Of a DNA stretch of 64,000 bases, positions 1 through 64,000 are shown in pieces. The stretch is from Nibricoccus sp. Lineage in GTDB: Bacteria > Verrucomicrobiota > Verrucomicrobiia > Opitutales > Opitutaceae. Made by a program: the position numbers and the translations under genes. How positions within the stretch are numbered: position 1 is the stretch's first letter; each line of letters opens with the position of its first letter. Below the pieces are notes generated by a model, which did not search any database, was not told the DNA's origin, and worked only from the letters and a program-made list of their open reading frames with translations. The stretch lies in the NCBI GenBank assembly GCA_047602425.1, contig JASGHG010000001.1, positions 3,616,001 through 3,680,000 of the forward strand. Direction: 5' to 3'.

Positions 1-165
1 GGCAGCGAAGGCGCTTACGGGTGGGGTAGTGCGTACTATCCGCAATACCTCGTCGACCCAAAGGAGAAGCTCGTGATGTTCTTCATGACACAGCTCATGC
101 CGGCCGGAAGCTATACGCTCAACCAGCGTTTCAAGGTGCTGACTTACCAAGCGCTGATAAAGTGA
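1..165 (+). CDS. C-terminus of a serine hydrolase (beta-lactamase family), 5'-partial
   Basis: Frame +1 reads [34 protein letters not shown]...QALIK-TGA. This resembles the 'GWGG...vDP...v..TQ' C-terminus of class C-like serine hydrolases. Confidence 0.7.
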
Positions 166-367
166 GTAGTCGGAGGTCGCTTTTCTCACTGTTGCGGACC
201 GTTCGTGCGTCTTGTCTGACGTGTGACAGACGATTGTCTCATGGCACATTTTTGACTGCAAATTGTGTCAAACTGGCGCGTTTTTGCGCCTTCGGAAACA
301 GCGCGATTTCGCGCTTAAAAATTGTTAGAGTTTATTTGAAAACAGTTTAAGTGAAGAGTCGGCCTCA

Positions 368-383
368 AGGCACGTCCATTGCT
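368..383 (+). promoter_or_regulatory. Candidate sigma-54 (-24/-12) promoter of dnaK
   Basis: AGGCACGTCCATTGCT matches TGGCACG-N4-TTGCW, with exact GG-N10-GC spacing (GG 369-370, GC 381-382). Confidence 0.5.
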
Positions 384-394
384 GAAGCAGGGGC

Positions 395-2335
395 ATGAGT
401 CGCATTCTAGGTATCGATCTTGGCACCACAAACTCCTGCATGGCCATCATGGAAGGTGGCGAACCTGTGGTTATCCCTAACGCCGAAGGCGCGCGCACCA
501 CTCCGTCGGTCGTCGCTTTCACGAAAACCGGCGAACGTCTTGTAGGCCAGGCCGCGAAACGCCAGGCCGTCACCAATCCGAGCAACACCATTTTCTCGGC
601 CAAGCGTTTGATCGGTCGCAAATTTAACGAAATCCAAAAAGAGGCCGCTGGTTTCCCCTTCAAAGTCGTCGAAGGCAAAAACAGCGACGCCTACATCGAA
701 GTTAAAGTCGGTGACAAAACCGAACGCTTCGCTCCCGAACAAATTTCGTCGTTCGTCCTCGCGAAAATGAAGGCCGACGCCGAGGCCTATCTCGGGGAAA
801 AAATCACGCAGGCCGTCATCACCGTTCCCGCTTATTTCAACGACGCGCAACGTCAGGCCACCAAGGACGCGGGCAAAATCGCCGGTCTTGAAGTGATGCG
901 CATCATCAACGAGCCGACCGCCGCGTCGCTCGCTTACGGTCTCGACAAGAAGAAGGACGAAAAAATTTCCGTCTTCGATCTCGGTGGCGGTACGTTCGAC
1001 GTTTCCGTGCTCGAAATTGGCGACGGCGTCTTCGAAGTCAAAGCCACCAACGGCGACACGCACCTTGGCGGTGACAATTGGGACGAGGCCATCATCACCT
1101 GGCTCGTCGACACTTTCAAAAAGGAAAATGGCATCGATCTCCGCAAGGACCCGATGGCCCTCCAGCGCCTCAAGGAAGAAGCTGAAAAAGCCAAGATCGC
1201 TCTCTCCTCTACCCAGTCCGTAGATATAAATCTTCCCTTCATCACGGCAGACGCTTCCGGCCCGAAGCATCTGAACGTCCAGCTCAGCCGCGCGAAGATG
1301 GAGCAGATCTGCGAATCGCTCTTCGAACGCTGCCTTCAGCCGTTCAAGAACTGTCTCAAGGACGCCAATCTCTCTTCCTCGCAAATCGACGAACTCGTTC
1401 TCGTCGGTGGCATGACCCGCATGCCTAAGGTGGTCGAAATCGCCAAACAGCTCGGCGGCAAACCGCCGCACCAGGGCGTCAATCCCGATGAAGTCGTTGC
1501 CGTCGGCGCGGCCATCCAAGGTGGCGTGCTCAAGGGCGAAGTCCGCGACGTGCTCCTCCTCGACGTCACTCCGCTGACGCTCGGCATCGAAACCGCTGGC
1601 CAGGTTGCCACGCCGATGATCCCGCGCAACACCACGATCCCGTCGAAGAAGACGCAGGTGTTCTCCACTTATTCCGACAACCAGCCCGGCGTCGAAATCG
1701 TCGTCCTCCAAGGCGAACGCCCGATGTCGCGCGACAACAAAACGCTCGGCACGTTCAAGCTCGACGGCATTCCGCCGGCGCCGCGCGGCGTTCCGCAGAT
1801 CGAGGTCACTTTCGACATCGACGCGAACGGCATCCTCCACGTTTCCGCCAAGGACCTCGGCACTGGCAAGGACCAGAAAATCACCATCCAAGGCTCGTCC
1901 GGCCTCTCCAAGGAAGAGGTCGAGAAGATGACCAAGGAAGCCGAACTCCACGCCGCCGAGGACAAAAAGCGCAAGGAAGCCGTCGAAACCAAGAACCAGC
2001 TCGACAGCTCCATCTACCAACTCGAAAAAGCCATCAAGGACGCGGGCGACAAACTCCCCGCCGACAAGAAAGGCCCGATCGAGTCCGCCATCGCTTCCGC
2101 GAAGAAGGATCTTGAAACAAACGACACCGACAAGATGAAGGCTGCCCTCGAAAATCTTTCGAAACTTGGCGCCGAACTCTATGCCGAAGCCCAGAAGGCT
2201 CAGCAGGCCGCGGGTGCGGCCGGCGCCGAAGGTCCTTCCGCTGGCCCCGCGCCAGAGGGCGCGAAGAAAACCGAGAAGAAGGCCGACGTGGTCGATGCCG
2301 ACTTCGAAGTAGTGGACGACGACAAGAAGAAATAA
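395..2335 (+). CDS. dnaK: Molecular chaperone DnaK (Hsp70)
   Basis: [37 protein letters not shown] and GVNPDEVVA motifs; 646 aa. Confidence 0.99.
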
Positions 2336-2426
2336 TTTTCGTGAATTTGCGCGAACCGGTTGGCAGAGCCCGCCGGTTCGCGTCGTTCCTGAAAGAACAA
2401 CACCTCCTCAACCCAAACTAAATAAT

Positions 2427-2723
2427 ATGGCTAAAGTTAACATCAAACCCATCGGCGACCGTGTTCTCGTGCAACACATCGAAGAGAAGGAACAAGTCCG
2501 CGGCGGGATCATCATTCCCGACTCCGCCAAGGAAAAGCCCCAAGAGGCCAAGGTCATTGCCCTCGGAACCGGCAAGAAGGACGAATCCGGCAAGCTCGTG
2601 GCTTTCGAGGTGAAAGTCGGCGACAAGGTGCTCATCAGCAAGTACGGCGGCACCGAAGTGAAGATCGACGGCGAGAAGTTCACTCTCGTCCGCGAAGACG
2701 ACATCCTCGGCGTCATCGCCTGA
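2427..2723 (+). CDS. groES: Co-chaperonin GroES
   Basis: [23 protein letters not shown] and REDDILGV motifs. Confidence 0.99.
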
Positions 2724-2776
2724 GCTTAACGAACCAGTTACTTAAACCTAAATCTCAGACTTAAACTTTTAAGAAT

Positions 2777-4408
2777 ATGCCTGCTAAACAAATCATTTTC
2801 GACGAGACAGCCCGTCAAAAGATCCTCAAGGGCGTGGAGCTCCTCTCCAAGGCCGTTAAAGTCACCCTCGGACCCAAGGGCCGCAATGTCGTCATCGACA
2901 AGAAATTCGGTTCTCCGACCGTCACCAAGGACGGCGTGACCGTCGCGAAGGAAATCGAGCTTCCGGACGCTTACGAGAACATCGGCGCCCAGCTCGTGAA
3001 GGAAGTCGCTTCCAAGACCTCCGACGCTGCCGGCGACGGTACCACCACCGCCACGGTGCTCGCCGAGGGCATCTACCGCGAAGGCCTCAAGAACGTCACC
3101 GCCGGTGCCAACCCGGTTTACCTGAAGCGTGGTATCGACAAGGCTGTTGAAGCCGCCGTTACCGAACTCGCCAAAATCTCCAAGAAGGTCAGCGAAAGCG
3201 AAGAGATTCGCCAGGTTGCCGCCGTGTCCGCCAACTGGGACTACGAGGTCGCCGACAAGATCGCCGAAGCCATGGACAAGGTCGGCAAAGACGGCACCAT
3301 CACCGTTGAAGAAGCCAAGTCCATCGAAACCACCCTCGACGTCGTCGAAGGCATGCAGTTCGACAAGGGCTATCTCTCTCCCTACTTCTCAACCAACGCC
3401 GAGACCCAGGAAGCCGTCCTCGAAGACGCTTACATTCTGATCCACGAAAAGAAGATCAGCAACCTCCAGGAATTCCTCCCGATCCTCCAAACCACCGCCA
3501 AATCCGGCAAGCCCCTCCTCATCATCGCTGAAGAGGTCGAAGGCGAAGCCCTCGCCGCGCTCGTGGTCAACAAGATCCGTGGTACCTTGAACGTGGTTGC
3601 GGTCAAGGCTCCTGGCTTCGGTGATCGCCGCAAGGCCATCCTCGAAGACATCGCCGTCCTCACTGGTGGCAAGCTCCTCTCCGAAGACCTCGGCATCAAG
3701 CTCGAGAACGTCCAGATCAGCGACCTCGGCCGTGCCAAGCGCATCGTCGTCGACAAGGAAAACACCACGATCGTCGAAGGTTCGGGCAAATCGTCCGACA
3801 TCCAGGGCCGCGTGAAACAGATCCGCCGCCAGATCGAGGAAACCACCTCCGACTACGACCGCGAGAAGCTCCAAGAGCGCCTCGCGAAGCTCGCCGGTGG
3901 CGTTGCCGTCATCAATGTCGGCGCCGCGACCGAAGCCGAAATGAAGGAAAAGAAAGCCCGCGTCGAAGACGCGCTGCACGCGACCCGCGCAGCCGTTCAG
4001 GAAGGCATCGTCGCCGGTGGTGGCGTTGCTCTCCTCCGCACCGCGAAGGCGATCGAAGCCCTCAAGCTCGAAGGCGACGAAGCCCTCGGCGCCGCGATCG
4101 TTCGCCGCGCGATTGAGCACCCGCTCAAGCAGCTCTGCACCAACGCTGGTGTTGACGGTGGCGTTGTCGTCAAGGAAGTCCTCGGCGGCAAAGCCAACTT
4201 CGGCTACAACGTCGCGACCGACAAGTACGAGGATCTCGTCAAGGCCGGCGTCGTCGACCCGACCAAGGTGACCCGCACCGCTCTGCAGAACGCCGCTTCG
4301 ATTGCCGGCCTCTTGCTGACGACCGAAGCGATCATCGCCGAGATTCCCGAGAAGAAGGAAGCTCACGCTCCCGCCCCCGGCGGCGGCATGGGCGGCATGG
4401 ACTACTAA
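2777..4408 (+). CDS. groEL: Chaperonin GroEL
   Basis: [22 protein letters not shown] and [10 protein letters not shown] motifs; GGM-type tail. Confidence 0.99.
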
Positions 4409-4439
4409 GTCCAAGCCAATTTCTATCGCCAAAAACTTC

Positions 4440-4473
4440 AACGGTGCCGCAGAAAACGCGGTGCCGTTTTTTT
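4440..4473 (+). terminator. Rho-independent terminator after groEL
   Basis: Hairpin aacggtgccgc-agaaaac-gcggtgccgtt (with G-U pairs) followed by a T run. Confidence 0.7.
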
Positions 4474-4500
4474 GTGCCTCTGGCAAGCGGTTCGTCTGAG

Positions 4501-4612
4501 GGTAGGATGGGCTATCCTTGACCCGCCGTGTTGTCTTCTGGCGGTTTTAAAAGGTAGGGCGCGACCGCCGGGCGCTCGAGGATCAAAGTAGGGGCAATGC
4601 TCCTATTGTCCT
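4501..4612 (+). repeat. Three tandem GTAG-type REP-like units
   Basis: ggtaggatggg (4501), ggtagggcgcg (4553) and gtaggggcaatgctcc (4588). The last shares 16 nt with the element at 39374. Confidence 0.6.
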
Positions 4613-4630
4613 CAATGTTTTGGTTCCTTT

Positions 4631-5209
4631 TTAGGGATGAACTCTATTGTTTGGTGGTATGGCGCTCGGTGATAGTGCAGTTTCAGTGTTAGACTCCAGC
4701 TGCGTAGGCCGCTCATAGAGTTTCACCACTGACAATATCTTGTCATAGAGGCGCTGCGCCTCCGCTGTAGCTAAGGTTTCCGTCTGTCTGTTCGGTAAAG
4801 GGTCGACAGCCATATGAAAACTTATGCTTGAGTTTTCAAACTCCGCATCAGGCAAACTAGGCTTTGCAGCGTTTTTGTATTCCTCTAAGGCTTCTTTTGT
4901 GAATTTATTCGTTCTCAGCTTCTCACGGATTTTTTCACTTTCTTTGTAGTTTTTCTTCCACTGCGCAGGATCGATGTGGGGACTGAAGTAGATATTAATG
5001 AGAAATACAAAGCGCGCGGATTTGCGGAAGGAATCAGACGGTTCGATCTTAACGCAGGAGATCGAATCTTCATCGGAGCCTATGGAAACAATATAGTCTG
5101 GGCTAAATAGCGGTTCCAACTTTTGCTTTAACTTTGCCTTTTCGGAGGTCGAATCCGCTAGGGCTATGCACGTAAGGCATCCAAACAGAAAAAGGATCAC
5201 AGTTTTCAT
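4631..5209 (-). CDS. Hypothetical secreted protein, AT-rich
   Basis: ORF with signal-peptide-like start MKTVILFLFGCLTCIALA at ATG 5209; no family recognised. Confidence 0.6.
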   Translation of the reverse strand: MKTVILFLFGCLTCIALADSTSEKAKLKQKLEPLFSPDYIVSIGSDEDSISCVKIEPSDSFRKSARFVFLINIYFSPHIDPAQWKKNYKESEKIREKLRTNKFTKEALEEYKNAAKPSLPDAEFENSSISFHMAVDPLPNRQTETLATAEAQRLYDKILSVVKLYERPTQLESNTETALSPSAIPPNNRVHP

Positions 5210-5415
5210 TTCATTCCGAAAGCGATGTTTAGCAGCAAATTTGAGGTTCCCGACTGATACAATTCTCTCCTCAAGATTATTGCCGTGACGCTCGGCGAGC
5301 AAGGGGGAACACAGCCGGGGAGAAAAATAGAGACTCTGCTAATTCGGTTTTTTCCACTTTCTTCCGTCTTGATAAATGACGGACTTCAATCATATCTTTT
5401 CAGCCTTTGTTACCC

Positions 5416-6732
5416 ATGAGCCTCGTTGAAAAGATCAAACAAGCCGGTGTTGTCGGTGCTGGTGGCGGTGGTTTTCCCACCCATGTGAAGTTTGCCGCCA
5501 AGGTCGACACCGTCATCGCCAACGGTGCCGAGTGCGAACCGTTGCTGCACAAGGACGCGGTCGTCATGGAACGTCAGGCGCAGGAAATGATCCGCGGCAT
5601 GCAACTCGCGATGGAAGCCGTCGGCGCGAAGGTCGGCATCGTCGGCATCAAGGCGAAGAACAAGCACGCTGTCGAAGCCGTTGAAGCCGCTTGCGCTGGC
5701 ACTGCGGTGCGCGTGCATCTGCTCGGTGATTATTATCCGGCGGGCGACGAATACGATTTGGTTTATGAATCCACCGGTCGCTTGATTCCGCCGGGCGGCA
5801 TTCCGCTCAACGTCGGTGCGGTCGTCTGCAACGTCGAGACCTACGTCAACATCGCCGCTGCCGCCGAGGGAAAACCTGTCACGCATAAAACGCTCACCAT
5901 TGCCGGCGCCGTGCGCGAACCGATGACGATCACTGTTCCGCTCGGCGTCACACTTCGCGAGTGCATCGCGCTAGCTGGGGGTGCAACCGTTGCTGATCCC
6001 GTGCTCGCCATCGGCGGCATGATGATGGGCGAGACGACCGACAATCTCGACCGCCCCGTGACAAAAACCACTGGTGGCGTGATCGTGCTCGCGCGCGACC
6101 ATCACGTGGTGGAACGCAAACTGAAACCCGCGCCGCAACAAAACGCCATCGGTAAATCCGCGTGCGATCAATGCCGCTATTGCACGGAGCTTTGCCCTCG
6201 TTTCCTCCTCGGCTACGCCGTCGAACCGCACCAGGTCATGCGCACGCTGGCCTTTACTGCGACCGGCGCGGAGCGTTTCAATGATTGGGCGGCGATGTGC
6301 TGCTCATGCGGACTCTGCACATTGTTCTCGTGCCCCGAGGAACTTTTCCCGAAGGAAGCCTGCGACCAATCGAAGGCCGAACTGCGCAAGAACAACGTCA
6401 AATATTCCGGTCCGACGACGGTTGAGGTTCATCCCATGCGCGACGGCCGTCGCGTACCGATCAAGAGCCTGATGTCGAAGCTCGATATCGCTCAGTACGA
6501 CGATCCCGCGCACTTCCAGGCGAAGGAAATTTCCTCCAAGCGTCTGGTTCTTCCGCTCAAACAGAGCGCTGGCGCTCCGTCCGTCGCTATCGTGAAAACC
6601 GGTGACCGCGTTTCCGCCGGACAACAGCTCACCGAAATCGCGGAGAAGGCGCTCGGCGCACGCCTCCATGCACCAGTGGCTGCGACCGTCGCCGAAGTGA
6701 CCGCTCAAGCCATCGTCCTCGACCGGGCCTGA
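5416..6732 (+). CDS. PduS/RnfC-like flavin and 4Fe-4S protein (microcompartment-associated)
   Basis: AGVVGAGGGGFPTHVK and NGAECEPLL motifs, an SLBB region, CDQCRYCTELCP and CCSCGLCTLFSCP clusters, and a C-terminal sandwich domain. Adjacent to a BMC shell gene. Confidence 0.85.
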   Translation: MSLVEKIKQAGVVGAGGGGFPTHVKFAAKVDTVIANGAECEPLLHKDAVVMERQAQEMIRGMQLAMEAVGAKVGIVGIKAKNKHAVEAVEAACAGTAVRVHLLGDYYPAGDEYDLVYESTGRLIPPGGIPLNVGAVVCNVETYVNIAAAAEGKPVTHKTLTIAGAVREPMTITVPLGVTLRECIALAGGATVADPVLAIGGMMMGETTDNLDRPVTKTTGGVIVLARDHHVVERKLKPAPQQNAIGKSACDQCRYCTELCPRFLLGYAVEPHQVMRTLAFTATGAERFNDWAAMCCSCGLCTLFSCPEELFPKEACDQSKAELRKNNVKYSGPTTVEVHPMRDGRRVPIKSLMSKLDIAQYDDPAHFQAKEISSKRLVLPLKQSAGAPSVAIVKTGDRVSAGQQLTEIAEKALGARLHAPVAATVAEVTAQAIVLDRA

Positions 6733-6760
6733 CCCGCGAACCCCGAATTTTTCCACGCGT

Positions 6761-7312
6761 ATGACCGAAAACTCCATTGGCATGATCGAAATGTCCAGCG
6801 TGGCCGCTGGCTTCCTTGTGGCGGATACGATGCTCAAAGCGGGCAACGTGAAACTCTATTTGTCGCGGTCGATTTGTTCGGGCAAGTACATGGTGCTCGT
6901 TGCCGGCGATACCTCGTCCGTCGAGAGCGCAGTCTCAAGCGGCGCCGAAGCGGCCAAGGGCGTGATGATCGACAAATTTGTCATCTCGAACATTCATCCC
7001 GACGTGTTGATCGCGCTCGGCCGAACCAATGTCGTCCCGCCAGAAGGCGCGCTTGGCATTTTGGAATCCTTCAATGTTGCCACGCTCATTCGCGCCGCCG
7101 ACGCCGCGGCGAAAAGCGCGAGCGTGCAACTCCTCGAAGTTCGCCTCGCGATGGCCTTGGGTGGCAAAGCCTTTTTCACCATGACCGGCGATGTTGCCTC
7201 CGTGCAAGCCGCCGTGGCCGCTGGTCGCCGCCTGATCGGCGAAGCCGGCATGCTGGTAAACGCCGTCGTCATCCCGCGCCCGCACCCGAACGTTTACCGC
7301 GAGATGGTGTAA
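6761..7312 (+). CDS. Tandem-domain BMC shell protein, PduT-like
   Basis: Two BMC domains (IGMIEMSSVAAGFLVADTMLK; ALGILESFNVATLIRAADAAAK...GGKAF). SICSGKY has a Cys at the position of the PduT Fe-S ligand. Confidence 0.9.
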   Translation: MTENSIGMIEMSSVAAGFLVADTMLKAGNVKLYLSRSICSGKYMVLVAGDTSSVESAVSSGAEAAKGVMIDKFVISNIHPDVLIALGRTNVVPPEGALGILESFNVATLIRAADAAAKSASVQLLEVRLAMALGGKAFFTMTGDVASVQAAVAAGRRLIGEAGMLVNAVVIPRPHPNVYREMV

Positions 7313-7556
7313 GTGCGGTAAAGCTCGGATTTGCTGATCAAGTGCCGGACAATGAAACTGAGCTTCGTGCCCTTTGCGACAGGTAGAGACGTTGAACAAA
7401 AAGCAGTGGTCCTTCGTGCGTCCTTCCCCTCGCGAGAATTACCGTCTTAGGCGAAATCCAGGCATTTTTCAGAGCGCCGCGAGGGTTTATCCACGGAATT
7501 TGCTTTCTTTCAGCGGAGCATCACAAACTCTGCGGGCGCGAGCGGTGCCAAACAGT

Positions 7557-7632
7557 TTGTCATCTATTGGATGACGAGAGTCTTTTAGACAATTGCACCT
7601 GCTCAGTGCGCTTGTCATTCATTAGATGACAA
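7557..7632. repeat. Pair of 21-bp palindromes (GTCAT-N7-ATGAC core)
   Basis: ttgtcatctattggatgacga (7557-7577) and ttgtcattcattagatgacaa (7612-7632). The same motif occurs at 51660 and 51858. Confidence 0.8.
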
Positions 7633-7743
7633 GGGGTTGGAGGTAGCGATAGGGTAGGAGGCGGAGTATTGAAATTGGAAATGGTGAGAGGACGTTATGT
7701 GGCGCGAGCTTGCCGATGGGCTGGGACCGCGTTTGCTGGGCGG

Positions 7744-8526
7744 ATGGAAGTCATTTTTCTCGGCACTGGTACTTCGCAGGGCGTTCCGTTGATCGCGTGC
7801 GATTGCGTTGTCTGCAGGTCTACCGATCCTCGTAATAAACGCACCCGCGCCAGCATCCACGTCGTGATGGATGGGTTGCATATTCAGGTTGATGCGGCGC
7901 CGGAATTCCGGCTCCAGTGTATCCAGAATTCTGTGACGTGGGTCGATTTGTTTATCCTGACGCACGGGCACGCGGACCACGTGGCGGGCATGGACGACCT
8001 GCGGCGATTTTGCGATCTGCTGGGCGGAAATGCGCTTCCAGTGTACTCCACGGAGGAGGGGCTTGGGCGCGTGCACGCCATGTATCCTTACGCGATCATG
8101 GAGCGACCGGTGGTCAAAGGTTATCCCGCATTCAAACTAAAACCCATGCCCGCGAAACTGGAACTGGCGCAGGGGACCGTCGAATCGACGTTGCTGCCGC
8201 ATGGTGGCGTGAATACTCTGGGCCTGGCCTTCACCGAACGCAGCAGCGGAAAAAAGTTCGTGTATTACACCGATTGCAAAAACGTCCCGAGCGAAGCGAC
8301 TGCTCTCGCCAAAGGTGCGGAAGTCGTGGTCCTCGACGGCCTGAGATATGAAGCGCACCCATCGCATCTCAGCGTCAGCGAGGCAGTCAATACGGCCCGA
8401 CAAATCGCTGCTCCTCAAACCTACCTGACGCATATGACGCACTTTTTAGATCACGAAAAAGATGGGGCGAAGCTTCCGTCGAAAATCGCTTTTGCGTACG
8501 ATGGTTTGCGCATAAATCTGAGGTAA
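7744..8526 (+). CDS. MBL-fold metallo-hydrolase, PhnP-like
   Basis: FLGTGTSQGVP, CDCVVC, THGHADHVAG, YYTD and LTHMTH motifs. Confidence 0.92.
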   Translation: MEVIFLGTGTSQGVPLIACDCVVCRSTDPRNKRTRASIHVVMDGLHIQVDAAPEFRLQCIQNSVTWVDLFILTHGHADHVAGMDDLRRFCDLLGGNALPVYSTEEGLGRVHAMYPYAIMERPVVKGYPAFKLKPMPAKLELAQGTVESTLLPHGGVNTLGLAFTERSSGKKFVYYTDCKNVPSEATALAKGAEVVVLDGLRYEAHPSHLSVSEAVNTARQIAAPQTYLTHMTHFLDHEKDGAKLPSKIAFAYDGLRINLR

Positions 8527-8663
8527 CAAGCGCCGCCGTATCCTTGTTAAGTTACACTAAGAAAGGGAGTAATGTTCCTTTCTTAAGTTCGGGTAAAGGA
8601 GGCGGATGGAAAAAATAAAAATAGGGCTTGCGCTTTGTTTTACGGATATTCTTATAAAAACAA

Positions 8664-8690
8664 CTAAGTATAGTAAACAAATAGGAATAA
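8664..8690 (+). promoter_or_regulatory. Candidate Rrf2/CymR-like operator upstream of the sulfate operon
   Basis: ctaagtatagtaaacaaATAGGAATAA. A related site with TAGGAAT lies at 20189-20215, upstream of rrf2. Confidence 0.4.
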
Positions 8691-8693
8691 GCC

Positions 8694-8897
8694 ATGGCCG
8701 CCAATCTTCTCCCAAATGCATCTGAAGCCACTACCCCCGAATGGCTGCAACTCGTCCGCGGCAAAGTTGAAAGCCTCCGTTACGGGGTGGTCCAGATTGT
8801 CGTCCACGACAACCAAGTGACTCAGATCGAGCGTACGGAAAAGACGCGCTTCGATTCCGCAAAGCACGAACTGCTCCGTCCTCACACGAGCATCTGA
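8694..8897 (+). CDS. YezD/OscA family small protein (DUF2292)
   Basis: LRYGVVQIVVHDNQVTQIERTEKTR signature; it heads a sulfate-uptake operon. Confidence 0.85.
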   Translation: MAANLLPNASEATTPEWLQLVRGKVESLRYGVVQIVVHDNQVTQIERTEKTRFDSAKHELLRPHTSI

Positions 8898-8975
8898 AAA
8901 TTTTGCCTACCGATTCGAATCGGAGGTCGCCACGAACCGAACCAGTCAACTGGACCACAGCTCACTACCATATAC

Positions 8976-10400
8976 ATGACCTCTCTTCTCAGATCCAAAA
9001 CTCGTTCTGTGCTGGCCTTGGCTTTGCTTGCGACGGGATTCACTGTTGTTCGGGCCGACCAACGCGACGAAGAAATCCAGACGCTGCGCGAACAAATTCG
9101 CCAGCTCGACCAAAAGCTCCGCGTCATCGAACGCAAGCAGGAGCTCAAAGACGAAGACTCCGCGGCGAAAGCCAAGACGACCGCTTCCGTGACCGCTGGT
9201 GCGGGCGGCTTTGCCATCACTTCGGCCGACAAGTCCTTTGATCTCAAATTGAAGGCACTCGCGCAGTTCGATGCCCGTTTCTTCCTCGACGACGGCGCGG
9301 CCAATCGCGACGCCTTTCTCCTGCGCCGCACCCGCCTGATCTTTAGTGGCACCGTCGCGGGTATCTACGACTTCAACATCACGCCCGAACTAGGTGGTGG
9401 AACCAACAACACCACGACCGTCGCTCTCTGGGACGCTTTTATTGCCGCTCGATTCAGTCCCTACCTCGGCCTGCGCGCGGGTAAATTCCCCTCGGCCGTA
9501 GGACTTGAGCCTGGCTCGAATCGTCACTTCATCGAATCGCCATTCCCGAATACGCTTTTGCCGAACCGCGATCTTGGTGTCGAAGTCTTCGGCGCGGCCG
9601 GCGGCGGTTTGGTCGAGTACCGTCTCGGCGTTTTTAACGGCGTGGCCAACAACACGACCAACTTCGGCGGTGCTTCCGCTGATTATGCCGACGGCGACAA
9701 AACCCTCGCGGGTCGCCTGACCGTCGCGCCTTTCAAATCCGTCGACGGTGTGATTTCAAAACTCTCCTTCGGTCTCGGCGCCAGCCGCGGCAACGAAAAA
9801 GGTGTGGCCGGCACGAATCTCTCGAACGGTCTCTCGAACATCACGAGCAACTCGCAACAGGCCATCTTTAGTTATGGAGCCACGCTCTACGCGAACGGCA
9901 CGCACACCCGCATCAGCCCGAGCGTCGAATGGTATACGGGCACGCCTTTCAGTTTCGTCGCCGAGTACGCGCTCGAAAAGCAAGACATCGCCGTTAATGC
10001 CGCCGGACTTACGCGATCCTTCAAGAACTCCGCTTGGCGTGCCAACGTCGGCTGGGTTCTCACGGGAGAAGAAGGCGCGAAAGCGGGTGTTACTCCTAAG
10101 AACGCGTTCGGCAAGGATGGTTGGGGCGCCTTCGAACTCGTGGCTCGCGTGAGCGGCCTCGAACTCGACAACAAGCTCTTCCATGCCGTTTCGGATGACG
10201 GTGCCGGCCTCAGCCGCGTGACCAATGCCACGGGTGCCATCGCCTACGGCGTCGGCCTCAACTGGTACCTCAACCGCAACTTCCGTTTCCTCGTGAACGC
10301 GGAACAGACCAAATTCGACGACGCCAAAACTCCGACCGCGCAGCCTGGCGCGCAGGACGACGAACTCGCGATCATCACCCGCCTCCACCTCAGCTTCTGA
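8976..10400 (+). CDS. OprO/OprP-like anion-selective porin
   Basis: Signal peptide, N-terminal coiled coil, [23 protein letters not shown] and GLNWYLN motifs, terminal Phe. Confidence 0.85.
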
Positions 10401-10434
10401 GCCGAACAACCTAAACACTCTAAACATTTTCGTC

Positions 10435-11424
10435 ATGAAATTTTTCACCGCAATTCTGGCCGTCGTTGCGCTCGCCGCACCGGCTTTCGCGAAAGACATC
10501 GAGCTCCTCAACGTTTCCTACGATCCGACGCGCGAGTTTTACGTCGAATACAACGCCGCTTTTTCAAAATACTGGAAGGCGAAGACCGGCGACAACGTCA
10601 CTATCAAGCAATCGCACGGTGGTTCGGGTAAACAGGCCCGTTCCATCATCGACGGTTTGCCCGCCGACGTTGCAACGCTCGCTCTCGCCGGCGACATCGA
10701 CGCTCTTCATATCAACGGCAAACTCATCCCGGCCGATTGGGTGAACCGCTTGCCGAAAAACTCTGCTCCGTACACGAGCACGATCGTGTTTCTTGTGCGC
10801 GCGGGAAATCCCTTCAAGGTCAAGGATTGGGACGATCTCGTGAAGCCGGGAATCTCCGTCATTACGCCGAACCCAAAAACCTCGGGCGGCGCGCAATGGA
10901 ACTACCTCGCCGCCTGGGAATTCGCCCGCCGCAAATACGGTAGCGACGACGCCGCGAAGGACTTCGTGCGCAAGCTCTACAAAAACGTTCCCGTGCTCGA
11001 TTCGGGCGCCCGTGGTTCAACCACAACCTTCGTGCAGCGCGGCGTGGGCGACGTGTTTATCTCGTGGGAAAACGAGGCTTTTCTCGCGCTCAAGGAATTT
11101 GGCTCCGACAAATTCGAGATCGTCGTGCCTTCGCTCAGCATTCTTGCCCAGCCGAGCGTCACGGTGGTCGACAAGGTCGTGAAAAAGAAAGGCACCGCCG
11201 AAGTCGCCAAAGCCTACCTCGATTATCTTTATTCGGACGAGGCGCAGGAAATCGCCGGCAAGAATTTCTATCGCCCGACGTCCGAGGCTGCCGCGGCTAA
11301 ATACGCGGACAAGTTCCCGAAGGTCGAACTGTTCACTATCGACGAAGCGTTTGGCGGCTGGACCAAGGCCAAGAAAACGCACTTCGCCGACGACGGCACG
11401 TTCGATCAAATCTACGCGAAATAA
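10435..11424 (+). CDS. sbp: Sulfate ABC transporter substrate-binding protein
   Basis: [33 protein letters not shown] and [11 protein letters not shown] motifs. Confidence 0.97.
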
Positions 11425-11441
11425 CTCGCCCGATCCCATCG

Positions 11442-12245
11442 ATGCCATCTTCATCCGCCACCATGCCTGCGCATGATCTTAACCAACTGCTCGCCCGGCT
11501 CGATTCGCTGGCCGGACAGGGTGGGGCATTGCTGCGCAGCAAAAGCACGGGTGAATTTGTCGTCGATGGACGCCGCTACGAGATTCCGCGCTACGTTTTT
11601 TCCGGTCCGCTCGAAGGTCAGTCGCCAATCCGGCTCGGTATTTTTGCCGGGCTGCACGGCGACGAACCCTCGGGCCCGGAGGCGCTCGTGATTTTCCTCA
11701 CGGAGTTGTTGCGCGATCCGTCGCGGGCGCATGGATACGAGCTTTATATTTATCCGGTGACCAATCCCACCGGCTATGAGGACGGCACGCGAAACAATCG
11801 CGCGGGCAAAGATCTCAATCGCGAATTTTGGCGCGAATCTGCCGAACCCGAAGTGCGCATGCTCGAAGCCGAACTCGAGACTAACCGGTTTTACGGCATC
11901 ATTTCGCTGCACGCCGATGACACCTGCACCGGCCTTTACGGCTACGCGCACGATCGCTTGCTCAACGAAGCGCTGCTCCGTCCGGCCTTGGTGGCGTCCG
12001 AGAAAATTCTACCGCGCGATCAACGCCCGATGATCGATGGCTGGTCGGCCACCGATGGCGTGATCAAGCAGTGCTTTTGCGGCGTGCTGGCGGCACCGCC
12101 GGATCAACGCCCGCAGCCGTTCGATGTGATTTTCGAAACGCCCGCACTCGAACCGCTCGATGTGCAGGCGCAGGCCGCCGCCGTGGCGCTGCAAACCATC
12201 CTCGATGAATACCGCGGGTTCATCGCCCAAGGCCAGGATTTGTGA
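11442..12245 (+). CDS. M14-family zinc metallopeptidase / desuccinylase-like protein
   Basis: AGLHGDE (HxxE), NPTGY, KDLNR, ISLHAD and FET motifs. Its stop overlaps the cysT ATG; an alternative start lies at 11463. Confidence 0.85.
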
Positions 12246-13078
12246 TGTCGCTTCTCAGCAAACAACGTTCCGCCATCCCCGGCTTTAACCTTTCGCTAGG
12301 TTACACGGTTTTCTATCTCGGGCTCATCGTGCTCGTGCCACTCTCCGCGGCCTTTCTGAAAACCGCCGGCATGTCCTGGGAAGCCTTCGTGCAGGCAATC
12401 GCCTCGCCGCGCGTCATGGCGGCCTACAAAATTACCTTTGGCGCCTCGTTCGTCGCGGCCTTGGTCAACATGGTTTTCGGCCTGCTGCTCGCCTGGGTGC
12501 TGGTGCGTTATCCTTTTCCCGGTAGGAAAGTGATCGACGCGCTGGTCGATCTGCCTTTCGCGCTGCCGACGGCCGTTGCGGGCATCGCGCTCACGGCGAT
12601 CTATTCGAAAAACGGCTGGATCGGCCAATACCTCGAACCGCTTGGCATCAAGGCGGCATTTTCGGAACTCGGCGTCCTGATTGCGCTGACTTTTATCGGA
12701 CTGCCCTTCGTGGTGCGCACACTTCAGCCGGTGATCGAGGAACTCGAGCCTGAACTCGAAGAAGCTTCCACGACCCTCGGCGCGAGCCGCTGGCAGACGA
12801 TCACGCGTGTGATTTTTCCCGAACTGGTGCCACCGTTGTTGACGGGTTTTGCGCTCTCGTTTGCCCGTGCGCTTGGAGAGTATGGATCGGTTGTGTTCAT
12901 TTCGGGCAACATGCCGATGCGCACCGAAATCGTGCCGCTGCTCATCATCACCAAGCTGGAGCAATACGACTACCGCGGCGCCACGGCAATCGCGGTCGTC
13001 ATGCTGGTCGCTTCGTTTGTCCTGCTGCTCGTCATCAACCTGCTCCAGAAGTGGAGCCGTCGTTACCACAAGATCTGA
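12245..13078 (+). CDS. cysT: Sulfate ABC transporter permease CysT
   Basis: [22 protein letters not shown] (EAA loop) and [10 protein letters not shown] motifs. Confidence 0.96.
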
Positions 13079-13081
13079 GCC

Positions 13082-14008
13082 ATGGCCTCCGCAACTATTT
13101 CCAATCTCCAGCGCCATCGTCCTCCGGCCACCTCGCAGCCGAAGGTCACGCAGGACCCCGCATGGGTGCGCTGGCTGCTTACGACGATTGCGTTGTTGTT
13201 TGTCGGGTTCTTCCTGGTTTTTCCGCTCGGTGCGGTTTTCGCGGAGGCCTTTCGCCGCGGTATAAAAGCCTATTTCGCGGCCTTCGCGGATTCCGACGCG
13301 CTCGCGTCCATCCGGCTCACGCTAATCGCGGCGGCGATTTCGGTGCCGGCCAATCTGGTTTTTGGCGTAATCGCGGCTTGGGCGATCACGAAATTCGAGT
13401 TTCGCGGGAAAAGCCTGCTCATCACGCTGATCGATCTGCCATTCGCGGTTTCGCCGGTGATCTCGGGTCTGATCTACGTATTGGTGTTTGGGCTTCAGGG
13501 GTGGTTAGGCCAGTACCTTGCCGCCGAAAATCCGACCTTCCCGTGGTTGCAGCAGTGGCTCATTTCGCTGGATCTGAAAATCATCTTCGCGGTGCCGGGC
13601 ATTGTGTTGGCGACGACCTTTGTGACCTTCCCATTTGTGGCGCGCGAAATCATCCCGCTCATGCAGGCGCAGGGCACCGACGAGGAACTCGCGGCGATCA
13701 CCCTCGGTGCGAGCGGCTGGCAGACGTTTTGGCGGGTGACGCTGCCGAACATCAAGTGGGGACTCTTCTACGGCGTCATTTTGTGCAATGCCCGCGCGAT
13801 GGGCGAATTCGGCGCGGTGTCCGTGGTGAGCGGCCACATCCGCGGCGAGACCAACACGCTTCCGCTGCACGTCGAGATTCTCTACAACGAGTACAATTTT
13901 GTCGGCGCCTTCGCTGTGGCCTCGCTGCTCGCGGTGCTGGCGATCGTTACCCTGGTTTTGAAAAGTTTCATCGAATGGAAATTCCAGCAAGGACGCGCCG
14001 AGGCGTAA
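13082..14008 (+). CDS. cysW: Sulfate ABC transporter permease CysW
   Basis: [23 protein letters not shown] and [20 protein letters not shown] motifs. Confidence 0.96.
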
Positions 14009-14018
14009 ACGCACCCCC

Positions 14019-15074
14019 ATGAGTATCATCGCAACAGGCATCACCAAAACCTTCGGCCAGTTCAAGGCCCTCAACGACGTCGATCTTGTCGTGCCGAGCG
14101 GCAAGCTCGTCGCTTTGCTGGGGCCATCTGGTTCGGGCAAGACGACGCTCCTGCGCATCATCGCCGGCCTCGAACACGCCGATGAAGGCAGCGGCAAAAT
14201 CGAGTTTCACGGCGAGGATGTGAGCCGCGTCTCCGCGGGTAAGCGCGGCGTCGGTTTCGTGTTTCAACATTACGCCTTGTTCAAGCATATGACGGTGTTC
14301 GAAAACATCGCCTTTGGTTTGCGCGTGCGTCCGCGTGCCGAGCGTCCGCCGGAGAAAAAAATTTCCGACCGTGTGCATGAGTTGCTCAAGCTCGTGCAAC
14401 TCGATGGACTTGACCGGCGCTTCCCGAGCCAGCTCTCCGGCGGACAACGTCAACGCGTCGCCCTGGCCCGTGCCCTCGCGGTGGAGCCGAAGGTGTTGCT
14501 GCTCGACGAGCCATTCGGCGCGCTCGATGCCAAAGTCCGCAAAGACCTGCGTCGCTGGCTGCGCCAGTTTCATGAGGAAATTCATCTCACCACGCTCTTC
14601 GTCACCCACGATCAAGAGGAGGCGCTGGAGATCGCCGACGAGGTCGTCATCATGAACCAGGCCAAGGTCGAACAAGTCGGAACGCCCCAAGAGGTCTACG
14701 ACCGGCCTGTCTCGCCTTTTGTTTACCAATTCCTCGGCAACGTGAACGTGCTGCGCGACACCGCATCGTGGGGCACGACCGGGCCGATTCACGACAACGG
14801 TCGTCTCGCTGCCGACGGTCTGCTCTATGTGCGCCCGCACGACATCCAGGTGATGTCGCACGATTCCGGCGCGGCCGGCGTGCCGGCGGTCTTCCGCCAC
14901 GTCCATACTGCGGGCTCGCAGATGCTGCTCACGCTGGAGCTTGCGAACACGCGCGAGACGGTGGAGGCGGAAATTTCCCGAACCGAACTTGCCGAATTGA
15001 ACATTAAGCTTAACGATTTGGTGCTGTTGCGCTTGAGGCCGACCCACACGTTCCAGCACGACTACGCGATTTAA
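14019..15074 (+). CDS. cysA: Sulfate ABC transporter ATP-binding protein CysA
   Basis: [25 protein letters not shown] and [11 protein letters not shown] motifs; TOBE-type C-terminus. Confidence 0.96.
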
Positions 15075-15109
15075 CCCCCAAAAGAAATCTCAACCAACCC
15101 AACGTCACC

Positions 15110-16093
15110 ATGGCTAAAATATATAACGACATCACAGATACAATCGGCAACACGCCGCTTGTACGCCTCAATCGCACCGCCGCCCAACACAACGCCCAGG
15201 CCGAAGTGCTCCTCAAGCTGGAGTTCTTCAACCCGCTTTCCAGCGTGAAAGACCGCATTGGTTACGCGATGATCGACGACGCACTCAAGTCGGGCAAAAT
15301 CACCAAGGATACCGTTCTCATCGAGCCGACTTCGGGCAACACCGGCATCGCGCTCGCGTTTGTCGCCGCCGCCAAGGGTCTCAAGCTCATCCTGACCATG
15401 CCTGAGACGATGTCGATCGAGCGCCGCAAGCTCCTCAAGATTCTCGGCGCGAAACTCGTCTTGACCGAAGGACCGAAGGGCATGAAGGGCGCCATCGCCA
15501 AGGCCGAGGAACTGCAAAAGCAGATTCCAAACAGCGTCGTCCTCCAACAATTTGCCAACCCAGCCAATCCCGCCATTCACCGCAAGACCACGGCGGAGGA
15601 AATCTGGAAAGATACGGACGGCAAGGTCGACATCGTCGTCTCTGGCGTCGGCACGGGCGGTACCATCACCGGCGTCGGTGAAGTCCTGAAGACCCGCAAA
15701 CCCGGCGTGAAAATCGTCGCGGTCGAGCCCGATGCTTCGCCCGTCCTTTCGGGTGGCGCACCTGGTCCGCACAAGCTGCAAGGCATCGGTGCCGGCTTTG
15801 TTCCCCCGGTTCTCAACACGAAGGTGATCGACGAGGTCATCCGCGTGAAGGAAGCCGATTCAGGTCCTATCTCCAAACAGGTCAACACGCTCGACGGCAT
15901 TCCGATCGGCATCTCCAGCGGCGCCGCCGTTTGGGCCGCTCTGCAACTCGCCCAGCGTCCGGAAAACAAGGGCAAGCAGATCGTCGCCATCATCCCGTCG
16001 AGCAGCGAACGCTACCTCTCGACCTGGCTCTTTGCCGATCTCAACACCGAAAGCGATTCAATCGAAAACCTGATTGCAGTGCCGACGGCCTGA
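15110..16093 (+). CDS. cysK: Cysteine synthase A (O-acetylserine sulfhydrylase)
   Basis: SSVKDRI (PLP lysine), [24 protein letters not shown] and ERYLST motifs. Confidence 0.97.
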
Positions 16094-16122
16094 GCCGGGA
16101 TTTCCAATTTCATTTCAACCGC

Positions 16123-16158
16123 ACGCGCGGTCCTCACCGAGGGCCGCGCGTTTTTTTT
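16123..16158 (+). terminator. Rho-independent terminator after cysK
   Basis: Hairpin acgcgcggtcctc-acc-gagggccgcgcgt followed by a T run. Confidence 0.85.
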
Positions 16159-16428
16159 GCATCTTCGTCACCGCGCACCGGAGAGGAAAGTGGGTTTTTT
16201 GGTCAAGTAAGCACTGCCAAATAACAACTTATACGACGACTGCCGCTTGAAAGAGTGGAGGAGATGGTCGGCTTTCGCAAAAGGGTTTCGCGCAGCAGAT
16301 GAAGGTAAGTGCTGTTTTTCGACAGTAGTATTGCGTGCAGCGATATTTGCCTTGGGTCTACACACGAAGCGTCGATAATACACTGAGTTCGATTCCAGCT
16401 TCACACCCCAGCTATTGTTGTCGGAAAA

Positions 16429-19400
16429 ATGATTCTCCCACGATGGGTTCCTGTGGGGACCCGGTCTTTCTCAAACGCCCGTTTCATTCGCGCGCTTTTT
16501 GTGTGCGTGAGCTTGGCCGTGTTTGGAAAAATCGCGTGTGCCCAAACAGCGGAGGCGGAATTCGCAACTTCCGGCAAGGCCTTCATCACGTCATTCCAAC
16601 AATATTGGGATTTGGCACCGACCGAGAGGGCAAAATCGTTGGATTTTCGGATCGAATGCTTCGTTACCTATTTCGATCCCGAGTGGAAAATCCTGTTCAT
16701 GCAGGATATGCGGGGGGAGCCCGCTTACGTTCTTTATGGTGCCAATCCATTTCCCTTCCATTTTGGCCAGCGCGTTGTTGCGTCGGGAAAATTACCGCCG
16801 TCCAAGGGCGATATTTCCTTCGAAAATGCGGTGATCGTGGAGCAGGGCCGCAGCCTCCCGGATGCTCTCCCGATTGGCGGCAAATTGGAGGACGTTCAAA
16901 AATGGGGCGGCAGGTATGTAACTGCGGAAGGTTTTGTCGAGAGTGCGCGGAGAATCCCGCCCGGGCACGTCCAGATTACGCTGGTGATTGAAGGCGTCCC
17001 CATCACGGTTTGGCTCCTTTTCGATCCGACCGTCCCGGTGCCAAATATCAACGATGCCACCGTGAGAGTTTCGGGCGTATTCAATCCGAAGCCCAGCCAG
17101 GACGGCAAGCCGCCTTCATTCGAGATCATGCTGTCCGGCGTGGATCAGCTGACCGTGCTTCATGAATTGAAGGACGACCCACGGTTTAAAACCGCGGCCG
17201 TGCCGATCCATTCGTTACCGGGAATTTCCCCTGATAAACTGGTTCGTGTCACGGGCCTCGTCAAAGCCCAGGAAGCCGGGCGGTTCGTGCGGATTCGGGA
17301 CGACGCTGGACAAATCGATATTTTGACCGTGCAGAGCCGGACGTTTGCGATCAACGAACAGGTGGAGGCAATCGGGTTCCCCTTGATCGACGGCACGGAA
17401 TGGCGGCTGGCTCGCGGGCTGGTCAGGCCCCTGCAAGGCCCCTCGACCGGCGGGCTGGCGGTCGGGAAGGACAAGTCGGCCACGCTCCGGCTTGCTTCTC
17501 AAGTGCTGGAACTTTCCGCCGAGGAAGCGATGGAAGGCAGGCCGGTTTGGCTCACGGGAGTGGTTACGTGGTCCAACGCCAACGCGCCATTCTTCTTCAT
17601 TCAGGACTCCAGCGGCGGTGTCTGCATCATGCGCGCGAACTCCAACTCCCCCGTACGCTCCGTCGGAAGAAATATGGACGTTCGCGGCGTGACAGGCATG
17701 GGCCGCTTTTCACCGGTGGTTTTGGCCAGCCGGTTTGAAAGAGTGAGCGACGTTGTGTTGCCGGTGGCCCGGCAGATTTCGCTCGAACATGCGCTCACCG
17801 GCGTGGAGGAGGCCCAGTGGGTGGAAATGCGCGGCTATCTGCGGCAGGTGAACAAGCAGGACGGCTGGAACGAACTGGAACTGGCGACGTCAGCCGGAGA
17901 TTTCATCGCCGTGCTTCCGCTTGCGCAGGAGGTGGATCAATTTATTGGTTCGGTGATACGCCTCCACGGTGTTTGCTCGGCCAGCGCCAGCGAACGGCGG
18001 AAACTGACCGGCATCAAGCTCTGGGTTCCCTCTGTCTCCTACGTCCAAGTCGAGGAATCCGCGCCGCAGAATCCTTTCGACGTACCGGTGCGCACGCTCG
18101 CGAGCCTTGGGCAGTACGGCGGCCTGCAATCCTTCAGCCAGCGCGTGCGGGTCTCCGGCGTCGTGCTGCACCAGACGCCCGGGCATTTGGTCTATATTCA
18201 GGACGGCACGGACAGCCTGACGATCTATTCGCGTTCGAATGAAATCCTCAAGCCCGGCGACAAAATCGAGGCCGTGGGTTTTCTTGGCCGGCAGGGTGGG
18301 CGGGTCGATTTGCGCGAGGCGGTTTACCGCAAAGTGGGGGTTGAGAACGAGCCGCTGCCAAAACCTGTTGTTATCGGTAATCAACCGCTCGTTGAGGAAG
18401 ACGGCCGCTTGGTTTCCTTGACCGGCGACTTGATTGACAACTCCGCAACCCACGACCAGGTCCGCCTGACGTTGCAGAAGCAGAACGTGATTTTTGAAGC
18501 TTTCCTGGACGATGCCGGGCCGGACAATGCACTCACCCAGCTCCAAAAAGGCAGCCAGCTCGCACTCGTCGGCGTCTACGAAGTGAGACGCAACGAATAC
18601 GGACAACCCGCCACCTTCGTGCTGCACCTCCGGACGGCAAACGACGTGAAGGTGCTGCAATCTCCCCCGTGGTTGACGCGCCGTTTGATTCTGGGTTTTG
18701 CCGGTACTTTGGGGTTGGGCACGGTGGTTTTTATTGCGTGGGTGACGGCCCTTCGTCGCCGGGTGAAAATCCAGACGGCACAGCTTCGCGAACAAATGCA
18801 GCGCGAGCTCTGGTTGAAGGAGGAATTGCAGCGGGCGAGCAAACTGGATTCCCTGGGGCTGCTGGCGGGCGGCATCGCGCACGATTTTAATAACCTTCTC
18901 ACCGTCATGATGGGCAACATCTCGCTGGCGGGCTATGACGCGAATCTCACGCCGGAAACGGTCGAGTCCTTGCGCTCAGCCGAACAGGCGGCGACGCGTG
19001 CCCGCGATCTCACGCAGCAACTCCTCACTTTCGCCAAGGGCGGCGCTCCTTTACGCGTCGCGGTGTCGCTGCCGGAAGTCGTTCAGGAAGTCACGGAGTT
19101 TGCCCTGCGCGGATCGAATACGCGCTGCGAATTCGACCAACCCGTGGATCTCTGGCCGGCCAATGTCGACAAAGGCCAGATCGCGCAAGTCGTGCAGAAT
19201 ATCGTGATCAATGCATTGCAGGCCATGCCATCGGGCGGCGTGATCAACATTTCGTTGAGCAACGAAATCGTCGGCAGCGAGCTGGCGCAGGTACTGGCGC
19301 CCGGGCGCTATGTGAGGTTGAGCATCGCCGACCACGGTCCGGGAATTGCGCCGGAGAATCTGCCGAGAATTTTCGATCCGTACTTCACGACGAAAAAACA

Positions 19401-19983
19401 TGGCAACGGACTTGGCCTCGCCACGGTGCATTCCATCGTGAAAAAACATCTCGGCCATATCACGGTCGAGTCGGCGCTCGGCCAGGGTACCAAATTCAAA
19501 ATCTGGTTGCCGGCCGCGGAAATCGCCCCGGCCGTGGATAGCACTCCGCCGATTTTTCATCCCATCGCGCCGGGAAATTTTTCCGTGCGCAAAAAGCAGG
19601 TGCGAATTTTATTCATGGACGACGAGCCGGCGGTGCGGCGACTCGGGCAGACGCTGTTGAAACGCATGGGCCACGCCGTCACCGCAGTTTGCGATGGCGC
19701 GGAAACCCTCGCCGAATACGAACGGGCCCGTCAGGCCGGGGAGCCATACGATTTGGTCATCTTGGATCTGACAATTCCGGGAGGCATGGGCGGCCGGGAA
19801 GCGATGGAAAAGCTCCTGCTCATCGATCCGAAGGTGAAAGCGATCGTCTCCAGCGGTTACTCCAATGACTTGGTTCTGTCCAACTACCAGGCGCACGGGT
19901 TTCGTGGCATGGTTTCAAAACCCTACGACCCCACCGACCTTTCGCACGCCATCGACCAAGTGCTCAAAGGCGATCGAGCGTGA
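16429..19983 (+). CDS. Hybrid sensor histidine kinase/response regulator with a large beta-rich repeat ectodomain
   Basis: Signal-like N-terminus, one TM segment, GGIAHDFNNLL (HisKA), IFDPYFTTK...GLGL (HATPase) and C-terminal REC (FMDDE, ILDL, SKP). Confidence 0.92.
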   Translation: MILPRWVPVGTRSFSNARFIRALFVCVSLAVFGKIACAQTAEAEFATSGKAFITSFQQYWDLAPTERAKSLDFRIECFVTYFDPEWKILFMQDMRGEPAYVLYGANPFPFHFGQRVVASGKLPPSKGDISFENAVIVEQGRSLPDALPIGGKLEDVQKWGGRYVTAEGFVESARRIPPGHVQITLVIEGVPITVWLLFDPTVPVPNINDATVRVSGVFNPKPSQDGKPPSFEIMLSGVDQLTVLHELKDDPRFKTAAVPIHSLPGISPDKLVRVTGLVKAQEAGRFVRIRDDAGQIDILTVQSRTFAINEQVEAIGFPLIDGTEWRLARGLVRPLQGPSTGGLAVGKDKSATLRLASQVLELSAEEAMEGRPVWLTGVVTWSNANAPFFFIQDSSGGVCIMRANSNSPVRSVGRNMDVRGVTGMGRFSPVVLASRFERVSDVVLPVARQISLEHALTGVEEAQWVEMRGYLRQVNKQDGWNELELATSAGDFIAVLPLAQEVDQFIGSVIRLHGVCSASASERRKLTGIKLWVPSVSYVQVEESAPQNPFDVPVRTLASLGQYGGLQSFSQRVRVSGVVLHQTPGHLVYIQDGTDSLTIYSRSNEILKPGDKIEAVGFLGRQGGRVDLREAVYRKVGVENEPLPKPVVIGNQPLVEEDGRLVSLTGDLIDNSATHDQVRLTLQKQNVIFEAFLDDAGPDNALTQLQKGSQLALVGVYEVRRNEYGQPATFVLHLRTANDVKVLQSPPWLTRRLILGFAGTLGLGTVVFIAWVTALRRRVKIQTAQLREQMQRELWLKEELQRASKLDSLGLLAGGIAHDFNNLLTVMMGNISLAGYDANLTPETVESLRSAEQAATRARDLTQQLLTFAKGGAPLRVAVSLPEVVQEVTEFALRGSNTRCEFDQPVDLWPANVDKGQIAQVVQNIVINALQAMPSGGVINISLSNEIVGSELAQVLAPGRYVRLSIADHGPGIAPENLPRIFDPYFTTKKHGNGLGLATVHSIVKKHLGHITVESALGQGTKFKIWLPAAEIAPAVDSTPPIFHPIAPGNFSVRKKQVRILFMDDEPAVRRLGQTLLKRMGHAVTAVCDGAETLAEYERARQAGEPYDLVILDLTIPGGMGGREAMEKLLLIDPKVKAIVSSGYSNDLVLSNYQAHGFRGMVSKPYDPTDLSHAIDQVLKGDRA

Positions 19984-20222
19984 GCCTGAGGTTGCCGTGA
20001 TGAACGGTTTTGTAGTCGACGTGTTCACTCCGCGGATTTCGTGTCGGCGATCGCAGGAACGGCTGGGGAATCGGTCGCCGTCTTAAGACGAGTTCTTGCC
20101 GGCCGAAGAGTGCTCAAGCCCATCGGCATTGAAGACGGCGCGTTCGGGTCGTTTCCGCTTGCCACGTCCGGATCTTGCGTGAGGCTGTCCAACCCCACTG
20201 CCAAACTAGGAATTTAGCCCCC

Positions 20223-20807
20223 ATGAAGATCTCCAAACGCGGCGAATATGGTTTACGTGCCATGATCGATCTGGCGCTCGCAGCCGAGCTCGGGCGTGAC
20301 CTAGTGCAGTTAAACGAGTTAGCCGAAAGCGAGAAGATCCCGGTCAAGTTCCTCGAACAGATCGTTCTCGCGCTCAAAGAAGGCGGTTTCTTGGAAAGCG
20401 TGCGTGGTAAATACGGCGGATATCGACTCGCCCGGCCTGCGAAGGAAATCTTGATCGGTCAGATCGTCCGGTATCTCGACGGGCCGCTCGCGCCAATCGG
20501 CTGTGTCAGCCAAACCGCCTATCAGCGCTGTTCCTGCCCTGACGAGGACCACTGCGGTCTGCGCATGCTGATGCTCGATGTGCGCAACGCCATCGCGAAC
20601 ATCCTCGACCGCTACACGCTTGCCAACGTGGTCGAAGTCACGCTCCGAAAAATGCGAACGAGCAAGATTGAACTCCCTTTTGCGGTTAAACCAAGCGCCG
20701 CCAGCCGCGCCAAAAAAACCGGGACCCTCGCTCCCGCTTCCTCTTCTTCCCACCCCACGCCCTCGGAGCGTGGATTGAGCGAATTTCTTTTTGGTGAAGG
20801 CATATGA
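20223..20807 (+). CDS. Rrf2-family transcriptional regulator (CymR/IscR-like)
   Basis: MKISKRGEYGLRAM and SVRGKYGGYRL motifs; Cys cluster CVSQTAYQRCSCPDEDHC; tail FLFGEGI. Confidence 0.93.
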   Translation: MKISKRGEYGLRAMIDLALAAELGRDLVQLNELAESEKIPVKFLEQIVLALKEGGFLESVRGKYGGYRLARPAKEILIGQIVRYLDGPLAPIGCVSQTAYQRCSCPDEDHCGLRMLMLDVRNAIANILDRYTLANVVEVTLRKMRTSKIELPFAVKPSAASRAKKTGTLAPASSSSHPTPSERGLSEFLFGEGI

Positions 20808-21764
20808 AAAAAATCATCGCACTTTTGGTGGCTGCGGCACGCGCTCGTCACGACACTCTCCGCGAAGACCGTTCTGCGCGTCGGTTACTTTCCCAACGTC
20901 ACCCACGCGCAAGGCGTGATCGGCAAGACGCTGACCGCGCAGCATAAAGGCTGGTTCGAGAAACGTCTTGGACCTGACGTCGAAATTCAATGGTACGCCT
21001 TCAACGCCGGGCCGAGCGCGATGGAGGCGATTTTCGCCGGTTCGCTCGATCTGACTTATGTCGGACCCAATCCCTCGCTCAACGCCTACATTCGCTCGAA
21101 GGGCGACGAAATACGTGCGATCGCCGGGGCGGCCCGCGGTGGCGCCGCGTTGTTGGTGCGACCTGGTTCGGGCATCGAAAAACCAGCCGACTTCAAAGGC
21201 AAAAGGCTCGCCACGCCGCAGCTTGGAAACACTCAGGACGTCGCCGCGCGTGTCTGGCTGAAAAATCAAGGTTTCAAAATCACGCAGATGGGCGGCGAAG
21301 TTTCCGTTCTCCCCACGTCTAATCCCGACCAGCTTTCGCTGTTCCAACAAGGCAAGATCGACGCGGTATGGACGGTGGAGCCCTGGGTCTCGCGCATCGA
21401 ACGCGAAGCGGGCGGCAAAATCCATCTCGAACAAAAAGACGCGGTGACGACAATTCTCGTTTCCAGCGTCAAGGCGCTCACGAACCAACCCGAGCTCGTC
21501 AAAAAATTTGCACAGGCGCACCGTGAGCTGACCGATTGGATCAATGCCCATCCGTCCGAAGCGCAAGGGCTCGTGCAGCGGGGCTTGAGCGAGGAGGTGA
21601 AGCGCGAGATCAAACTCGAACTCGTCGTCTCCGCCTGGCAGCGCCTGACCTTTACCTCGGAAATCACGCTGAGCTCAATCGAAAGCCTCGTCGCCGACGC
21701 GCAACAGCTCGGCTTTATCCGCGGCAAGGTGGATCTCTCGCGTTTCATCCAACTTCAGCAATGA
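20804..21764 (+). CDS. SsuA/TauA-like ABC substrate-binding protein, frameshifted near 20840
   Basis: ATG 20804 gives MKKIIALLVAAA. After one extra base the next frame gives ALVTTLSAKTVLRVGYFPNVTHAQG...FNAGP...TPQLGNTQD...VEPW. Confidence 0.8.
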
Positions 21765-22570
21765 CGCTCCAATCGGAACTCGCCAACGTCTCGCCGTCGA
21801 AACTCGCGGTGAGCGGCATCACCAAACGTTTCCGCGCGCGCGGACGCGAGGTGCATGCGCTCGATCACGTCTCGATCGACGTTGCCGAAGGCGAATTCGT
21901 TTGTTTACTGGGGCCGAGTGGTTGCGGAAAAAGCACGTTGCTCAATCTCATCGCAGGTCTCGACGAAGCCGATGAAGGGACGATTTCCAGCGACGGCCAA
22001 CCGGTCACAGGCCCGGGCCGCGACCGCATGGTGATGTTTCAGGAGTCGGCTCTTTTCCCCTGGCTCGACGTGATCGATAACGTGATGTTCGGCCTAAAGC
22101 TCAAGCCGGGACTAACCAATCCCGAGCGTCGCGAAGTCGCGCATTTTTATCTGAAACTCGTCGGACTCGAAAAATTTCTCCACGCCAACATCCACGAACT
22201 TTCCGGCGGCATGAAGCAACGCGTGGCGCTTGCCCGCGCGCTGGCACCGAATCCACGCGTGCTTTTGATGGACGAGCCTTTCGCCGCGCTCGACGCTCTG
22301 ACGCGTGAACAACTTTACGGCGACCTTCAGCGAATCCAGCAGCAGCGCCAGAAAACCATTGTGTTTGTGACGCACAATGTGCGCGAAGCCGTGTGCCTGG
22401 GCGACCGCGTGATTTTGTTTTCGCCGAACCCAGGCCGCATTCAGCAGGAGTTCAAAATCAATTTGGCTCGCCCGCGGGATATCAACAGCGTCGATCTCGC
22501 CGGCCACGCAACTACGATCACGAAGGCCTTGAAGGGCTTCATGAAATCCGAAGCGGAGGTGGCGGAATGA
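21761..22570 (+). CDS. ABC transporter ATP-binding protein (SsuB/TauB-like)
   Basis: GPSGCGKS, LSGGMKQR and LMDEPFAALD motifs; ATG overlaps the upstream stop. Confidence 0.93.
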   Translation: MTLQSELANVSPSKLAVSGITKRFRARGREVHALDHVSIDVAEGEFVCLLGPSGCGKSTLLNLIAGLDEADEGTISSDGQPVTGPGRDRMVMFQESALFPWLDVIDNVMFGLKLKPGLTNPERREVAHFYLKLVGLEKFLHANIHELSGGMKQRVALARALAPNPRVLLMDEPFAALDALTREQLYGDLQRIQQQRQKTIVFVTHNVREAVCLGDRVILFSPNPGRIQQEFKINLARPRDINSVDLAGHATTITKALKGFMKSEAEVAE

Positions 22571-23334
22571 AACGGTTTCTTTCAGCTGCGGCATTTTTCC
22601 TGGTCCTAGCGGTCATCTGGGAAATCCTCGTGCGCGCGAAGATCTGGTCGCCAGTGCTGGTGCCTTCTCCGCTCACGGTTGGTGAATACCTCTGGGGTGC
22701 GGTTCGGGACGGCACGCTGGCCGACGCCGCATGGGTCACCATGAAGCGCCTTCTTCTCGGCTATACCTTTGGTATCGTGCTTGGCCTGCCGATTGGCTTG
22801 CTCACGGCGCGCTTCAAAGTCTGCCAGGACACGATCGGCCTGCTTTCGCTCGGTTTGCAGACGCTGCCGAGCGTATGCTGGGTGCCGCTGGCATTGCTTT
22901 GGTTCGGCCAGACGGAGACGGCGATGTTCTTCGTTGTGGTGATGGGCACGCTCTGGTCGATGATCATCGCGACCGACAATGGCGTGCGCAGCATCCCGCC
23001 CATTTATGCCCGCGCGGCCCGCACGATGGGCTCGAAGGGTCTGCACACGTGGATAAAAGTGATGTTGCCCGCTGCGCTGCCGTTTCTCGTCGGCGGCATG
23101 AAACAGGGCTGGGCTTTTGCCTGGCGCTCGCTGATGGCAGCCGAAATTTACGTGACGATTTTGAGTGGTTTCGGTCTCGGCCATCTCCTGCATTACGGCC
23201 GCGAGCTGAACGCCATGGAGCAGGTGATCGGTGTCATGTTCATCATCGTAGTGATCGGCCTGCTGGCGGACAAAATCATGTTTTCGCCGTGGGAACGTTT
23301 CCTCCATCGCCGTTGGGGCACGCAGGGGAAATGA
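22567..23334 (+). CDS. ABC transporter permease (SsuC/TauC-like)
   Basis: LQTLPSVCWVP, RAARTMG, WRSLMAAE and GLGHLL motifs. Confidence 0.92.
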   Translation: MKRFLSAAAFFLVLAVIWEILVRAKIWSPVLVPSPLTVGEYLWGAVRDGTLADAAWVTMKRLLLGYTFGIVLGLPIGLLTARFKVCQDTIGLLSLGLQTLPSVCWVPLALLWFGQTETAMFFVVVMGTLWSMIIATDNGVRSIPPIYARAARTMGSKGLHTWIKVMLPAALPFLVGGMKQGWAFAWRSLMAAEIYVTILSGFGLGHLLHYGRELNAMEQVIGVMFIIVVIGLLADKIMFSPWERFLHRRWGTQGK

Positions 23335-23360
23335 TGTTCGTCTGGCTAGATTGAACTACC

Positions 23361-25073
23361 CTAAGGGGTTGTAGGCGCGCGGAGGGACGACTTTAGTCGC
23401 ATAAAGTAGTTGCGAGCCGAAGAATCCTTGGCGGTTTTGAGGCCGAGCTCGATGAGTGATTGAGCATCTTCAGTGTAACCGTGCCGTGCTTTCAGCGCGG
23501 CATTTTTGAAGATGAGCTCGGTATTGCGTGGAAAGGCGAGCACTCCTTCATCGAGTATCGCTAAATTTTCGAAGGTAGGAACCGCTTCCGAAATCAACCA
23601 GGCGTCCGCGATGGTGAGATAGATTTCGGGGTGGAGCCGCTTTTGGGCAAGGGCGGCGTAGAGTGGCGTGAGAACGTCTTTGAGTTGGGTGGGGCTCAGT
23701 TTCTCGACGAGGTTATCTCGTTTGGCTTCTGCCATCCCGAGTTTTGCCAGCGTAACGTAGGGGGCAGGCTCATCGACTTTCGCCTGGACAGCTGCTTCCA
23801 GAAAGATGCGGGCGGCGGTGTAACTTTGTGTTTCATAGTTCAACAGACCAAGGGATCCCAGCATTCGTGGATCGGCGTGTTTCCGCATGATGGTTGAAAC
23901 GAGTTCGATGCGCGCATCGTCGTAGCGATTTACCAGGCGCAGGACGTCGCCTTTCATTCGGCCTGCTTCGGCATCGGTGGCTTGCCTGAGGTCCAGCGCG
24001 GGCGGCGGTGGCAATGCGGTAATTTTGGGAACGACTACGTGCTTATAGAATCCCCCTTGGACGTAGTCGCGAAGAGCAGATTCCATGTCGTCGAAACTCA
24101 TTTTGAAATAGCGCCTGAACATATCTTCGGTGACAGGTGCTTTGCAGGCTTCCTCAATAAACTGGAGAAAGGCATTCCGGTAACGACCCTTGTGGCTCAG
24201 CATCCCGAAGTGCACGAAGGCGAGGGCTTGATGCGAGAAGGTGCCGCCAGCCGACCTTTTGTATTCACGAGAGCCATACGTGATGGCGAAGAATTCAGGC
24301 ATGGAGAGCATGCGCCGCGGTATGCCCCTTTCATTGCTGAAATACCGGGTGAGGCTCATGTCGAGTTGAGCGAAGGTGATTTTGTCCTTTTTGACCTGCA
24401 AGGAGTCGAAATATCGCGCCACGCCCTCTTCAAGCCAGGCGGGCGGCCGTGGTTGGGTGCGGCTGAGCAGGAGCCGCACGTACTGTTGCCGAACCAGTGT
24501 TTCTCCGTCAATGAATTCGCTCCCTGTCCCCTGTGTGAACGTGTTACCTTCGCCGTCGGACCCTACAGAAACTCCGTCCCCGAAGAACGACTGAACATCC
24601 AGGTTGATCAGAAAGGTTGTGCCATAGTGGTCCTGGAGTGTGCTATAGACGAGGTTGCCGCGTCGCATGTCGATGCGCCCGGCTTCTTCGGGTGCAAGGG
24701 CCAGATATTTGTCACGCGAGCCGCATAAAACCAGAGTGATTTTGTCGCGTGAAATACTGGTGACTTGGGGAAAAAGCTGAACGAAGGCTTGATGGAATTT
24801 ATACAATTTAGCGGCGAAATCCTTTGTTTCCCGTTCCGAGGCATTGCTGAAAATCTCGAAATTTAAGATCTGGCCGGTCAGCCATTTTTCTTCGGGACGG
24901 AGTTTCAGTGTTTCCGACACGGCGAGTTCCGGCAGACGAATGATCTTTTCGGAGAGAAGCGAACCTTCATCAGCCGGAAGTATGGCTGCCGAGAGAATAA
25001 AAACCGCTAACGAGAGACATAAAACCTGGCGTTTAGTTGTTTGCATGCGAGGCCTTTCTTTCGATTCGGACAT
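23361..25073 (-). CDS. Secreted protein with a degenerate gluzincin-like domain and C-terminal TPR-like helices
   Basis: Signal peptide. PPAWLEEGVARYF is present, but the HExxH position reads QQYVR. The C-terminus has helical repeats. Confidence 0.65.
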   Translation of the reverse strand: MSESKERPRMQTTKRQVLCLSLAVFILSAAILPADEGSLLSEKIIRLPELAVSETLKLRPEEKWLTGQILNFEIFSNASERETKDFAAKLYKFHQAFVQLFPQVTSISRDKITLVLCGSRDKYLALAPEEAGRIDMRRGNLVYSTLQDHYGTTFLINLDVQSFFGDGVSVGSDGEGNTFTQGTGSEFIDGETLVRQQYVRLLLSRTQPRPPAWLEEGVARYFDSLQVKKDKITFAQLDMSLTRYFSNERGIPRRMLSMPEFFAITYGSREYKRSAGGTFSHQALAFVHFGMLSHKGRYRNAFLQFIEEACKAPVTEDMFRRYFKMSFDDMESALRDYVQGGFYKHVVVPKITALPPPPALDLRQATDAEAGRMKGDVLRLVNRYDDARIELVSTIMRKHADPRMLGSLGLLNYETQSYTAARIFLEAAVQAKVDEPAPYVTLAKLGMAEAKRDNLVEKLSPTQLKDVLTPLYAALAQKRLHPEIYLTIADAWLISEAVPTFENLAILDEGVLAFPRNTELIFKNAALKARHGYTEDAQSLIELGLKTAKDSSARNYFMRLKSSLRAPTTP

Positions 25074-25123
25074 TTACCGCGTAAGTGTCCCGCTTGGGAA
25101 AACCCCATCGCGGGGATCAATTT

Positions 25124-25528
25124 CTATTCTGCCTTGGTCTGGAAGGTGAGCTGGTAGGGCGTGGACGGTTGGCCGCTGGTGTCCTTGAAATTTTTAAACT
25201 TGGGACTGTTGATCCAAAAAGCGTACTTGGTGTTTGGCTTCAAATTTAGCTTCAAGATGAAGGTTTTGTGGTCATCGGAGAAACTTGGTTTGGAAGCGAT
25301 GAGATCGGGTGCGATAGGTTTCTTTTGGTCGACGGGCGTAAATGTAGCGCTGTCTTGCATCGGTTTGCTGAACGTCACGCGAATCTCGGTCAGACCGGGT
25401 GCGATGTCCTTTGCATTGGTTAGGGGTATGGTGCTGACAACCACGGGAACAGAAGAATCGGCGGCGAGCGCCGTTAGCGACGCGGACAGTCCGAGGATCA
25501 AAGCGCTGGTGATGAGTAGATTTTTCAT
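25124..25528 (-). CDS. Secreted single Ig-like (Big_5-like) domain protein
   Basis: Signal peptide followed by PVVVSTIP...EIRVTFSKPM...LKPNTKYAFWIN...FKDTSG...PYQLTFQT. Confidence 0.8.
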   Translation of the reverse strand: MKNLLITSALILGLSASLTALAADSSVPVVVSTIPLTNAKDIAPGLTEIRVTFSKPMQDSATFTPVDQKKPIAPDLIASKPSFSDDHKTFILKLNLKPNTKYAFWINSPKFKNFKDTSGQPSTPYQLTFQTKAE

Positions 25529-25552
25529 GGTAATTAGGTGGTTTTAAGTGGT

Positions 25553-27013
25553 TTAAGATTTGGCGATATCCTGTTCGAATTCGGCGATCCAAGCGTCCAG
25601 GTCGGAGCCGTATATGTTTTTTGCGGATTCGTAGGTTTGATTGGCGCAGAGCTGAAGGAACTTTTCATCGCCACCTTTTTGGTGAATTCGTTCCACGAAC
25701 GCGCCGGCGATGGGATAAATGAGATTGTCTTCGGTCCTTTTGAATGAGTTCTGCCAGAGTGAAACGATCGAGAAATTATGTGCTCCGGAGTTTTGGAACG
25801 CTTCACGTGCCGTTGCCAGGCGGTCTCGATCGCTGAGGTCGTAGTGTACGGCGATACCTTCGTTAATTAGACGTGTGGACCGGGTGGGCTTCACGGCATA
25901 GGCGCAAAGGATGTGGGTGAGTTCGTGACCCCTAGTTTGATCGACCCTGGAATGAACAACGACGCTAGCGGTATTGGCGAAACCGAGCTGGGAAAATCCG
26001 GCGACCTTGTTTGCTTCTTCCGATGAGCTCCACACGAAGAAATCAATTTTTTTTGGCGGAATTGCTTGGAAAAAAACATTCACGGTCTGAAATGCATCCT
26101 CACGCGTTTTACTGAATTTCTCCCGGACCTCGGTCGTGATCGTCGGGCTGAAATGGAAACGGATATGATCGGTCTCAACGATAGCCCAAGTTGAATAGCC
26201 GTCACTGAGCCCGAGCAGGTTGGCTATATCGTCAGTCTCAGCCAAGGCGCCTGGTTTGATTTTTTGCAGGGCTTGGCTGCACTTTTCATAGTCGCCTATT
26301 TGATAGTAAGCGCGTGCCAGATTGAGATAGGTCAACAATGTCAGGCCGGGGAAATCCGAGTCCGCATGTTTAAGGGCCTTGGTCAAAAATGGCAGTCCTT
26401 CCTGAGCCTGGAGTTTTTCAAGAAGGATTGTACCGCAGGTCGTAAGCATTTGTGGATCGTCGGGGGATTTCTTTAGTACGTTTTGTACTACGTCCAGGGC
26501 CTTGTCCCATTCACGTGATCGCGTAAGCCCTTTGATTTTCTCGATTACGTCGGCGTTTTTTGTTCTAGCGTGAGCCTTTTCTTCAGATTTAGCGGTGGCG
26601 CTGGTTTTGAAAAAGAACTGATAGGGCTGGGCATAGACGCCGTTGCGATCTTGAAAATGGCCGCCGCGCGGGCCGTTTATCCACAGACCGTAGGTGGTGT
26701 TGGGCTTTAACCTCGCATCCATGACGAAGGTCCGACCGTCGGCTTCCAGGCGGGGATTTGAGATTTTTTCAGGGACAATTTTTGTATCAACAGGGTTGAT
26801 CGTGTAACAGTCCTTCTTCACCGGCTTGCTGAAAGTGATGCGAATTTCGATAGGGCCGGAAGGAATCTCGGAGGCTCCGGCTTCAGGGAAAGTTTTGATG
26901 ACAACCGGTGGAATTTTATCGGTAGCGATTGTATCGACGGCGTGAAGCAATGGCAGGAATGAGAAGAGAAGCCCTGCGAAACAGGAGAGGGTGAGATTGA
27001 ACTTGGTTTTCAT
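25553..27013 (-). CDS. Secreted Ig-like + TPR + gluzincin metallopeptidase-like protein
   Basis: Signal peptide, Ig-like domain (ITFSKPV), TPR helices and HELTH...INEGIA zinc motif. Confidence 0.8.
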   Translation of the reverse strand: MKTKFNLTLSCFAGLLFSFLPLLHAVDTIATDKIPPVVIKTFPEAGASEIPSGPIEIRITFSKPVKKDCYTINPVDTKIVPEKISNPRLEADGRTFVMDARLKPNTTYGLWINGPRGGHFQDRNGVYAQPYQFFFKTSATAKSEEKAHARTKNADVIEKIKGLTRSREWDKALDVVQNVLKKSPDDPQMLTTCGTILLEKLQAQEGLPFLTKALKHADSDFPGLTLLTYLNLARAYYQIGDYEKCSQALQKIKPGALAETDDIANLLGLSDGYSTWAIVETDHIRFHFSPTITTEVREKFSKTREDAFQTVNVFFQAIPPKKIDFFVWSSSEEANKVAGFSQLGFANTASVVVHSRVDQTRGHELTHILCAYAVKPTRSTRLINEGIAVHYDLSDRDRLATAREAFQNSGAHNFSIVSLWQNSFKRTEDNLIYPIAGAFVERIHQKGGDEKFLQLCANQTYESAKNIYGSDLDAWIAEFEQDIAKS

Positions 27014-27093
27014 AACAGAAAGATTTCAGAAGTTTACGGTTACCCGGCCCACGACGCAGCCGTGGCGGATGATTAAATAAAAGAGACAGTGGA

Positions 27094-28584
<1,491 letters not shown>

Positions 28585-28631
28585 CTCCTAATCAGGAGAA
28601 AGGCGGATTTGTTACACGAATTCTCAGAAAA

Positions 28632-29396
28632 TTATCCCAACATGCTGAGCAGGTGGGCGATTTCGTCGTCGATTTCATCGGGAGTGCTCACGGTTTGGGC
28701 GATTTCGTCGCGAAATACTTCACGGTACCGCCGCCGGATTCGATGGGCGGCCACGCGGGCGGCGCCGGCGGAAAGTCCCAACGCCTTGGCGATAACGTCG
28801 TAGCTGATTTCTCCCTTTGGCGCGGTTAGGAAAATTTTGAGCTGATCAAACTCCGTCGCTTTGTTTGCGGCGACATATTCCTCGCGCAGGCGGTTCATCG
28901 TTTGATCGAGCAAGGTCAACGCCCAGCGGCGCTCGTAAATGACATCGGCCGACGCCTCGTTCAGCGGCTCGGTGCGGTAAAGATTTTCCGCGGCTTCGAC
29001 ATCGAGCGAAAGCGGTGCGACGCCGCCACCTCGCCGTTGCGCGGAGGCCCGGTCCAGAACGTTGGCGAGAAAACGTTTGAACGCGACGAGCAGGAAGGTG
29101 CGGAAGCGTCCTTTTTCGGGAGCCACGGAGCGCAAAAAATCTTTCTTTAGCAGTTGGGCGAAAAATTCCTGCGTGTGATCCTGGGCGTCGTGCAACGCGA
29201 AGCCCTGGCGTCGCGCGAAGGCGTAGAGAGGCTGCCAATAGGTTCGGCAAAGCGTTTCAAGCGCGCGATCGGCCTGCGGCGATTCCTTGGCCTGGGCGGA
29301 AAGCACCACCGTCCAACGAGTCGCGACAAAGCGCTCACTCTTGGGCTGGTCTGGGGTTTCAGTATCGGGCTCCACGGCAAAGCAAGTCAGAGGCAT
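28632..29396 (-). CDS. ECF sigma-70 factor of the Ser/Thr kinase-associated type
   Basis: FVATRWTVV, YWQPLYAF, AQDHTQEFF and KGRFRTFL motifs, region-4 HTH; directly upstream of the kinase. Confidence 0.9.
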   Translation of the reverse strand: MPLTCFAVEPDTETPDQPKSERFVATRWTVVLSAQAKESPQADRALETLCRTYWQPLYAFARRQGFALHDAQDHTQEFFAQLLKKDFLRSVAPEKGRFRTFLLVAFKRFLANVLDRASAQRRGGGVAPLSLDVEAAENLYRTEPLNEASADVIYERRWALTLLDQTMNRLREEYVAANKATEFDQLKIFLTAPKGEISYDVIAKALGLSAGAARVAAHRIRRRYREVFRDEIAQTVSTPDEIDDEIAHLLSMLG

Positions 29397-29642
29397 TAGC
29401 CGTGAATCGCGAGTTTAGAAAGGAAATTCTAGGAACACAGGTAGCCTCTACGAAATAGTTTGGGATGCACGTCTTGCGGCCATTCAGTTGCGCAGGATTT
29501 CGGGGGGACGAGTGAAGAAACTCCGTAACATCGGGCGGAATAACCCTAATATATAGACAAGTAGGCATAGGAATACGCGCGATTAGTAAAAATTAACCTG
29601 TCCCGGCCTGTGCCTAAACCACCCACAACATCCATAACCATT

Positions 29643-30474
29643 ATGAAACGCTCAGCCAATATCGTGTCCCTCGCGGGCGCGCTTGCCTCGCTCCTCCTTC
29701 TGTCCTTGACCGGCTGCAACTCTCCGGTGACGCCGATCGAAACAAAGATCACCCCCAAAGTCATCACCATCGCCAAAATCAATTCGAAAGGGATAAATCC
29801 CCAGAACGTCAACGACTGGCTATCGCCAAGCTGGCAGGACATCGAGACGTGGTGGCGAAACCTGCCGACCACACAGCCGCCGCGCGAAGGACTGGAAGCG
29901 GTGGTGGGCTGGGAAATTCTTTTCGATACCCGGGGAACCGATTCGAAGTTCCGGCAGGATTTATATCGCGCGGGTTTCAGCTACGATTTGAGCACGCGAC
30001 AGAACCTCAAGGGGCTGGTCACGAAGGCGACCATGACGTTTAGGTGCTACACGCTGCCGTCGGGCGTTGCACCCAACACCTTGTGTCAGCCGATGACCGG
30101 TGCCGGAGGTTCGTTGGTGGTGCTCGCTCCGTCGGCAACACTGCCAACTGCACCTTTGGATCTGGCCTACCTTGGCTCGGCTCGCAGCGGCGGCGCCTTA
30201 TCCCGCGGGCTCTCGTATTTTTGCGATTCCTCAGGGGCCCTATATCAGCGGAACGGTGGCACCCGGAGTGACTTCGAGCCCGACCGGACAGGGCACGGCC
30301 AGCTACACGGTGGATGTGACAGCCTACGTTAACGCAGCCTTGGAACGTGGTGCATCCGAGCTCTCCTTCATGCTGACGAGTTCTGATGAGGCCAACGTCA
30401 CGGTCTTCCCTCCGGGACCACTGGATTGCAAGACCGTCTATAAATTCGACGATTTAGTCATCCAACACCTTTGA
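29643..30474 (+). CDS. Putative lipoprotein, frameshifted around 30150-30200
   Basis: Lipobox LSLTGC after MKRSANIVSLAG. The coding sense appears to continue in the 30100..30474 frame (AAPYPAGSRIFAIP...YTVDVTAYVNAAL). Confidence 0.6.
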
Positions 30475-30478
30475 ATAG

Positions 30479-30520
30479 AACTAAATGGCAGGGTGCTGTG
30501 CCGCCCTGCCGTTTAGTTTT
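30479..30520. terminator. Probable (possibly bidirectional) terminator hairpin
   Basis: aactaaatggcaggg...ccctgccgtttagtt followed by T's. Confidence 0.75.
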
Positions 30521-30588
30521 GAAGCTGCTAGCTGACAGGCACGGCGGAGCGTGCGGAGGCCTTGAGCCCATCAAGCGTTGCGGCCGGA

Positions 30589-30903
30589 GTACCGATCGCT
30601 TTCGGCATCGTTCTCCTGGACGAAGACGGAGTACTGGTTTCAGCCAGGAAAATAGACTTGGACTGAAAAAGAGTACTCGAAGGCCGTGGAGGAATTCTCC
30701 CTGACCGAAATGGGATACTCCTGAGCGCCCGAGTGGTATGGGTTGTTTCCACAACCGTAGACCATATCCTGAAAGGCGTACGCATTTCAGCCGAAGCAGT
30801 ACAGCGATGTCCGAAGGGAGTACGCGCGCGGGAACACCCAGTAGAAGCCAGGACGCAGGTGGTATTCGGGCGAGGGCAGGGAATACGCTGGATTGGATTT
30901 GGC
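30589..30903. repeat. Degenerate tandem array of 15 units with exact 21-bp period and GGAGTACTC-like core
   Basis: An RTW core starts at 30589 and recurs every 21 bp to 30883. Purine at position 1 in 15/15 units, T at 2 in 15/15, A at 3 in 13/15; linkers are variable. Confidence 0.85.
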
Positions 30904-31135
30904 GATCTGCGATTTCTTTGCCGAGTGGGGCGGCCGGTTCACGGGGTTTTGGTCAATCATGATTGGTTAACCATTGTCCTCAGGAGGATGCCGAAAAAGA
31001 CGCTGGGTGTGCAAAAATTCAGAGGGTGGGTCCGTAAATGTCCCACCCTCCCTGATAAGATGGTTGTATCACGATTCAGAAAGCAACTGGCCAATCCCGG
31101 CCGGCCGGAGGATCGAAAAATAAAATACAAAACAT

Positions 31136-31520
31136 ATGCCACGTCTAAAACGCACCCTGTCCAAGGACATTCAAAACGCCGCTGCCCGTGCGGCCGGAAT
31201 CGAGTCGATCGATCCCTCACTCGATCTTGGCAACGGCATGTCGCTTGAGGCCTTCAAAACCACGATCGAGGACGCCCGCGCGAAGCAAGCGGCCTACAAC
31301 ACCCTGCTTTCGCAGGCCGATGAAGCGAAGAACATCTTCGAGCTGGCTGAGCAAAGTACGAAGGACTTCTCGGAGCGCATGCTCGCCGCGATCGCCGCTA
31401 AGCACGGCTCGCAACAGCAATGAATACGAACAAGCCGGAGGCACCCGCCGTTCCGAGCGCAAGCGCAGCACCCGTGTCGCTGCTGCCACTGCGACCACCG
31501 CGTCAGAAAAAGCAGCCTAA
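31136..31520 (+). CDS. Small alpha-helical conserved hypothetical protein (about 127 aa), with one extra base at 31409
   Basis: MPRLKR...SIDPSLDLGNGMSL...SERMLAAIAAKHG, then after one extra T: RNSNEYEQAGGTRRSERKR. This resembles a widespread uncharacterised family I recall from cyanobacteria and Bacteroidota. Confidence 0.75.
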
Positions 31521-31545
31521 CGGAGATCTAGAATCAGTAACCACA

Positions 31546-31577
31546 AGCCGGAGCGGACACGCTCCGGCTTTTTATTT
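31546..31577 (+). terminator. Rho-independent terminator
   Basis: Hairpin agccggagcg-gaca-cgctccggct followed by a T run. Confidence 0.85.
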
Positions 31578-31734
31578 CTGTGGATGGATACGATCTGGAA
31601 AAGAGAGATGTTGCGACCAACGCCGAATCATTAGCTAACGACTAAAAACTGAAAAATTTTATCCCTTTTCGGCTTCCTTCTCCAAACCTGACTCGTTTTT
31701 ATATTCTGGTATCTTTTGAATGGTTGTGACGGAA

Positions 31735-32733
31735 TCATGCACGGTAGAGGTTTTTACCTTCATGTTTTATCCAATATGCATATACCGCTTGCTTTCCTCC
31801 AATTTCAGCCGTCCCTTTAGAATAGTCGGGATTGTATATCGATGGCTGAGGGTAGTGGACACTGCACTCCTTTTGAGAAGCGTAGAGGCACATTGCTGCT
31901 GAAATGGGCTTCGGACCAAAAGGTGCGAACGATAGTTTGGTGCTGGTTTCAGACGCCAACACGGTAATCCGATTAAACGCTGAATTTAAATCTATCGTAG
32001 GAATCCGATAGTGAGCGAACTTGGTGCGTTCACGACCTTCCTCAAGCCGATAAATAGATTCCCACGCTCTATGAACTGCCGCAATAGCTGCGGGAAAAGG
32101 AATCAGTAACTTAATCGATTCATGTTTTTTTATCTCTGCAATATGACTTTGCATACTCTCCACCATGAATCCGACACTAGCAACTAATGTTTCTTGTTTT
32201 GAATTGTCACATTGAAAACCAGGAATATTGAGCCATTCAGACGCTTTCTCGCTTAGTGTACGTTTGTTGTCGTATTTTTCTGGAATAGCATACGTGACAA
32301 CCAAGTTATTTACCTTATTACTGCGGAGGAAATATCGCAGTAAAGGGAAGAAAAAACGCTTAGGTAGTGATGTGATATCTAAGATTATTGAATCCTCGAT
32401 TAAACTTTCCAATTCTCTACCGATAGCGATTATTTTATGCAATTCGGTGAGTAGTTCGACAGGTCGTATAATCTCATTGGATTGACCACCAGAAGCGTAG
32501 AACTCTGTTTGACGCTCTGTGAGAAGCTGTTTGCAGCGCTCCGTGTATTTGGATGGCAGGTCGTGGATCTCCAGCAATCGAGTAAATCGCAATTCGCTTA
32601 AGCCCCTAAGCCATTTCCATGATGCTAACGAACGTTCTTCTGTACCTAATGCTCCCAAAATGCCCCATTGGTGTCGAGATGACAAATTAAGAGCCCAATC
32701 GAGCAATCCCCAAGGACGATATTCGTTTGGCAC
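31735..32733 (-). CDS. Hypothetical protein, possibly tandem CARF-like/Rossmannoid domains (gene 4 of the AT-rich operon)
   Basis: GTG start 2 nt after the upstream stop; ILDITSLPKR and SFAPFGPKPIS strand-loop-helix motifs. Confidence 0.7.
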   Translation of the reverse strand: MPNEYRPWGLLDWALNLSSRHQWGILGALGTEERSLASWKWLRGLSELRFTRLLEIHDLPSKYTERCKQLLTERQTEFYASGGQSNEIIRPVELLTELHKIIAIGRELESLIEDSIILDITSLPKRFFFPLLRYFLRSNKVNNLVVTYAIPEKYDNKRTLSEKASEWLNIPGFQCDNSKQETLVASVGFMVESMQSHIAEIKKHESIKLLIPFPAAIAAVHRAWESIYRLEEGRERTKFAHYRIPTIDLNSAFNRITVLASETSTKLSFAPFGPKPISAAMCLYASQKECSVHYPQPSIYNPDYSKGTAEIGGKQAVYAYWIKHEGKNLYRA

Positions 32734-32735
32734 GT

Positions 32736-34831
32736 TTAGAAAAGTGGAAGTTCTTCCTGCCAGTCTTTATTAGTCTTCATTTGTTTTAAACGGGATGATC
32801 GACGTGGGCTGGAACTACGTTTATTATCCAAATTTACCGTTGTAAAAAGGATCTCTGCTGCGCGTGCAATCTCTAATAGTTTATCGATGTGCCAATAGAG
32901 AGGTTCTTTTGTGTGTGCAGCTGGAATTTGGAAAATTGGAGATAATACAGGGTTTAAATAAAACTTTATACGCTGTTCGCCACGTTTATTCTTAGTTGTA
33001 TGCGGAGTTGAAACAAGGTCACCATAACCCACGGCCTCTATCAAAAAGCGCCAAATCTCTCTATTGGATCTGGCTTCAAGTTCGTCTCGACGGAGCGAAA
33101 ATCCATTTGCTCCAGGATAGCTCATTGCAAGGTCGTCCCTGAGCTGTTCACGAAATTTTCGTCCGAGTTCATCTATAAATCGTCGGCGAACGTCGCCTCC
33201 GGGTTGCTCACTAAGTTTTTCGTGCCATTCACGACTGGCATTTTGGATACCAGCGACCGAGTTTCAGGTAGAATACTGCCTTCTGCGATGAGGTTTAGCC
33301 GCTTTGATTCAGAGTCTATAAGACGCTGCTCCTTTAGAAATAGGTCCCAAACGGCATGACAGAGATGGAGAAAAACAGTTATATTTGGGGCACTCAGAGC
33401 GATGACATCGTCACTGCCAAACCAAATTAAGCGTTGTGCCCGGCGTGCCGTTAACTGCAGCACTGCCTGCATTAGGCGTTCTTTGCGCCACCATTTTTTG
33501 AGCCAACTATTTTCTAGCGGCGGTGGTTTTGCGCGATTGGGCATTTTACCACGACCGCCTGTCTGTCTTCCCCACGCAGCGGCGAGTACTGCCAGTAATG
33601 GGTCTTTAGTTGTTAGATGTTGAAACCATTCGATCCATTTGGGCGACCAGTTTTCAGCCTCAGTTAACCTCAAAACACGGTTAAGCTGTTCTTGGCTGGG
33701 TGGACTACTTGCCAAGAGAGCAGCCCTATTGGAGGGGGCAGGTGAGCGACCGAAAATACGATTGAAGATCTTAACATCGGTTTCTACATCACCACCGTAT
33801 GCCCATTTTATTCTTCGATAAAAGGCATCCGAGGCAAACCTAGGAAAGGTCCATCCGGTTCGTCTTTCCCTTCGTGCAAGCATATCTTCAAGGTCTACTA
33901 GAAGGTAATCGCGGCGTGATTCTAACTTTGCGCCGCTTCCATGGACTTGCAGATACTCCGGTTGGTTCCATCCATAACGCCGAGTGCCAATTCTATAGTG
34001 AAGTCGAAGATCGCGAGACGCGAAGGCTCTATTTAGCATTTGGCGAAAACCAATTCGAACCCGCTGTTGGTGCTCACTGGCATCTTGGTGGAGCTCTTCT
34101 AACTGATCTACTCTTATAAAACATTTTACATCTCTCTTCAAGACGCCGCTTTGTTTGAGGCATTCAACGGTGCGCGCAATTGGCTCGCCAATAGCCGTTT
34201 TCGTTGCGGCGAGAAGATCAGGTATAGTTATATCTGGATTACTAATCCACCGTCGGTACGCTTTTATTCTGAATGAAAGGCGCTCTAGTACAGAATTTAG
34301 CGAGTCACAACCGTCTAGTGCTCCAAGCCAGCAGTCTTGTGGGGCCAATTTTTGAGCAAATTCTGCACTTCTCTCAATTTGGACGATGTTGTCGAAGACT
34401 TCTGGCCGAGTGCTGATGGCGACAATATTATTCAGCAGATCTTGAACGACAAGACTGTTGAAGAAATCGGCGAAAAAGAAAGGCAGGCGCTCGACGTCGA
34501 AATCATCGCCTTTACCTAGAGTTACTTGTCCAATATCGCAGATACCACTTTTGATTAAATGTATGCCGCCACTGACAAATCGTGCTGCACGGGCATTGAC
34601 TGGGAACGGCTGGTTTTTGTTGGCAAACGCAATACGAGTTTCTGGAAATAGTAAACGGAGGATCATTGACTTACCGCACCCTTGAGTGCCGCTCAAAACC
34701 ACATTACCCTCTTGAAATAGAGGGTTTATTGCCGATGTCAGTGGTATAGGACTGAATAAGTCTACAAAGGCTTCTTCATTGACGCTATCTGAAAGGTACA
34801 ATTCCTGAAATGGATTAATTTGCCAGTCCAT
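32736..34831 (-). CDS. ORC/CDC6-like P-loop ATPase (about 698 aa), frameshifted near 33258
   Basis: Walker A LSGTQGCGKS and Walker B-like IRVDQLEEL. After ILPET the alternative frame reads VAGIQNASREWHEKL...DDLAMSYPGANGF and runs into the 32736..33125 ORF. Confidence 0.8.
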
Positions 34832-34837
34832 AACCTA

Positions 34838-35899
34838 TTAAGCTCGTTTAGATCTGGGAAATAGCGGTTGCCAGTTTCCTGTCACTGATTTGTGATGAAC
34901 TAGTGGTAGAGTGTTATTTGGAGTATTACTATGGGAGACATAGGTTGCACCAGTTTCCTGATATCCAAACGCCGTGTATGGAGATGTATTTTTATCGGTA
35001 TGTGTACTGCCTGCAACCAATCCAAAAGTACTGTTGGCTAGTTTTTCAATTTCAGCGGCGATTTCTATTCCTTCTTTACCCCGCCTCTTGGGGCCTAGCA
35101 AATTCTCTTCGCTTAAAACGATAATCGGGGAAACATCTAGATTGGGAAGATCTTTTCGCAAATCGTTGATCTTGCTCAACCCCGGTGCACAAATAACTAG
35201 CGGGATGAATAGTATAGGGACGTTTAGATTCTGAGCAGCCCACTTAATTGGCCCAGTAACTTGTGTTCCGCTGCCAACAAAATCATCCAGCAGCACCAAT
35301 CGTTTTAGCGACGGAGCGCCCGCGGAAGAATTCGGTTTACTCATATATTTCTTAAATTTCGCTATAGTGCCATCTACTTCCTCAGGACTCTTGAAATGAT
35401 AATGATCGCGAAAACAAGGTCTATAATTCTCCGTAATGAGATTGATGTGGAGAAAATCTGCAATTTTCATACTATCCGTAACAGGACAGTACCACGTGAG
35501 AGTATGGAGTTCTTCTTGTAACCGAATTTGGAATTTTGGATCTAATAGTGAGAGTTTTTCTTTCTCAATTATCCATTGAGTGATTGGACCTGTGAAAGCC
35601 GTTTGATACAACGCTTCCATGTCATCTTGAGAGAAGTATGTAATGCGCCGCGCATATTTTAAGAGTAATTGCCTCTCCTCATCGGTTTTTACATTCCCCA
35701 TCCATTTGGCGAGTCGAACCATGTAGTCTGCATTAAAAGCTGGATTTTTTGTAGGAAGATAGTTGCGCCAATCATTGTCGGAAAACCACTGCAACCTGTC
35801 GTAAATCGCTTGATATTGAGATGCTAAACCGGGTTCCAAATCTGGACCTTGAGTTAAGTCCCAATTTTTAATTAATCTTTGGAGCTCCAAGAGGTCCAT
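34838..35899 (-). CDS. Phosphoribosyltransferase-like protein (PRTase-CE-like)
   Basis: PRPP-loop LVLLDDFVGSGTQ; C-terminal FGY...NTPNNTLP...WQPLFPR. Confidence 0.8.
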   Translation of the reverse strand: MDLLELQRLIKNWDLTQGPDLEPGLASQYQAIYDRLQWFSDNDWRNYLPTKNPAFNADYMVRLAKWMGNVKTDEERQLLLKYARRITYFSQDDMEALYQTAFTGPITQWIIEKEKLSLLDPKFQIRLQEELHTLTWYCPVTDSMKIADFLHINLITENYRPCFRDHYHFKSPEEVDGTIAKFKKYMSKPNSSAGAPSLKRLVLLDDFVGSGTQVTGPIKWAAQNLNVPILFIPLVICAPGLSKINDLRKDLPNLDVSPIIVLSEENLLGPKRRGKEGIEIAAEIEKLANSTFGLVAGSTHTDKNTSPYTAFGYQETGATYVSHSNTPNNTLPLVHHKSVTGNWQPLFPRSKRA

Positions 35900-35900
35900 C

Positions 35901-37082
35901 TTAACGGTGGTTTAATAGACCAGTAGTTAAATCTGCTGCGACAGCGCCGAGGGGCGGGGGGACGGCATTACCGATTATCCGATATTGAGCAATTTCGCTT
36001 CCTCGGAAAACATAGTTATCGGCGAAGCCTTGAATACGCGCTGCTTCTCGAACTGTAAAACCTCGGTGATGTTGCGGGTGCAGAAAATAACGCGGAGAGC
36101 CAAACCGAGTGTCAACCGTGCAACTTGGCTTATTCCAAGCAAGTCGTCGAAACTTTCCATTAAATGTTCCCACGAGGTCAATGCCTCCTTCGACACGCCT
36201 CAAGTAGCCTTTTGTAATCAGCCCTTCTGTTAATCGGTGAAAGCGGATGCCTAGTGCTGCTTCCAATCGCTCAATGCTTACAGGATCTGCGTCACCATGA
36301 TCTCTTTGGCGTTCCTGTCTTCTCAGACGCCGCAACAATTCAAGAACCGTGCGTTCGTGTTCAGTTGTACGTCCGAATACCTCAGGAATATCCCATGTAG
36401 CTATAGCATTTGCCCCCCCGCGTACATTTGACAATTTCTGTCCCTGTTTAATCCGCAATGCGATCTTCCAATCACGAGAGCCGACAGATAAGTTGCGAGG
36501 TAGATGGTTTGAGTGGGAACTTACCCCTCGAAGAACAGTGTGAAGATCGCTAGGCTTAAACCTAGGTATCACGAATTTCATGTCCCGACCAGTTCGCCAC
36601 GCAAAGAAGAGTACACGACGTCGTAGTTGTGCCATGCCGAGTTCTGATACTTGGCAACGCAGAGTATGTGTGCGATAACCACGAAGCCTCATCAAATATT
36701 CGAGCGACTTGAAATATTGGGCGTGTTCACCAGAGAGGGCGCCAGCGACATTTTCGACCACGAGAACTTTGGGTAATACGCGGTTGGCTAAATAACCGGT
36801 TAGGGTGAGCAGGTGGTTTCGATGATCATCAACTTGCCGCTTACCCACTGTAGAGAACCCTTGACAGGGAGGCCCAGCGATCAGTGCGTCGACTCCGTTT
36901 AATGTGTGCTCGTTCGGTATCCCGTTCGTCAGGTCTGCTCGGAAAATCGGTCCACCAACGTTGGCAGAAAAATTTTCGATAGCTTCTGGGTCACAGTCAT
37001 AAGCACCACTCGGATTGAAACCACGGGATGAGAACCCGAGATCAAAACCTCCACATCCAGAGAATAGACTAGCGAACTTCAT
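35901..37082 (-). CDS. DNA (cytosine-5) methyltransferase
   Basis: Motif I LFSGCGG, IV GPPCQGFS, VI VENV, VIII QLRRRV, IX REAARIQGF and X IGNAVPP. Confidence 0.96.
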   Translation of the reverse strand: MKFASLFSGCGGFDLGFSSRGFNPSGAYDCDPEAIENFSANVGGPIFRADLTNGIPNEHTLNGVDALIAGPPCQGFSTVGKRQVDDHRNHLLTLTGYLANRVLPKVLVVENVAGALSGEHAQYFKSLEYLMRLRGYRTHTLRCQVSELGMAQLRRRVLFFAWRTGRDMKFVIPRFKPSDLHTVLRGVSSHSNHLPRNLSVGSRDWKIALRIKQGQKLSNVRGGANAIATWDIPEVFGRTTEHERTVLELLRRLRRQERQRDHGDADPVSIERLEAALGIRFHRLTEGLITKGYLRRVEGGIDLVGTFNGKFRRLAWNKPSCTVDTRFGSPRYFLHPQHHRGFTVREAARIQGFADNYVFRGSEIAQYRIIGNAVPPPLGAVAADLTTGLLNHR

Positions 37083-37672
37083 ATGAGATCCTTACGCTAG
37101 TGTGGCGTTGCGCAGATTATTCTTTAAGAATGGACGCCAATTTAGTGACAAGTTTGGGTTTAAGAGACGTCGTAGGTACATTGCTGGAAGCCCTCTTTTT
37201 TTGTATCAGGCGGGAGATGACTAGTTTGATAATTTCTGCGATTACGCAATCTTGGATTCTTCCTGCGTACAGAAATTAACGAAGACGCAGAACGCAGATA
37301 CGGAGCAGGCAAGCAGTGAAGGCTGGCAGAAATTTAATGTTTTAGATTGAGGAGGTTTTTGCAGAACGGTGGGTGATGATGGCTGCAAGGCGATATCTGG
37401 GGAATTTGTCTTGGCTACGGAGACTTATTATCATCGGGCGAGGGCTTTTTTGGGTTGGGCTGCATTTGTACAATGGCCTGCACAGTGGCGGTCACGTCCG
37501 CCTTGTCGACGTGGAGGTATTTCTGAGACGAGCGAATGACGGTCTCAGGCTTTGACTCATGAGAAACGCACCACGTGGCGCGAGTAGAAAGGTGGCCTCA
37601 CACGCAACTACCTTGGTTGATGTCTCGGTGGATTACGTTGTGGTGCAGAATCGTAAAACAAGACTGCAAAGC

Positions 37673-39157
37673 CTACTCGGTGGTCCACGAACGGGCACGC
37701 TCGATGGCTCGGCTCCAACCTCGGCGGTGAACTTCGCGTTTCGTTGAGTCCATTGTCGGGAGGAAGCGGTGCTCTTCGCTCCAGCGCTGGGCGATTTCTG
37801 ATGGTTCGCGGAAGATTCCTACGGCGAGACCGGCGAGGCAGGCGGCGCCGAGAGCGGTTGTCTCCACCGTATTTGGCCGAACCACGGGACAGTTGAGAAG
37901 GTCGGCCTGGAATTGCATGAGCAGGTTGTTGGCGGCGGCGCCGCCGTCGACGCGCAGCTCTTTGAGATGGATGCCGGTGTCGGCTTCCATCGCTTTCAGG
38001 ACATCGGTTACTTGGTGGGCGATCGCTTCGACTGCGGCTCGCGCGATATGGCCCGCTCCAGTTCCGCGCGTCAGACCAAGGATGGCGCCCCGGGCATCTT
38101 GATCCCAATACGGCGCACCCAAACCAACGAAAGCCGGCACAAAATAAACTCCGCCGTTGTCGGGGACCGACGTGGCCAGTCGCTCGACTTCGCGCGCCTC
38201 GCGGATGAAACCGAGCGCATCGCGCAAGTACTGAACCACGGCACCCGCCACAAAGACGCTGCCTTCCAGGGCGTATTCGATCCGACCATTGAGGCGCCAG
38301 GCGATCGTGCTGAGCAAACGCTGGCGCGAACGCACGCGCTCCAGCCCGGTGTGCATGAGCATGAAGCAGCCCGTGCCGTAGGTGTTTTTGGCCATGCCGG
38401 GTTGCAGGCAGGCTTGCCCAAACAGGGCGGCTTGTTGGTCGCCCGCGATGCCGGCGATGACCACACCCGGCACGACTTCGGTGGCGGTGGCGTAGACTTC
38501 GCTTGAATCCCGAATCTCGGGGAGGAGCGCGCGGGGAATGGTGAAGAGGGCCAGCAGCTCGTCGTCCCATCTGCCCGAGGAAATATCCACCAGCATCGTG
38601 CGCGAAGCGTTCGACGCATCGGTCAGGTGGGACTGGCCGCCCGTGAGTTTCCACACGAGCCAGGAGTCGATCGTGCCAAAAGCGAGTTCGCCTTTTTCCG
38701 CCTGGGCTCGCGCCCCCGGGACGTGATCGAGCAGCCAGCGAATCTTGCTCGCCGAGAAATATGCATCAATGACCAAACCGGTTTTCTCCGCCACGAAAGG
38801 CGCGTGACCGGCCTCGCGCAGTTGTTCGCAGTAGGCGGCGGTCCGCCGATCCTGCCACACGATGGCCGGCGCGATGGGACGTCCCGTTTTTCGATCCCAG
38901 ATCAGCGTGGTTTCGCGCTGGTTGGTGATGCCGAGCGCAGCGAGATCGCCGGGGCGCAAGTGAGCCTTGGCCAGAGCTTCCGTGATCGTGGCCGCCTGGC
39001 TTTGCCAGATTTCCTCGGGATCGTGTTCCACCCAGCCTGGCTGCGGAAAGTACTGGGGAAACTCCCGCTGTGCGGAGGCGACGAGTGCTCCCGCCGAATC
39101 GAATATCATCGAGCGCGAACTCGAGGTGCCCTGATCGATGGCGAGGAGATACTTCAT
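37673..39157 (-). CDS. glpK: Glycerol kinase
   Basis: [42 protein letters not shown] and YALEGS motifs. Confidence 0.97.
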
Positions 39158-39372
39158 CGGCAGATGAGGAGGGGTAGGAAGACAACGTTCGGTCGCTTAG
39201 AGCGAAGGCGCTACCTCCCGGTAGTCAAGGCCGAGCCGCGGCGAATCGGACTTGCCGGTGGCACCCAGGTGTGACGAGGAAATGCACACTCAGGCACCGA
39301 GGCAAAAAGAGTCTTTGCGGATCTCTGCGATCTTCGTGTTAAACCATTTATTACTCGGTCTGGCATCAACAA

Positions 39373-39427
39373 GGTAGGGGCAATGCTCCGTCATTGCCCG
39401 AGGACATTGCGGAGCATTGTCCCTACC
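39373..39427. repeat. GTAG-type REP doublet (inverted)
   Basis: ggtaggggcaatgctccg ... cggagcattgtccctacc (17/18 complementary). Confidence 0.8.
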
Positions 39428-39565
39428 GGCGCTACCGCGCCAAAGTGTCAAATCGAGAGGTAAATGGAAATGAACGATGTGGATGGAGGCCGGTTAGACA
39501 GAACTGTCGAGAAGAGCGAGAAATTATCCGGTGCCGAGAAAATCCCTTGAGGGAAAGGCCGGTGC

Positions 39566-39778
39566 CTAGCGCGTCTTGGCGCGGGCGGTCTCTTTGGTCT
39601 GCTTTTCGGCAATCATCTTGACGGCTTGTCCAATGCGGGCGGCGCGGGTTTCGGGGCGCTTGGCTTCGCCGATCCATTTCAGATATTCGCGTTGGTGGGC
39701 CGCGGTGCAGTCGGCGAAGAATTCGCTCAAGCCGGCCTTGGCGAGCGCGGCTTCCAAATCAGGCAGTGGCGTGGACAT
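39566..39778 (-). CDS. YdeI/OmpD-associated family small protein
   Basis: LPDLEAAL...FF...HQREYLKWIGEAKRPETRAARI. Confidence 0.85.
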   Translation of the reverse strand: MSTPLPDLEAALAKAGLSEFFADCTAAHQREYLKWIGEAKRPETRAARIGQAVKMIAEKQTKETARAKTR

Positions 39779-40559
39779 GGTGGGGTGTGCTTTTCGAACT
39801 CCAGCGATAAAAGATCAGGCCGATGACGAGCAAGGTCACGCCGAGGCTGCCGGTTTTCATGATGGCGGCGCCCAGGAGTTGGTCTTCCATCGGGCCGAAG
39901 GCGGCGAAGAGGCGTGGCGCGTATTCGTAGGTGGGATACAGGACGTTGTCGGAAAAGGCGATGAAGGCGAAGAGCGGCGTCATGCCGATCGTCACGGCGA
40001 CGAGGTAGAGCACGCGACCGGCGTAACCGAGCGGCGGATACTCAGGCGATGGGCTGAGGATCGGCCACCAGTAAAAAAGCGCGGCGCCGAAAAACATCAG
40101 GTGTTCGAGCACGTGGATGTTTTTGTCGCGGAGCGCGAGGTCATAGAGTCCAGGAGCATGCCAGACGGAAAGGGTGATGGTATAAAGCAACCCGCAAACC
40201 ACCGGATGCGTGAACAGGCGCAACGGTACGTGTAAAGAAGACCGGCGTGTTATAGGTTGAAGCAGCCAAGTCGGCAGCCCGGTGAGAAAGAGCACCGCGG
40301 AAACGTAGATCAAGAGCTGGTGCTGGATCATGTGCGCGCTGAGAAGAAAACGCTCACCGGCCTGGTCGAGGGGTGAACCAACCGCCAGATAGAAAACGAA
40401 CAGGGCGAGGTAAAAGCGAAGCGCGTGACCGCGGGGAAACGGCTGGCCATGCGCGAGGCAGTCGCGGAGAGGTCCGGTCAGCAAGGCGAAGAGCCACCCG
40501 GCGACAATGAGTCCGCCGATCAGGTAGGGTTCATTGTGCCAGTGCCGCCAGTCGATCAT
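39759..40559 (-). CDS. ctaG: Cytochrome c oxidase assembly factor, caa3-type CtaG family
   Basis: SPLD...SAHMIQH, WHAPGLYD, HVLEH, FYWWP and DQLLGAAIMK motifs. Confidence 0.88.
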   Translation of the reverse strand: MIDWRHWHNEPYLIGGLIVAGWLFALLTGPLRDCLAHGQPFPRGHALRFYLALFVFYLAVGSPLDQAGERFLLSAHMIQHQLLIYVSAVLFLTGLPTWLLQPITRRSSLHVPLRLFTHPVVCGLLYTITLSVWHAPGLYDLALRDKNIHVLEHLMFFGAALFYWWPILSPSPEYPPLGYAGRVLYLVAVTIGMTPLFAFIAFSDNVLYPTYEYAPRLFAAFGPMEDQLLGAAIMKTGSLGVTLLVIGLIFYRWSSKSTPHHVHATA

Positions 40560-40562
40560 GGT

Positions 40563-40916
40563 TTAGCCCACTGCGCCGGTGCAGTGGGTGAGGAGCGCGC
40601 TGGTCAGCGGGGCGCTGGCCTCGCCGGCGAAGAGGGCGATAAGCGCGGCGGCGGTGCCGAGGGCAAGGATCAGGCCGATGAAAAACAGGATGGTGCAAAA
40701 GGCCTTGTCCCACTTCAGGTGCATGAACACGAAGATGACGAAGAGGAATTTGACGGCCGACAAGATCACGAGGGTGGAGACGAGCAGCCACTTCGCGAAA
40801 GGCAGGTAAACGAGCACGATCTCCACGCCGGTGATGACGGCGAGCACCATGGCGATCTGCACGAAGATGTGAAATTTGCTCTGCTCAGGATTCAGGCTGG
40901 CGGTGGAGGAGCTCAT
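40563..40916 (-). CDS. Cytochrome c oxidase subunit IV family protein
   Basis: LAVITGVE, SAVKF and FMHLKWD motifs; three TM segments. Confidence 0.88.
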   Translation of the reverse strand: MSSSTASLNPEQSKFHIFVQIAMVLAVITGVEIVLVYLPFAKWLLVSTLVILSAVKFLFVIFVFMHLKWDKAFCTILFFIGLILALGTAAALIALFAGEASAPLTSALLTHCTGAVG

Positions 40917-40927
40917 GGCGGGGAAAA

Positions 40928-41761
40928 TCAGAGGTATTCGAGAAGGTAAACGGCGGTGAAGATCACAATCCACACGATATCGACAAAGTGCCAGTACAAG
41001 CCCATCGATTCGACGTCGATGGCGTTGGCCTCGCCGAATTCGACCGCGGATTTCTTACGGCTCAACGCGTAAAGGCCGAGCAGTCCGGCAACCATTACGA
41101 TGAGGGAAACGACATGGTGTTGCGCGAACACGTCGAGGTTTTCGTGAGTTTGCAGGGCGTGGATGAAGCCGAGGATGGAAGCCATGCCGGCGACGATGGT
41201 GACGCCGAAGACCGCCAAGTGCAGGCCGGCGCGGGCGATCCAAGCGCTGCCGTCGGCCGGCTTGAAGGAACGGATGTACATCAGGATCAGCCAGAGCACG
41301 CCGATGGCGACGTGGCAGCCGTGGGTGCCGGTGAGCGTGTAGAACGTGTCGGCAAAAATTTGCCCGTGGCCGATCTTCAAGTCCTTTTCGTGCGCAAAGT
41401 GCGTGAACTCGTAGACCTGGCAGCCAAGGAAGATGAGGCCGAAGAAAATTGTCCCGAGCAGATTGTGACGCGTGCTTTTCAGCAGGCCTTTTTGAATGGA
41501 GTTCACCGCCAGCGCCATGAGGAGCGACGACATCAGGAGGATGAACGTGGAAAACGAGGTGAGCTCGATGCTGAAGACCTTGGCGACATTGGGAGAGCCC
41601 GGAGGTGGATGCAGCCGGTAGATCAGATGCGTCGAGATCAGCGCGCCGAAGAACATGCAGTCCGAGGCAAGAAACGCCCACATGAAAAGCTTCTTGTTGG
41701 GAATACCGGTCGACGTGGTGGCGTCGTGGTGGTGATCGATGGTTGCGGCGTGGCTGCTCAT
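40928..41761 (-). CDS. ctaE: Cytochrome c oxidase subunit III
   Basis: MWAFLASDCMFF, FLGCQVYEF, FYTLTGTHGCHV and GLYWHFVDIVW motifs. Confidence 0.93.
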   Translation of the reverse strand: MSSHAATIDHHHDATTSTGIPNKKLFMWAFLASDCMFFGALISTHLIYRLHPPPGSPNVAKVFSIELTSFSTFILLMSSLLMALAVNSIQKGLLKSTRHNLLGTIFFGLIFLGCQVYEFTHFAHEKDLKIGHGQIFADTFYTLTGTHGCHVAIGVLWLILMYIRSFKPADGSAWIARAGLHLAVFGVTIVAGMASILGFIHALQTHENLDVFAQHHVVSLIVMVAGLLGLYALSRKKSAVEFGEANAIDVESMGLYWHFVDIVWIVIFTAVYLLEYL

Positions 41762-41786
41762 GAAAATGGTGAGAAGATTATACGGG

Positions 41787-41876
41787 TTTCTTTATTCTTT
41801 CTCGTTCTCTTTATCTTTCGTCCGATCGAGGGAAAAGGCGGAGAAAGAGAAAGATTAAGATAAAGACGAAAGATTA
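41787..41876. repeat. Low-complexity inverted repeat, (TCTTTM)n / (KAAAGA)n, inside the cox operon
   Basis: A pyrimidine arm (41787-41822) and a purine arm (41841-41876) are imperfectly complementary. Confidence 0.55.
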
Positions 41877-41884
41877 GGTGGAAA

Positions 41885-43834
41885 TTAGTGTTTGGCGGAG
41901 GAATATGGATCGGCTTTTTCGCTTTCCGGATGCACATGATAACCGCCCGGCGCTTCGTGGGACCAGAGGTAGGCGCCGAGGAACGTCAGTCCGCCGCCGC
42001 AAATCGCGCCGATGTAATTGTGATGCGCCAGAAACAGGCCGCCGACGAGCATGCCGATGGCGGTGAGCAGCGGGAACCATGACTGGCTCGGCATGTGGAT
42101 GCCGCCGTGCTCGGACTCGGCCTTCGCGTGCTGAAGCGTTTCCTTGGCGATTTCCTCGCGGTTATGTTTCTCGTACCAAAAGGCGTCACGGGTGTGGACG
42201 GTGGGAGTGACGGCAAAATTATATTCAGGAGGCGGATTCGGAATGGCCCATTCCAGCGTGCGGCCATCCCAGGGATCGCGGCCGGATTTTTCGCCCTTGA
42301 AGTAGGTGTAGATCATCGTGGCGAAATAGATCGCGATACCGATGCCAAGGATGAAGGCGCCGACCGTGGCGATGAAGTTGGCCTGGTTCCATCCCATGTT
42401 GCCGTCGTACACGGCGGTCCGGCGCGGCATGCCGTTGAGGCCGAGGAAGTGCATGGGGAAGAACGTGGTGTTGAAGCCGACGAAGATGACCCAGAAGGAA
42501 AGTTTACCCCAGAACTCGGAAACCTTGCGGCCGAACATCAACGGGAACCAATAGTGAATGCCGGCGAGCAGCGCAAAAACCGAACCACCGATGAGAACGT
42601 AATGGAAATGGGCGACGACGAAGTAGCTGTCCTGTTGTTGTGCGTCGGCCGGGGCGGCCGAGTGCATGATGCCGGAAAAACCGCCCATCATGAACATCCA
42701 GATGAAGCCGAGGGCGAACATCATGGGCGTGCGCATCTGAAGATGGCCGCCCCACAGGGTGCCGATCCAGTTGAAGATTTTCACGCCGGTCGGAACCGCG
42801 ATGGCCATCGTCATGAGCGAAAAGGCCGCGGTGGCGACCGTGCCCATGCCGGTGGTGAACATGTGATGGCTCCAAACGCCGAAACCGAGGAAGCCGATGC
42901 AGGCGCCCGAGAAAACGACGATGGGGTAACCGAAGAGCGGCTTGCGCGAGAAGGTCGGGAGGATTTCCGAAATGACGCCCATCGCGGGGAGAATCAAAAT
43001 GTAGACTTCAGGGTGTCCGAAAACCCAGAAGAGATGCTGCCAAAGGATCGGGAGGCCGCCGGTCGACGCTTCGAAGAAACTGGTGGAGAAATTGCGGTCC
43101 ATCATCAACTCGACGAGCGCAATGGTGATCGCGGGAAACGACAGCACGATGAGGAAGGCGGTGATGAGCGTCATCCAGGTGAAAACCGGCAGGCGCATCA
43201 TCGTCATGCCCGGGGCGCGGAGATTGATGATCGTGACAATGAAATTGAGCGAGCCGACGACCGAAGAGACGCCGAGGATCTGCAGGCCCATGACCCAGAG
43301 ATCGGTCGAAACGTCGGTGGCAAACTGATTGGAAAACGCCTTCGAAGTGAGCGGCGCATAGCCGAACCAACCGACGTCGGGCGAGCCGGCTTTGACGAAC
43401 CAGCCGACATTGAGAATGATGGCGCCGGCGAGAAACACCCAGAAGGCGAAGCCGTTGAGCCGGGGGAAAGCCACGTCGCGCGCGCCGATTTGCAGCGGCA
43501 TGATGTAATTGAAGAACGCGGCCGAGAGCGGCATGACAGCGAGGAAGATCATCGTCGTCGCGTGCATCGTGAAGAGCTCGTTGTAGAGCTGGTGCGAAAC
43601 AAAAGTGTTGTTGGGCACCGCGAGCTGGATGCGGATCATCAGCGCTTCAACGCCGCCGACGAGGAAGAAGAACAGGGCGGAGATGCCGTACATGAGCCCG
43701 ATGCGCTTGTGGTCGACAGTGGTCAGCCAGCTGACGATTCCCGTTTTGGCCGTGGGGCGGTTGAAAAACCACGGGCGTTTTTCGGCCGTGTGGGCGTCGT
43801 GATGGGCGGGAGCGGTGGGCGCGATGGTATCCAT
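41885..43834 (-). CDS. ctaD: Cytochrome c oxidase subunit I (A1 family)
   Basis: TVDHKRIG, FTMHAT, FGHPEVY, VWSHHM, VAHFHY and GMPRR motifs. Confidence 0.98.
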   Translation of the reverse strand: MDTIAPTAPAHHDAHTAEKRPWFFNRPTAKTGIVSWLTTVDHKRIGLMYGISALFFFLVGGVEALMIRIQLAVPNNTFVSHQLYNELFTMHATTMIFLAVMPLSAAFFNYIMPLQIGARDVAFPRLNGFAFWVFLAGAIILNVGWFVKAGSPDVGWFGYAPLTSKAFSNQFATDVSTDLWVMGLQILGVSSVVGSLNFIVTIINLRAPGMTMMRLPVFTWMTLITAFLIVLSFPAITIALVELMMDRNFSTSFFEASTGGLPILWQHLFWVFGHPEVYILILPAMGVISEILPTFSRKPLFGYPIVVFSGACIGFLGFGVWSHHMFTTGMGTVATAAFSLMTMAIAVPTGVKIFNWIGTLWGGHLQMRTPMMFALGFIWMFMMGGFSGIMHSAAPADAQQQDSYFVVAHFHYVLIGGSVFALLAGIHYWFPLMFGRKVSEFWGKLSFWVIFVGFNTTFFPMHFLGLNGMPRRTAVYDGNMGWNQANFIATVGAFILGIGIAIYFATMIYTYFKGEKSGRDPWDGRTLEWAIPNPPPEYNFAVTPTVHTRDAFWYEKHNREEIAKETLQHAKAESEHGGIHMPSQSWFPLLTAIGMLVGGLFLAHHNYIGAICGGGLTFLGAYLWSHEAPGGYHVHPESEKADPYSSAKH

Positions 43835-43895
43835 GAACGGGCTAAAATTAGATCAGGCGACTGGGTGGCGAAGGGCGTGAGATGGCGACGCCGGA

Positions 43896-45182
43896 TTATT
43901 TGAGGCTTTGCAGATAGGCGACGAGCGCGGTGGCCTCGGTCTCGTCGATCTTGATGTTGGGGGAGAGATGGCCGGTGTTGATATCGCGCTTCATATAGCC
44001 GGTCATTACCGAGCCGCCCATGGGGACGCCGACGTACATCTTGTTGTTGGGTTTCACGCCGTTCGGGTCGGTGATCCAGCGACGGAGATTGTCGGGATTG
44101 TTTTCGAGCAGGCCGGCTGCGATCGTGGTGCGCGCGCCGACGTGCGTGAGGTCGGGTGCGGTGGTGCCGGCGCCGTCGTGGCCGCGAACGGTGTGGCAGC
44201 TGACGCAGGTTTTTTCGGTGAAAAGTTTCCGTCCGCGGGCGATGAGCGCCGGATCCTCGTTTTTCGCGGGGAATTGCTGCTGGCGCCAGTTATCGAACGG
44301 GCTGGCGTCGAACTGTTCGCTCCAGCCAGGCGCGTTGCGACGGAAGGAAAGGGAGGCGGGCTGGATCTTGAGGGTTTCGGTGGAAGCGGCCGCGGCGACG
44401 TTGCGGGCTGGCTGTTTTTGTTGGTTGAGCCAGTCGGCAAATTCCTTCGGGTCGAGGGCGATCACGCGGAAACGCATGACGGCATGGTCCTCGCCGCAGA
44501 ATTCGGCGCATTGTCCCCAGAAGTAGCCGGGCTGGTCGGCCTTCAGCCAGAGGTGGTTGCCGCGGTTAGGGATCATGTCGACCTTGCCGGCGAGCTTGGG
44601 GACCCAGAAACTATGAATCACGTCCGAGGTACGCAGATTGACGCGGACGGGGCGGCCGGCGGGTATGACCAGTTCGTTGGCTGCGACGAGTTGACCGGCG
44701 CCGTCGATCTTTTCGTTGGGATATTCGAAGCGAAACCACCATTGCAGGCCCGTGGCATTGACCTCGTACATGTTGGCCTTTTCCTCCTCGGGCACATCGT
44801 AGGTGTACCAAATCGCATGCAACGTGGGCACGGCGATGATCACCAAGGCGAAGATGGACGCGCCAATCAGGCTGAGCTCGATGAGGGGATTGCCGTGGCT
44901 CTGTGCGGGTGGTTCGGCATGTTCGTCGGCCGCGTTGCGCGCGCGGAATTTCAACGTCGCATAGGCCAGCACGCCTGCCACGAGCACAAAAATGATCCCG
45001 GTGACCCAGACCGTGGTGTAGAAAACCTGTAGCTGCGACTTGGCCACCGGGCCATGGGTGTCGAAGGTGGACTGCGGGCCTTGGATCCAGGACCAGCCGC
45101 CGAGCAGAAGCGGCGAAAGGCCAACCAAGGCAATTTGGCAAAGACGACGAAGCGAATGACGCGTGGAAGCGAACAGACTCAT
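43896..45182 (-). CDS. ctaC: Cytochrome c oxidase subunit II with fused cytochrome c (caa3-type)
   Basis: QWWFRFEY, DVIHSFWVP, CuA motif CAEFCGEDHAVM and heme c motif CVSCH. Confidence 0.96.
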   Translation of the reverse strand: MSLFASTRHSLRRLCQIALVGLSPLLLGGWSWIQGPQSTFDTHGPVAKSQLQVFYTTVWVTGIIFVLVAGVLAYATLKFRARNAADEHAEPPAQSHGNPLIELSLIGASIFALVIIAVPTLHAIWYTYDVPEEEKANMYEVNATGLQWWFRFEYPNEKIDGAGQLVAANELVIPAGRPVRVNLRTSDVIHSFWVPKLAGKVDMIPNRGNHLWLKADQPGYFWGQCAEFCGEDHAVMRFRVIALDPKEFADWLNQQKQPARNVAAAASTETLKIQPASLSFRRNAPGWSEQFDASPFDNWRQQQFPAKNEDPALIARGRKLFTEKTCVSCHTVRGHDGAGTTAPDLTHVGARTTIAAGLLENNPDNLRRWITDPNGVKPNNKMYVGVPMGGSVMTGYMKRDINTGHLSPNIKIDETEATALVAYLQSLK

Positions 45183-45345
45183 GAGAAAATTAGGCGTCGG
45201 GAACGGTGGTGTGGGGGTGGTGGTTACAGCGTTTTCAGAGCTCGGTCTATTTCAACTACTAAAGTCCGCCATAAGCCGATCTGATCTAGATTTGCGCCGA
45301 GTGTTAGCGTTGATTGTGGCGAAGCGCGAAAAATCGGGAGGCGCG

Positions 45346-45786
45346 TCACGGCGCGGGCCACCAATGGTAGAGGAAAAAGTAGACCAGCACGCCCGTAACC
45401 GAAACGTAGTACCAGAGCGGAAAGGTCCAACGCGCCCATTTGCGATGCGTCTCGAACCGGCCTTTCAATGCGAGGAAAACGGTTCGCAAAACCAGCGGCA
45501 CAATCGCCATGGCGAGGACGATGTGCGAGAGCAGCATCGTGAAATAAACCGTGCGGATTACCCCGGTTCCGCCGAAGCGCGTGGGTTCGCCTTTCTGCAC
45601 GTGATAGATCACGTAGCTGACGAGAAAAACCGTCGAAACGATCACAGCCCCAAGCATGCAGGCGCGATGAGCCGCGATCCGGCGGGTGCGAATGAAAGCA
45701 TAGCCAGCCGTCATGAACAGAGCCGACGTGGCGTTGAGACTGGCATTGAGCGCCGGAAAATCCTGGATCGTCATTTCAGCCAGCAT
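45346..45786 (-). CDS. DUF420 family membrane protein
   Basis: PALNASLN, HRACM, FLVSYVIYH and HRKWARWTFPLWYYVSVTG motifs; start coupled to the upstream stop. Confidence 0.9.
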   Translation of the reverse strand: MLAEMTIQDFPALNASLNATSALFMTAGYAFIRTRRIAAHRACMLGAVIVSTVFLVSYVIYHVQKGEPTRFGGTGVIRTVYFTMLLSHIVLAMAIVPLVLRTVFLALKGRFETHRKWARWTFPLWYYVSVTGVLVYFFLYHWWPAP

Positions 45787-46703
45787 CAGCTCAACAACCA
45801 GCGATCGGCCACGAGCGCTGCGAGTTGCAGCGGCAGCCAGATGATCGACGCAAAAAACAGACTGCGCGCGGTTTTTTCGCGTGACGAAGCGCGGAGGAAC
45901 GCTCCGGCTTTGTACACGAACCAGACGCCAAGGATAATAGAAACGCCCAAGTACCAACGACTGGCCAGGCCGAACAAGAACGGCGAGATCGCAGCACCGA
46001 CGGCGAGAGTGGTGTGCAACAGCGACCAGCGTGCCACCAACCGGCCGCTGGCGTCGCGCACGGGCAACATTGGAAAGTTGACCGCCTCGTAATCACGACG
46101 GTAGGTCCACGCGATCGCCATGAAGTGGGGGATTTGCCAGAAAAGCAGCACGCCAAACAGAATCCAGCCCAAGGGCTCGATCGGACCCGTCGCGGCCGCC
46201 GAACCGATCAACGGAGGAAATGCGCCGGCGACAGCCCCGATCTCGGTGGACCAGCGCGACCAGCGTTTGGCCGGCGTGTAGAGCGCGAGATACGAAACCA
46301 TGGTGGCAAGAGCGAAGAAGGCGGAAAGGCCATTGACCTTGGCGAAAAGGAGGCCGAGCCCGGCGACGCAAAGAGCCCAGCCGAGCACGAACGCTGCACC
46401 GGTGTTGACGCGGCCCGACGGAATCGGTCGGTCGGCGGTGCGTTTCATCAACGCGTCGGTGTCGCGTTCCATCCATTGGTTAAGTGAGGCGACCCCGGCG
46501 GCGGCGAACGACGTGCCGATCAGCATCGGAATGAAAACCACCAAATCGCACGAGCGGTGGGCGGCGAAATAGCCCACGACCGCCGTTATCACCGAAAGTA
46601 AACTCAGGCGTGGCTTGGTAAGCTCAAGATAGTCGCGAAAAGTGGCTCTGGGCGTTGTTTCGGCCAGACTGGGCGAAGGAAGCGGGAGCGCAACGGGGTT
46701 CAT
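45786..46703 (-). CDS. cyoE: Protoheme IX farnesyltransferase (heme o synthase)
   Basis: LTKPR, NQWMERDTDALMKRTADRP, YTPAKR and FWQIPHF motifs. Confidence 0.96.
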   Translation of the reverse strand: MNPVALPLPSPSLAETTPRATFRDYLELTKPRLSLLSVITAVVGYFAAHRSCDLVVFIPMLIGTSFAAAGVASLNQWMERDTDALMKRTADRPIPSGRVNTGAAFVLGWALCVAGLGLLFAKVNGLSAFFALATMVSYLALYTPAKRWSRWSTEIGAVAGAFPPLIGSAAATGPIEPLGWILFGVLLFWQIPHFMAIAWTYRRDYEAVNFPMLPVRDASGRLVARWSLLHTTLAVGAAISPFLFGLASRWYLGVSIILGVWFVYKAGAFLRASSREKTARSLFFASIIWLPLQLAALVADRWLLS

Positions 46704-47743
46704 GCGTGCTGATTGGCTGGAATCTGCGATGAGGAAAGTTTTTCGGCCACGATCGCGAACGCCTGTTTTTCAATGGCGTCCCGATGCAAGTACCAAGTAA
46801 TGAGGAATGTGGCGGCGAGCAAACTGGCCCCGACGATCACATGGGCGGTCGTGGTGTGCGGTTGACGCCCCGTCAGGACTACGGCGGCGCCGAGTGCGAT
46901 TTGAGCCACGAGGAGAACGATCAGCAGCACGGCGCCGTTTTTCATTTTGCGGGAAAGCCCTGCGGATCTCAGCAGCGCGGCTGAAAACCAAACAATGGCG
47001 ACCGCGAGAACCACAGCTGTGACGCGATGGGCGAAATGGATGCCTACGCGAAAATTCCACTCGGCGGGCAGCCAGCCGCCTTCCGGTGTGCTTTGTGGAA
47101 AAGACGGGATGGCGAGACCCGCGAAGCTGTGCCGCATGACGGCGGCGATGGCGAGTTGGAGCAAGAGCAGGGCGCAGCAGACGATTCCGAGAGTCCGCAA
47201 TGCCGGGGAGAAATTCTTTTTGTCGGCGGGGGCAGGTTCGACCCAGGACCGTGAGCAACCGGCAGCGATCGCCACGAGCGTACAGACGAAGATTTGCGCG
47301 AGACAGGCATGCGCCATGGCGAAAAGCCGGCCCACGCTGGTCTCGATCATTTCCACGTGCTGCTTTTCGAGCAGCACGCGCAGCCCGCCGACGAAGGCTT
47401 GCACGAAAATCAGGATCACGGCCACGGTCGCGGCGCGGCGCAGCCAACGACGTTCCTCGGTGCGCCAGACGGCCACAGCGATCGCGATGGTGATCATCGT
47501 CATCAATCCCGCGCTCAACCGGTGCGAGTGTTCCGCAAACATGGCGATGTTGCCGAGCCAGCCGGCCGGGTTGAGGGAACCATTGGACAGAGGCCAATCG
47601 GGGAAAACCATGCCCGCGCCAATGCTCGTCGTAAATGCGCCAAGCGTGACCAGCACGAACACCCAGGCGCTGCCCAACGTCGCAAACCAGGCTAGGCCGG
47701 GTTTGTATGAGCTGGTACGGTTTGACGCGGAAGCGGGGACCAT
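46700..47743 (-). CDS. ctaA: Heme A synthase (COX15/CtaA family)
   Basis: GAGMVFPDWP, EHSHR, AHACLAQ, HFAHR and TAHV motifs. Confidence 0.9.
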   Translation of the reverse strand: MVPASASNRTSSYKPGLAWFATLGSAWVFVLVTLGAFTTSIGAGMVFPDWPLSNGSLNPAGWLGNIAMFAEHSHRLSAGLMTMITIAIAVAVWRTEERRWLRRAATVAVILIFVQAFVGGLRVLLEKQHVEMIETSVGRLFAMAHACLAQIFVCTLVAIAAGCSRSWVEPAPADKKNFSPALRTLGIVCCALLLLQLAIAAVMRHSFAGLAIPSFPQSTPEGGWLPAEWNFRVGIHFAHRVTAVVLAVAIVWFSAALLRSAGLSRKMKNGAVLLIVLLVAQIALGAAVVLTGRQPHTTTAHVIVGASLLAATFLITWYLHRDAIEKQAFAIVAEKLSSSQIPANQHA

Positions 47744-47799
47744 GGGTTGCGAAACGAAGCGGTCTGCATACGATCCGCAAATTCCGAGGTCATTTTTCC

Positions 47800-48729
47800 A
47801 TGTCCAAACCCGTTGTTCGTAACAAAACTTATCTCAGGCTCACACTGCTAGTGAATCTTTTACTGGCGATCCTGCTGAGCCCGGGTTGTGCGAAGAAAAA
47901 TGACCAAGCCGCTGATTCGGCAAAAAGCGAACCGACGCAAAAACGCTATCCATTGACGGGCGAAGTGCTTGCCATCGACAATGCCGCCAAGACCCTTCGT
48001 GTGCGCCACGATGAAATCAAAGGACTTATGCCGGCCATGACCATGGACTTCGACGTTTCGGCGGGGGATCTGGCGATCGCGACTCCGGGCCGCCGAATTC
48101 GAGCCGAACTTGTGGAAATCGGCCAAGGGGAATTCAAATTGGAGAAAATCTGGCCGGCCGATGCGGCGGAAAAAGCCATCATCGACAGCGCGGCGAACGC
48201 CCTCGGTCAGGAAACAGTGATCCGGGGAAAAAAAGCCTACCGCGAAGTGGGCGAGCAGGTGCCGGAATTTGCGCTCTACGACCAAACCGGACGCGTGGTG
48301 AAAAGTGAGCGCTTTCGCGGCAAGCAGATCATGCTCAACTTCATTTTTACGCGATGCCAGGTCGCAAAAATGTGTCCGGCCGCCGTCGCGCGTTTTCAAC
48401 AATTGCAGCAACTTGCGCGCGATGCAGGGGTGGCGAACCTGGAGTTGATTTCGATTTCCCTCGATCCAGCCAACGACACACCCGGCGTGCTCAAGCAATA
48501 CGCCTTGGAGCGGCAAATCGATACGAGCAACTACACCTTTCTTACCGGCCCGGAAGCCTCGATCAAGAGCCTGCTCGCCCAATTCGGTGTGTTGGCCGAA
48601 TTTAAGGACAACATCCTGAACCACACCGCCACAACCTTGCTGATCGATGCGTCGGGTAAAATCGTGCACCGCGCGGACGGCAGCATGTGGGACGTGCAGG
48701 AATTTCTGGGTAAATTGAGAAAAACGTGA
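47800..48729 (+). CDS. SCO-family copper chaperone with N-terminal CusF-like domain
   Basis: Lipobox-like SPGC; HDEIKGLMPAMTMDF (CusF-like); FIFTRCQVAKMCP, ISLDPANDTP and LNHT (SCO). Confidence 0.88.
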   Translation: MSKPVVRNKTYLRLTLLVNLLLAILLSPGCAKKNDQAADSAKSEPTQKRYPLTGEVLAIDNAAKTLRVRHDEIKGLMPAMTMDFDVSAGDLAIATPGRRIRAELVEIGQGEFKLEKIWPADAAEKAIIDSAANALGQETVIRGKKAYREVGEQVPEFALYDQTGRVVKSERFRGKQIMLNFIFTRCQVAKMCPAAVARFQQLQQLARDAGVANLELISISLDPANDTPGVLKQYALERQIDTSNYTFLTGPEASIKSLLAQFGVLAEFKDNILNHTATTLLIDASGKIVHRADGSMWDVQEFLGKLRKT

Positions 48730-49685
48730 TCGCTCCCGAGCCAGGCCCATACACCAGCGCGGCAAAATCCACCTCGCGAATCCACTGGCGGCAAGTCGGG
48801 TGGATTACGCTCGCGGCCATTGTTCTCTATATTGTGGTTCGGCATTTGCCAACGGGGACGAACCTGAGCCACATGGATTTTCGCCCGGGCGGAAGCAGCG
48901 TGGAATTTTGCGACCCGGCGAATCCCCAGTTCATGCCGGTGACGACCGTGCGCTCTCCGGTTGCCATGGTTTTTACCGGTGACGAAGTGTTCGCGGCGCG
49001 GTCGGCGCATCTTGCGCTCGCCATGAAAACGGCAACTGGAAAGCCGGTTGGCCCTGACGACTTGTTGGTCGTGCACACGCAGAAACTGCATTTGATGATC
49101 GTGGATCCAACGCTTACCGACTACCAGCACCTGCATCCGCTGGCGGGAAAGAAGCCCGGCGAATGGCTCGTGGAATTCACACCGAAACGAGCCGGACTTT
49201 ATCGCGCATTTGCCGATTTCACTCCTGCCGCAACCGCGCGCGGTCTTTATGCGAGCGCGGATATTTTAGTGAAGGACTCATCCGCTGTACCGCGGGCGAA
49301 TGACGAAACGCCGACGGTGGCCGGGCCTGACGGAAGTATTCTGCGTGAAGGATTTCGTTTCACTCTTCAACCGCGCGAAAATCCGATGCGAGCGGGGAAG
49401 GTGCTCGATCTTACGTTTTCGGTAAAGCGTGAAGACGGAGCGGCGGTGCCGCTTCAGACCATCATGGGAGCCTTCGCTCATTTAGTCGCCTTTGACCAGG
49501 AACGCGGAGGTTTTGCACACCTGCATCCCAATGAAATCGATCTTGCCCAAAAGCCCGATGCGGTGCGTCCGACACTGAGCTTTAAGGTGACAATCCCCAA
49601 GGCCGGGCGCTACGTTGTTTGGGCGCAAGTGAATCTCGCGGGACAGGATACGGCGGTGCCTTTTTGGCTGGACGTGCAGCCTTGA
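48726..49685 (+). CDS. Membrane-anchored His-motif protein, putative metal-binding
   Basis: One TM segment; repeated HLMIVDPTLTDYQHLHP and GAFAHLV...FAHLHP motifs; located in a copper-related cluster. Confidence 0.7.
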   Translation: MIAPEPGPYTSAAKSTSRIHWRQVGWITLAAIVLYIVVRHLPTGTNLSHMDFRPGGSSVEFCDPANPQFMPVTTVRSPVAMVFTGDEVFAARSAHLALAMKTATGKPVGPDDLLVVHTQKLHLMIVDPTLTDYQHLHPLAGKKPGEWLVEFTPKRAGLYRAFADFTPAATARGLYASADILVKDSSAVPRANDETPTVAGPDGSILREGFRFTLQPRENPMRAGKVLDLTFSVKREDGAAVPLQTIMGAFAHLVAFDQERGGFAHLHPNEIDLAQKPDAVRPTLSFKVTIPKAGRYVVWAQVNLAGQDTAVPFWLDVQP

Positions 49686-49712
49686 CGGCGCGCGTAGGAA
49701 GCCGGGCGGGTG

Positions 49713-50399
49713 TTAGTTCTTTTTGGCGCTTCCGATGGTGAGCGTGTAAGGAATGAAAACGGCAATTTGCTCGTTGTTGATTGGACGTTGTTCGACCCGA
49801 TTTTCGAGACCGCCAAAGGTGACATCGGAATCGTTGAAAAGTTTTTTCAGTTTCGCGGCGTCGGCTGCGATCGCTTCGAGGACGGCGGTGCGCAAACTAT
49901 CGACGTCATTGACTTCGATCTGCATCGAATCGATCCGGACCGCCACGTCCGCAGGAAGTTTTAAGGCCCCGATCAAATTGCGGAGAACCTCGGCTGCTTC
50001 GGGCGCATTTTTACTGGTCGCGAGTGGATGGAGCAGCTTGAGATCGGAGCCGCTGCGTTGGGTATTGAATCTACCGGCCGCGTAGCTTGATGCGAACATG
50101 CTGGGTTCGCCGCCGCCGAAAAACATGCGTTCGTCTTTGATTTTGAGTGCGGGATTCTTGGCCACGGCGTTGCGGAGGACCTGAAGTCCCCTGGCAAAAT
50201 CGGCGGCCTGCTCCGCCGGGTTCCGCTTCGAAGCGGCGATGGTAATGTTGGCGACGAGAACGTCAGCCTCCTTAACGAGATGGACGGCGGGCGGCTCCGC
50301 GGGCGGTGGCATTTTCAAGCCCCAGAATGGATATTCCTGGGCCTGGGCGATGGACGAAACGACAACGAGGGCGAGAAAAGGAAGGAATGGGTTTTTCAC
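49713..50399 (-). CDS. Secreted hypothetical protein, weakly SIMPL/DUF541-like
   Basis: GTG start and signal peptide; LRTAVLEAIAADAAKL resembles the SIMPL helix. Confidence 0.55.
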   Translation of the reverse strand: MKNPFLPFLALVVVSSIAQAQEYPFWGLKMPPPAEPPAVHLVKEADVLVANITIAASKRNPAEQAADFARGLQVLRNAVAKNPALKIKDERMFFGGGEPSMFASSYAAGRFNTQRSGSDLKLLHPLATSKNAPEAAEVLRNLIGALKLPADVAVRIDSMQIEVNDVDSLRTAVLEAIAADAAKLKKLFNDSDVTFGGLENRVEQRPINNEQIAVFIPYTLTIGSAKKN

Positions 50400-50454
50400 G
50401 GGTTTTCAGGAAGTTTGACGAACGGGGTGAGTGACTCGACTCTGCTGTGACACC

Positions 50455-52488
50455 ATGGACAACGCAATGATCCCTCCAACAACCGAACCCGGTCTCCAGG
50501 CGGATCAGCGGTTGGTGGATCGTGGATGGTTGCGGATCGGCGCCGGCGCGGCAATCGCAGCCCAAGCGATGGTCTTCAGCCTCGCGGTGAACTTGTCGGA
50601 AATCGCAGGCTGGGCCTATGCCGTGGTACATGGGATTTTGATTTTATCCGCGATTGCTGCACTCGCGTTTCTCGGTGGCGACTTGGTGCGCTCGGCGTGG
50701 GACTCGGTACGCGAACGCAAAGTGAGCATCGATCTTTTGTTTTTGGTGACCCTTGCGGGAGCTCTGGCAGGATCGCTGATCAGCACCTTTACCCAGGCGG
50801 GCTCGGTTTACTACGAAGTCGTGGCAATCTTGATCGTGGTCCATACGACCGGAAAAATGCTGGGCGCGCGTAGCCGGGTGGCGGCGCTGCGGGCAGTGGA
50901 CGAAACCCGGGAAAAATTCGAATATTGCGACGTAGTTCAGGCGGATGGTTCGGTTGCAAGCGCAAAGGCGGGACAGGTCGCTGCCGACGCGCTCGTGCGG
51001 ACGGCGCCGGGCGCACCGATTGCGGTGGACGGCGAGATCGTTACGGGGCGTGGCTACGTGCAGGAAACTTCGATGACCGGCGAGTGGCGGCCGGAGCCGC
51101 GAGGCCCGGGAGACCGTGTCTTGGCGGGAACTTATTCGGTGGACGGCTCTTTCGAAATTCGGGTCGACGGTGGAACGCGGAAACTCGATGCGATTCTTGC
51201 CACCGTGCGTGAAGCGCGGCTGGCGCCATCGAAGCTGCAGCAGCAAGCCGACCGGTTGATGGCGTGGTTTTTGCCCCTGGTGGTTGGCGTGAGCGTGGCC
51301 ACGTTTTTTTGGTGGACGGCGCACGGGCCTTGGGAGCGGGCGCTTTTCAACGCAATGGCGGTTCTATTGGTCGCCTGTCCCTGTGCGATGGGTTTGGCCA
51401 CGCCTGTGGCGGTGTGGGGCGGTTTGGCCCGGCTGGCGAATTTTGGACTCGTGGCACGGACGGGCGATTTTCTCGACGTTCTCGCGCAAGCCGATACGCT
51501 TTATATCGACAAAACGGGCACGCTCTCGGTCGATGCACTCTCGGTGCGCGAGTGGCGGATGGAAACTGGTTTCGGCGAACACACGGATTGGCTGAAAGCC
51601 GCCGTCGGGGAGATCGAGGCCGGTCTGAAGCACCCCGTCGCACAGGCGCTGACGAACGCTTGTCATCCATTAAATGACAAACGATTGGGCGGGACACAGC
51701 CTTCGAACGTCGCGCTGCGGAACAGGCGGATTATTCCCGGGCAAGGCGTCGTGGCCGAGGTTGCGGGTCCTGAGAGAAATTTCGTTTCGCTGGCCGTCGG
51801 TGAACCCGAACTCGCCGCTTCTTCGGGCAACGATGCGCCGGAAAAAATCGGAAACGTTCGTCATTTAATGGATGACAAACGTTCGGGGAAGGCCGTGCGC
51901 GTTTTTATCGATGGGAAGTTGGTTGCTTCGATTATTTTGGAAGAGAAATGGCGGGTGGGGATGGGCGAGGCGTTGGAAAAACTTCGTGGGCAGGGCATCG
52001 CGGTCACGGTATTGAGCGGCGATCCGGGGGCGGGCGAAGTGTTAAGCGGTTTGCCGATTACAGTGCGGGCGGGGCTGACCCCTGCGCAAAAGCTGGCTCA
52101 GGTCGAAGAGGCGGTGCGAAGCGGGCGGACGGTCGTTTATGCGGGCGACGGCATCAACGACGCCGCGGCGATGAGCGCGGCGCACACTTCAGTCGCGATG
52201 CGGAGCGGGGCCGAATTGACGCGCGCGTCGTCGATGGCGGTGTTCGTCGGTGACGACCTGCGATTTTTGCCGCAGGCAATCGAACTGGCCCGGGCGGTGC
52301 GAACGAGTATTCGCAAAAATCTACTTTTCGCCGCGGGCTATAATTTGGTGGGCATGGCATTGGCGGCAGCCGGTCTGCTCCATCCGGTGGCTGCGGCGTT
52401 GCTCATGCTGGGCTCGAGCGTATTTGTCTCTATTGGTGCGTTGCGGTCGGGGCACCTGTTTTCGAATGAAGCGGCGGGCCGTCGTTGA
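50455..52488 (+). CDS. P1B-type heavy-metal (likely copper) ATPase
   Basis: TGE, ACPCAMGLA, DKTGT, HP, GDGINDA, YN and MLGSS motifs; no N-terminal CxxC domain. Confidence 0.92.
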   Translation: MDNAMIPPTTEPGLQADQRLVDRGWLRIGAGAAIAAQAMVFSLAVNLSEIAGWAYAVVHGILILSAIAALAFLGGDLVRSAWDSVRERKVSIDLLFLVTLAGALAGSLISTFTQAGSVYYEVVAILIVVHTTGKMLGARSRVAALRAVDETREKFEYCDVVQADGSVASAKAGQVAADALVRTAPGAPIAVDGEIVTGRGYVQETSMTGEWRPEPRGPGDRVLAGTYSVDGSFEIRVDGGTRKLDAILATVREARLAPSKLQQQADRLMAWFLPLVVGVSVATFFWWTAHGPWERALFNAMAVLLVACPCAMGLATPVAVWGGLARLANFGLVARTGDFLDVLAQADTLYIDKTGTLSVDALSVREWRMETGFGEHTDWLKAAVGEIEAGLKHPVAQALTNACHPLNDKRLGGTQPSNVALRNRRIIPGQGVVAEVAGPERNFVSLAVGEPELAASSGNDAPEKIGNVRHLMDDKRSGKAVRVFIDGKLVASIILEEKWRVGMGEALEKLRGQGIAVTVLSGDPGAGEVLSGLPITVRAGLTPAQKLAQVEEAVRSGRTVVYAGDGINDAAAMSAAHTSVAMRSGAELTRASSMAVFVGDDLRFLPQAIELARAVRTSIRKNLLFAAGYNLVGMALAAAGLLHPVAAALLMLGSSVFVSIGALRSGHLFSNEAAGRR

Positions 52489-52572
52489 GCAGTTTGGCGA
52501 TTGCCGCGGCAAAACTAGAGCACACACATAAAACTGTAGCCGTAAACCGGTGTTACAAACCGAGCTGTCTTC

Positions 52573-52601
52573 GTAGGGGCGCAGCAAGACTGCGCCCCTA
52601 C
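52573..52601. repeat. GTAG-type REP hairpin between convergent genes
   Basis: gtaggggcgcag-caaga-ctgcgcccctac, a perfect 12-bp stem. Confidence 0.8.
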
Positions 52602-52665
52602 AGCCGGAGTTGTGCGGCTATGACATTTTTAAAAATGCTCTAAGAAGACAGCTTTCGCGAGAATA

Positions 52666-53601
52666 CTATTTTTGTCTTCGCTCACGTTTTCGCGGCGGCG
52701 TGTTTTGCGGCGCCGCGGCAAATTGACGACGCCAGTTGTCGGGGGCGGCACCGAATGCTTGTTTGAAGGCCGCGGAAAGGTGAAAGGCCGAGCTGAAACC
52801 GAGACGGTTGGCGATGTCGTCAAGAGTGCTGTCGCCGGCCGACAGCAAGCGCCGTGCGCGGTCAAGGCGTTGGTAAAGCACATATTGCCAGGGGGCAAAT
52901 CCCGTATGGAGCTTGAACGCGCGGCGAAAATGCGAGTAGGCCACGCCGAGACGGCGGGCGAGGGCTTCGATGTTAACTGGTTCGCTCAGGTGTTCCGCGA
53001 GATGGCGTTCGGCTTCGGCCACGGCGCGTACGAGGCGCGAGCGTGCGGGACTGGCGCGTCCACAGGATTGCCAGACGGCGAGCGCACTGAGCAGCCGCGC
53101 GGAGAGTTCGGGATCGAACCCGGGTTGCTGCGCGTTGCGTACGCGGGCATGAATCGCATCAACCACCGTTTCGAGACCGGCGGCAAGTGCGCTTTTGCGG
53201 AGGGGCGATTCAGGATTGAGCACACCTGCGCGCCGAAGGTCATCGACGACGGGGCCACGAAACTCCGTCCATTTTTCCTCCCAGCCGAGAACGGGATCCG
53301 GGCGGTAGCGATGCCAGACTTTGGGAAAGAGGATAAAAGCGGTGCCAGTCTCTACTTCGACCCGACCGGTTTCGCGCGTTTCGAAAATCCCGCGACCGGC
53401 GGTGATGAGCAGAATTTGAAACGCGTCGAGACGTCTCCCCCGCGACCACGCGAAATAGTGATCGGTCGGGTGATCGCGAGGCGGGTAGGGCGCAGCGGGA
53501 GCGATGCGCGCAGCACCCACGGCGGTTACACCGAGGCCCCAATGAACGAGTTCGGGCGAAGCGGGCAAATAGTGAAAGTAGTCCGGCGCAGCGACGGGCA
53601 T
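52666..53601 (-). CDS. AraC-family transcriptional regulator (divergent from the rhamnose isomerase)
   Basis: Cupin-like N-terminus (LFPKVWHRYRP) and double HTH (YSHFRRAFK...LGFSSAFHLSAAFK). The start could be 53643. Confidence 0.92.
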   Translation of the reverse strand: MPVAAPDYFHYLPASPELVHWGLGVTAVGAARIAPAAPYPPRDHPTDHYFAWSRGRRLDAFQILLITAGRGIFETRETGRVEVETGTAFILFPKVWHRYRPDPVLGWEEKWTEFRGPVVDDLRRAGVLNPESPLRKSALAAGLETVVDAIHARVRNAQQPGFDPELSARLLSALAVWQSCGRASPARSRLVRAVAEAERHLAEHLSEPVNIEALARRLGVAYSHFRRAFKLHTGFAPWQYVLYQRLDRARRLLSAGDSTLDDIANRLGFSSAFHLSAAFKQAFGAAPDNWRRQFAAAPQNTPPRKRERRQK

Positions 53602-53733
53602 TTTTTGTATGAAGAAGATCATTGAGGCGATTCCTGCGCGCATGTCGATCCGCTAAGGTGGAACTCTTAGTTTCGCCCTGCGGTCGCAAAGTGACCGCTA
53701 CTCTGCCCAACCCTAACCCTGCAGTTTTCGCTC

Positions 53734-54933
53734 ATGACTCCCCAACAACAGAAAACCGCCCTTGAGGCCCTGAAATCGTTTAACATCGAAGTCCCTTCGT
53801 GGGGTTTCGCCGACACCGGCACGCGCTTCGGAAAATTTTTCCAGCCCGCTTCGGCCATCGATCTCAATGACAAACTCGCCGACGCCGGCCAGGTCCACAA
53901 AATGACCGGTTGCTGCCCGACCGTCGCCGTGCACGTCCTTTGGGATTTCAGGGCCGGTGAAGATCCGAACGTTTCCGCCAAGCTCGCCAAGAAGCACGGC
54001 GTGAAAATCGGTTCGATCAACCCGAACGTTTTCCAAGATCAGTGCTACAAGTGGGGTTCTTTCGCCAATGTTGACCCGAAGGTCCGCGAGCAGGCGCTCC
54101 AGCATTGCATCGATTCCATCGAAATCGGCAAAGCCGTGAAGAGCGAATATCTCTCCCTGTGGTTTGCCGACGGCACGAACTATCCCGGCCAGGAAAGCAT
54201 CCGCGACCGCAAGGCCCGTTTCGAGGAAGCCCTCAAGGCCTGTCACAAGAAACTCGCTCCCTGGCAGACGATGCTTGTCGAGTACAAGCCTTTCGAGCCC
54301 GCCTTCTACGCCACTGACATCGCCGATTGGGGCATGTCCTACCTGATGTCGAAAAAAGCCGGCCCTCGCGCCAAGGTCCTCGTCGACACCGGCCACCACT
54401 ACAACGCGCAGAACATCGAGCAGATCGTCGCCTGGCTCCTCGACGAAGAAATGCTCGGCGGCTTCCACTTCAACGACCGTCGTTACGCTGACGACGATCT
54501 CACACTGGGCTCGATCGATCCGTACCAGATCTTCCGCATCTTCCACGAAATCCATTCGTACGCGGTCGACACCGGTAAGATGCCGAAGATCGCCTACATG
54601 ATCGACCAGTCGCACAACGAAAAGCCGAAGATCGAGGCGACGATCCAGACCGTGATCATGGCACAGGAACTTTACACGAAGGCCGCGCTCGTCGATCACA
54701 AGGCGCTCCGCAAGGCTCAGGCGAAGAACAACGTCGTTGACGCCGAGCTAGAGTTGAAAAAAGCGTTCTTCACCGACGTCTCCCCCGCGCTCAAAGCTTG
54801 GCGCAAGGCCAACAACCTGCCGCTCGATCCGCTGGAAGGCCATCGTAAGAGCGGTTACGAAGCCGCCGCCGCGAAAGAGCGTACCCAGCGCCGCAAAGAC
54901 CTCGGCATCGTCCAAGGTGGAGGCTACGCCTAA
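53734..54933 (+). CDS. rhaI: L-rhamnose isomerase (RhaI-type, xylose isomerase-like TIM barrel)
   Basis: IEVPSWGF..TGTRF, WFADGTNYPGQ, EYKPFEP, DTGHH and FHFNDRRYADDDL motifs; next to rhaT. Confidence 0.88.
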   Translation: MTPQQQKTALEALKSFNIEVPSWGFADTGTRFGKFFQPASAIDLNDKLADAGQVHKMTGCCPTVAVHVLWDFRAGEDPNVSAKLAKKHGVKIGSINPNVFQDQCYKWGSFANVDPKVREQALQHCIDSIEIGKAVKSEYLSLWFADGTNYPGQESIRDRKARFEEALKACHKKLAPWQTMLVEYKPFEPAFYATDIADWGMSYLMSKKAGPRAKVLVDTGHHYNAQNIEQIVAWLLDEEMLGGFHFNDRRYADDDLTLGSIDPYQIFRIFHEIHSYAVDTGKMPKIAYMIDQSHNEKPKIEATIQTVIMAQELYTKAALVDHKALRKAQAKNNVVDAELELKKAFFTDVSPALKAWRKANNLPLDPLEGHRKSGYEAAAAKERTQRRKDLGIVQGGGYA

Positions 54934-55082
54934 GCGCTGAATGATTTACACGAAGGCTGGTGGATGTTTATCTGCCGGCCTTCTTCCTAAAATCTGACCG
55001 GACGTTTTCTTCCGATCTGACTTTGTTCTTTGTATGTTTCTAGTGTTTTCCGGTTTCTCGGCTAAATCGGTTGTCGGGCCAA

Positions 55083-55166
55083 GGTAGGGACGGCTCTCCG
55101 AGCCGTCCGTTATCGTGGACCGAGTTTGATGTTACGGTGCGGACGCCTCGGAAAGGCGTCCCTACC
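55083..55166. repeat. GTAG-type REP doublet (REPIN-like)
   Basis: ggtagggacggctctccgagccgtccg ... cggacgcctcggaaaggcgtccctacc, in inverted orientation. Confidence 0.8.
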
Positions 55167-55268
55167 ACTGGACCTCGAACAAAGCACAAAATCGTTCTTT
55201 CCTACTACAGTTTTCCCCTCCTCCAAAACCCGTCTCAACCCCCAACCTCAGCTTCACGCATCACACCC

Positions 55269-56456
55269 ATGACCCCTAATCCGATTCTTGGCGTTATTTT
55301 TCACTGGCTCGGCGGCCTGGCCTCCGGGAGTTTTTATGTGCCGTACAAAGGCGTTAAAAAATGGTCGTGGGAAACCTACTGGCTCGTCGGCGGTTTCTTT
55401 TCCTGGCTCATTTGTCCATGGTTCTTCGCGAGTATCCTGACCAAAGACCTGCTCAACGTCATCACCTCGCAATCCGGCAGCACGCTTTGGTGGACGTTTT
55501 TCTTCGGCCTGCTCTGGGGTTTTGGCGGCCTGACCTACGGTCTGACAATGCGCTATCTCGGTTTGGGATTGGGCACCGGTGTGGCGCTTGGCTACTGCGC
55601 TGCAATCGGCACTTTGTTGCCGCCTATCTTCAAGGCATTTATTCCTGCTATTCCGGTTCCTGAAACGTTGGCTCAGATCGCCTCAACTACAGCAGGTCAG
55701 ATTACTCTCGTCGGTGTCGCTGTCTGTTTGTTGGGCATCGCAATCTCCTCGCTCGCCGGATATACCAAGGAAAAAGAAATGCCGGCCGAACTAAAGGCCA
55801 AGGCTAATGCCGAGTTTAGTTTCGGCAAGGGCATCATCGTGGCTACCTTCTGCGGCGTGATGAGCGCTTGCTTTGCTTTCGCACTCACCGCGGGCAACCC
55901 AATCGGTGAGGCCTCAGTTAAGGCGGGCACTGATCCAATTTGGAGCGGTTTGCCGAAGCTCTGTGTGCTGCTTATCGGTGGCTTCACGACCAACTTCATC
56001 TGGTGCATTATTCTCAACTTTAAAAACAAGACCGGATATCAATACCTCGCCACTCACGTTCGTGCTGAGCATGCCGGTCTGACCGCTTCCGGTGGCGAAC
56101 ATGGTGCTGGTGATGCAAAATCCCCGGCTCCAACCGCAACCGATCTGAAGGTTCCTCGTCTTAGCAATTTCCTGTTTTCGGCGCTGGCCGGAACCACTTG
56201 GTATTTCCAATTTTTCTTCTATACGATGGGAGAAACTCAGATGGGTAAATTCGGTTTCGCCTCTTGGACGCTGCATATGGCCAGCATCATTATCTTTGCG
56301 ACGATATGGGGTTGGATTTTCCACGAATGGAAAGGCTCCAGTAAGAAAGCTCACAAGTTGATCGCATCGGGTGTTGCTGCACTTATCTTATCAACGATCA
56401 TTATTGGCGCTGGTGTAGGCTGGAAGGACATCCTCGCGTATTTCCAAGCTCACTAA
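55269..56456 (+). CDS. rhaT: L-rhamnose/proton symporter
   Basis: SGSFYVPYKGVKKWSWE, WGFGGLTYGLTMRYLG, GGFTTNFIWC, WYFQFFFY and SWTLHM motifs. Confidence 0.93.
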   Translation: MTPNPILGVIFHWLGGLASGSFYVPYKGVKKWSWETYWLVGGFFSWLICPWFFASILTKDLLNVITSQSGSTLWWTFFFGLLWGFGGLTYGLTMRYLGLGLGTGVALGYCAAIGTLLPPIFKAFIPAIPVPETLAQIASTTAGQITLVGVAVCLLGIAISSLAGYTKEKEMPAELKAKANAEFSFGKGIIVATFCGVMSACFAFALTAGNPIGEASVKAGTDPIWSGLPKLCVLLIGGFTTNFIWCIILNFKNKTGYQYLATHVRAEHAGLTASGGEHGAGDAKSPAPTATDLKVPRLSNFLFSALAGTTWYFQFFFYTMGETQMGKFGFASWTLHMASIIIFATIWGWIFHEWKGSSKKAHKLIASGVAALILSTIIIGAGVGWKDILAYFQAH

Positions 56457-56479
56457 TTACTACGTAGTCTTTGTCCTCG

Positions 56480-56509
56480 GGCGGCTGATTTCGATCAGCC
56501 GCCTTTTTT
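56480..56509 (+). terminator. Rho-independent terminator after rhaT
   Basis: Hairpin ggcggctgat-ttcg-atcagccgcc followed by T6. Confidence 0.9.
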
Positions 56510-56655
56510 GCGGGTATAAGGAGGAACGCGCAATCGTCTAGGGTGTAACCGGAAATGGAAAATAGCGGGTTCATGCTTGGCAAGAGGGGCTTGTGAGGAC
56601 GGTCTAGATCGAATCGTACACGGTTAGCCTCATGCTCTCGTTCGGCTGATGTGGA

Positions 56656-56877
56656 TTAAAATAAAACAATTAGCAGCGAAATGAAGGCCGTGAGCAAAAT
56701 GAAGCTGCCCTTTTTGCGCAGACGTTTTTGTTTTTCCCTGATTTCAGAAACCTTTTCAAAGGTTAAGGTTTTTTCTTCTATCTCACTTTCATACTTTTGG
56801 CATTCAGCAAACATCCACAAACCGGATAAAATAAAAGCCGTCGCATTGAAGCAGAGTAACACGTGGAATGTTGTCAT
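56656..56877 (-). CDS. Small hypothetical membrane protein, AT-rich
   Basis: 73 aa with two hydrophobic segments around a charged helix. Confidence 0.5.
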   Translation of the reverse strand: MTTFHVLLCFNATAFILSGLWMFAECQKYESEIEEKTLTFEKVSEIREKQKRLRKKGSFILLTAFISLLIVLF

Positions 56878-57258
56878 GCTTTGCCAGACAAGGTTATGAC
56901 CTCAATGGGGGTTGAACGCAACATGAGATGAGGGTTAGAGGTAAAGGGTGGATTGGGATTTCATAACCTCAGTAAATTGGATTTTAGGGGTATGACCAGG
57001 AGGGATTGAGATACTTCGAGCTGAGAGTGAACCGGCTGGAGCTCAACCCGCGGGATCGCCGATAGCGAAGGGAATCACGGAGCAGAAGGCAAAGGGTGGG
57101 GCATGGCAAATGGAATGGAAAGGATGGGCATAGCGGGTGCGGGGATTACGCAGTGAGATTTACGTATTTAAGCGGCGGTCTAGAGCTTAGTCTTCTGTGG
57201 TTGCTCGCTGTGGAAACAAAACTGGCGATGACAGCGCATCGCCCTCCAACCGGAGCAC

Positions 57259-60200
57259 TTAGCGTGTGCCGGGGGCTTTGCTGCGGAGCGTGGAGGCGGG
57301 TTCGGGCGCGGGGGCGGCGATGGGGAGGGTGGCGGAGGTGTGCAAAGTCACGGGACCGAGGAGGCCGGAGGGTTGCAGGGGATCGTCGCTTCGCCAGAGA
57401 CGCCAGCTGCTGAAGGTCTGGCGGCCTGTCGGGCTGGGCTGGTTGTCGAGCAGCCATTGCGGCCAGGATTTCAGCGTGCCGTTGGGATTTCGCTCGCTGT
57501 CGTCGGGAAGCAGTTCGTCGGCGATCAGGCGGTTGGGCCAGAGGTTGATGACTTCGACTTCAAGTTCATTGGGACCGGCAATCGCCGCGTTGGTGATGTC
57601 GATTTGATAAGGCGACTTCCAGAGCAAGCCGAGGGGTTTGCCATTGAGGTTGACCTTGGCCATCACGCACACCTTGCCGAGGTCCAGAATGAGGCGCTGG
57701 TCTTTTCCGAGATACCCCTTGGGGATGTCGATGGTTTTGGTGTAGGAGGCGATACCGGAGAAATAACGGGCGCCGGGCTCCGCGAGAGCGGTCCAGGATT
57801 TGAGTTCGTCGAGCATGACGTGGGCGGGCGCGCCCGAGCCGGCGGGGAAACGCAGGTTCCAACTACCCTCGATGGTCGTGTCGGGCGGAAGGAGGGGAAC
57901 CTTGAATTTCCGTTTTCTGCCATCGGAGAAGGTGAGGACGTAAGGCCCGGCTTCCCGAACCGAACCAGTAACCAGGTTAAGCGGATATGCGGCGCGGGTG
58001 GAGAAACCGTTTTCGTAGAGCGGAATTTTGTTGAGCGTGATGCCGATGAGATTGGGCGGCGGAGCCCCTTGGGGCGCCGGCCGGAAGACGACGAACCACG
58101 AGCCATTGGCGGCGAAGGGAATCGAAAGGCGAGTCTGGCCGGGCTTGGCGGGAGCGTTTGGGTAGGACGCAATGATGCGGCCGGTTTCGGCGTCCCAAAG
58201 TTCGGGAATTTTGCCGGCGACACGGAAGGCGCAGAGGGCAGTGGTAGGCGAGTCGTTTTGGTTGGAAACGAAATAAATTTCAGTGGAATCGACGGTGCGG
58301 TGGGTCCAGCGAAGTTCCTTGTCGGCCTCGAAGTCCACCGGGATGGCGAGGAGTTCCAGTGCCTTTTCGGCCGGAATGCCGCGGAAAACGCGCCCCTTGC
58401 CGAAAGTGCGGGTGGTCGTGATTGGTTCGTTGCCCCAAAGTTCGTTGGCGATGGTTTGAAGTTCGGTGTCGGCTTGCGGATAGCCGGTTAGGCCGGGCGT
58501 GGCATGCGGTGGTTCGCCGAGGATGGCGGCGCCGGCCTGCACGAGGTCGCGGAGATGTTTCAACGTCGGCAGCGTCATCGTGCCGGTGTGATGGAGTGTG
58601 AGCAGGCGATAGCTGCGTCCATTGGGCAAGGAGAGACGGCCGTTTTTGAAGGAGAGTTTGGCAAAGGTGTCGGTGCCGCACACGTCGTAGTCGTATCCGT
58701 TAAGTGGCGACAATTGGACGCGAAGGAGAGGTTCCTCAGACTGGAGCTGAAGGACGTCGGCGACGGCATCGCCCTGGCGGAGGAGATATTGGCAGCGCGT
58801 GAGGTAGTCGTGCCACGGGCGGGAGTATGCCCACCAAGTGTTGGTGCGTTCGTAGTGGAGACCGGAGGTGCCGGCTTGCAGGCCGGGCGCGCGTTTGGGG
58901 AAGGGTTGGGCGGCGAAGCGGTGGATGACGAGCCGGTTGATGCCTTGGCAGAAGGCGTCGTCTCCTATGCTTTTGAGGAGCGCGGGATGCCAGAGCCAGC
59001 GTTCATTTTGGGAAGATGTGAACGCCTCGGAGGCGACGATGCGGCGGCCGTTGACGTGGGCGGCGGAAGCCATGGATTTGGTTGTCGGATAGAAATCGGC
59101 GCCCTGGCCAGTGGGCGTCCAGAACTCGGCCATTGGTTCTTCGACGTGGTTGGCGGCGTCGAGGTCGCTGCCGGTGGTGGTGTAGCTCTCGAAGGTGAAC
59201 CGCAGGCCATTTTCGCGGGCGAGGCGGGCATATTCGGCGACGTAGTTTTCCACCATGAGTTCGGACACGGTTTTGCGCAGGTCCCAAAGGAAACGTTCGG
59301 AGATTTGCAGGCTGCCGATGACGCGACCGGTGAGCACGGGCAGGAACGGCACGGGATCGTAGCCGCGGCGTTTTTGAAATTCTTCGCGCATGCCGGCGGT
59401 CCAGTTTTGTCCACCGCCTTCCCAGCTATCGATGTGCGTGGCGACGAGCGTTTTTTTGCCATCGGGGCCAGCGAGGGCGTTGAGTTGTTGGGCGAAGGCG
59501 TTGAAGTGAAGCGCGGTGGCGGCCTTGCTGAGTTTGTCGGTTTCGGGACCGCTCTGATCCTTGGCGGCGGACCGGACGACACTGCCGTTGAAGGCATGGC
59601 CGATACGGAGGACAGTCCAATCCCCGGGCGGAGCATCCCACGTGAGCTGGCCGTCGGCATTCATCGCGGCGGTGAGATCGATCACGCGATCCTGTGCAAT
59701 AATGGCGGAGGCGGGAGCAAGGGCGTTAGGTGGAGCGCTCTGAATGCCGCCGTAGGCAATCCACATTTTCCATTGGAGCGCCTTCATGGTTAGACTGGGG
59801 ATTTTGTAGCGGTCTTTTTCCGGGAGTGGGAACTCAGAGAACGCGAGCACGGCGATGTCGCGATAATCGGGACGATCGACAGGTTTCGCGAGCGTGCCCT
59901 GAAAGCGTTTGCCGCCCTTGACGTAGTGCTCGCTCTGATACACGGACTGCATGCCCTGTTCGGGCATCACCCAAGGACCGCCGCTGCCACCGCAGCCGGG
60001 GCCGTTATTGACGTTGAGTTCGAGCCCAAGGCGTTTGGCTTCGCGTACGGCATGTTGGATCAACGCCTGCCACTGGTCGTCGAAAAATTTCACTTGGCTG
60101 GCGGGAGTACCTTGATCGACGTCGAGGAGCAGGGCGCCACCGAGGCCGACGCGGGCCATGGATTCGAGATCGGCGGTGATGCTTTCGCGGGTGACATTGC

Positions 60201-60384
60201 TGTTGAGCCACGTCCAATAAACCCAGGGGCGGGCCGAGGCGGGAGGCCGGGCAAAATTGTCGCTTAAGGTATTGGCGCGAAGAAAGGGGAGTGACAACCC
60301 AAGGGAAAGGGCCAAGGCAAAAAGCTTCAGGAATCGCGGCATAAAGCCGCTCCTACCGAGGGGAGCGGGGAAGCTGGGAGGCAT
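57259..60384 (-). CDS. Glycoside hydrolase family 106 (alpha-L-rhamnosidase-like)
   Basis: FARPPASARPWVYWTWLNSN, HIDSWE, ASEAFT, ERTNTWW, ELWDAETG and LEVEVINLWPNRLIAD motifs. Alternative start at 60342. Confidence 0.88.
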   Translation of the reverse strand: MPPSFPAPLGRSGFMPRFLKLFALALSLGLSLPFLRANTLSDNFARPPASARPWVYWTWLNSNVTRESITADLESMARVGLGGALLLDVDQGTPASQVKFFDDQWQALIQHAVREAKRLGLELNVNNGPGCGGSGGPWVMPEQGMQSVYQSEHYVKGGKRFQGTLAKPVDRPDYRDIAVLAFSEFPLPEKDRYKIPSLTMKALQWKMWIAYGGIQSAPPNALAPASAIIAQDRVIDLTAAMNADGQLTWDAPPGDWTVLRIGHAFNGSVVRSAAKDQSGPETDKLSKAATALHFNAFAQQLNALAGPDGKKTLVATHIDSWEGGGQNWTAGMREEFQKRRGYDPVPFLPVLTGRVIGSLQISERFLWDLRKTVSELMVENYVAEYARLARENGLRFTFESYTTTGSDLDAANHVEEPMAEFWTPTGQGADFYPTTKSMASAAHVNGRRIVASEAFTSSQNERWLWHPALLKSIGDDAFCQGINRLVIHRFAAQPFPKRAPGLQAGTSGLHYERTNTWWAYSRPWHDYLTRCQYLLRQGDAVADVLQLQSEEPLLRVQLSPLNGYDYDVCGTDTFAKLSFKNGRLSLPNGRSYRLLTLHHTGTMTLPTLKHLRDLVQAGAAILGEPPHATPGLTGYPQADTELQTIANELWGNEPITTTRTFGKGRVFRGIPAEKALELLAIPVDFEADKELRWTHRTVDSTEIYFVSNQNDSPTTALCAFRVAGKIPELWDAETGRIIASYPNAPAKPGQTRLSIPFAANGSWFVVFRPAPQGAPPPNLIGITLNKIPLYENGFSTRAAYPLNLVTGSVREAGPYVLTFSDGRKRKFKVPLLPPDTTIEGSWNLRFPAGSGAPAHVMLDELKSWTALAEPGARYFSGIASYTKTIDIPKGYLGKDQRLILDLGKVCVMAKVNLNGKPLGLLWKSPYQIDITNAAIAGPNELEVEVINLWPNRLIADELLPDDSERNPNGTLKSWPQWLLDNQPSPTGRQTFSSWRLWRSDDPLQPSGLLGPVTLHTSATLPIAAPAPEPASTLRSKAPGTR

Positions 60385-60465
60385 GGCCGGTATTGAACAA
60401 AAGCCCCGGAGGTTGTTCCGGGGATTCTTTTGTTGGGGTAGAACTGGGTTGGGAGAAAAAATCGT

Positions 60466-60807
60466 TTAGCCGGGAGGCCAGTTGAGCTGACGACGCGCAA
60501 GCAAGTGAACGTGAAGATGAGGGACGGATTCGCACGCGTCGGGGCCATTGTTGATCACGAGACGAAAACCTTTGGCGAGGTTGAGCTTTTTCGCGACGAC
60601 GCCGGCGGTGAGAATGAGATGGCCGAGCGTGACCTGGTCATCGTTGGTGGCGGCCTCGACGCGCGGAATGACCTTCTTCGGGATGATCAGAAGGTGCACG
60701 GGCGCTTGGGGCTGGATGTCGTTGATGACGATGCAATGTTCGTCCTCGTGTTCGATCTTCGCAGGGATTTCGCGATCGATGATTTTTTGAAAGATGGTTT
60801 TGGACAT
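60466..60807 (-). CDS. HIT-family (histidine triad) nucleotide-binding protein
   Basis: TIFQKIIDREIP, DIQPQAPVHLLIIPK and VPHLHVH motifs. Confidence 0.95.
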   Translation of the reverse strand: MSKTIFQKIIDREIPAKIEHEDEHCIVINDIQPQAPVHLLIIPKKVIPRVEAATNDDQVTLGHLILTAGVVAKKLNLAKGFRLVINNGPDACESVPHLHVHLLARRQLNWPPG

Positions 60808-60894
60808 GGGAGAAGGTTTGTTTTTGACCACGGATTTCACGGATGGACACGGATAGGATGTATTGATCGATGCATGTCTGCGCAATCCGAGGTT

Positions 60895-61401
60895 TCAGAG
60901 AAACAACAGCTGCAGGTTGGCGCTGGGAGCGGTGCGGGCGGCGGCGAGGTCGCGGATGAAGGCGAGCGTGTCCTCGTAATTTTGCACGCGCTTGGCGGTG
61001 GCGCGGCGTTCGGGCGGGAGCAGGGCCGGGCGGAGATTGGTGACGAGGAGGGTCGATTCGCGGAAGCGGGCAAGCTGCTTGAGACCGGTCATGATCTCGC
61101 TGCGCGCAAAGAGAGGCGTGGCGGATTCGAGTGAGTGTGCGGCGTTCCAGTGGTAGAAGCCGTGGCTGGATTGCTGCTCGAAAAATTTATTGAGCAGTTT
61201 CGCGGCGGAATCGGTGAACGCGGCGTCGTAGGTGAAGGCTAGCTCGGGATTGGCGATAGTTTGTTGTTCGAGCTCGGAAAGGCTGAAGGCAATGGCTGAC
61301 TTGATCTGCTGCGCGAGATAGAGGTCGTGGCCGGTGACCTGGGCGAACAAGGCGTCGATGAAATGCAGGCGGCGGAGCTCGTCGCGGGAAGGTGCGGGCA
61401 T
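60895..61401 (-). CDS. Hypothetical protein
   Basis: ORF with host-like codon usage from MPAPSRDELRRLHF; no family recognised. Confidence 0.65.
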   Translation of the reverse strand: MPAPSRDELRRLHFIDALFAQVTGHDLYLAQQIKSAIAFSLSELEQQTIANPELAFTYDAAFTDSAAKLLNKFFEQQSSHGFYHWNAAHSLESATPLFARSEIMTGLKQLARFRESTLLVTNLRPALLPPERRATAKRVQNYEDTLAFIRDLAAARTAPSANLQLLFL

Positions 61402-61424
61402 CTGAGGAGTGAAAACCTGTTGGG

Positions 61425-61781
61425 TTACGCGGTTTGTTTTTTCTCTCGCTCCAAGAGTGCTGCAACGGCGGAGAGGCAGGTAGCGATCGCCCACCAAACT
61501 AAAAAAACCAGAGGTTCGTGCGCCGGGCTTTTTAAGTATTTTAACAGCCAAAACAGGTTATAGCCGAAGGAGGCAAACCAGATAAGGCATTTGAGCCATA
61601 GAGCGAGATGGTTTGCCATGGCACGGCAGATCCAGAGTCCCCAAATCAGAAATCCCAAACCAAAGAGAGTTAATAAAACGGGATTCCCAATGGCGAGGCT
61701 GACTGCCACGAGAGCGCAGGCCCAGAATAATCCTCCCCACGCAAGAACGGCTGCGATGGCTTGGGGATTCGGCTTACTCAT
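61425..61781 (-). CDS. Hypothetical membrane protein, AT-rich
   Basis: 118 aa with about four Trp-rich hydrophobic segments. Confidence 0.6.
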   Translation of the reverse strand: MSKPNPQAIAAVLAWGGLFWACALVAVSLAIGNPVLLTLFGLGFLIWGLWICRAMANHLALWLKCLIWFASFGYNLFWLLKYLKSPAHEPLVFLVWWAIATCLSAVAALLEREKKQTA

Positions 61782-61808
61782 TGGGCGATAGTTTCTATCG
61801 TTGTAGTA

Positions 61809-62276
61809 TCAGTGAACGTCGGGTTTTGGTTTTCCGAGGCTGCTGATTTCCTGCATGAATTCGGAAACGTCACGGAATTCCTTGTAGACGCTGGCGAAGC
61901 GGACGTAGGCGACTTGATCGAGCTTGCGCAGGCGTTGCATGACGGCGTCACCGATGGCCTGCGAGGGGATTTCGCTTTCGTACTGTGCTTCAAGGGCGTC
62001 GATCACATCTTCGATCAACATGTCGAGTTGCTCGCGGTCGACGGGACGTTTGTGCAAAGCGGCGCGGACGGCGCGGACGAGTTTGTCGCGGTCAAAATCT
62101 TCGCGGCGTCCATCGCGCTTCGTAACGACGAGGTCTTCACGCACGAACATTTCGGTTGTGGTGTAACGGTGACCGCATTCGAGGCATTCGCGGCGCCGGC
62201 GAATGGTGCTACCTTCCTTGCTAATGCGGGAATCGATGACCTTGTCCTCGATCGATGTGCATTTGGGGCAACGCAT
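61809..62276 (-). CDS. nrdR: Transcriptional repressor NrdR
   Basis: MRCPKC...KVIDSR...IRRRRECLEC..RYTT, ATP-cone and VAYVRFASVYKEF. Confidence 0.97.
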   Translation of the reverse strand: MRCPKCTSIEDKVIDSRISKEGSTIRRRRECLECGHRYTTTEMFVREDLVVTKRDGRREDFDRDKLVRAVRAALHKRPVDREQLDMLIEDVIDALEAQYESEIPSQAIGDAVMQRLRKLDQVAYVRFASVYKEFRDVSEFMQEISSLGKPKPDVH

Positions 62277-62297
62277 GGGTTTGGGTGGGGCAAACGG

Positions 62298-62864
62298 TTA
62301 GTTGAGTTCCAGGAAATTCTGGAGGATTCGCATCCCGCCTTCGGTGGCGATGGACTCAGGGTGGAACTGGACGCCCCAGATGGGAAGCGTTTTGTGGCGC
62401 AGGCCCATGATTTCGCCTTCGATGGTGTCGGCGGTCACTTCAAGGCAGTCGGGCAAGGAGGAACGTTCGACAAGCAAAGAATGATAACGCGTGGCGGCGA
62501 AACCCTGCGGCATCCCATGAAAAACATCGGTGTCCTTGTGGCGGATGGGGGAGGTTTTGCCATGCATGAGCCGATCGGCGCGGATGACGCGTCCGCCGAA
62601 GTAGTGGCCGATGGATTGATGACCAAGGCACACGCCGAAGATGGGTTTTTTGCCTTTAAAAGCCTCGATCATCGCGAGGGTGACGCCGGCCTCCACGGGC
62701 GAACAAGGCCCGGGCGACAACAGCACGCGATCCGGATTCAGGGCGAGCGCCTCGGCGGGAGTAATTTCGTTATTGCGGAAAATGCGCTGTTCAACCCCGA
62801 GTTGGCCGAAGTATTGGACCAGGTTGTAGGTGAAGGAATCGTAGTTATCGATGACGAGAAGCAC
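62298..62864 (-). CDS. Anthranilate/aminodeoxychorismate synthase component II
   Basis: [27 protein letters not shown] and QFHPES motifs; GTG start. TrpG and PabA cannot be distinguished here. Confidence 0.95.
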
Positions 62865-62941
62865 GCTGGGAATTAACGTCTTGTTGACACATCGGTCAAG
62901 CGCAGGGGTATTGGTAGGCACCGCACAGCCTCCCGCCGCTC

Positions 62942-64000
62942 ATGCCTGCACACTTCCAGCTTTTGAAAACCGATACCGCCACGGCGGCCCGACGCGGCCG
63001 TTTGCAGACGCGGCATGGCGTGGTGGAAACGCCGATTTTTATGCCGGTCGGCACGCAAGGTACAGTTAAAGCAATCACTCCCGTGCACTTACGTGAGATT
63101 GGTGCGCAGATCATTTTGGGCAATACGTACCATCTCAATCTTCGTCCCGGCAGTGAACTCGTGCGGGAAATGGGCGGATTGCACAAATTCATGGGGTGGG
63201 ATGGCCCCATTCTGACGGATAGCGGTGGCTTTCAGGTTTTTAGTTTGGCCAAGTTGCGCGACATCCGCGACGACGGCGTGGCTTTTCAATCGCACGTCGA
63301 CGGCGCGAAACTTTTCCTCGGGCCACGCGAGGTAATGACGATTCAGGCGAATCTGGGCAGCGACATCGCGATGGTGCTCGACGAATGTCCGCCTTGGCCG
63401 TGTGAACGCGACGCTTGCGCGAAAGCAGTCGCGCGAAGTCAGCGTTGGGCCGAGCAATGCAAAACCATCGCCACCGACAACGGGTTTCTCGCCGCGGGGC
63501 ACCATGTTTTTGCAATCGTGCAAGGTTCGACCTTTGACGATCTGCGGCGCGAAGCCGCCGAGGGATTGGCGTCGCTGGATTTCCCGGGTTACGCGGTTGG
63601 CGGGGTGAGCGTGGGCGAACCCGAACCAGAGATGTTGAAACAAGTAGGCGCGACCACGCCGTTCATGCCGGCGGACAAACCGCGTTACACCATGGGCCTC
63701 GGCACGCCGCCGCAGCTGCTGAAAATGATCGCGCTCGGTGTCGACATGTTTGACTGCGTATTGCCGACGCGGGTCGCTCGCAATGGGCTCGTTTTCACAC
63801 CCGACGGACCGATCAATTTGCGCAACGAAAAATTCCGCGCCGATCCGCGGCCGATTGTGGAAGGTTTGGGCAATTACACGGCAAATTTCTCCCGCGCCTA
63901 TCTGCGACATCTGACGGTTGCGGGCGAAATGTTGAGCGGGACGCTCCTGACGATTCACAATCTCCATTTCTTTCTCGATCTCATGGCGCAGGCTCGCGCG
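62942..64000 (+). CDS. tgt: tRNA-guanine transglycosylase, 3'-partial
   Basis: My translation from ATG 62942 is open to the window end: TPIFMPVGT, GNTYHL, LTDSGGFQVFSL, DECP, GGVSVGE, GVDMFDCVLPTR, SRAYLRHL and IHNL. It is absent from the ORF track because there is no stop. Confidence 0.96.
   Translation, partial: MPAHFQLLKTDTATAARRGRLQTRHGVVETPIFMPVGTQGTVKAITPVHLREIGAQIILGNTYHLNLRPGSELVREMGGLHKFMGWDGPILTDSGGFQVFSLAKLRDIRDDGVAFQSHVDGAKLFLGPREVMTIQANLGSDIAMVLDECPPWPCERDACAKAVARSQRWAEQCKTIATDNGFLAAGHHVFAIVQGSTFDDLRREAAEGLASLDFPGYAVGGVSVGEPEPEMLKQVGATTPFMPADKPRYTMGLGTPPQLLKMIALGVDMFDCVLPTRVARNGLVFTPDGPINLRNEKFRADPRPIVEGLGNYTANFSRAYLRHLTVAGEMLSGTLLTIHNLHFFLDLMAQARA

What the first reader, a model, noticed from the sequence alone, without database searches (positions are those of the whole stretch)
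31735..37082. AT-rich four-gene operon (C5 methyltransferase, PRTase-like, ORC/CDC6-like ATPase, CARF-like): putative defence system without a recognisable restriction nuclease
Seen: four co-oriented genes separated by only 1, 6 and 2 nt, visibly more AT-rich than the flanks. They encode an intact C5-MTase, a PRPP-loop protein (LLDDFVGSGTQ), a Walker A/B ATPase (GTQGCGKS; VDQLEE) and an unknown 332-aa protein. No nuclease motif was recognised. Knowledge: PRTase-CE-like and ORC-CDC6-like families have been predicted by comparative genomics as conflict-system components. I know of no experimental description of this MTase-led arrangement. Inference: methylation marks self, the ATPase acts as sensor or switch, and the PRTase makes or depletes a nucleotide that gene 4 reads.
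Basis: partly seen in the sequence, partly recalled or inferred. Interest (0 to 1): 0.8.

Follow-up and report, generated by a model that had tools for sequence, protein, structure and literature searches.

The report
Methylase-linked CARF–ATPase–PRTase defence cassette
Four tightly packed foreign genes (a DNA cytosine methylase, a nucleotide-salvage-type enzyme, an ATPase and a double-CARF protein) recur as one unit across many bacteria and likely form an untested anti-phage alarm that would sense methylated debris of the cell's own DNA and shut the cell down, though the ATPase gene of this copy reads as broken.

Summary
The operon is real: C5 methylase (PF00145), PRTase-CE (PF24390), ORC-CDC6-like ATPase (PF24389, split by one missing base near 33258) and a tandem-CARF protein (PADLOC CARF6; best fold match Can1, Z 14.1), with gaps of 1, 6 and 2 nt. 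It is the lowest-GC 5.3-kb stretch of the genome. All four genes stand in this order in 18 of 18 GTDB loci and 20 of 24 metagenome loci with enough DNA; gene 4 was not found in 60 relatives. Across 35 independently drawn ATPase loci, CARF6 is nearly constant (32). The PRTase slot is taken instead by HD, calcineurin or kinase domains, and the methylase class changes. Best guess (0.4): a Metis-like alarm reading 5-methylcytosine debris of phage-degraded host DNA. The ligand is untested and my trees could not decide it. The families are catalogued, I found no experimental paper, and this scan noted the same cassette on other DNA. Whether the frameshift is real is unresolved.

The parts
35901..37082 (-). 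DNA cytosine-C5 methyltransferase, 393 aa, intact; unusually conserved target-recognition region
   Evidence: PF00145 E 1e-47, TIGR00675 above cut-off; motifs I, IV (GPPCQGFS), VI (ENV), VIII, IX, X conserved in 17 aligned sequences; residues 206-330 are 52-89% identical to 16 homologs, in each more than residues 1-165 (38-78%); a vsr gene follows the cassette in 4 GTDB loci
34838..35899 (-). PRTase-CE phosphoribosyltransferase-fold protein, 353 aa; likely effector
   Evidence: PF24390 117 bits; PADLOC retron PRTase_III-A E 1.5e-23; model pLDDT 74, ranks 1-13 of the fold search are PRTases or PRTase-like entries, best uracil PRTase 1bd3 Z 10.0, rmsd 3.7, 170 aligned
33173..34831 (-). ORC-CDC6-like ATPase, N-terminal piece (Walker A, Walker B); last about 30 codons are out of frame
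   Evidence: PF24389 positions 13-438; 70% identical to L002 residues 1-527; Walker A GxQGxGK[ST] and Walker B hhhhDQ in all 18 close sequences
32736..33263 (-). ORC-CDC6-like ATPase, C-terminal piece, in another frame after a one-base deletion near 33258
   Evidence: PF24389 positions 461-564; 78% identical to L002 residues 527-666; single gap in DNA alignments to L002 and L004
31735..32733 (-). Tandem-CARF (CARF6) protein, 332 aa, no effector domain; likely nucleotide sensor
   Evidence: PADLOC PDLC01923 E 2e-85; model pLDDT 93.9; best fold match Can1 6sce Z 14.1, rmsd 3.4, 231 aligned, then Can2, Cdn1, Csm6, Card1, Cam1 at Z 10.6-12.9; R34 and K275 invariant in 33 of 33 diverse CARF6 sequences
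31545..31570 (+). Hairpin between the cassette's end and the convergent neighbour; terminator-like on the + strand
   Evidence: 11-pair stem followed by a T run; site counts overall do not exceed shuffles, so function is not shown

Best explanation
The four genes form one conserved cassette that likely works as a methylation-primed abortive-infection alarm: the methylase is predicted to write 5-methylcytosine into the host chromosome, phage-driven breakdown of that DNA would release methylated nucleotides or short oligonucleotides, the double-CARF protein would bind them, and the ATPase would then switch on the PRTase, which is predicted to drain PRPP or unbalance nucleotide pools and stop the infected cell. 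Shown here: identities and folds, fixed gene order, patchy foreign distribution, no nuclease, no effector domain on the CARF protein, an exchangeable enzyme slot. Inferred: defence role (about 0.85), PRTase as effector (about 0.7), methylated debris as ligand, ATPase as relay. This copy would be inactive if the ATPase break is real.
For: Linkage: 18 of 18 GTDB loci with room and 20 of 24 metagenome loci with at least 3.7 kb upstream. Modularity in 35 loci drawn by PF24389 alone (annotated in 85, 86, 93, 94, 97, 111): CARF6 adjacent or fused in 32; a DNA methylase in the operon in 20; slot filled by PRTase 11, calcineurin 7, HD-CE 4, fused kinase 8 (5 with a profile hit, 3 by size, motif or tree position); never two of PRTase-CE, HD-CE and calcineurin together. 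Calcineurin goes with Dam-like m6A methylases in 5 of 5 that have a methylase, echoing Metis and PUA-Cal-HAD, where a calcineurin effector is triggered by m6dAMP (passages). The Metis preprint predicts methylcytosine-sensing types and types with their own methylase (passages). PRTase as toxin: ShosT (abstracts). No signal cyclase in the cassette; SMODS, Cmr2 and Csm1 not found in the 99.97% complete host genome. The one invariant Arg and one invariant Lys lie in different lobes, which would suit a small phosphorylated ligand (inference).
Against: No ligand or phenotype was tested. CARF and ATPase trees show whole cassette subtypes travelling together and cannot separate ligand tracking from effector tracking (AU tests: C5 group p 0.11, PRTase group p 0.44). 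One well-supported CARF clade mixes a C5 methylase with SPPY-type methylases. 12 of 32 CARF6 loci show no methylase (5 carry PfkB plus a 620-650 aa protein that matches HAD in 2 of 5; 7 have none seen). The fold matches are CARF proteins solved with cyclic oligoadenylates, not methylated mononucleotides. Metis and PUA-Cal-HAD use a PUA sensor and a HAD partner and, in the passages seen, no ATPase. In this clade Walker B reads D-Q where other subtypes read D-D or D-E, so ATP hydrolysis is not assured. Defence-gene neighbours are only occasional.
Confidence: 0.4

Rival explanations
1. BREX-like scanning: the methylase marks self and also serves as the site-recognition subunit; the ORC/Cdc6-like ATPase assembles on unmethylated sites of incoming DNA and switches on the PRTase, with the CARF protein as adaptor or regulator.
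For: BrxC is an ORC/Cdc6-clade ATPase that scaffolds a complex with the BrxX methylase (passages; listing). The methylase's recognition region is its most conserved part, as expected if a partner or a fixed site constrains it.
Against: No PglZ, BrxA, BrxB or BrxL match. Methylases of unrelated classes, or none, go with the same ATPase-CARF pair, which is easier if the link is a diffusible product than a protein interface. It leaves the invariant CARF residues unexplained.
Confidence: 0.25
2. Guard or addiction module: the system watches the methylase or the methylation state; a phage anti-restriction protein, or loss of the cassette, frees the toxic PRTase.
For: PRTases act as toxins in ShosTA (abstracts) and as effectors of type III retrons (passages). 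Some copies sit inside type I restriction-modification remnants (L014, L066). Patchy, mobile distribution.
Against: No trigger evidence; methylase-less subtypes exist; the role of the CARF pocket is not explained.
Confidence: 0.13
3. One reading: the ATPase senses the invader, the PRTase makes an unusual nucleotide signal, and gene 4 reads it.
For: No cyclase in the cassette or found in the host, so a CARF ligand needs some source; the PRTase keeps its PRPP-binding loop.
Against: Gene 4 has no effector domain, so nothing would act downstream; the slot is filled by phosphohydrolases and kinases in sister cassettes.
Confidence: 0.12
4. Not anti-phage: a mobile epigenetic or nucleotide-stress regulator, or an element-exclusion module.
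For: No phenotype; no NCBIfam anti-phage model above its cut-off for the window proteins or 27 relatives; the window has no defence neighbours.
Against: Components match families used in defence; effector swapping and patchy transfer are typical of conflict systems (general knowledge).
Confidence: 0.1

Closest known systems
Catalogued, untested families PRTase-CE (PF24390), ORC-CDC6-like (PF24389) and CARF6 (PADLOC PDLC01910-01925); source papers recalled as Nicastro et al. 2023 (PMC10681802) and Makarova et al. 2020 (PMC7498327), neither readable here
   Same: All three profiles match; sister loci match HD-CE PF24391, wHTH-Calcineurin_assc PF24408 and CARF_STK_AAA.
   Different: No named or tested system found; whether those papers describe this C5-methylase-led order could not be checked.
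Metis (bioRxiv 10.1101/2025.11.05.686725, passages) and PUA-Cal-HAD (PMC12871103, passages)
   Same: Methylation-linked, nuclease-free, nucleotide-attacking effector; sister cassettes pair calcineurin with Dam-like methylases; Metis authors predict methylcytosine and own-methylase types.
   Different: Sensor here is a tandem CARF, not PUA; an ATPase is present; the effector is a PRTase; no HAD gene in this subtype; the mark is m5C.
ShosTA (PMC11961720, PMC12961424, abstracts), type III-A retrons, Ophion (10.1101/2025.09.30.679545, passages), DS-32 (10.1101/2025.01.08.631726, passages)
   Same: A PRTase-fold protein in phage defence; hits to PRTase_III-A (E 1.5e-23) and weakly to DS-32A (16 bits against a cut-off of 250).
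   Different: No DprA antitoxin, reverse transcriptase, radical SAM, PHP or NADAR partner.
BREX type 1 (PMC12839542, passages)
   Same: Methylase plus ORC/Cdc6-clade ATPase without a restriction nuclease.
   Different: C5 rather than N6 methylase; ATPase about 700 aa against 1200-1300; no PglZ, BrxA, BrxB, BrxL; has CARF and PRTase.
Can1 and SAVED tandem-CARF sensors
   Same: Two CARF lobes in one chain (6sce Z 14.1; Cap5 SAVED 8ysq Z 8.8).
   Different: No nuclease or protease domain; no Cas10 or CD-NTase in the cassette or found in the host.

Membership tests
CARF6 / PF24389 / '-CE' effector cassette (profile-level class) | ORC-CDC6-like ATPase above the Pfam cut-off | tested here: met
   76 and 48 bits for the two pieces, cut-off 27
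CARF6 / PF24389 / '-CE' effector cassette (profile-level class) | Adjacent CARF6 protein | tested here: met
   PDLC01923 E 2e-85; tandem CARF fold
CARF6 / PF24389 / '-CE' effector cassette (profile-level class) | Adjacent CE enzyme | tested here: met
   PF24390 117 bits
CARF6 / PF24389 / '-CE' effector cassette (profile-level class) | ATPase in one reading frame | tested here: inconclusive
   Not met in the assembly; no reads or second copy to tell error from mutation
Metis / PUA-Cal-HAD | PUA-like sensor domain | tested here: not met
   Gene 4 is modelled end to end as two CARF lobes; the other three genes are accounted for by their own families
Metis / PUA-Cal-HAD | HAD phosphatase partner | tested here: not met
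   None in the window cassette or recurring beside 21 close GTDB loci
Metis / PUA-Cal-HAD | Activation by a methylated mononucleotide | not testable with these tools
   Needs binding and infection assays
Type II restriction-modification | Cognate restriction endonuclease | tested here: not met
   No nuclease family for any of the four; the only recurring defence-type fifth gene is vsr
BREX | PglZ and BrxC with BrxX | tested here: not met
   No BREX model hit in PADLOC among the families shown
Retron type III-A | Reverse transcriptase and msr-msd beside the PRTase | tested here: not met
   No reverse transcriptase among the four genes or flanking ORFs; the RNA was not searched
Type III CRISPR ancillary CARF effector | Cas10 in the host and a fused effector domain | tested here: not met
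   TIGR02577 and TIGR02578 not found in G000; no effector domain
DISARM class 2 / Druantia | DrmABC or DruE helicase core beside the C5 methylase | tested here: not met
   Only the generic methylase models DrmMII and DruM hit

The most novel reading that the evidence does not exclude
A widespread, modular immune family in which a tandem-CARF protein reads methylated DNA debris instead of cyclic oligoadenylates: the cassette brings its own methylase to pre-label the chromosome, and an ORC/Cdc6-like ATPase couples the sensor to interchangeable nucleotide-attacking effectors. This subtype would be the first 5-methylcytosine-triggered, self-labelling alarm and a new ligand class for CARF domains.
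Probability: 0.3. Interest if true: 0.85.

Novelty: new variant of a known kind. Interest (0 to 1): 0.55.

Why it matters
If true it supplies the cytosine-sensing, own-methylase version of genome-degradation sensing that the Metis preprint predicts, and gives a ligand to a CARF clade that has no cyclase partner. It would also explain a class of 'orphan' methylases. The ATPase family occurs in about 3-4% of sampled genomes in three phyla (13 of 401, 15 of 401, 10 of 301), so the class is not rare. Intact copies exist in complete genomes (L004, L008), so the test is a standard cloning and plaque experiment.

Tried and rejected
Reads over the break: no run was listed. Second copy of the break region: none in metagenome contigs; four window proteins looked up are single-member clusters. 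Plasmids: no ATPase match. Viral contigs: no gene-4 relative. Single-sequence GTDB scan found nothing; the alignment did. Foldseek on gene 4 gave only low-TM KaiC and USP matches, set aside for the VIA result. PDB sequence searches for gene 4, PRTase and ATPase gave nothing useful. Profile comparison of the two halves of gene 4 was not significant, so the duplication rests on the fold. ESM Atlas on methylase residues 225-315 gave unnamed clusters; a winged-helix insert is my impression only. No tRNA in the window, no terminal repeats, promoter and terminator counts at chance level. Trees and AU tests did not separate ligand from effector tracking; the rejected m6A grouping (p 0.005) is uninformative because methylase-less calcineurin loci were counted against it, and the calcineurin test did not run. 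Programmed split of the ATPase: rejected, it is one ORF in 17 of 18 complete GTDB cassettes and in all 29 longer metagenome loci that hold it. General decay of this copy: no clear excess of changes at conserved sites (ATPase 6 of 154, one beside the break; PRTase 5 of 65; methylase 2 of 154; CARF 4 of 75), although ATPase and PRTase are at the top of the close group's range. Literature searches listed no paper testing this cassette; most showed only the top 10-20 rows.
Full report
Observation. The four minus-strand genes are there as described, with gaps of 1, 6 and 2 nt. The block is 45.5% GC in a 57.4% genome, and none of 964 equal-sized windows is as low. Gene 1 is a C5 methylase, gene 2 PRTase-CE, gene 3 an ORC-CDC6-like ATPase, and gene 4 a CARF6 protein (E 2e-85). 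No nuclease family matched.

The break. Gene 3 lies in two frames; alignments to L002 and L004 show one base missing near 33258. Homologs are single ORFs of about 700 aa, so the split is not a feature of the family. Two neighbours are also frameshifted: the small gene at 31136 against two paralogs, and the gene at 29610 against L049. About 35 core genes of the window compared with G002 and G004 showed no frame change. In a 400-kb sample of G004, 3 to 5 of 166-169 orthologs were broken in this genome, including surE, and 11 isolated one-base gaps occurred in 180 kb, several clustered (which genome is wrong was not settled for all). Three breaks in 3 kb exceed that background, which fits either a poorly called variable region or early decay. 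No reads or second copy were available. I put assembly error at about 0.55. Three of 18 other complete GTDB cassettes also have a broken gene (L006, L017, L020).

Setting. Gene 4 was not found in 60 relatives. In G002 the genes flanking window 23335 and 39790 are adjacent, so the cassette lies in a 16-kb variable stretch. The window has no tRNA, and no integrase was seen among the ORFs listed. Elsewhere the cassette sits by tRNA genes, with integrases in L007 and L016, a transposase in L002, and type I restriction-modification remnants in L014 and L066. Its GC is below that of its flanks in 18 of 21 loci.

Linkage. An alignment of 100 of the 120 listed gene-4 homologs (538 found) gave 22 GTDB loci from Verrucomicrobiota, Acidobacteriota, Nitrospirota and Pseudomonadota. 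All 18 with enough upstream DNA carry methylase, PRTase, ATPase, CARF in that order; three are cut by contig ends and one is a fragment. Of 69 metagenome loci, 24 had at least 3.7 kb upstream and 20 were complete; three exceptions are partial gene-4 matches and one (L158) has an SPPY-type methylase instead. Some metagenome loci are near-duplicates of each other or of GTDB loci. The only recurring defence-type fifth gene is vsr (4 GTDB loci; 7 of 41 metagenome loci), which by general knowledge repairs deaminated 5-methylcytosine and so supports a DNA target.

Folds. Gene 4 models confidently (pLDDT 93.9) as two CARF lobes with nothing else; best match Can1 (Z 14.1), followed by other CARF and SAVED sensors. 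R34 and K275 are invariant across 33 diverse CARF6 sequences. Gene 2 models as a type I PRTase. The methylase keeps all catalytic motifs, and its recognition region is its most conserved part. The ATPase keeps Walker A; Walker B is D-Q in this clade against D-D or D-E in others.

Modularity. To avoid selecting on the window's layout I searched PF24389 alone in 401, 401 and 301 genomes of three phyla (13, 15 and 10 positive). I fetched 35 loci, leaving out the window's genome, two genomes already held as loci and one apparent duplicate, and adding one second copy. CARF6 is adjacent or fused in 32. The enzyme slot holds PRTase (11), calcineurin (7), HD-CE (4) or a fused kinase (8, three of them inferred); the first three never co-occur, though L074 has a dGTPase-like HD gene further upstream. 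A methylase is present in 20: Dam-like with calcineurin (5 of 5), C5 with HD-CE (4 of 4), and C5, SPP-type or NPPF-type with PRTase (2 each). Five PRTase loci have PfkB and a large HAD-like protein instead, one kinase fusion has a nucleoside phosphorylase-like partner, and one locus has ThyX. The lead to look for such swaps came from earlier scan notes. Trees show subtypes moving as units and do not say whether CARF follows the methylase or the enzyme.

Mechanism. Because gene 4 has no output domain and the PRTase slot is shared with hydrolases and kinases, I read the PRTase as the effector; ShosT shows a PRTase can kill by disturbing purine metabolism (abstracts). No cyclase is in the cassette or found in the host, so the CARF ligand must come from elsewhere. 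Metis and PUA-Cal-HAD show that methylated nucleotides from phage-degraded host DNA can be such a ligand, and the Metis authors predict cytosine and own-methylase versions (passages). That gives my best reading (0.4). No step from methyl mark to arrest is shown.

Known or new. The parts are catalogued in Pfam and PADLOC. No NCBIfam anti-phage model passes its cut-off, and nine literature searches listed no test of this cassette. The two papers most likely to describe it, Makarova 2020 and Nicastro 2023, were not held and are recalled only; passages of Makarova 2014 and Domainator did not describe it. The Metis preprint's supplement on type III systems was not seen. This scan has noted the same cassette in other genomes. 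It is a member of a predicted, unnamed class; it may work like Metis but is not a Metis member. Interest 0.55.

Noticed in passing
window 31136-31520 (+): Small gene with three paralogs in the genome, frameshifted by one extra base near 31405 relative to two of them.
   Followed up: partly
window 29610-30474 (+): Lipoprotein-like gene frameshifted near 30190 relative to its homolog in G003 (L049, L060).
   Followed up: partly
window 23335-39790: 16-kb variable stretch between an ABC permease and the cytochrome oxidase genes, absent at the same site in G002 and replaced by about 8 kb in G001; it also holds a kinase and ECF sigma pair and glpK.
   Followed up: partly
window about 39371-39467: A roughly 60-95 nt intergenic element with many 80-96% identical copies in sister genomes; possibly a REP-like repeat.
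   Followed up: no
L067, L070, L072, L080, L083: Methylase-less subtype: PRTase, ATPase, CARF6 with a PfkB kinase and a 620-650 aa HAD-like protein; its CARFs form one fully supported clade.
   Followed up: partly
L081, L092, L095: About 1240-aa fusions holding ATPase and CARF6 regions, each behind a 404-414 aa gene; in L081 that gene resembles pyrimidine-nucleoside phosphorylase.
   Followed up: partly
L071 (G004, same genus): The sister species carries a different subtype of the same class: C5 methylase, 165-aa unknown, kinase-ATPase, CARF6.
   Followed up: partly
G000:C1:1465452-1467885: A second C5 methylase with a vsr gene elsewhere in the genome.
   Followed up: no
L014:4351-12126 and L066:11914-12288: Cassette lies directly after a truncated hsdM-like gene, and in L014 before an hsdR fragment, as if it had replaced part of a type I restriction-modification locus.
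   Followed up: no
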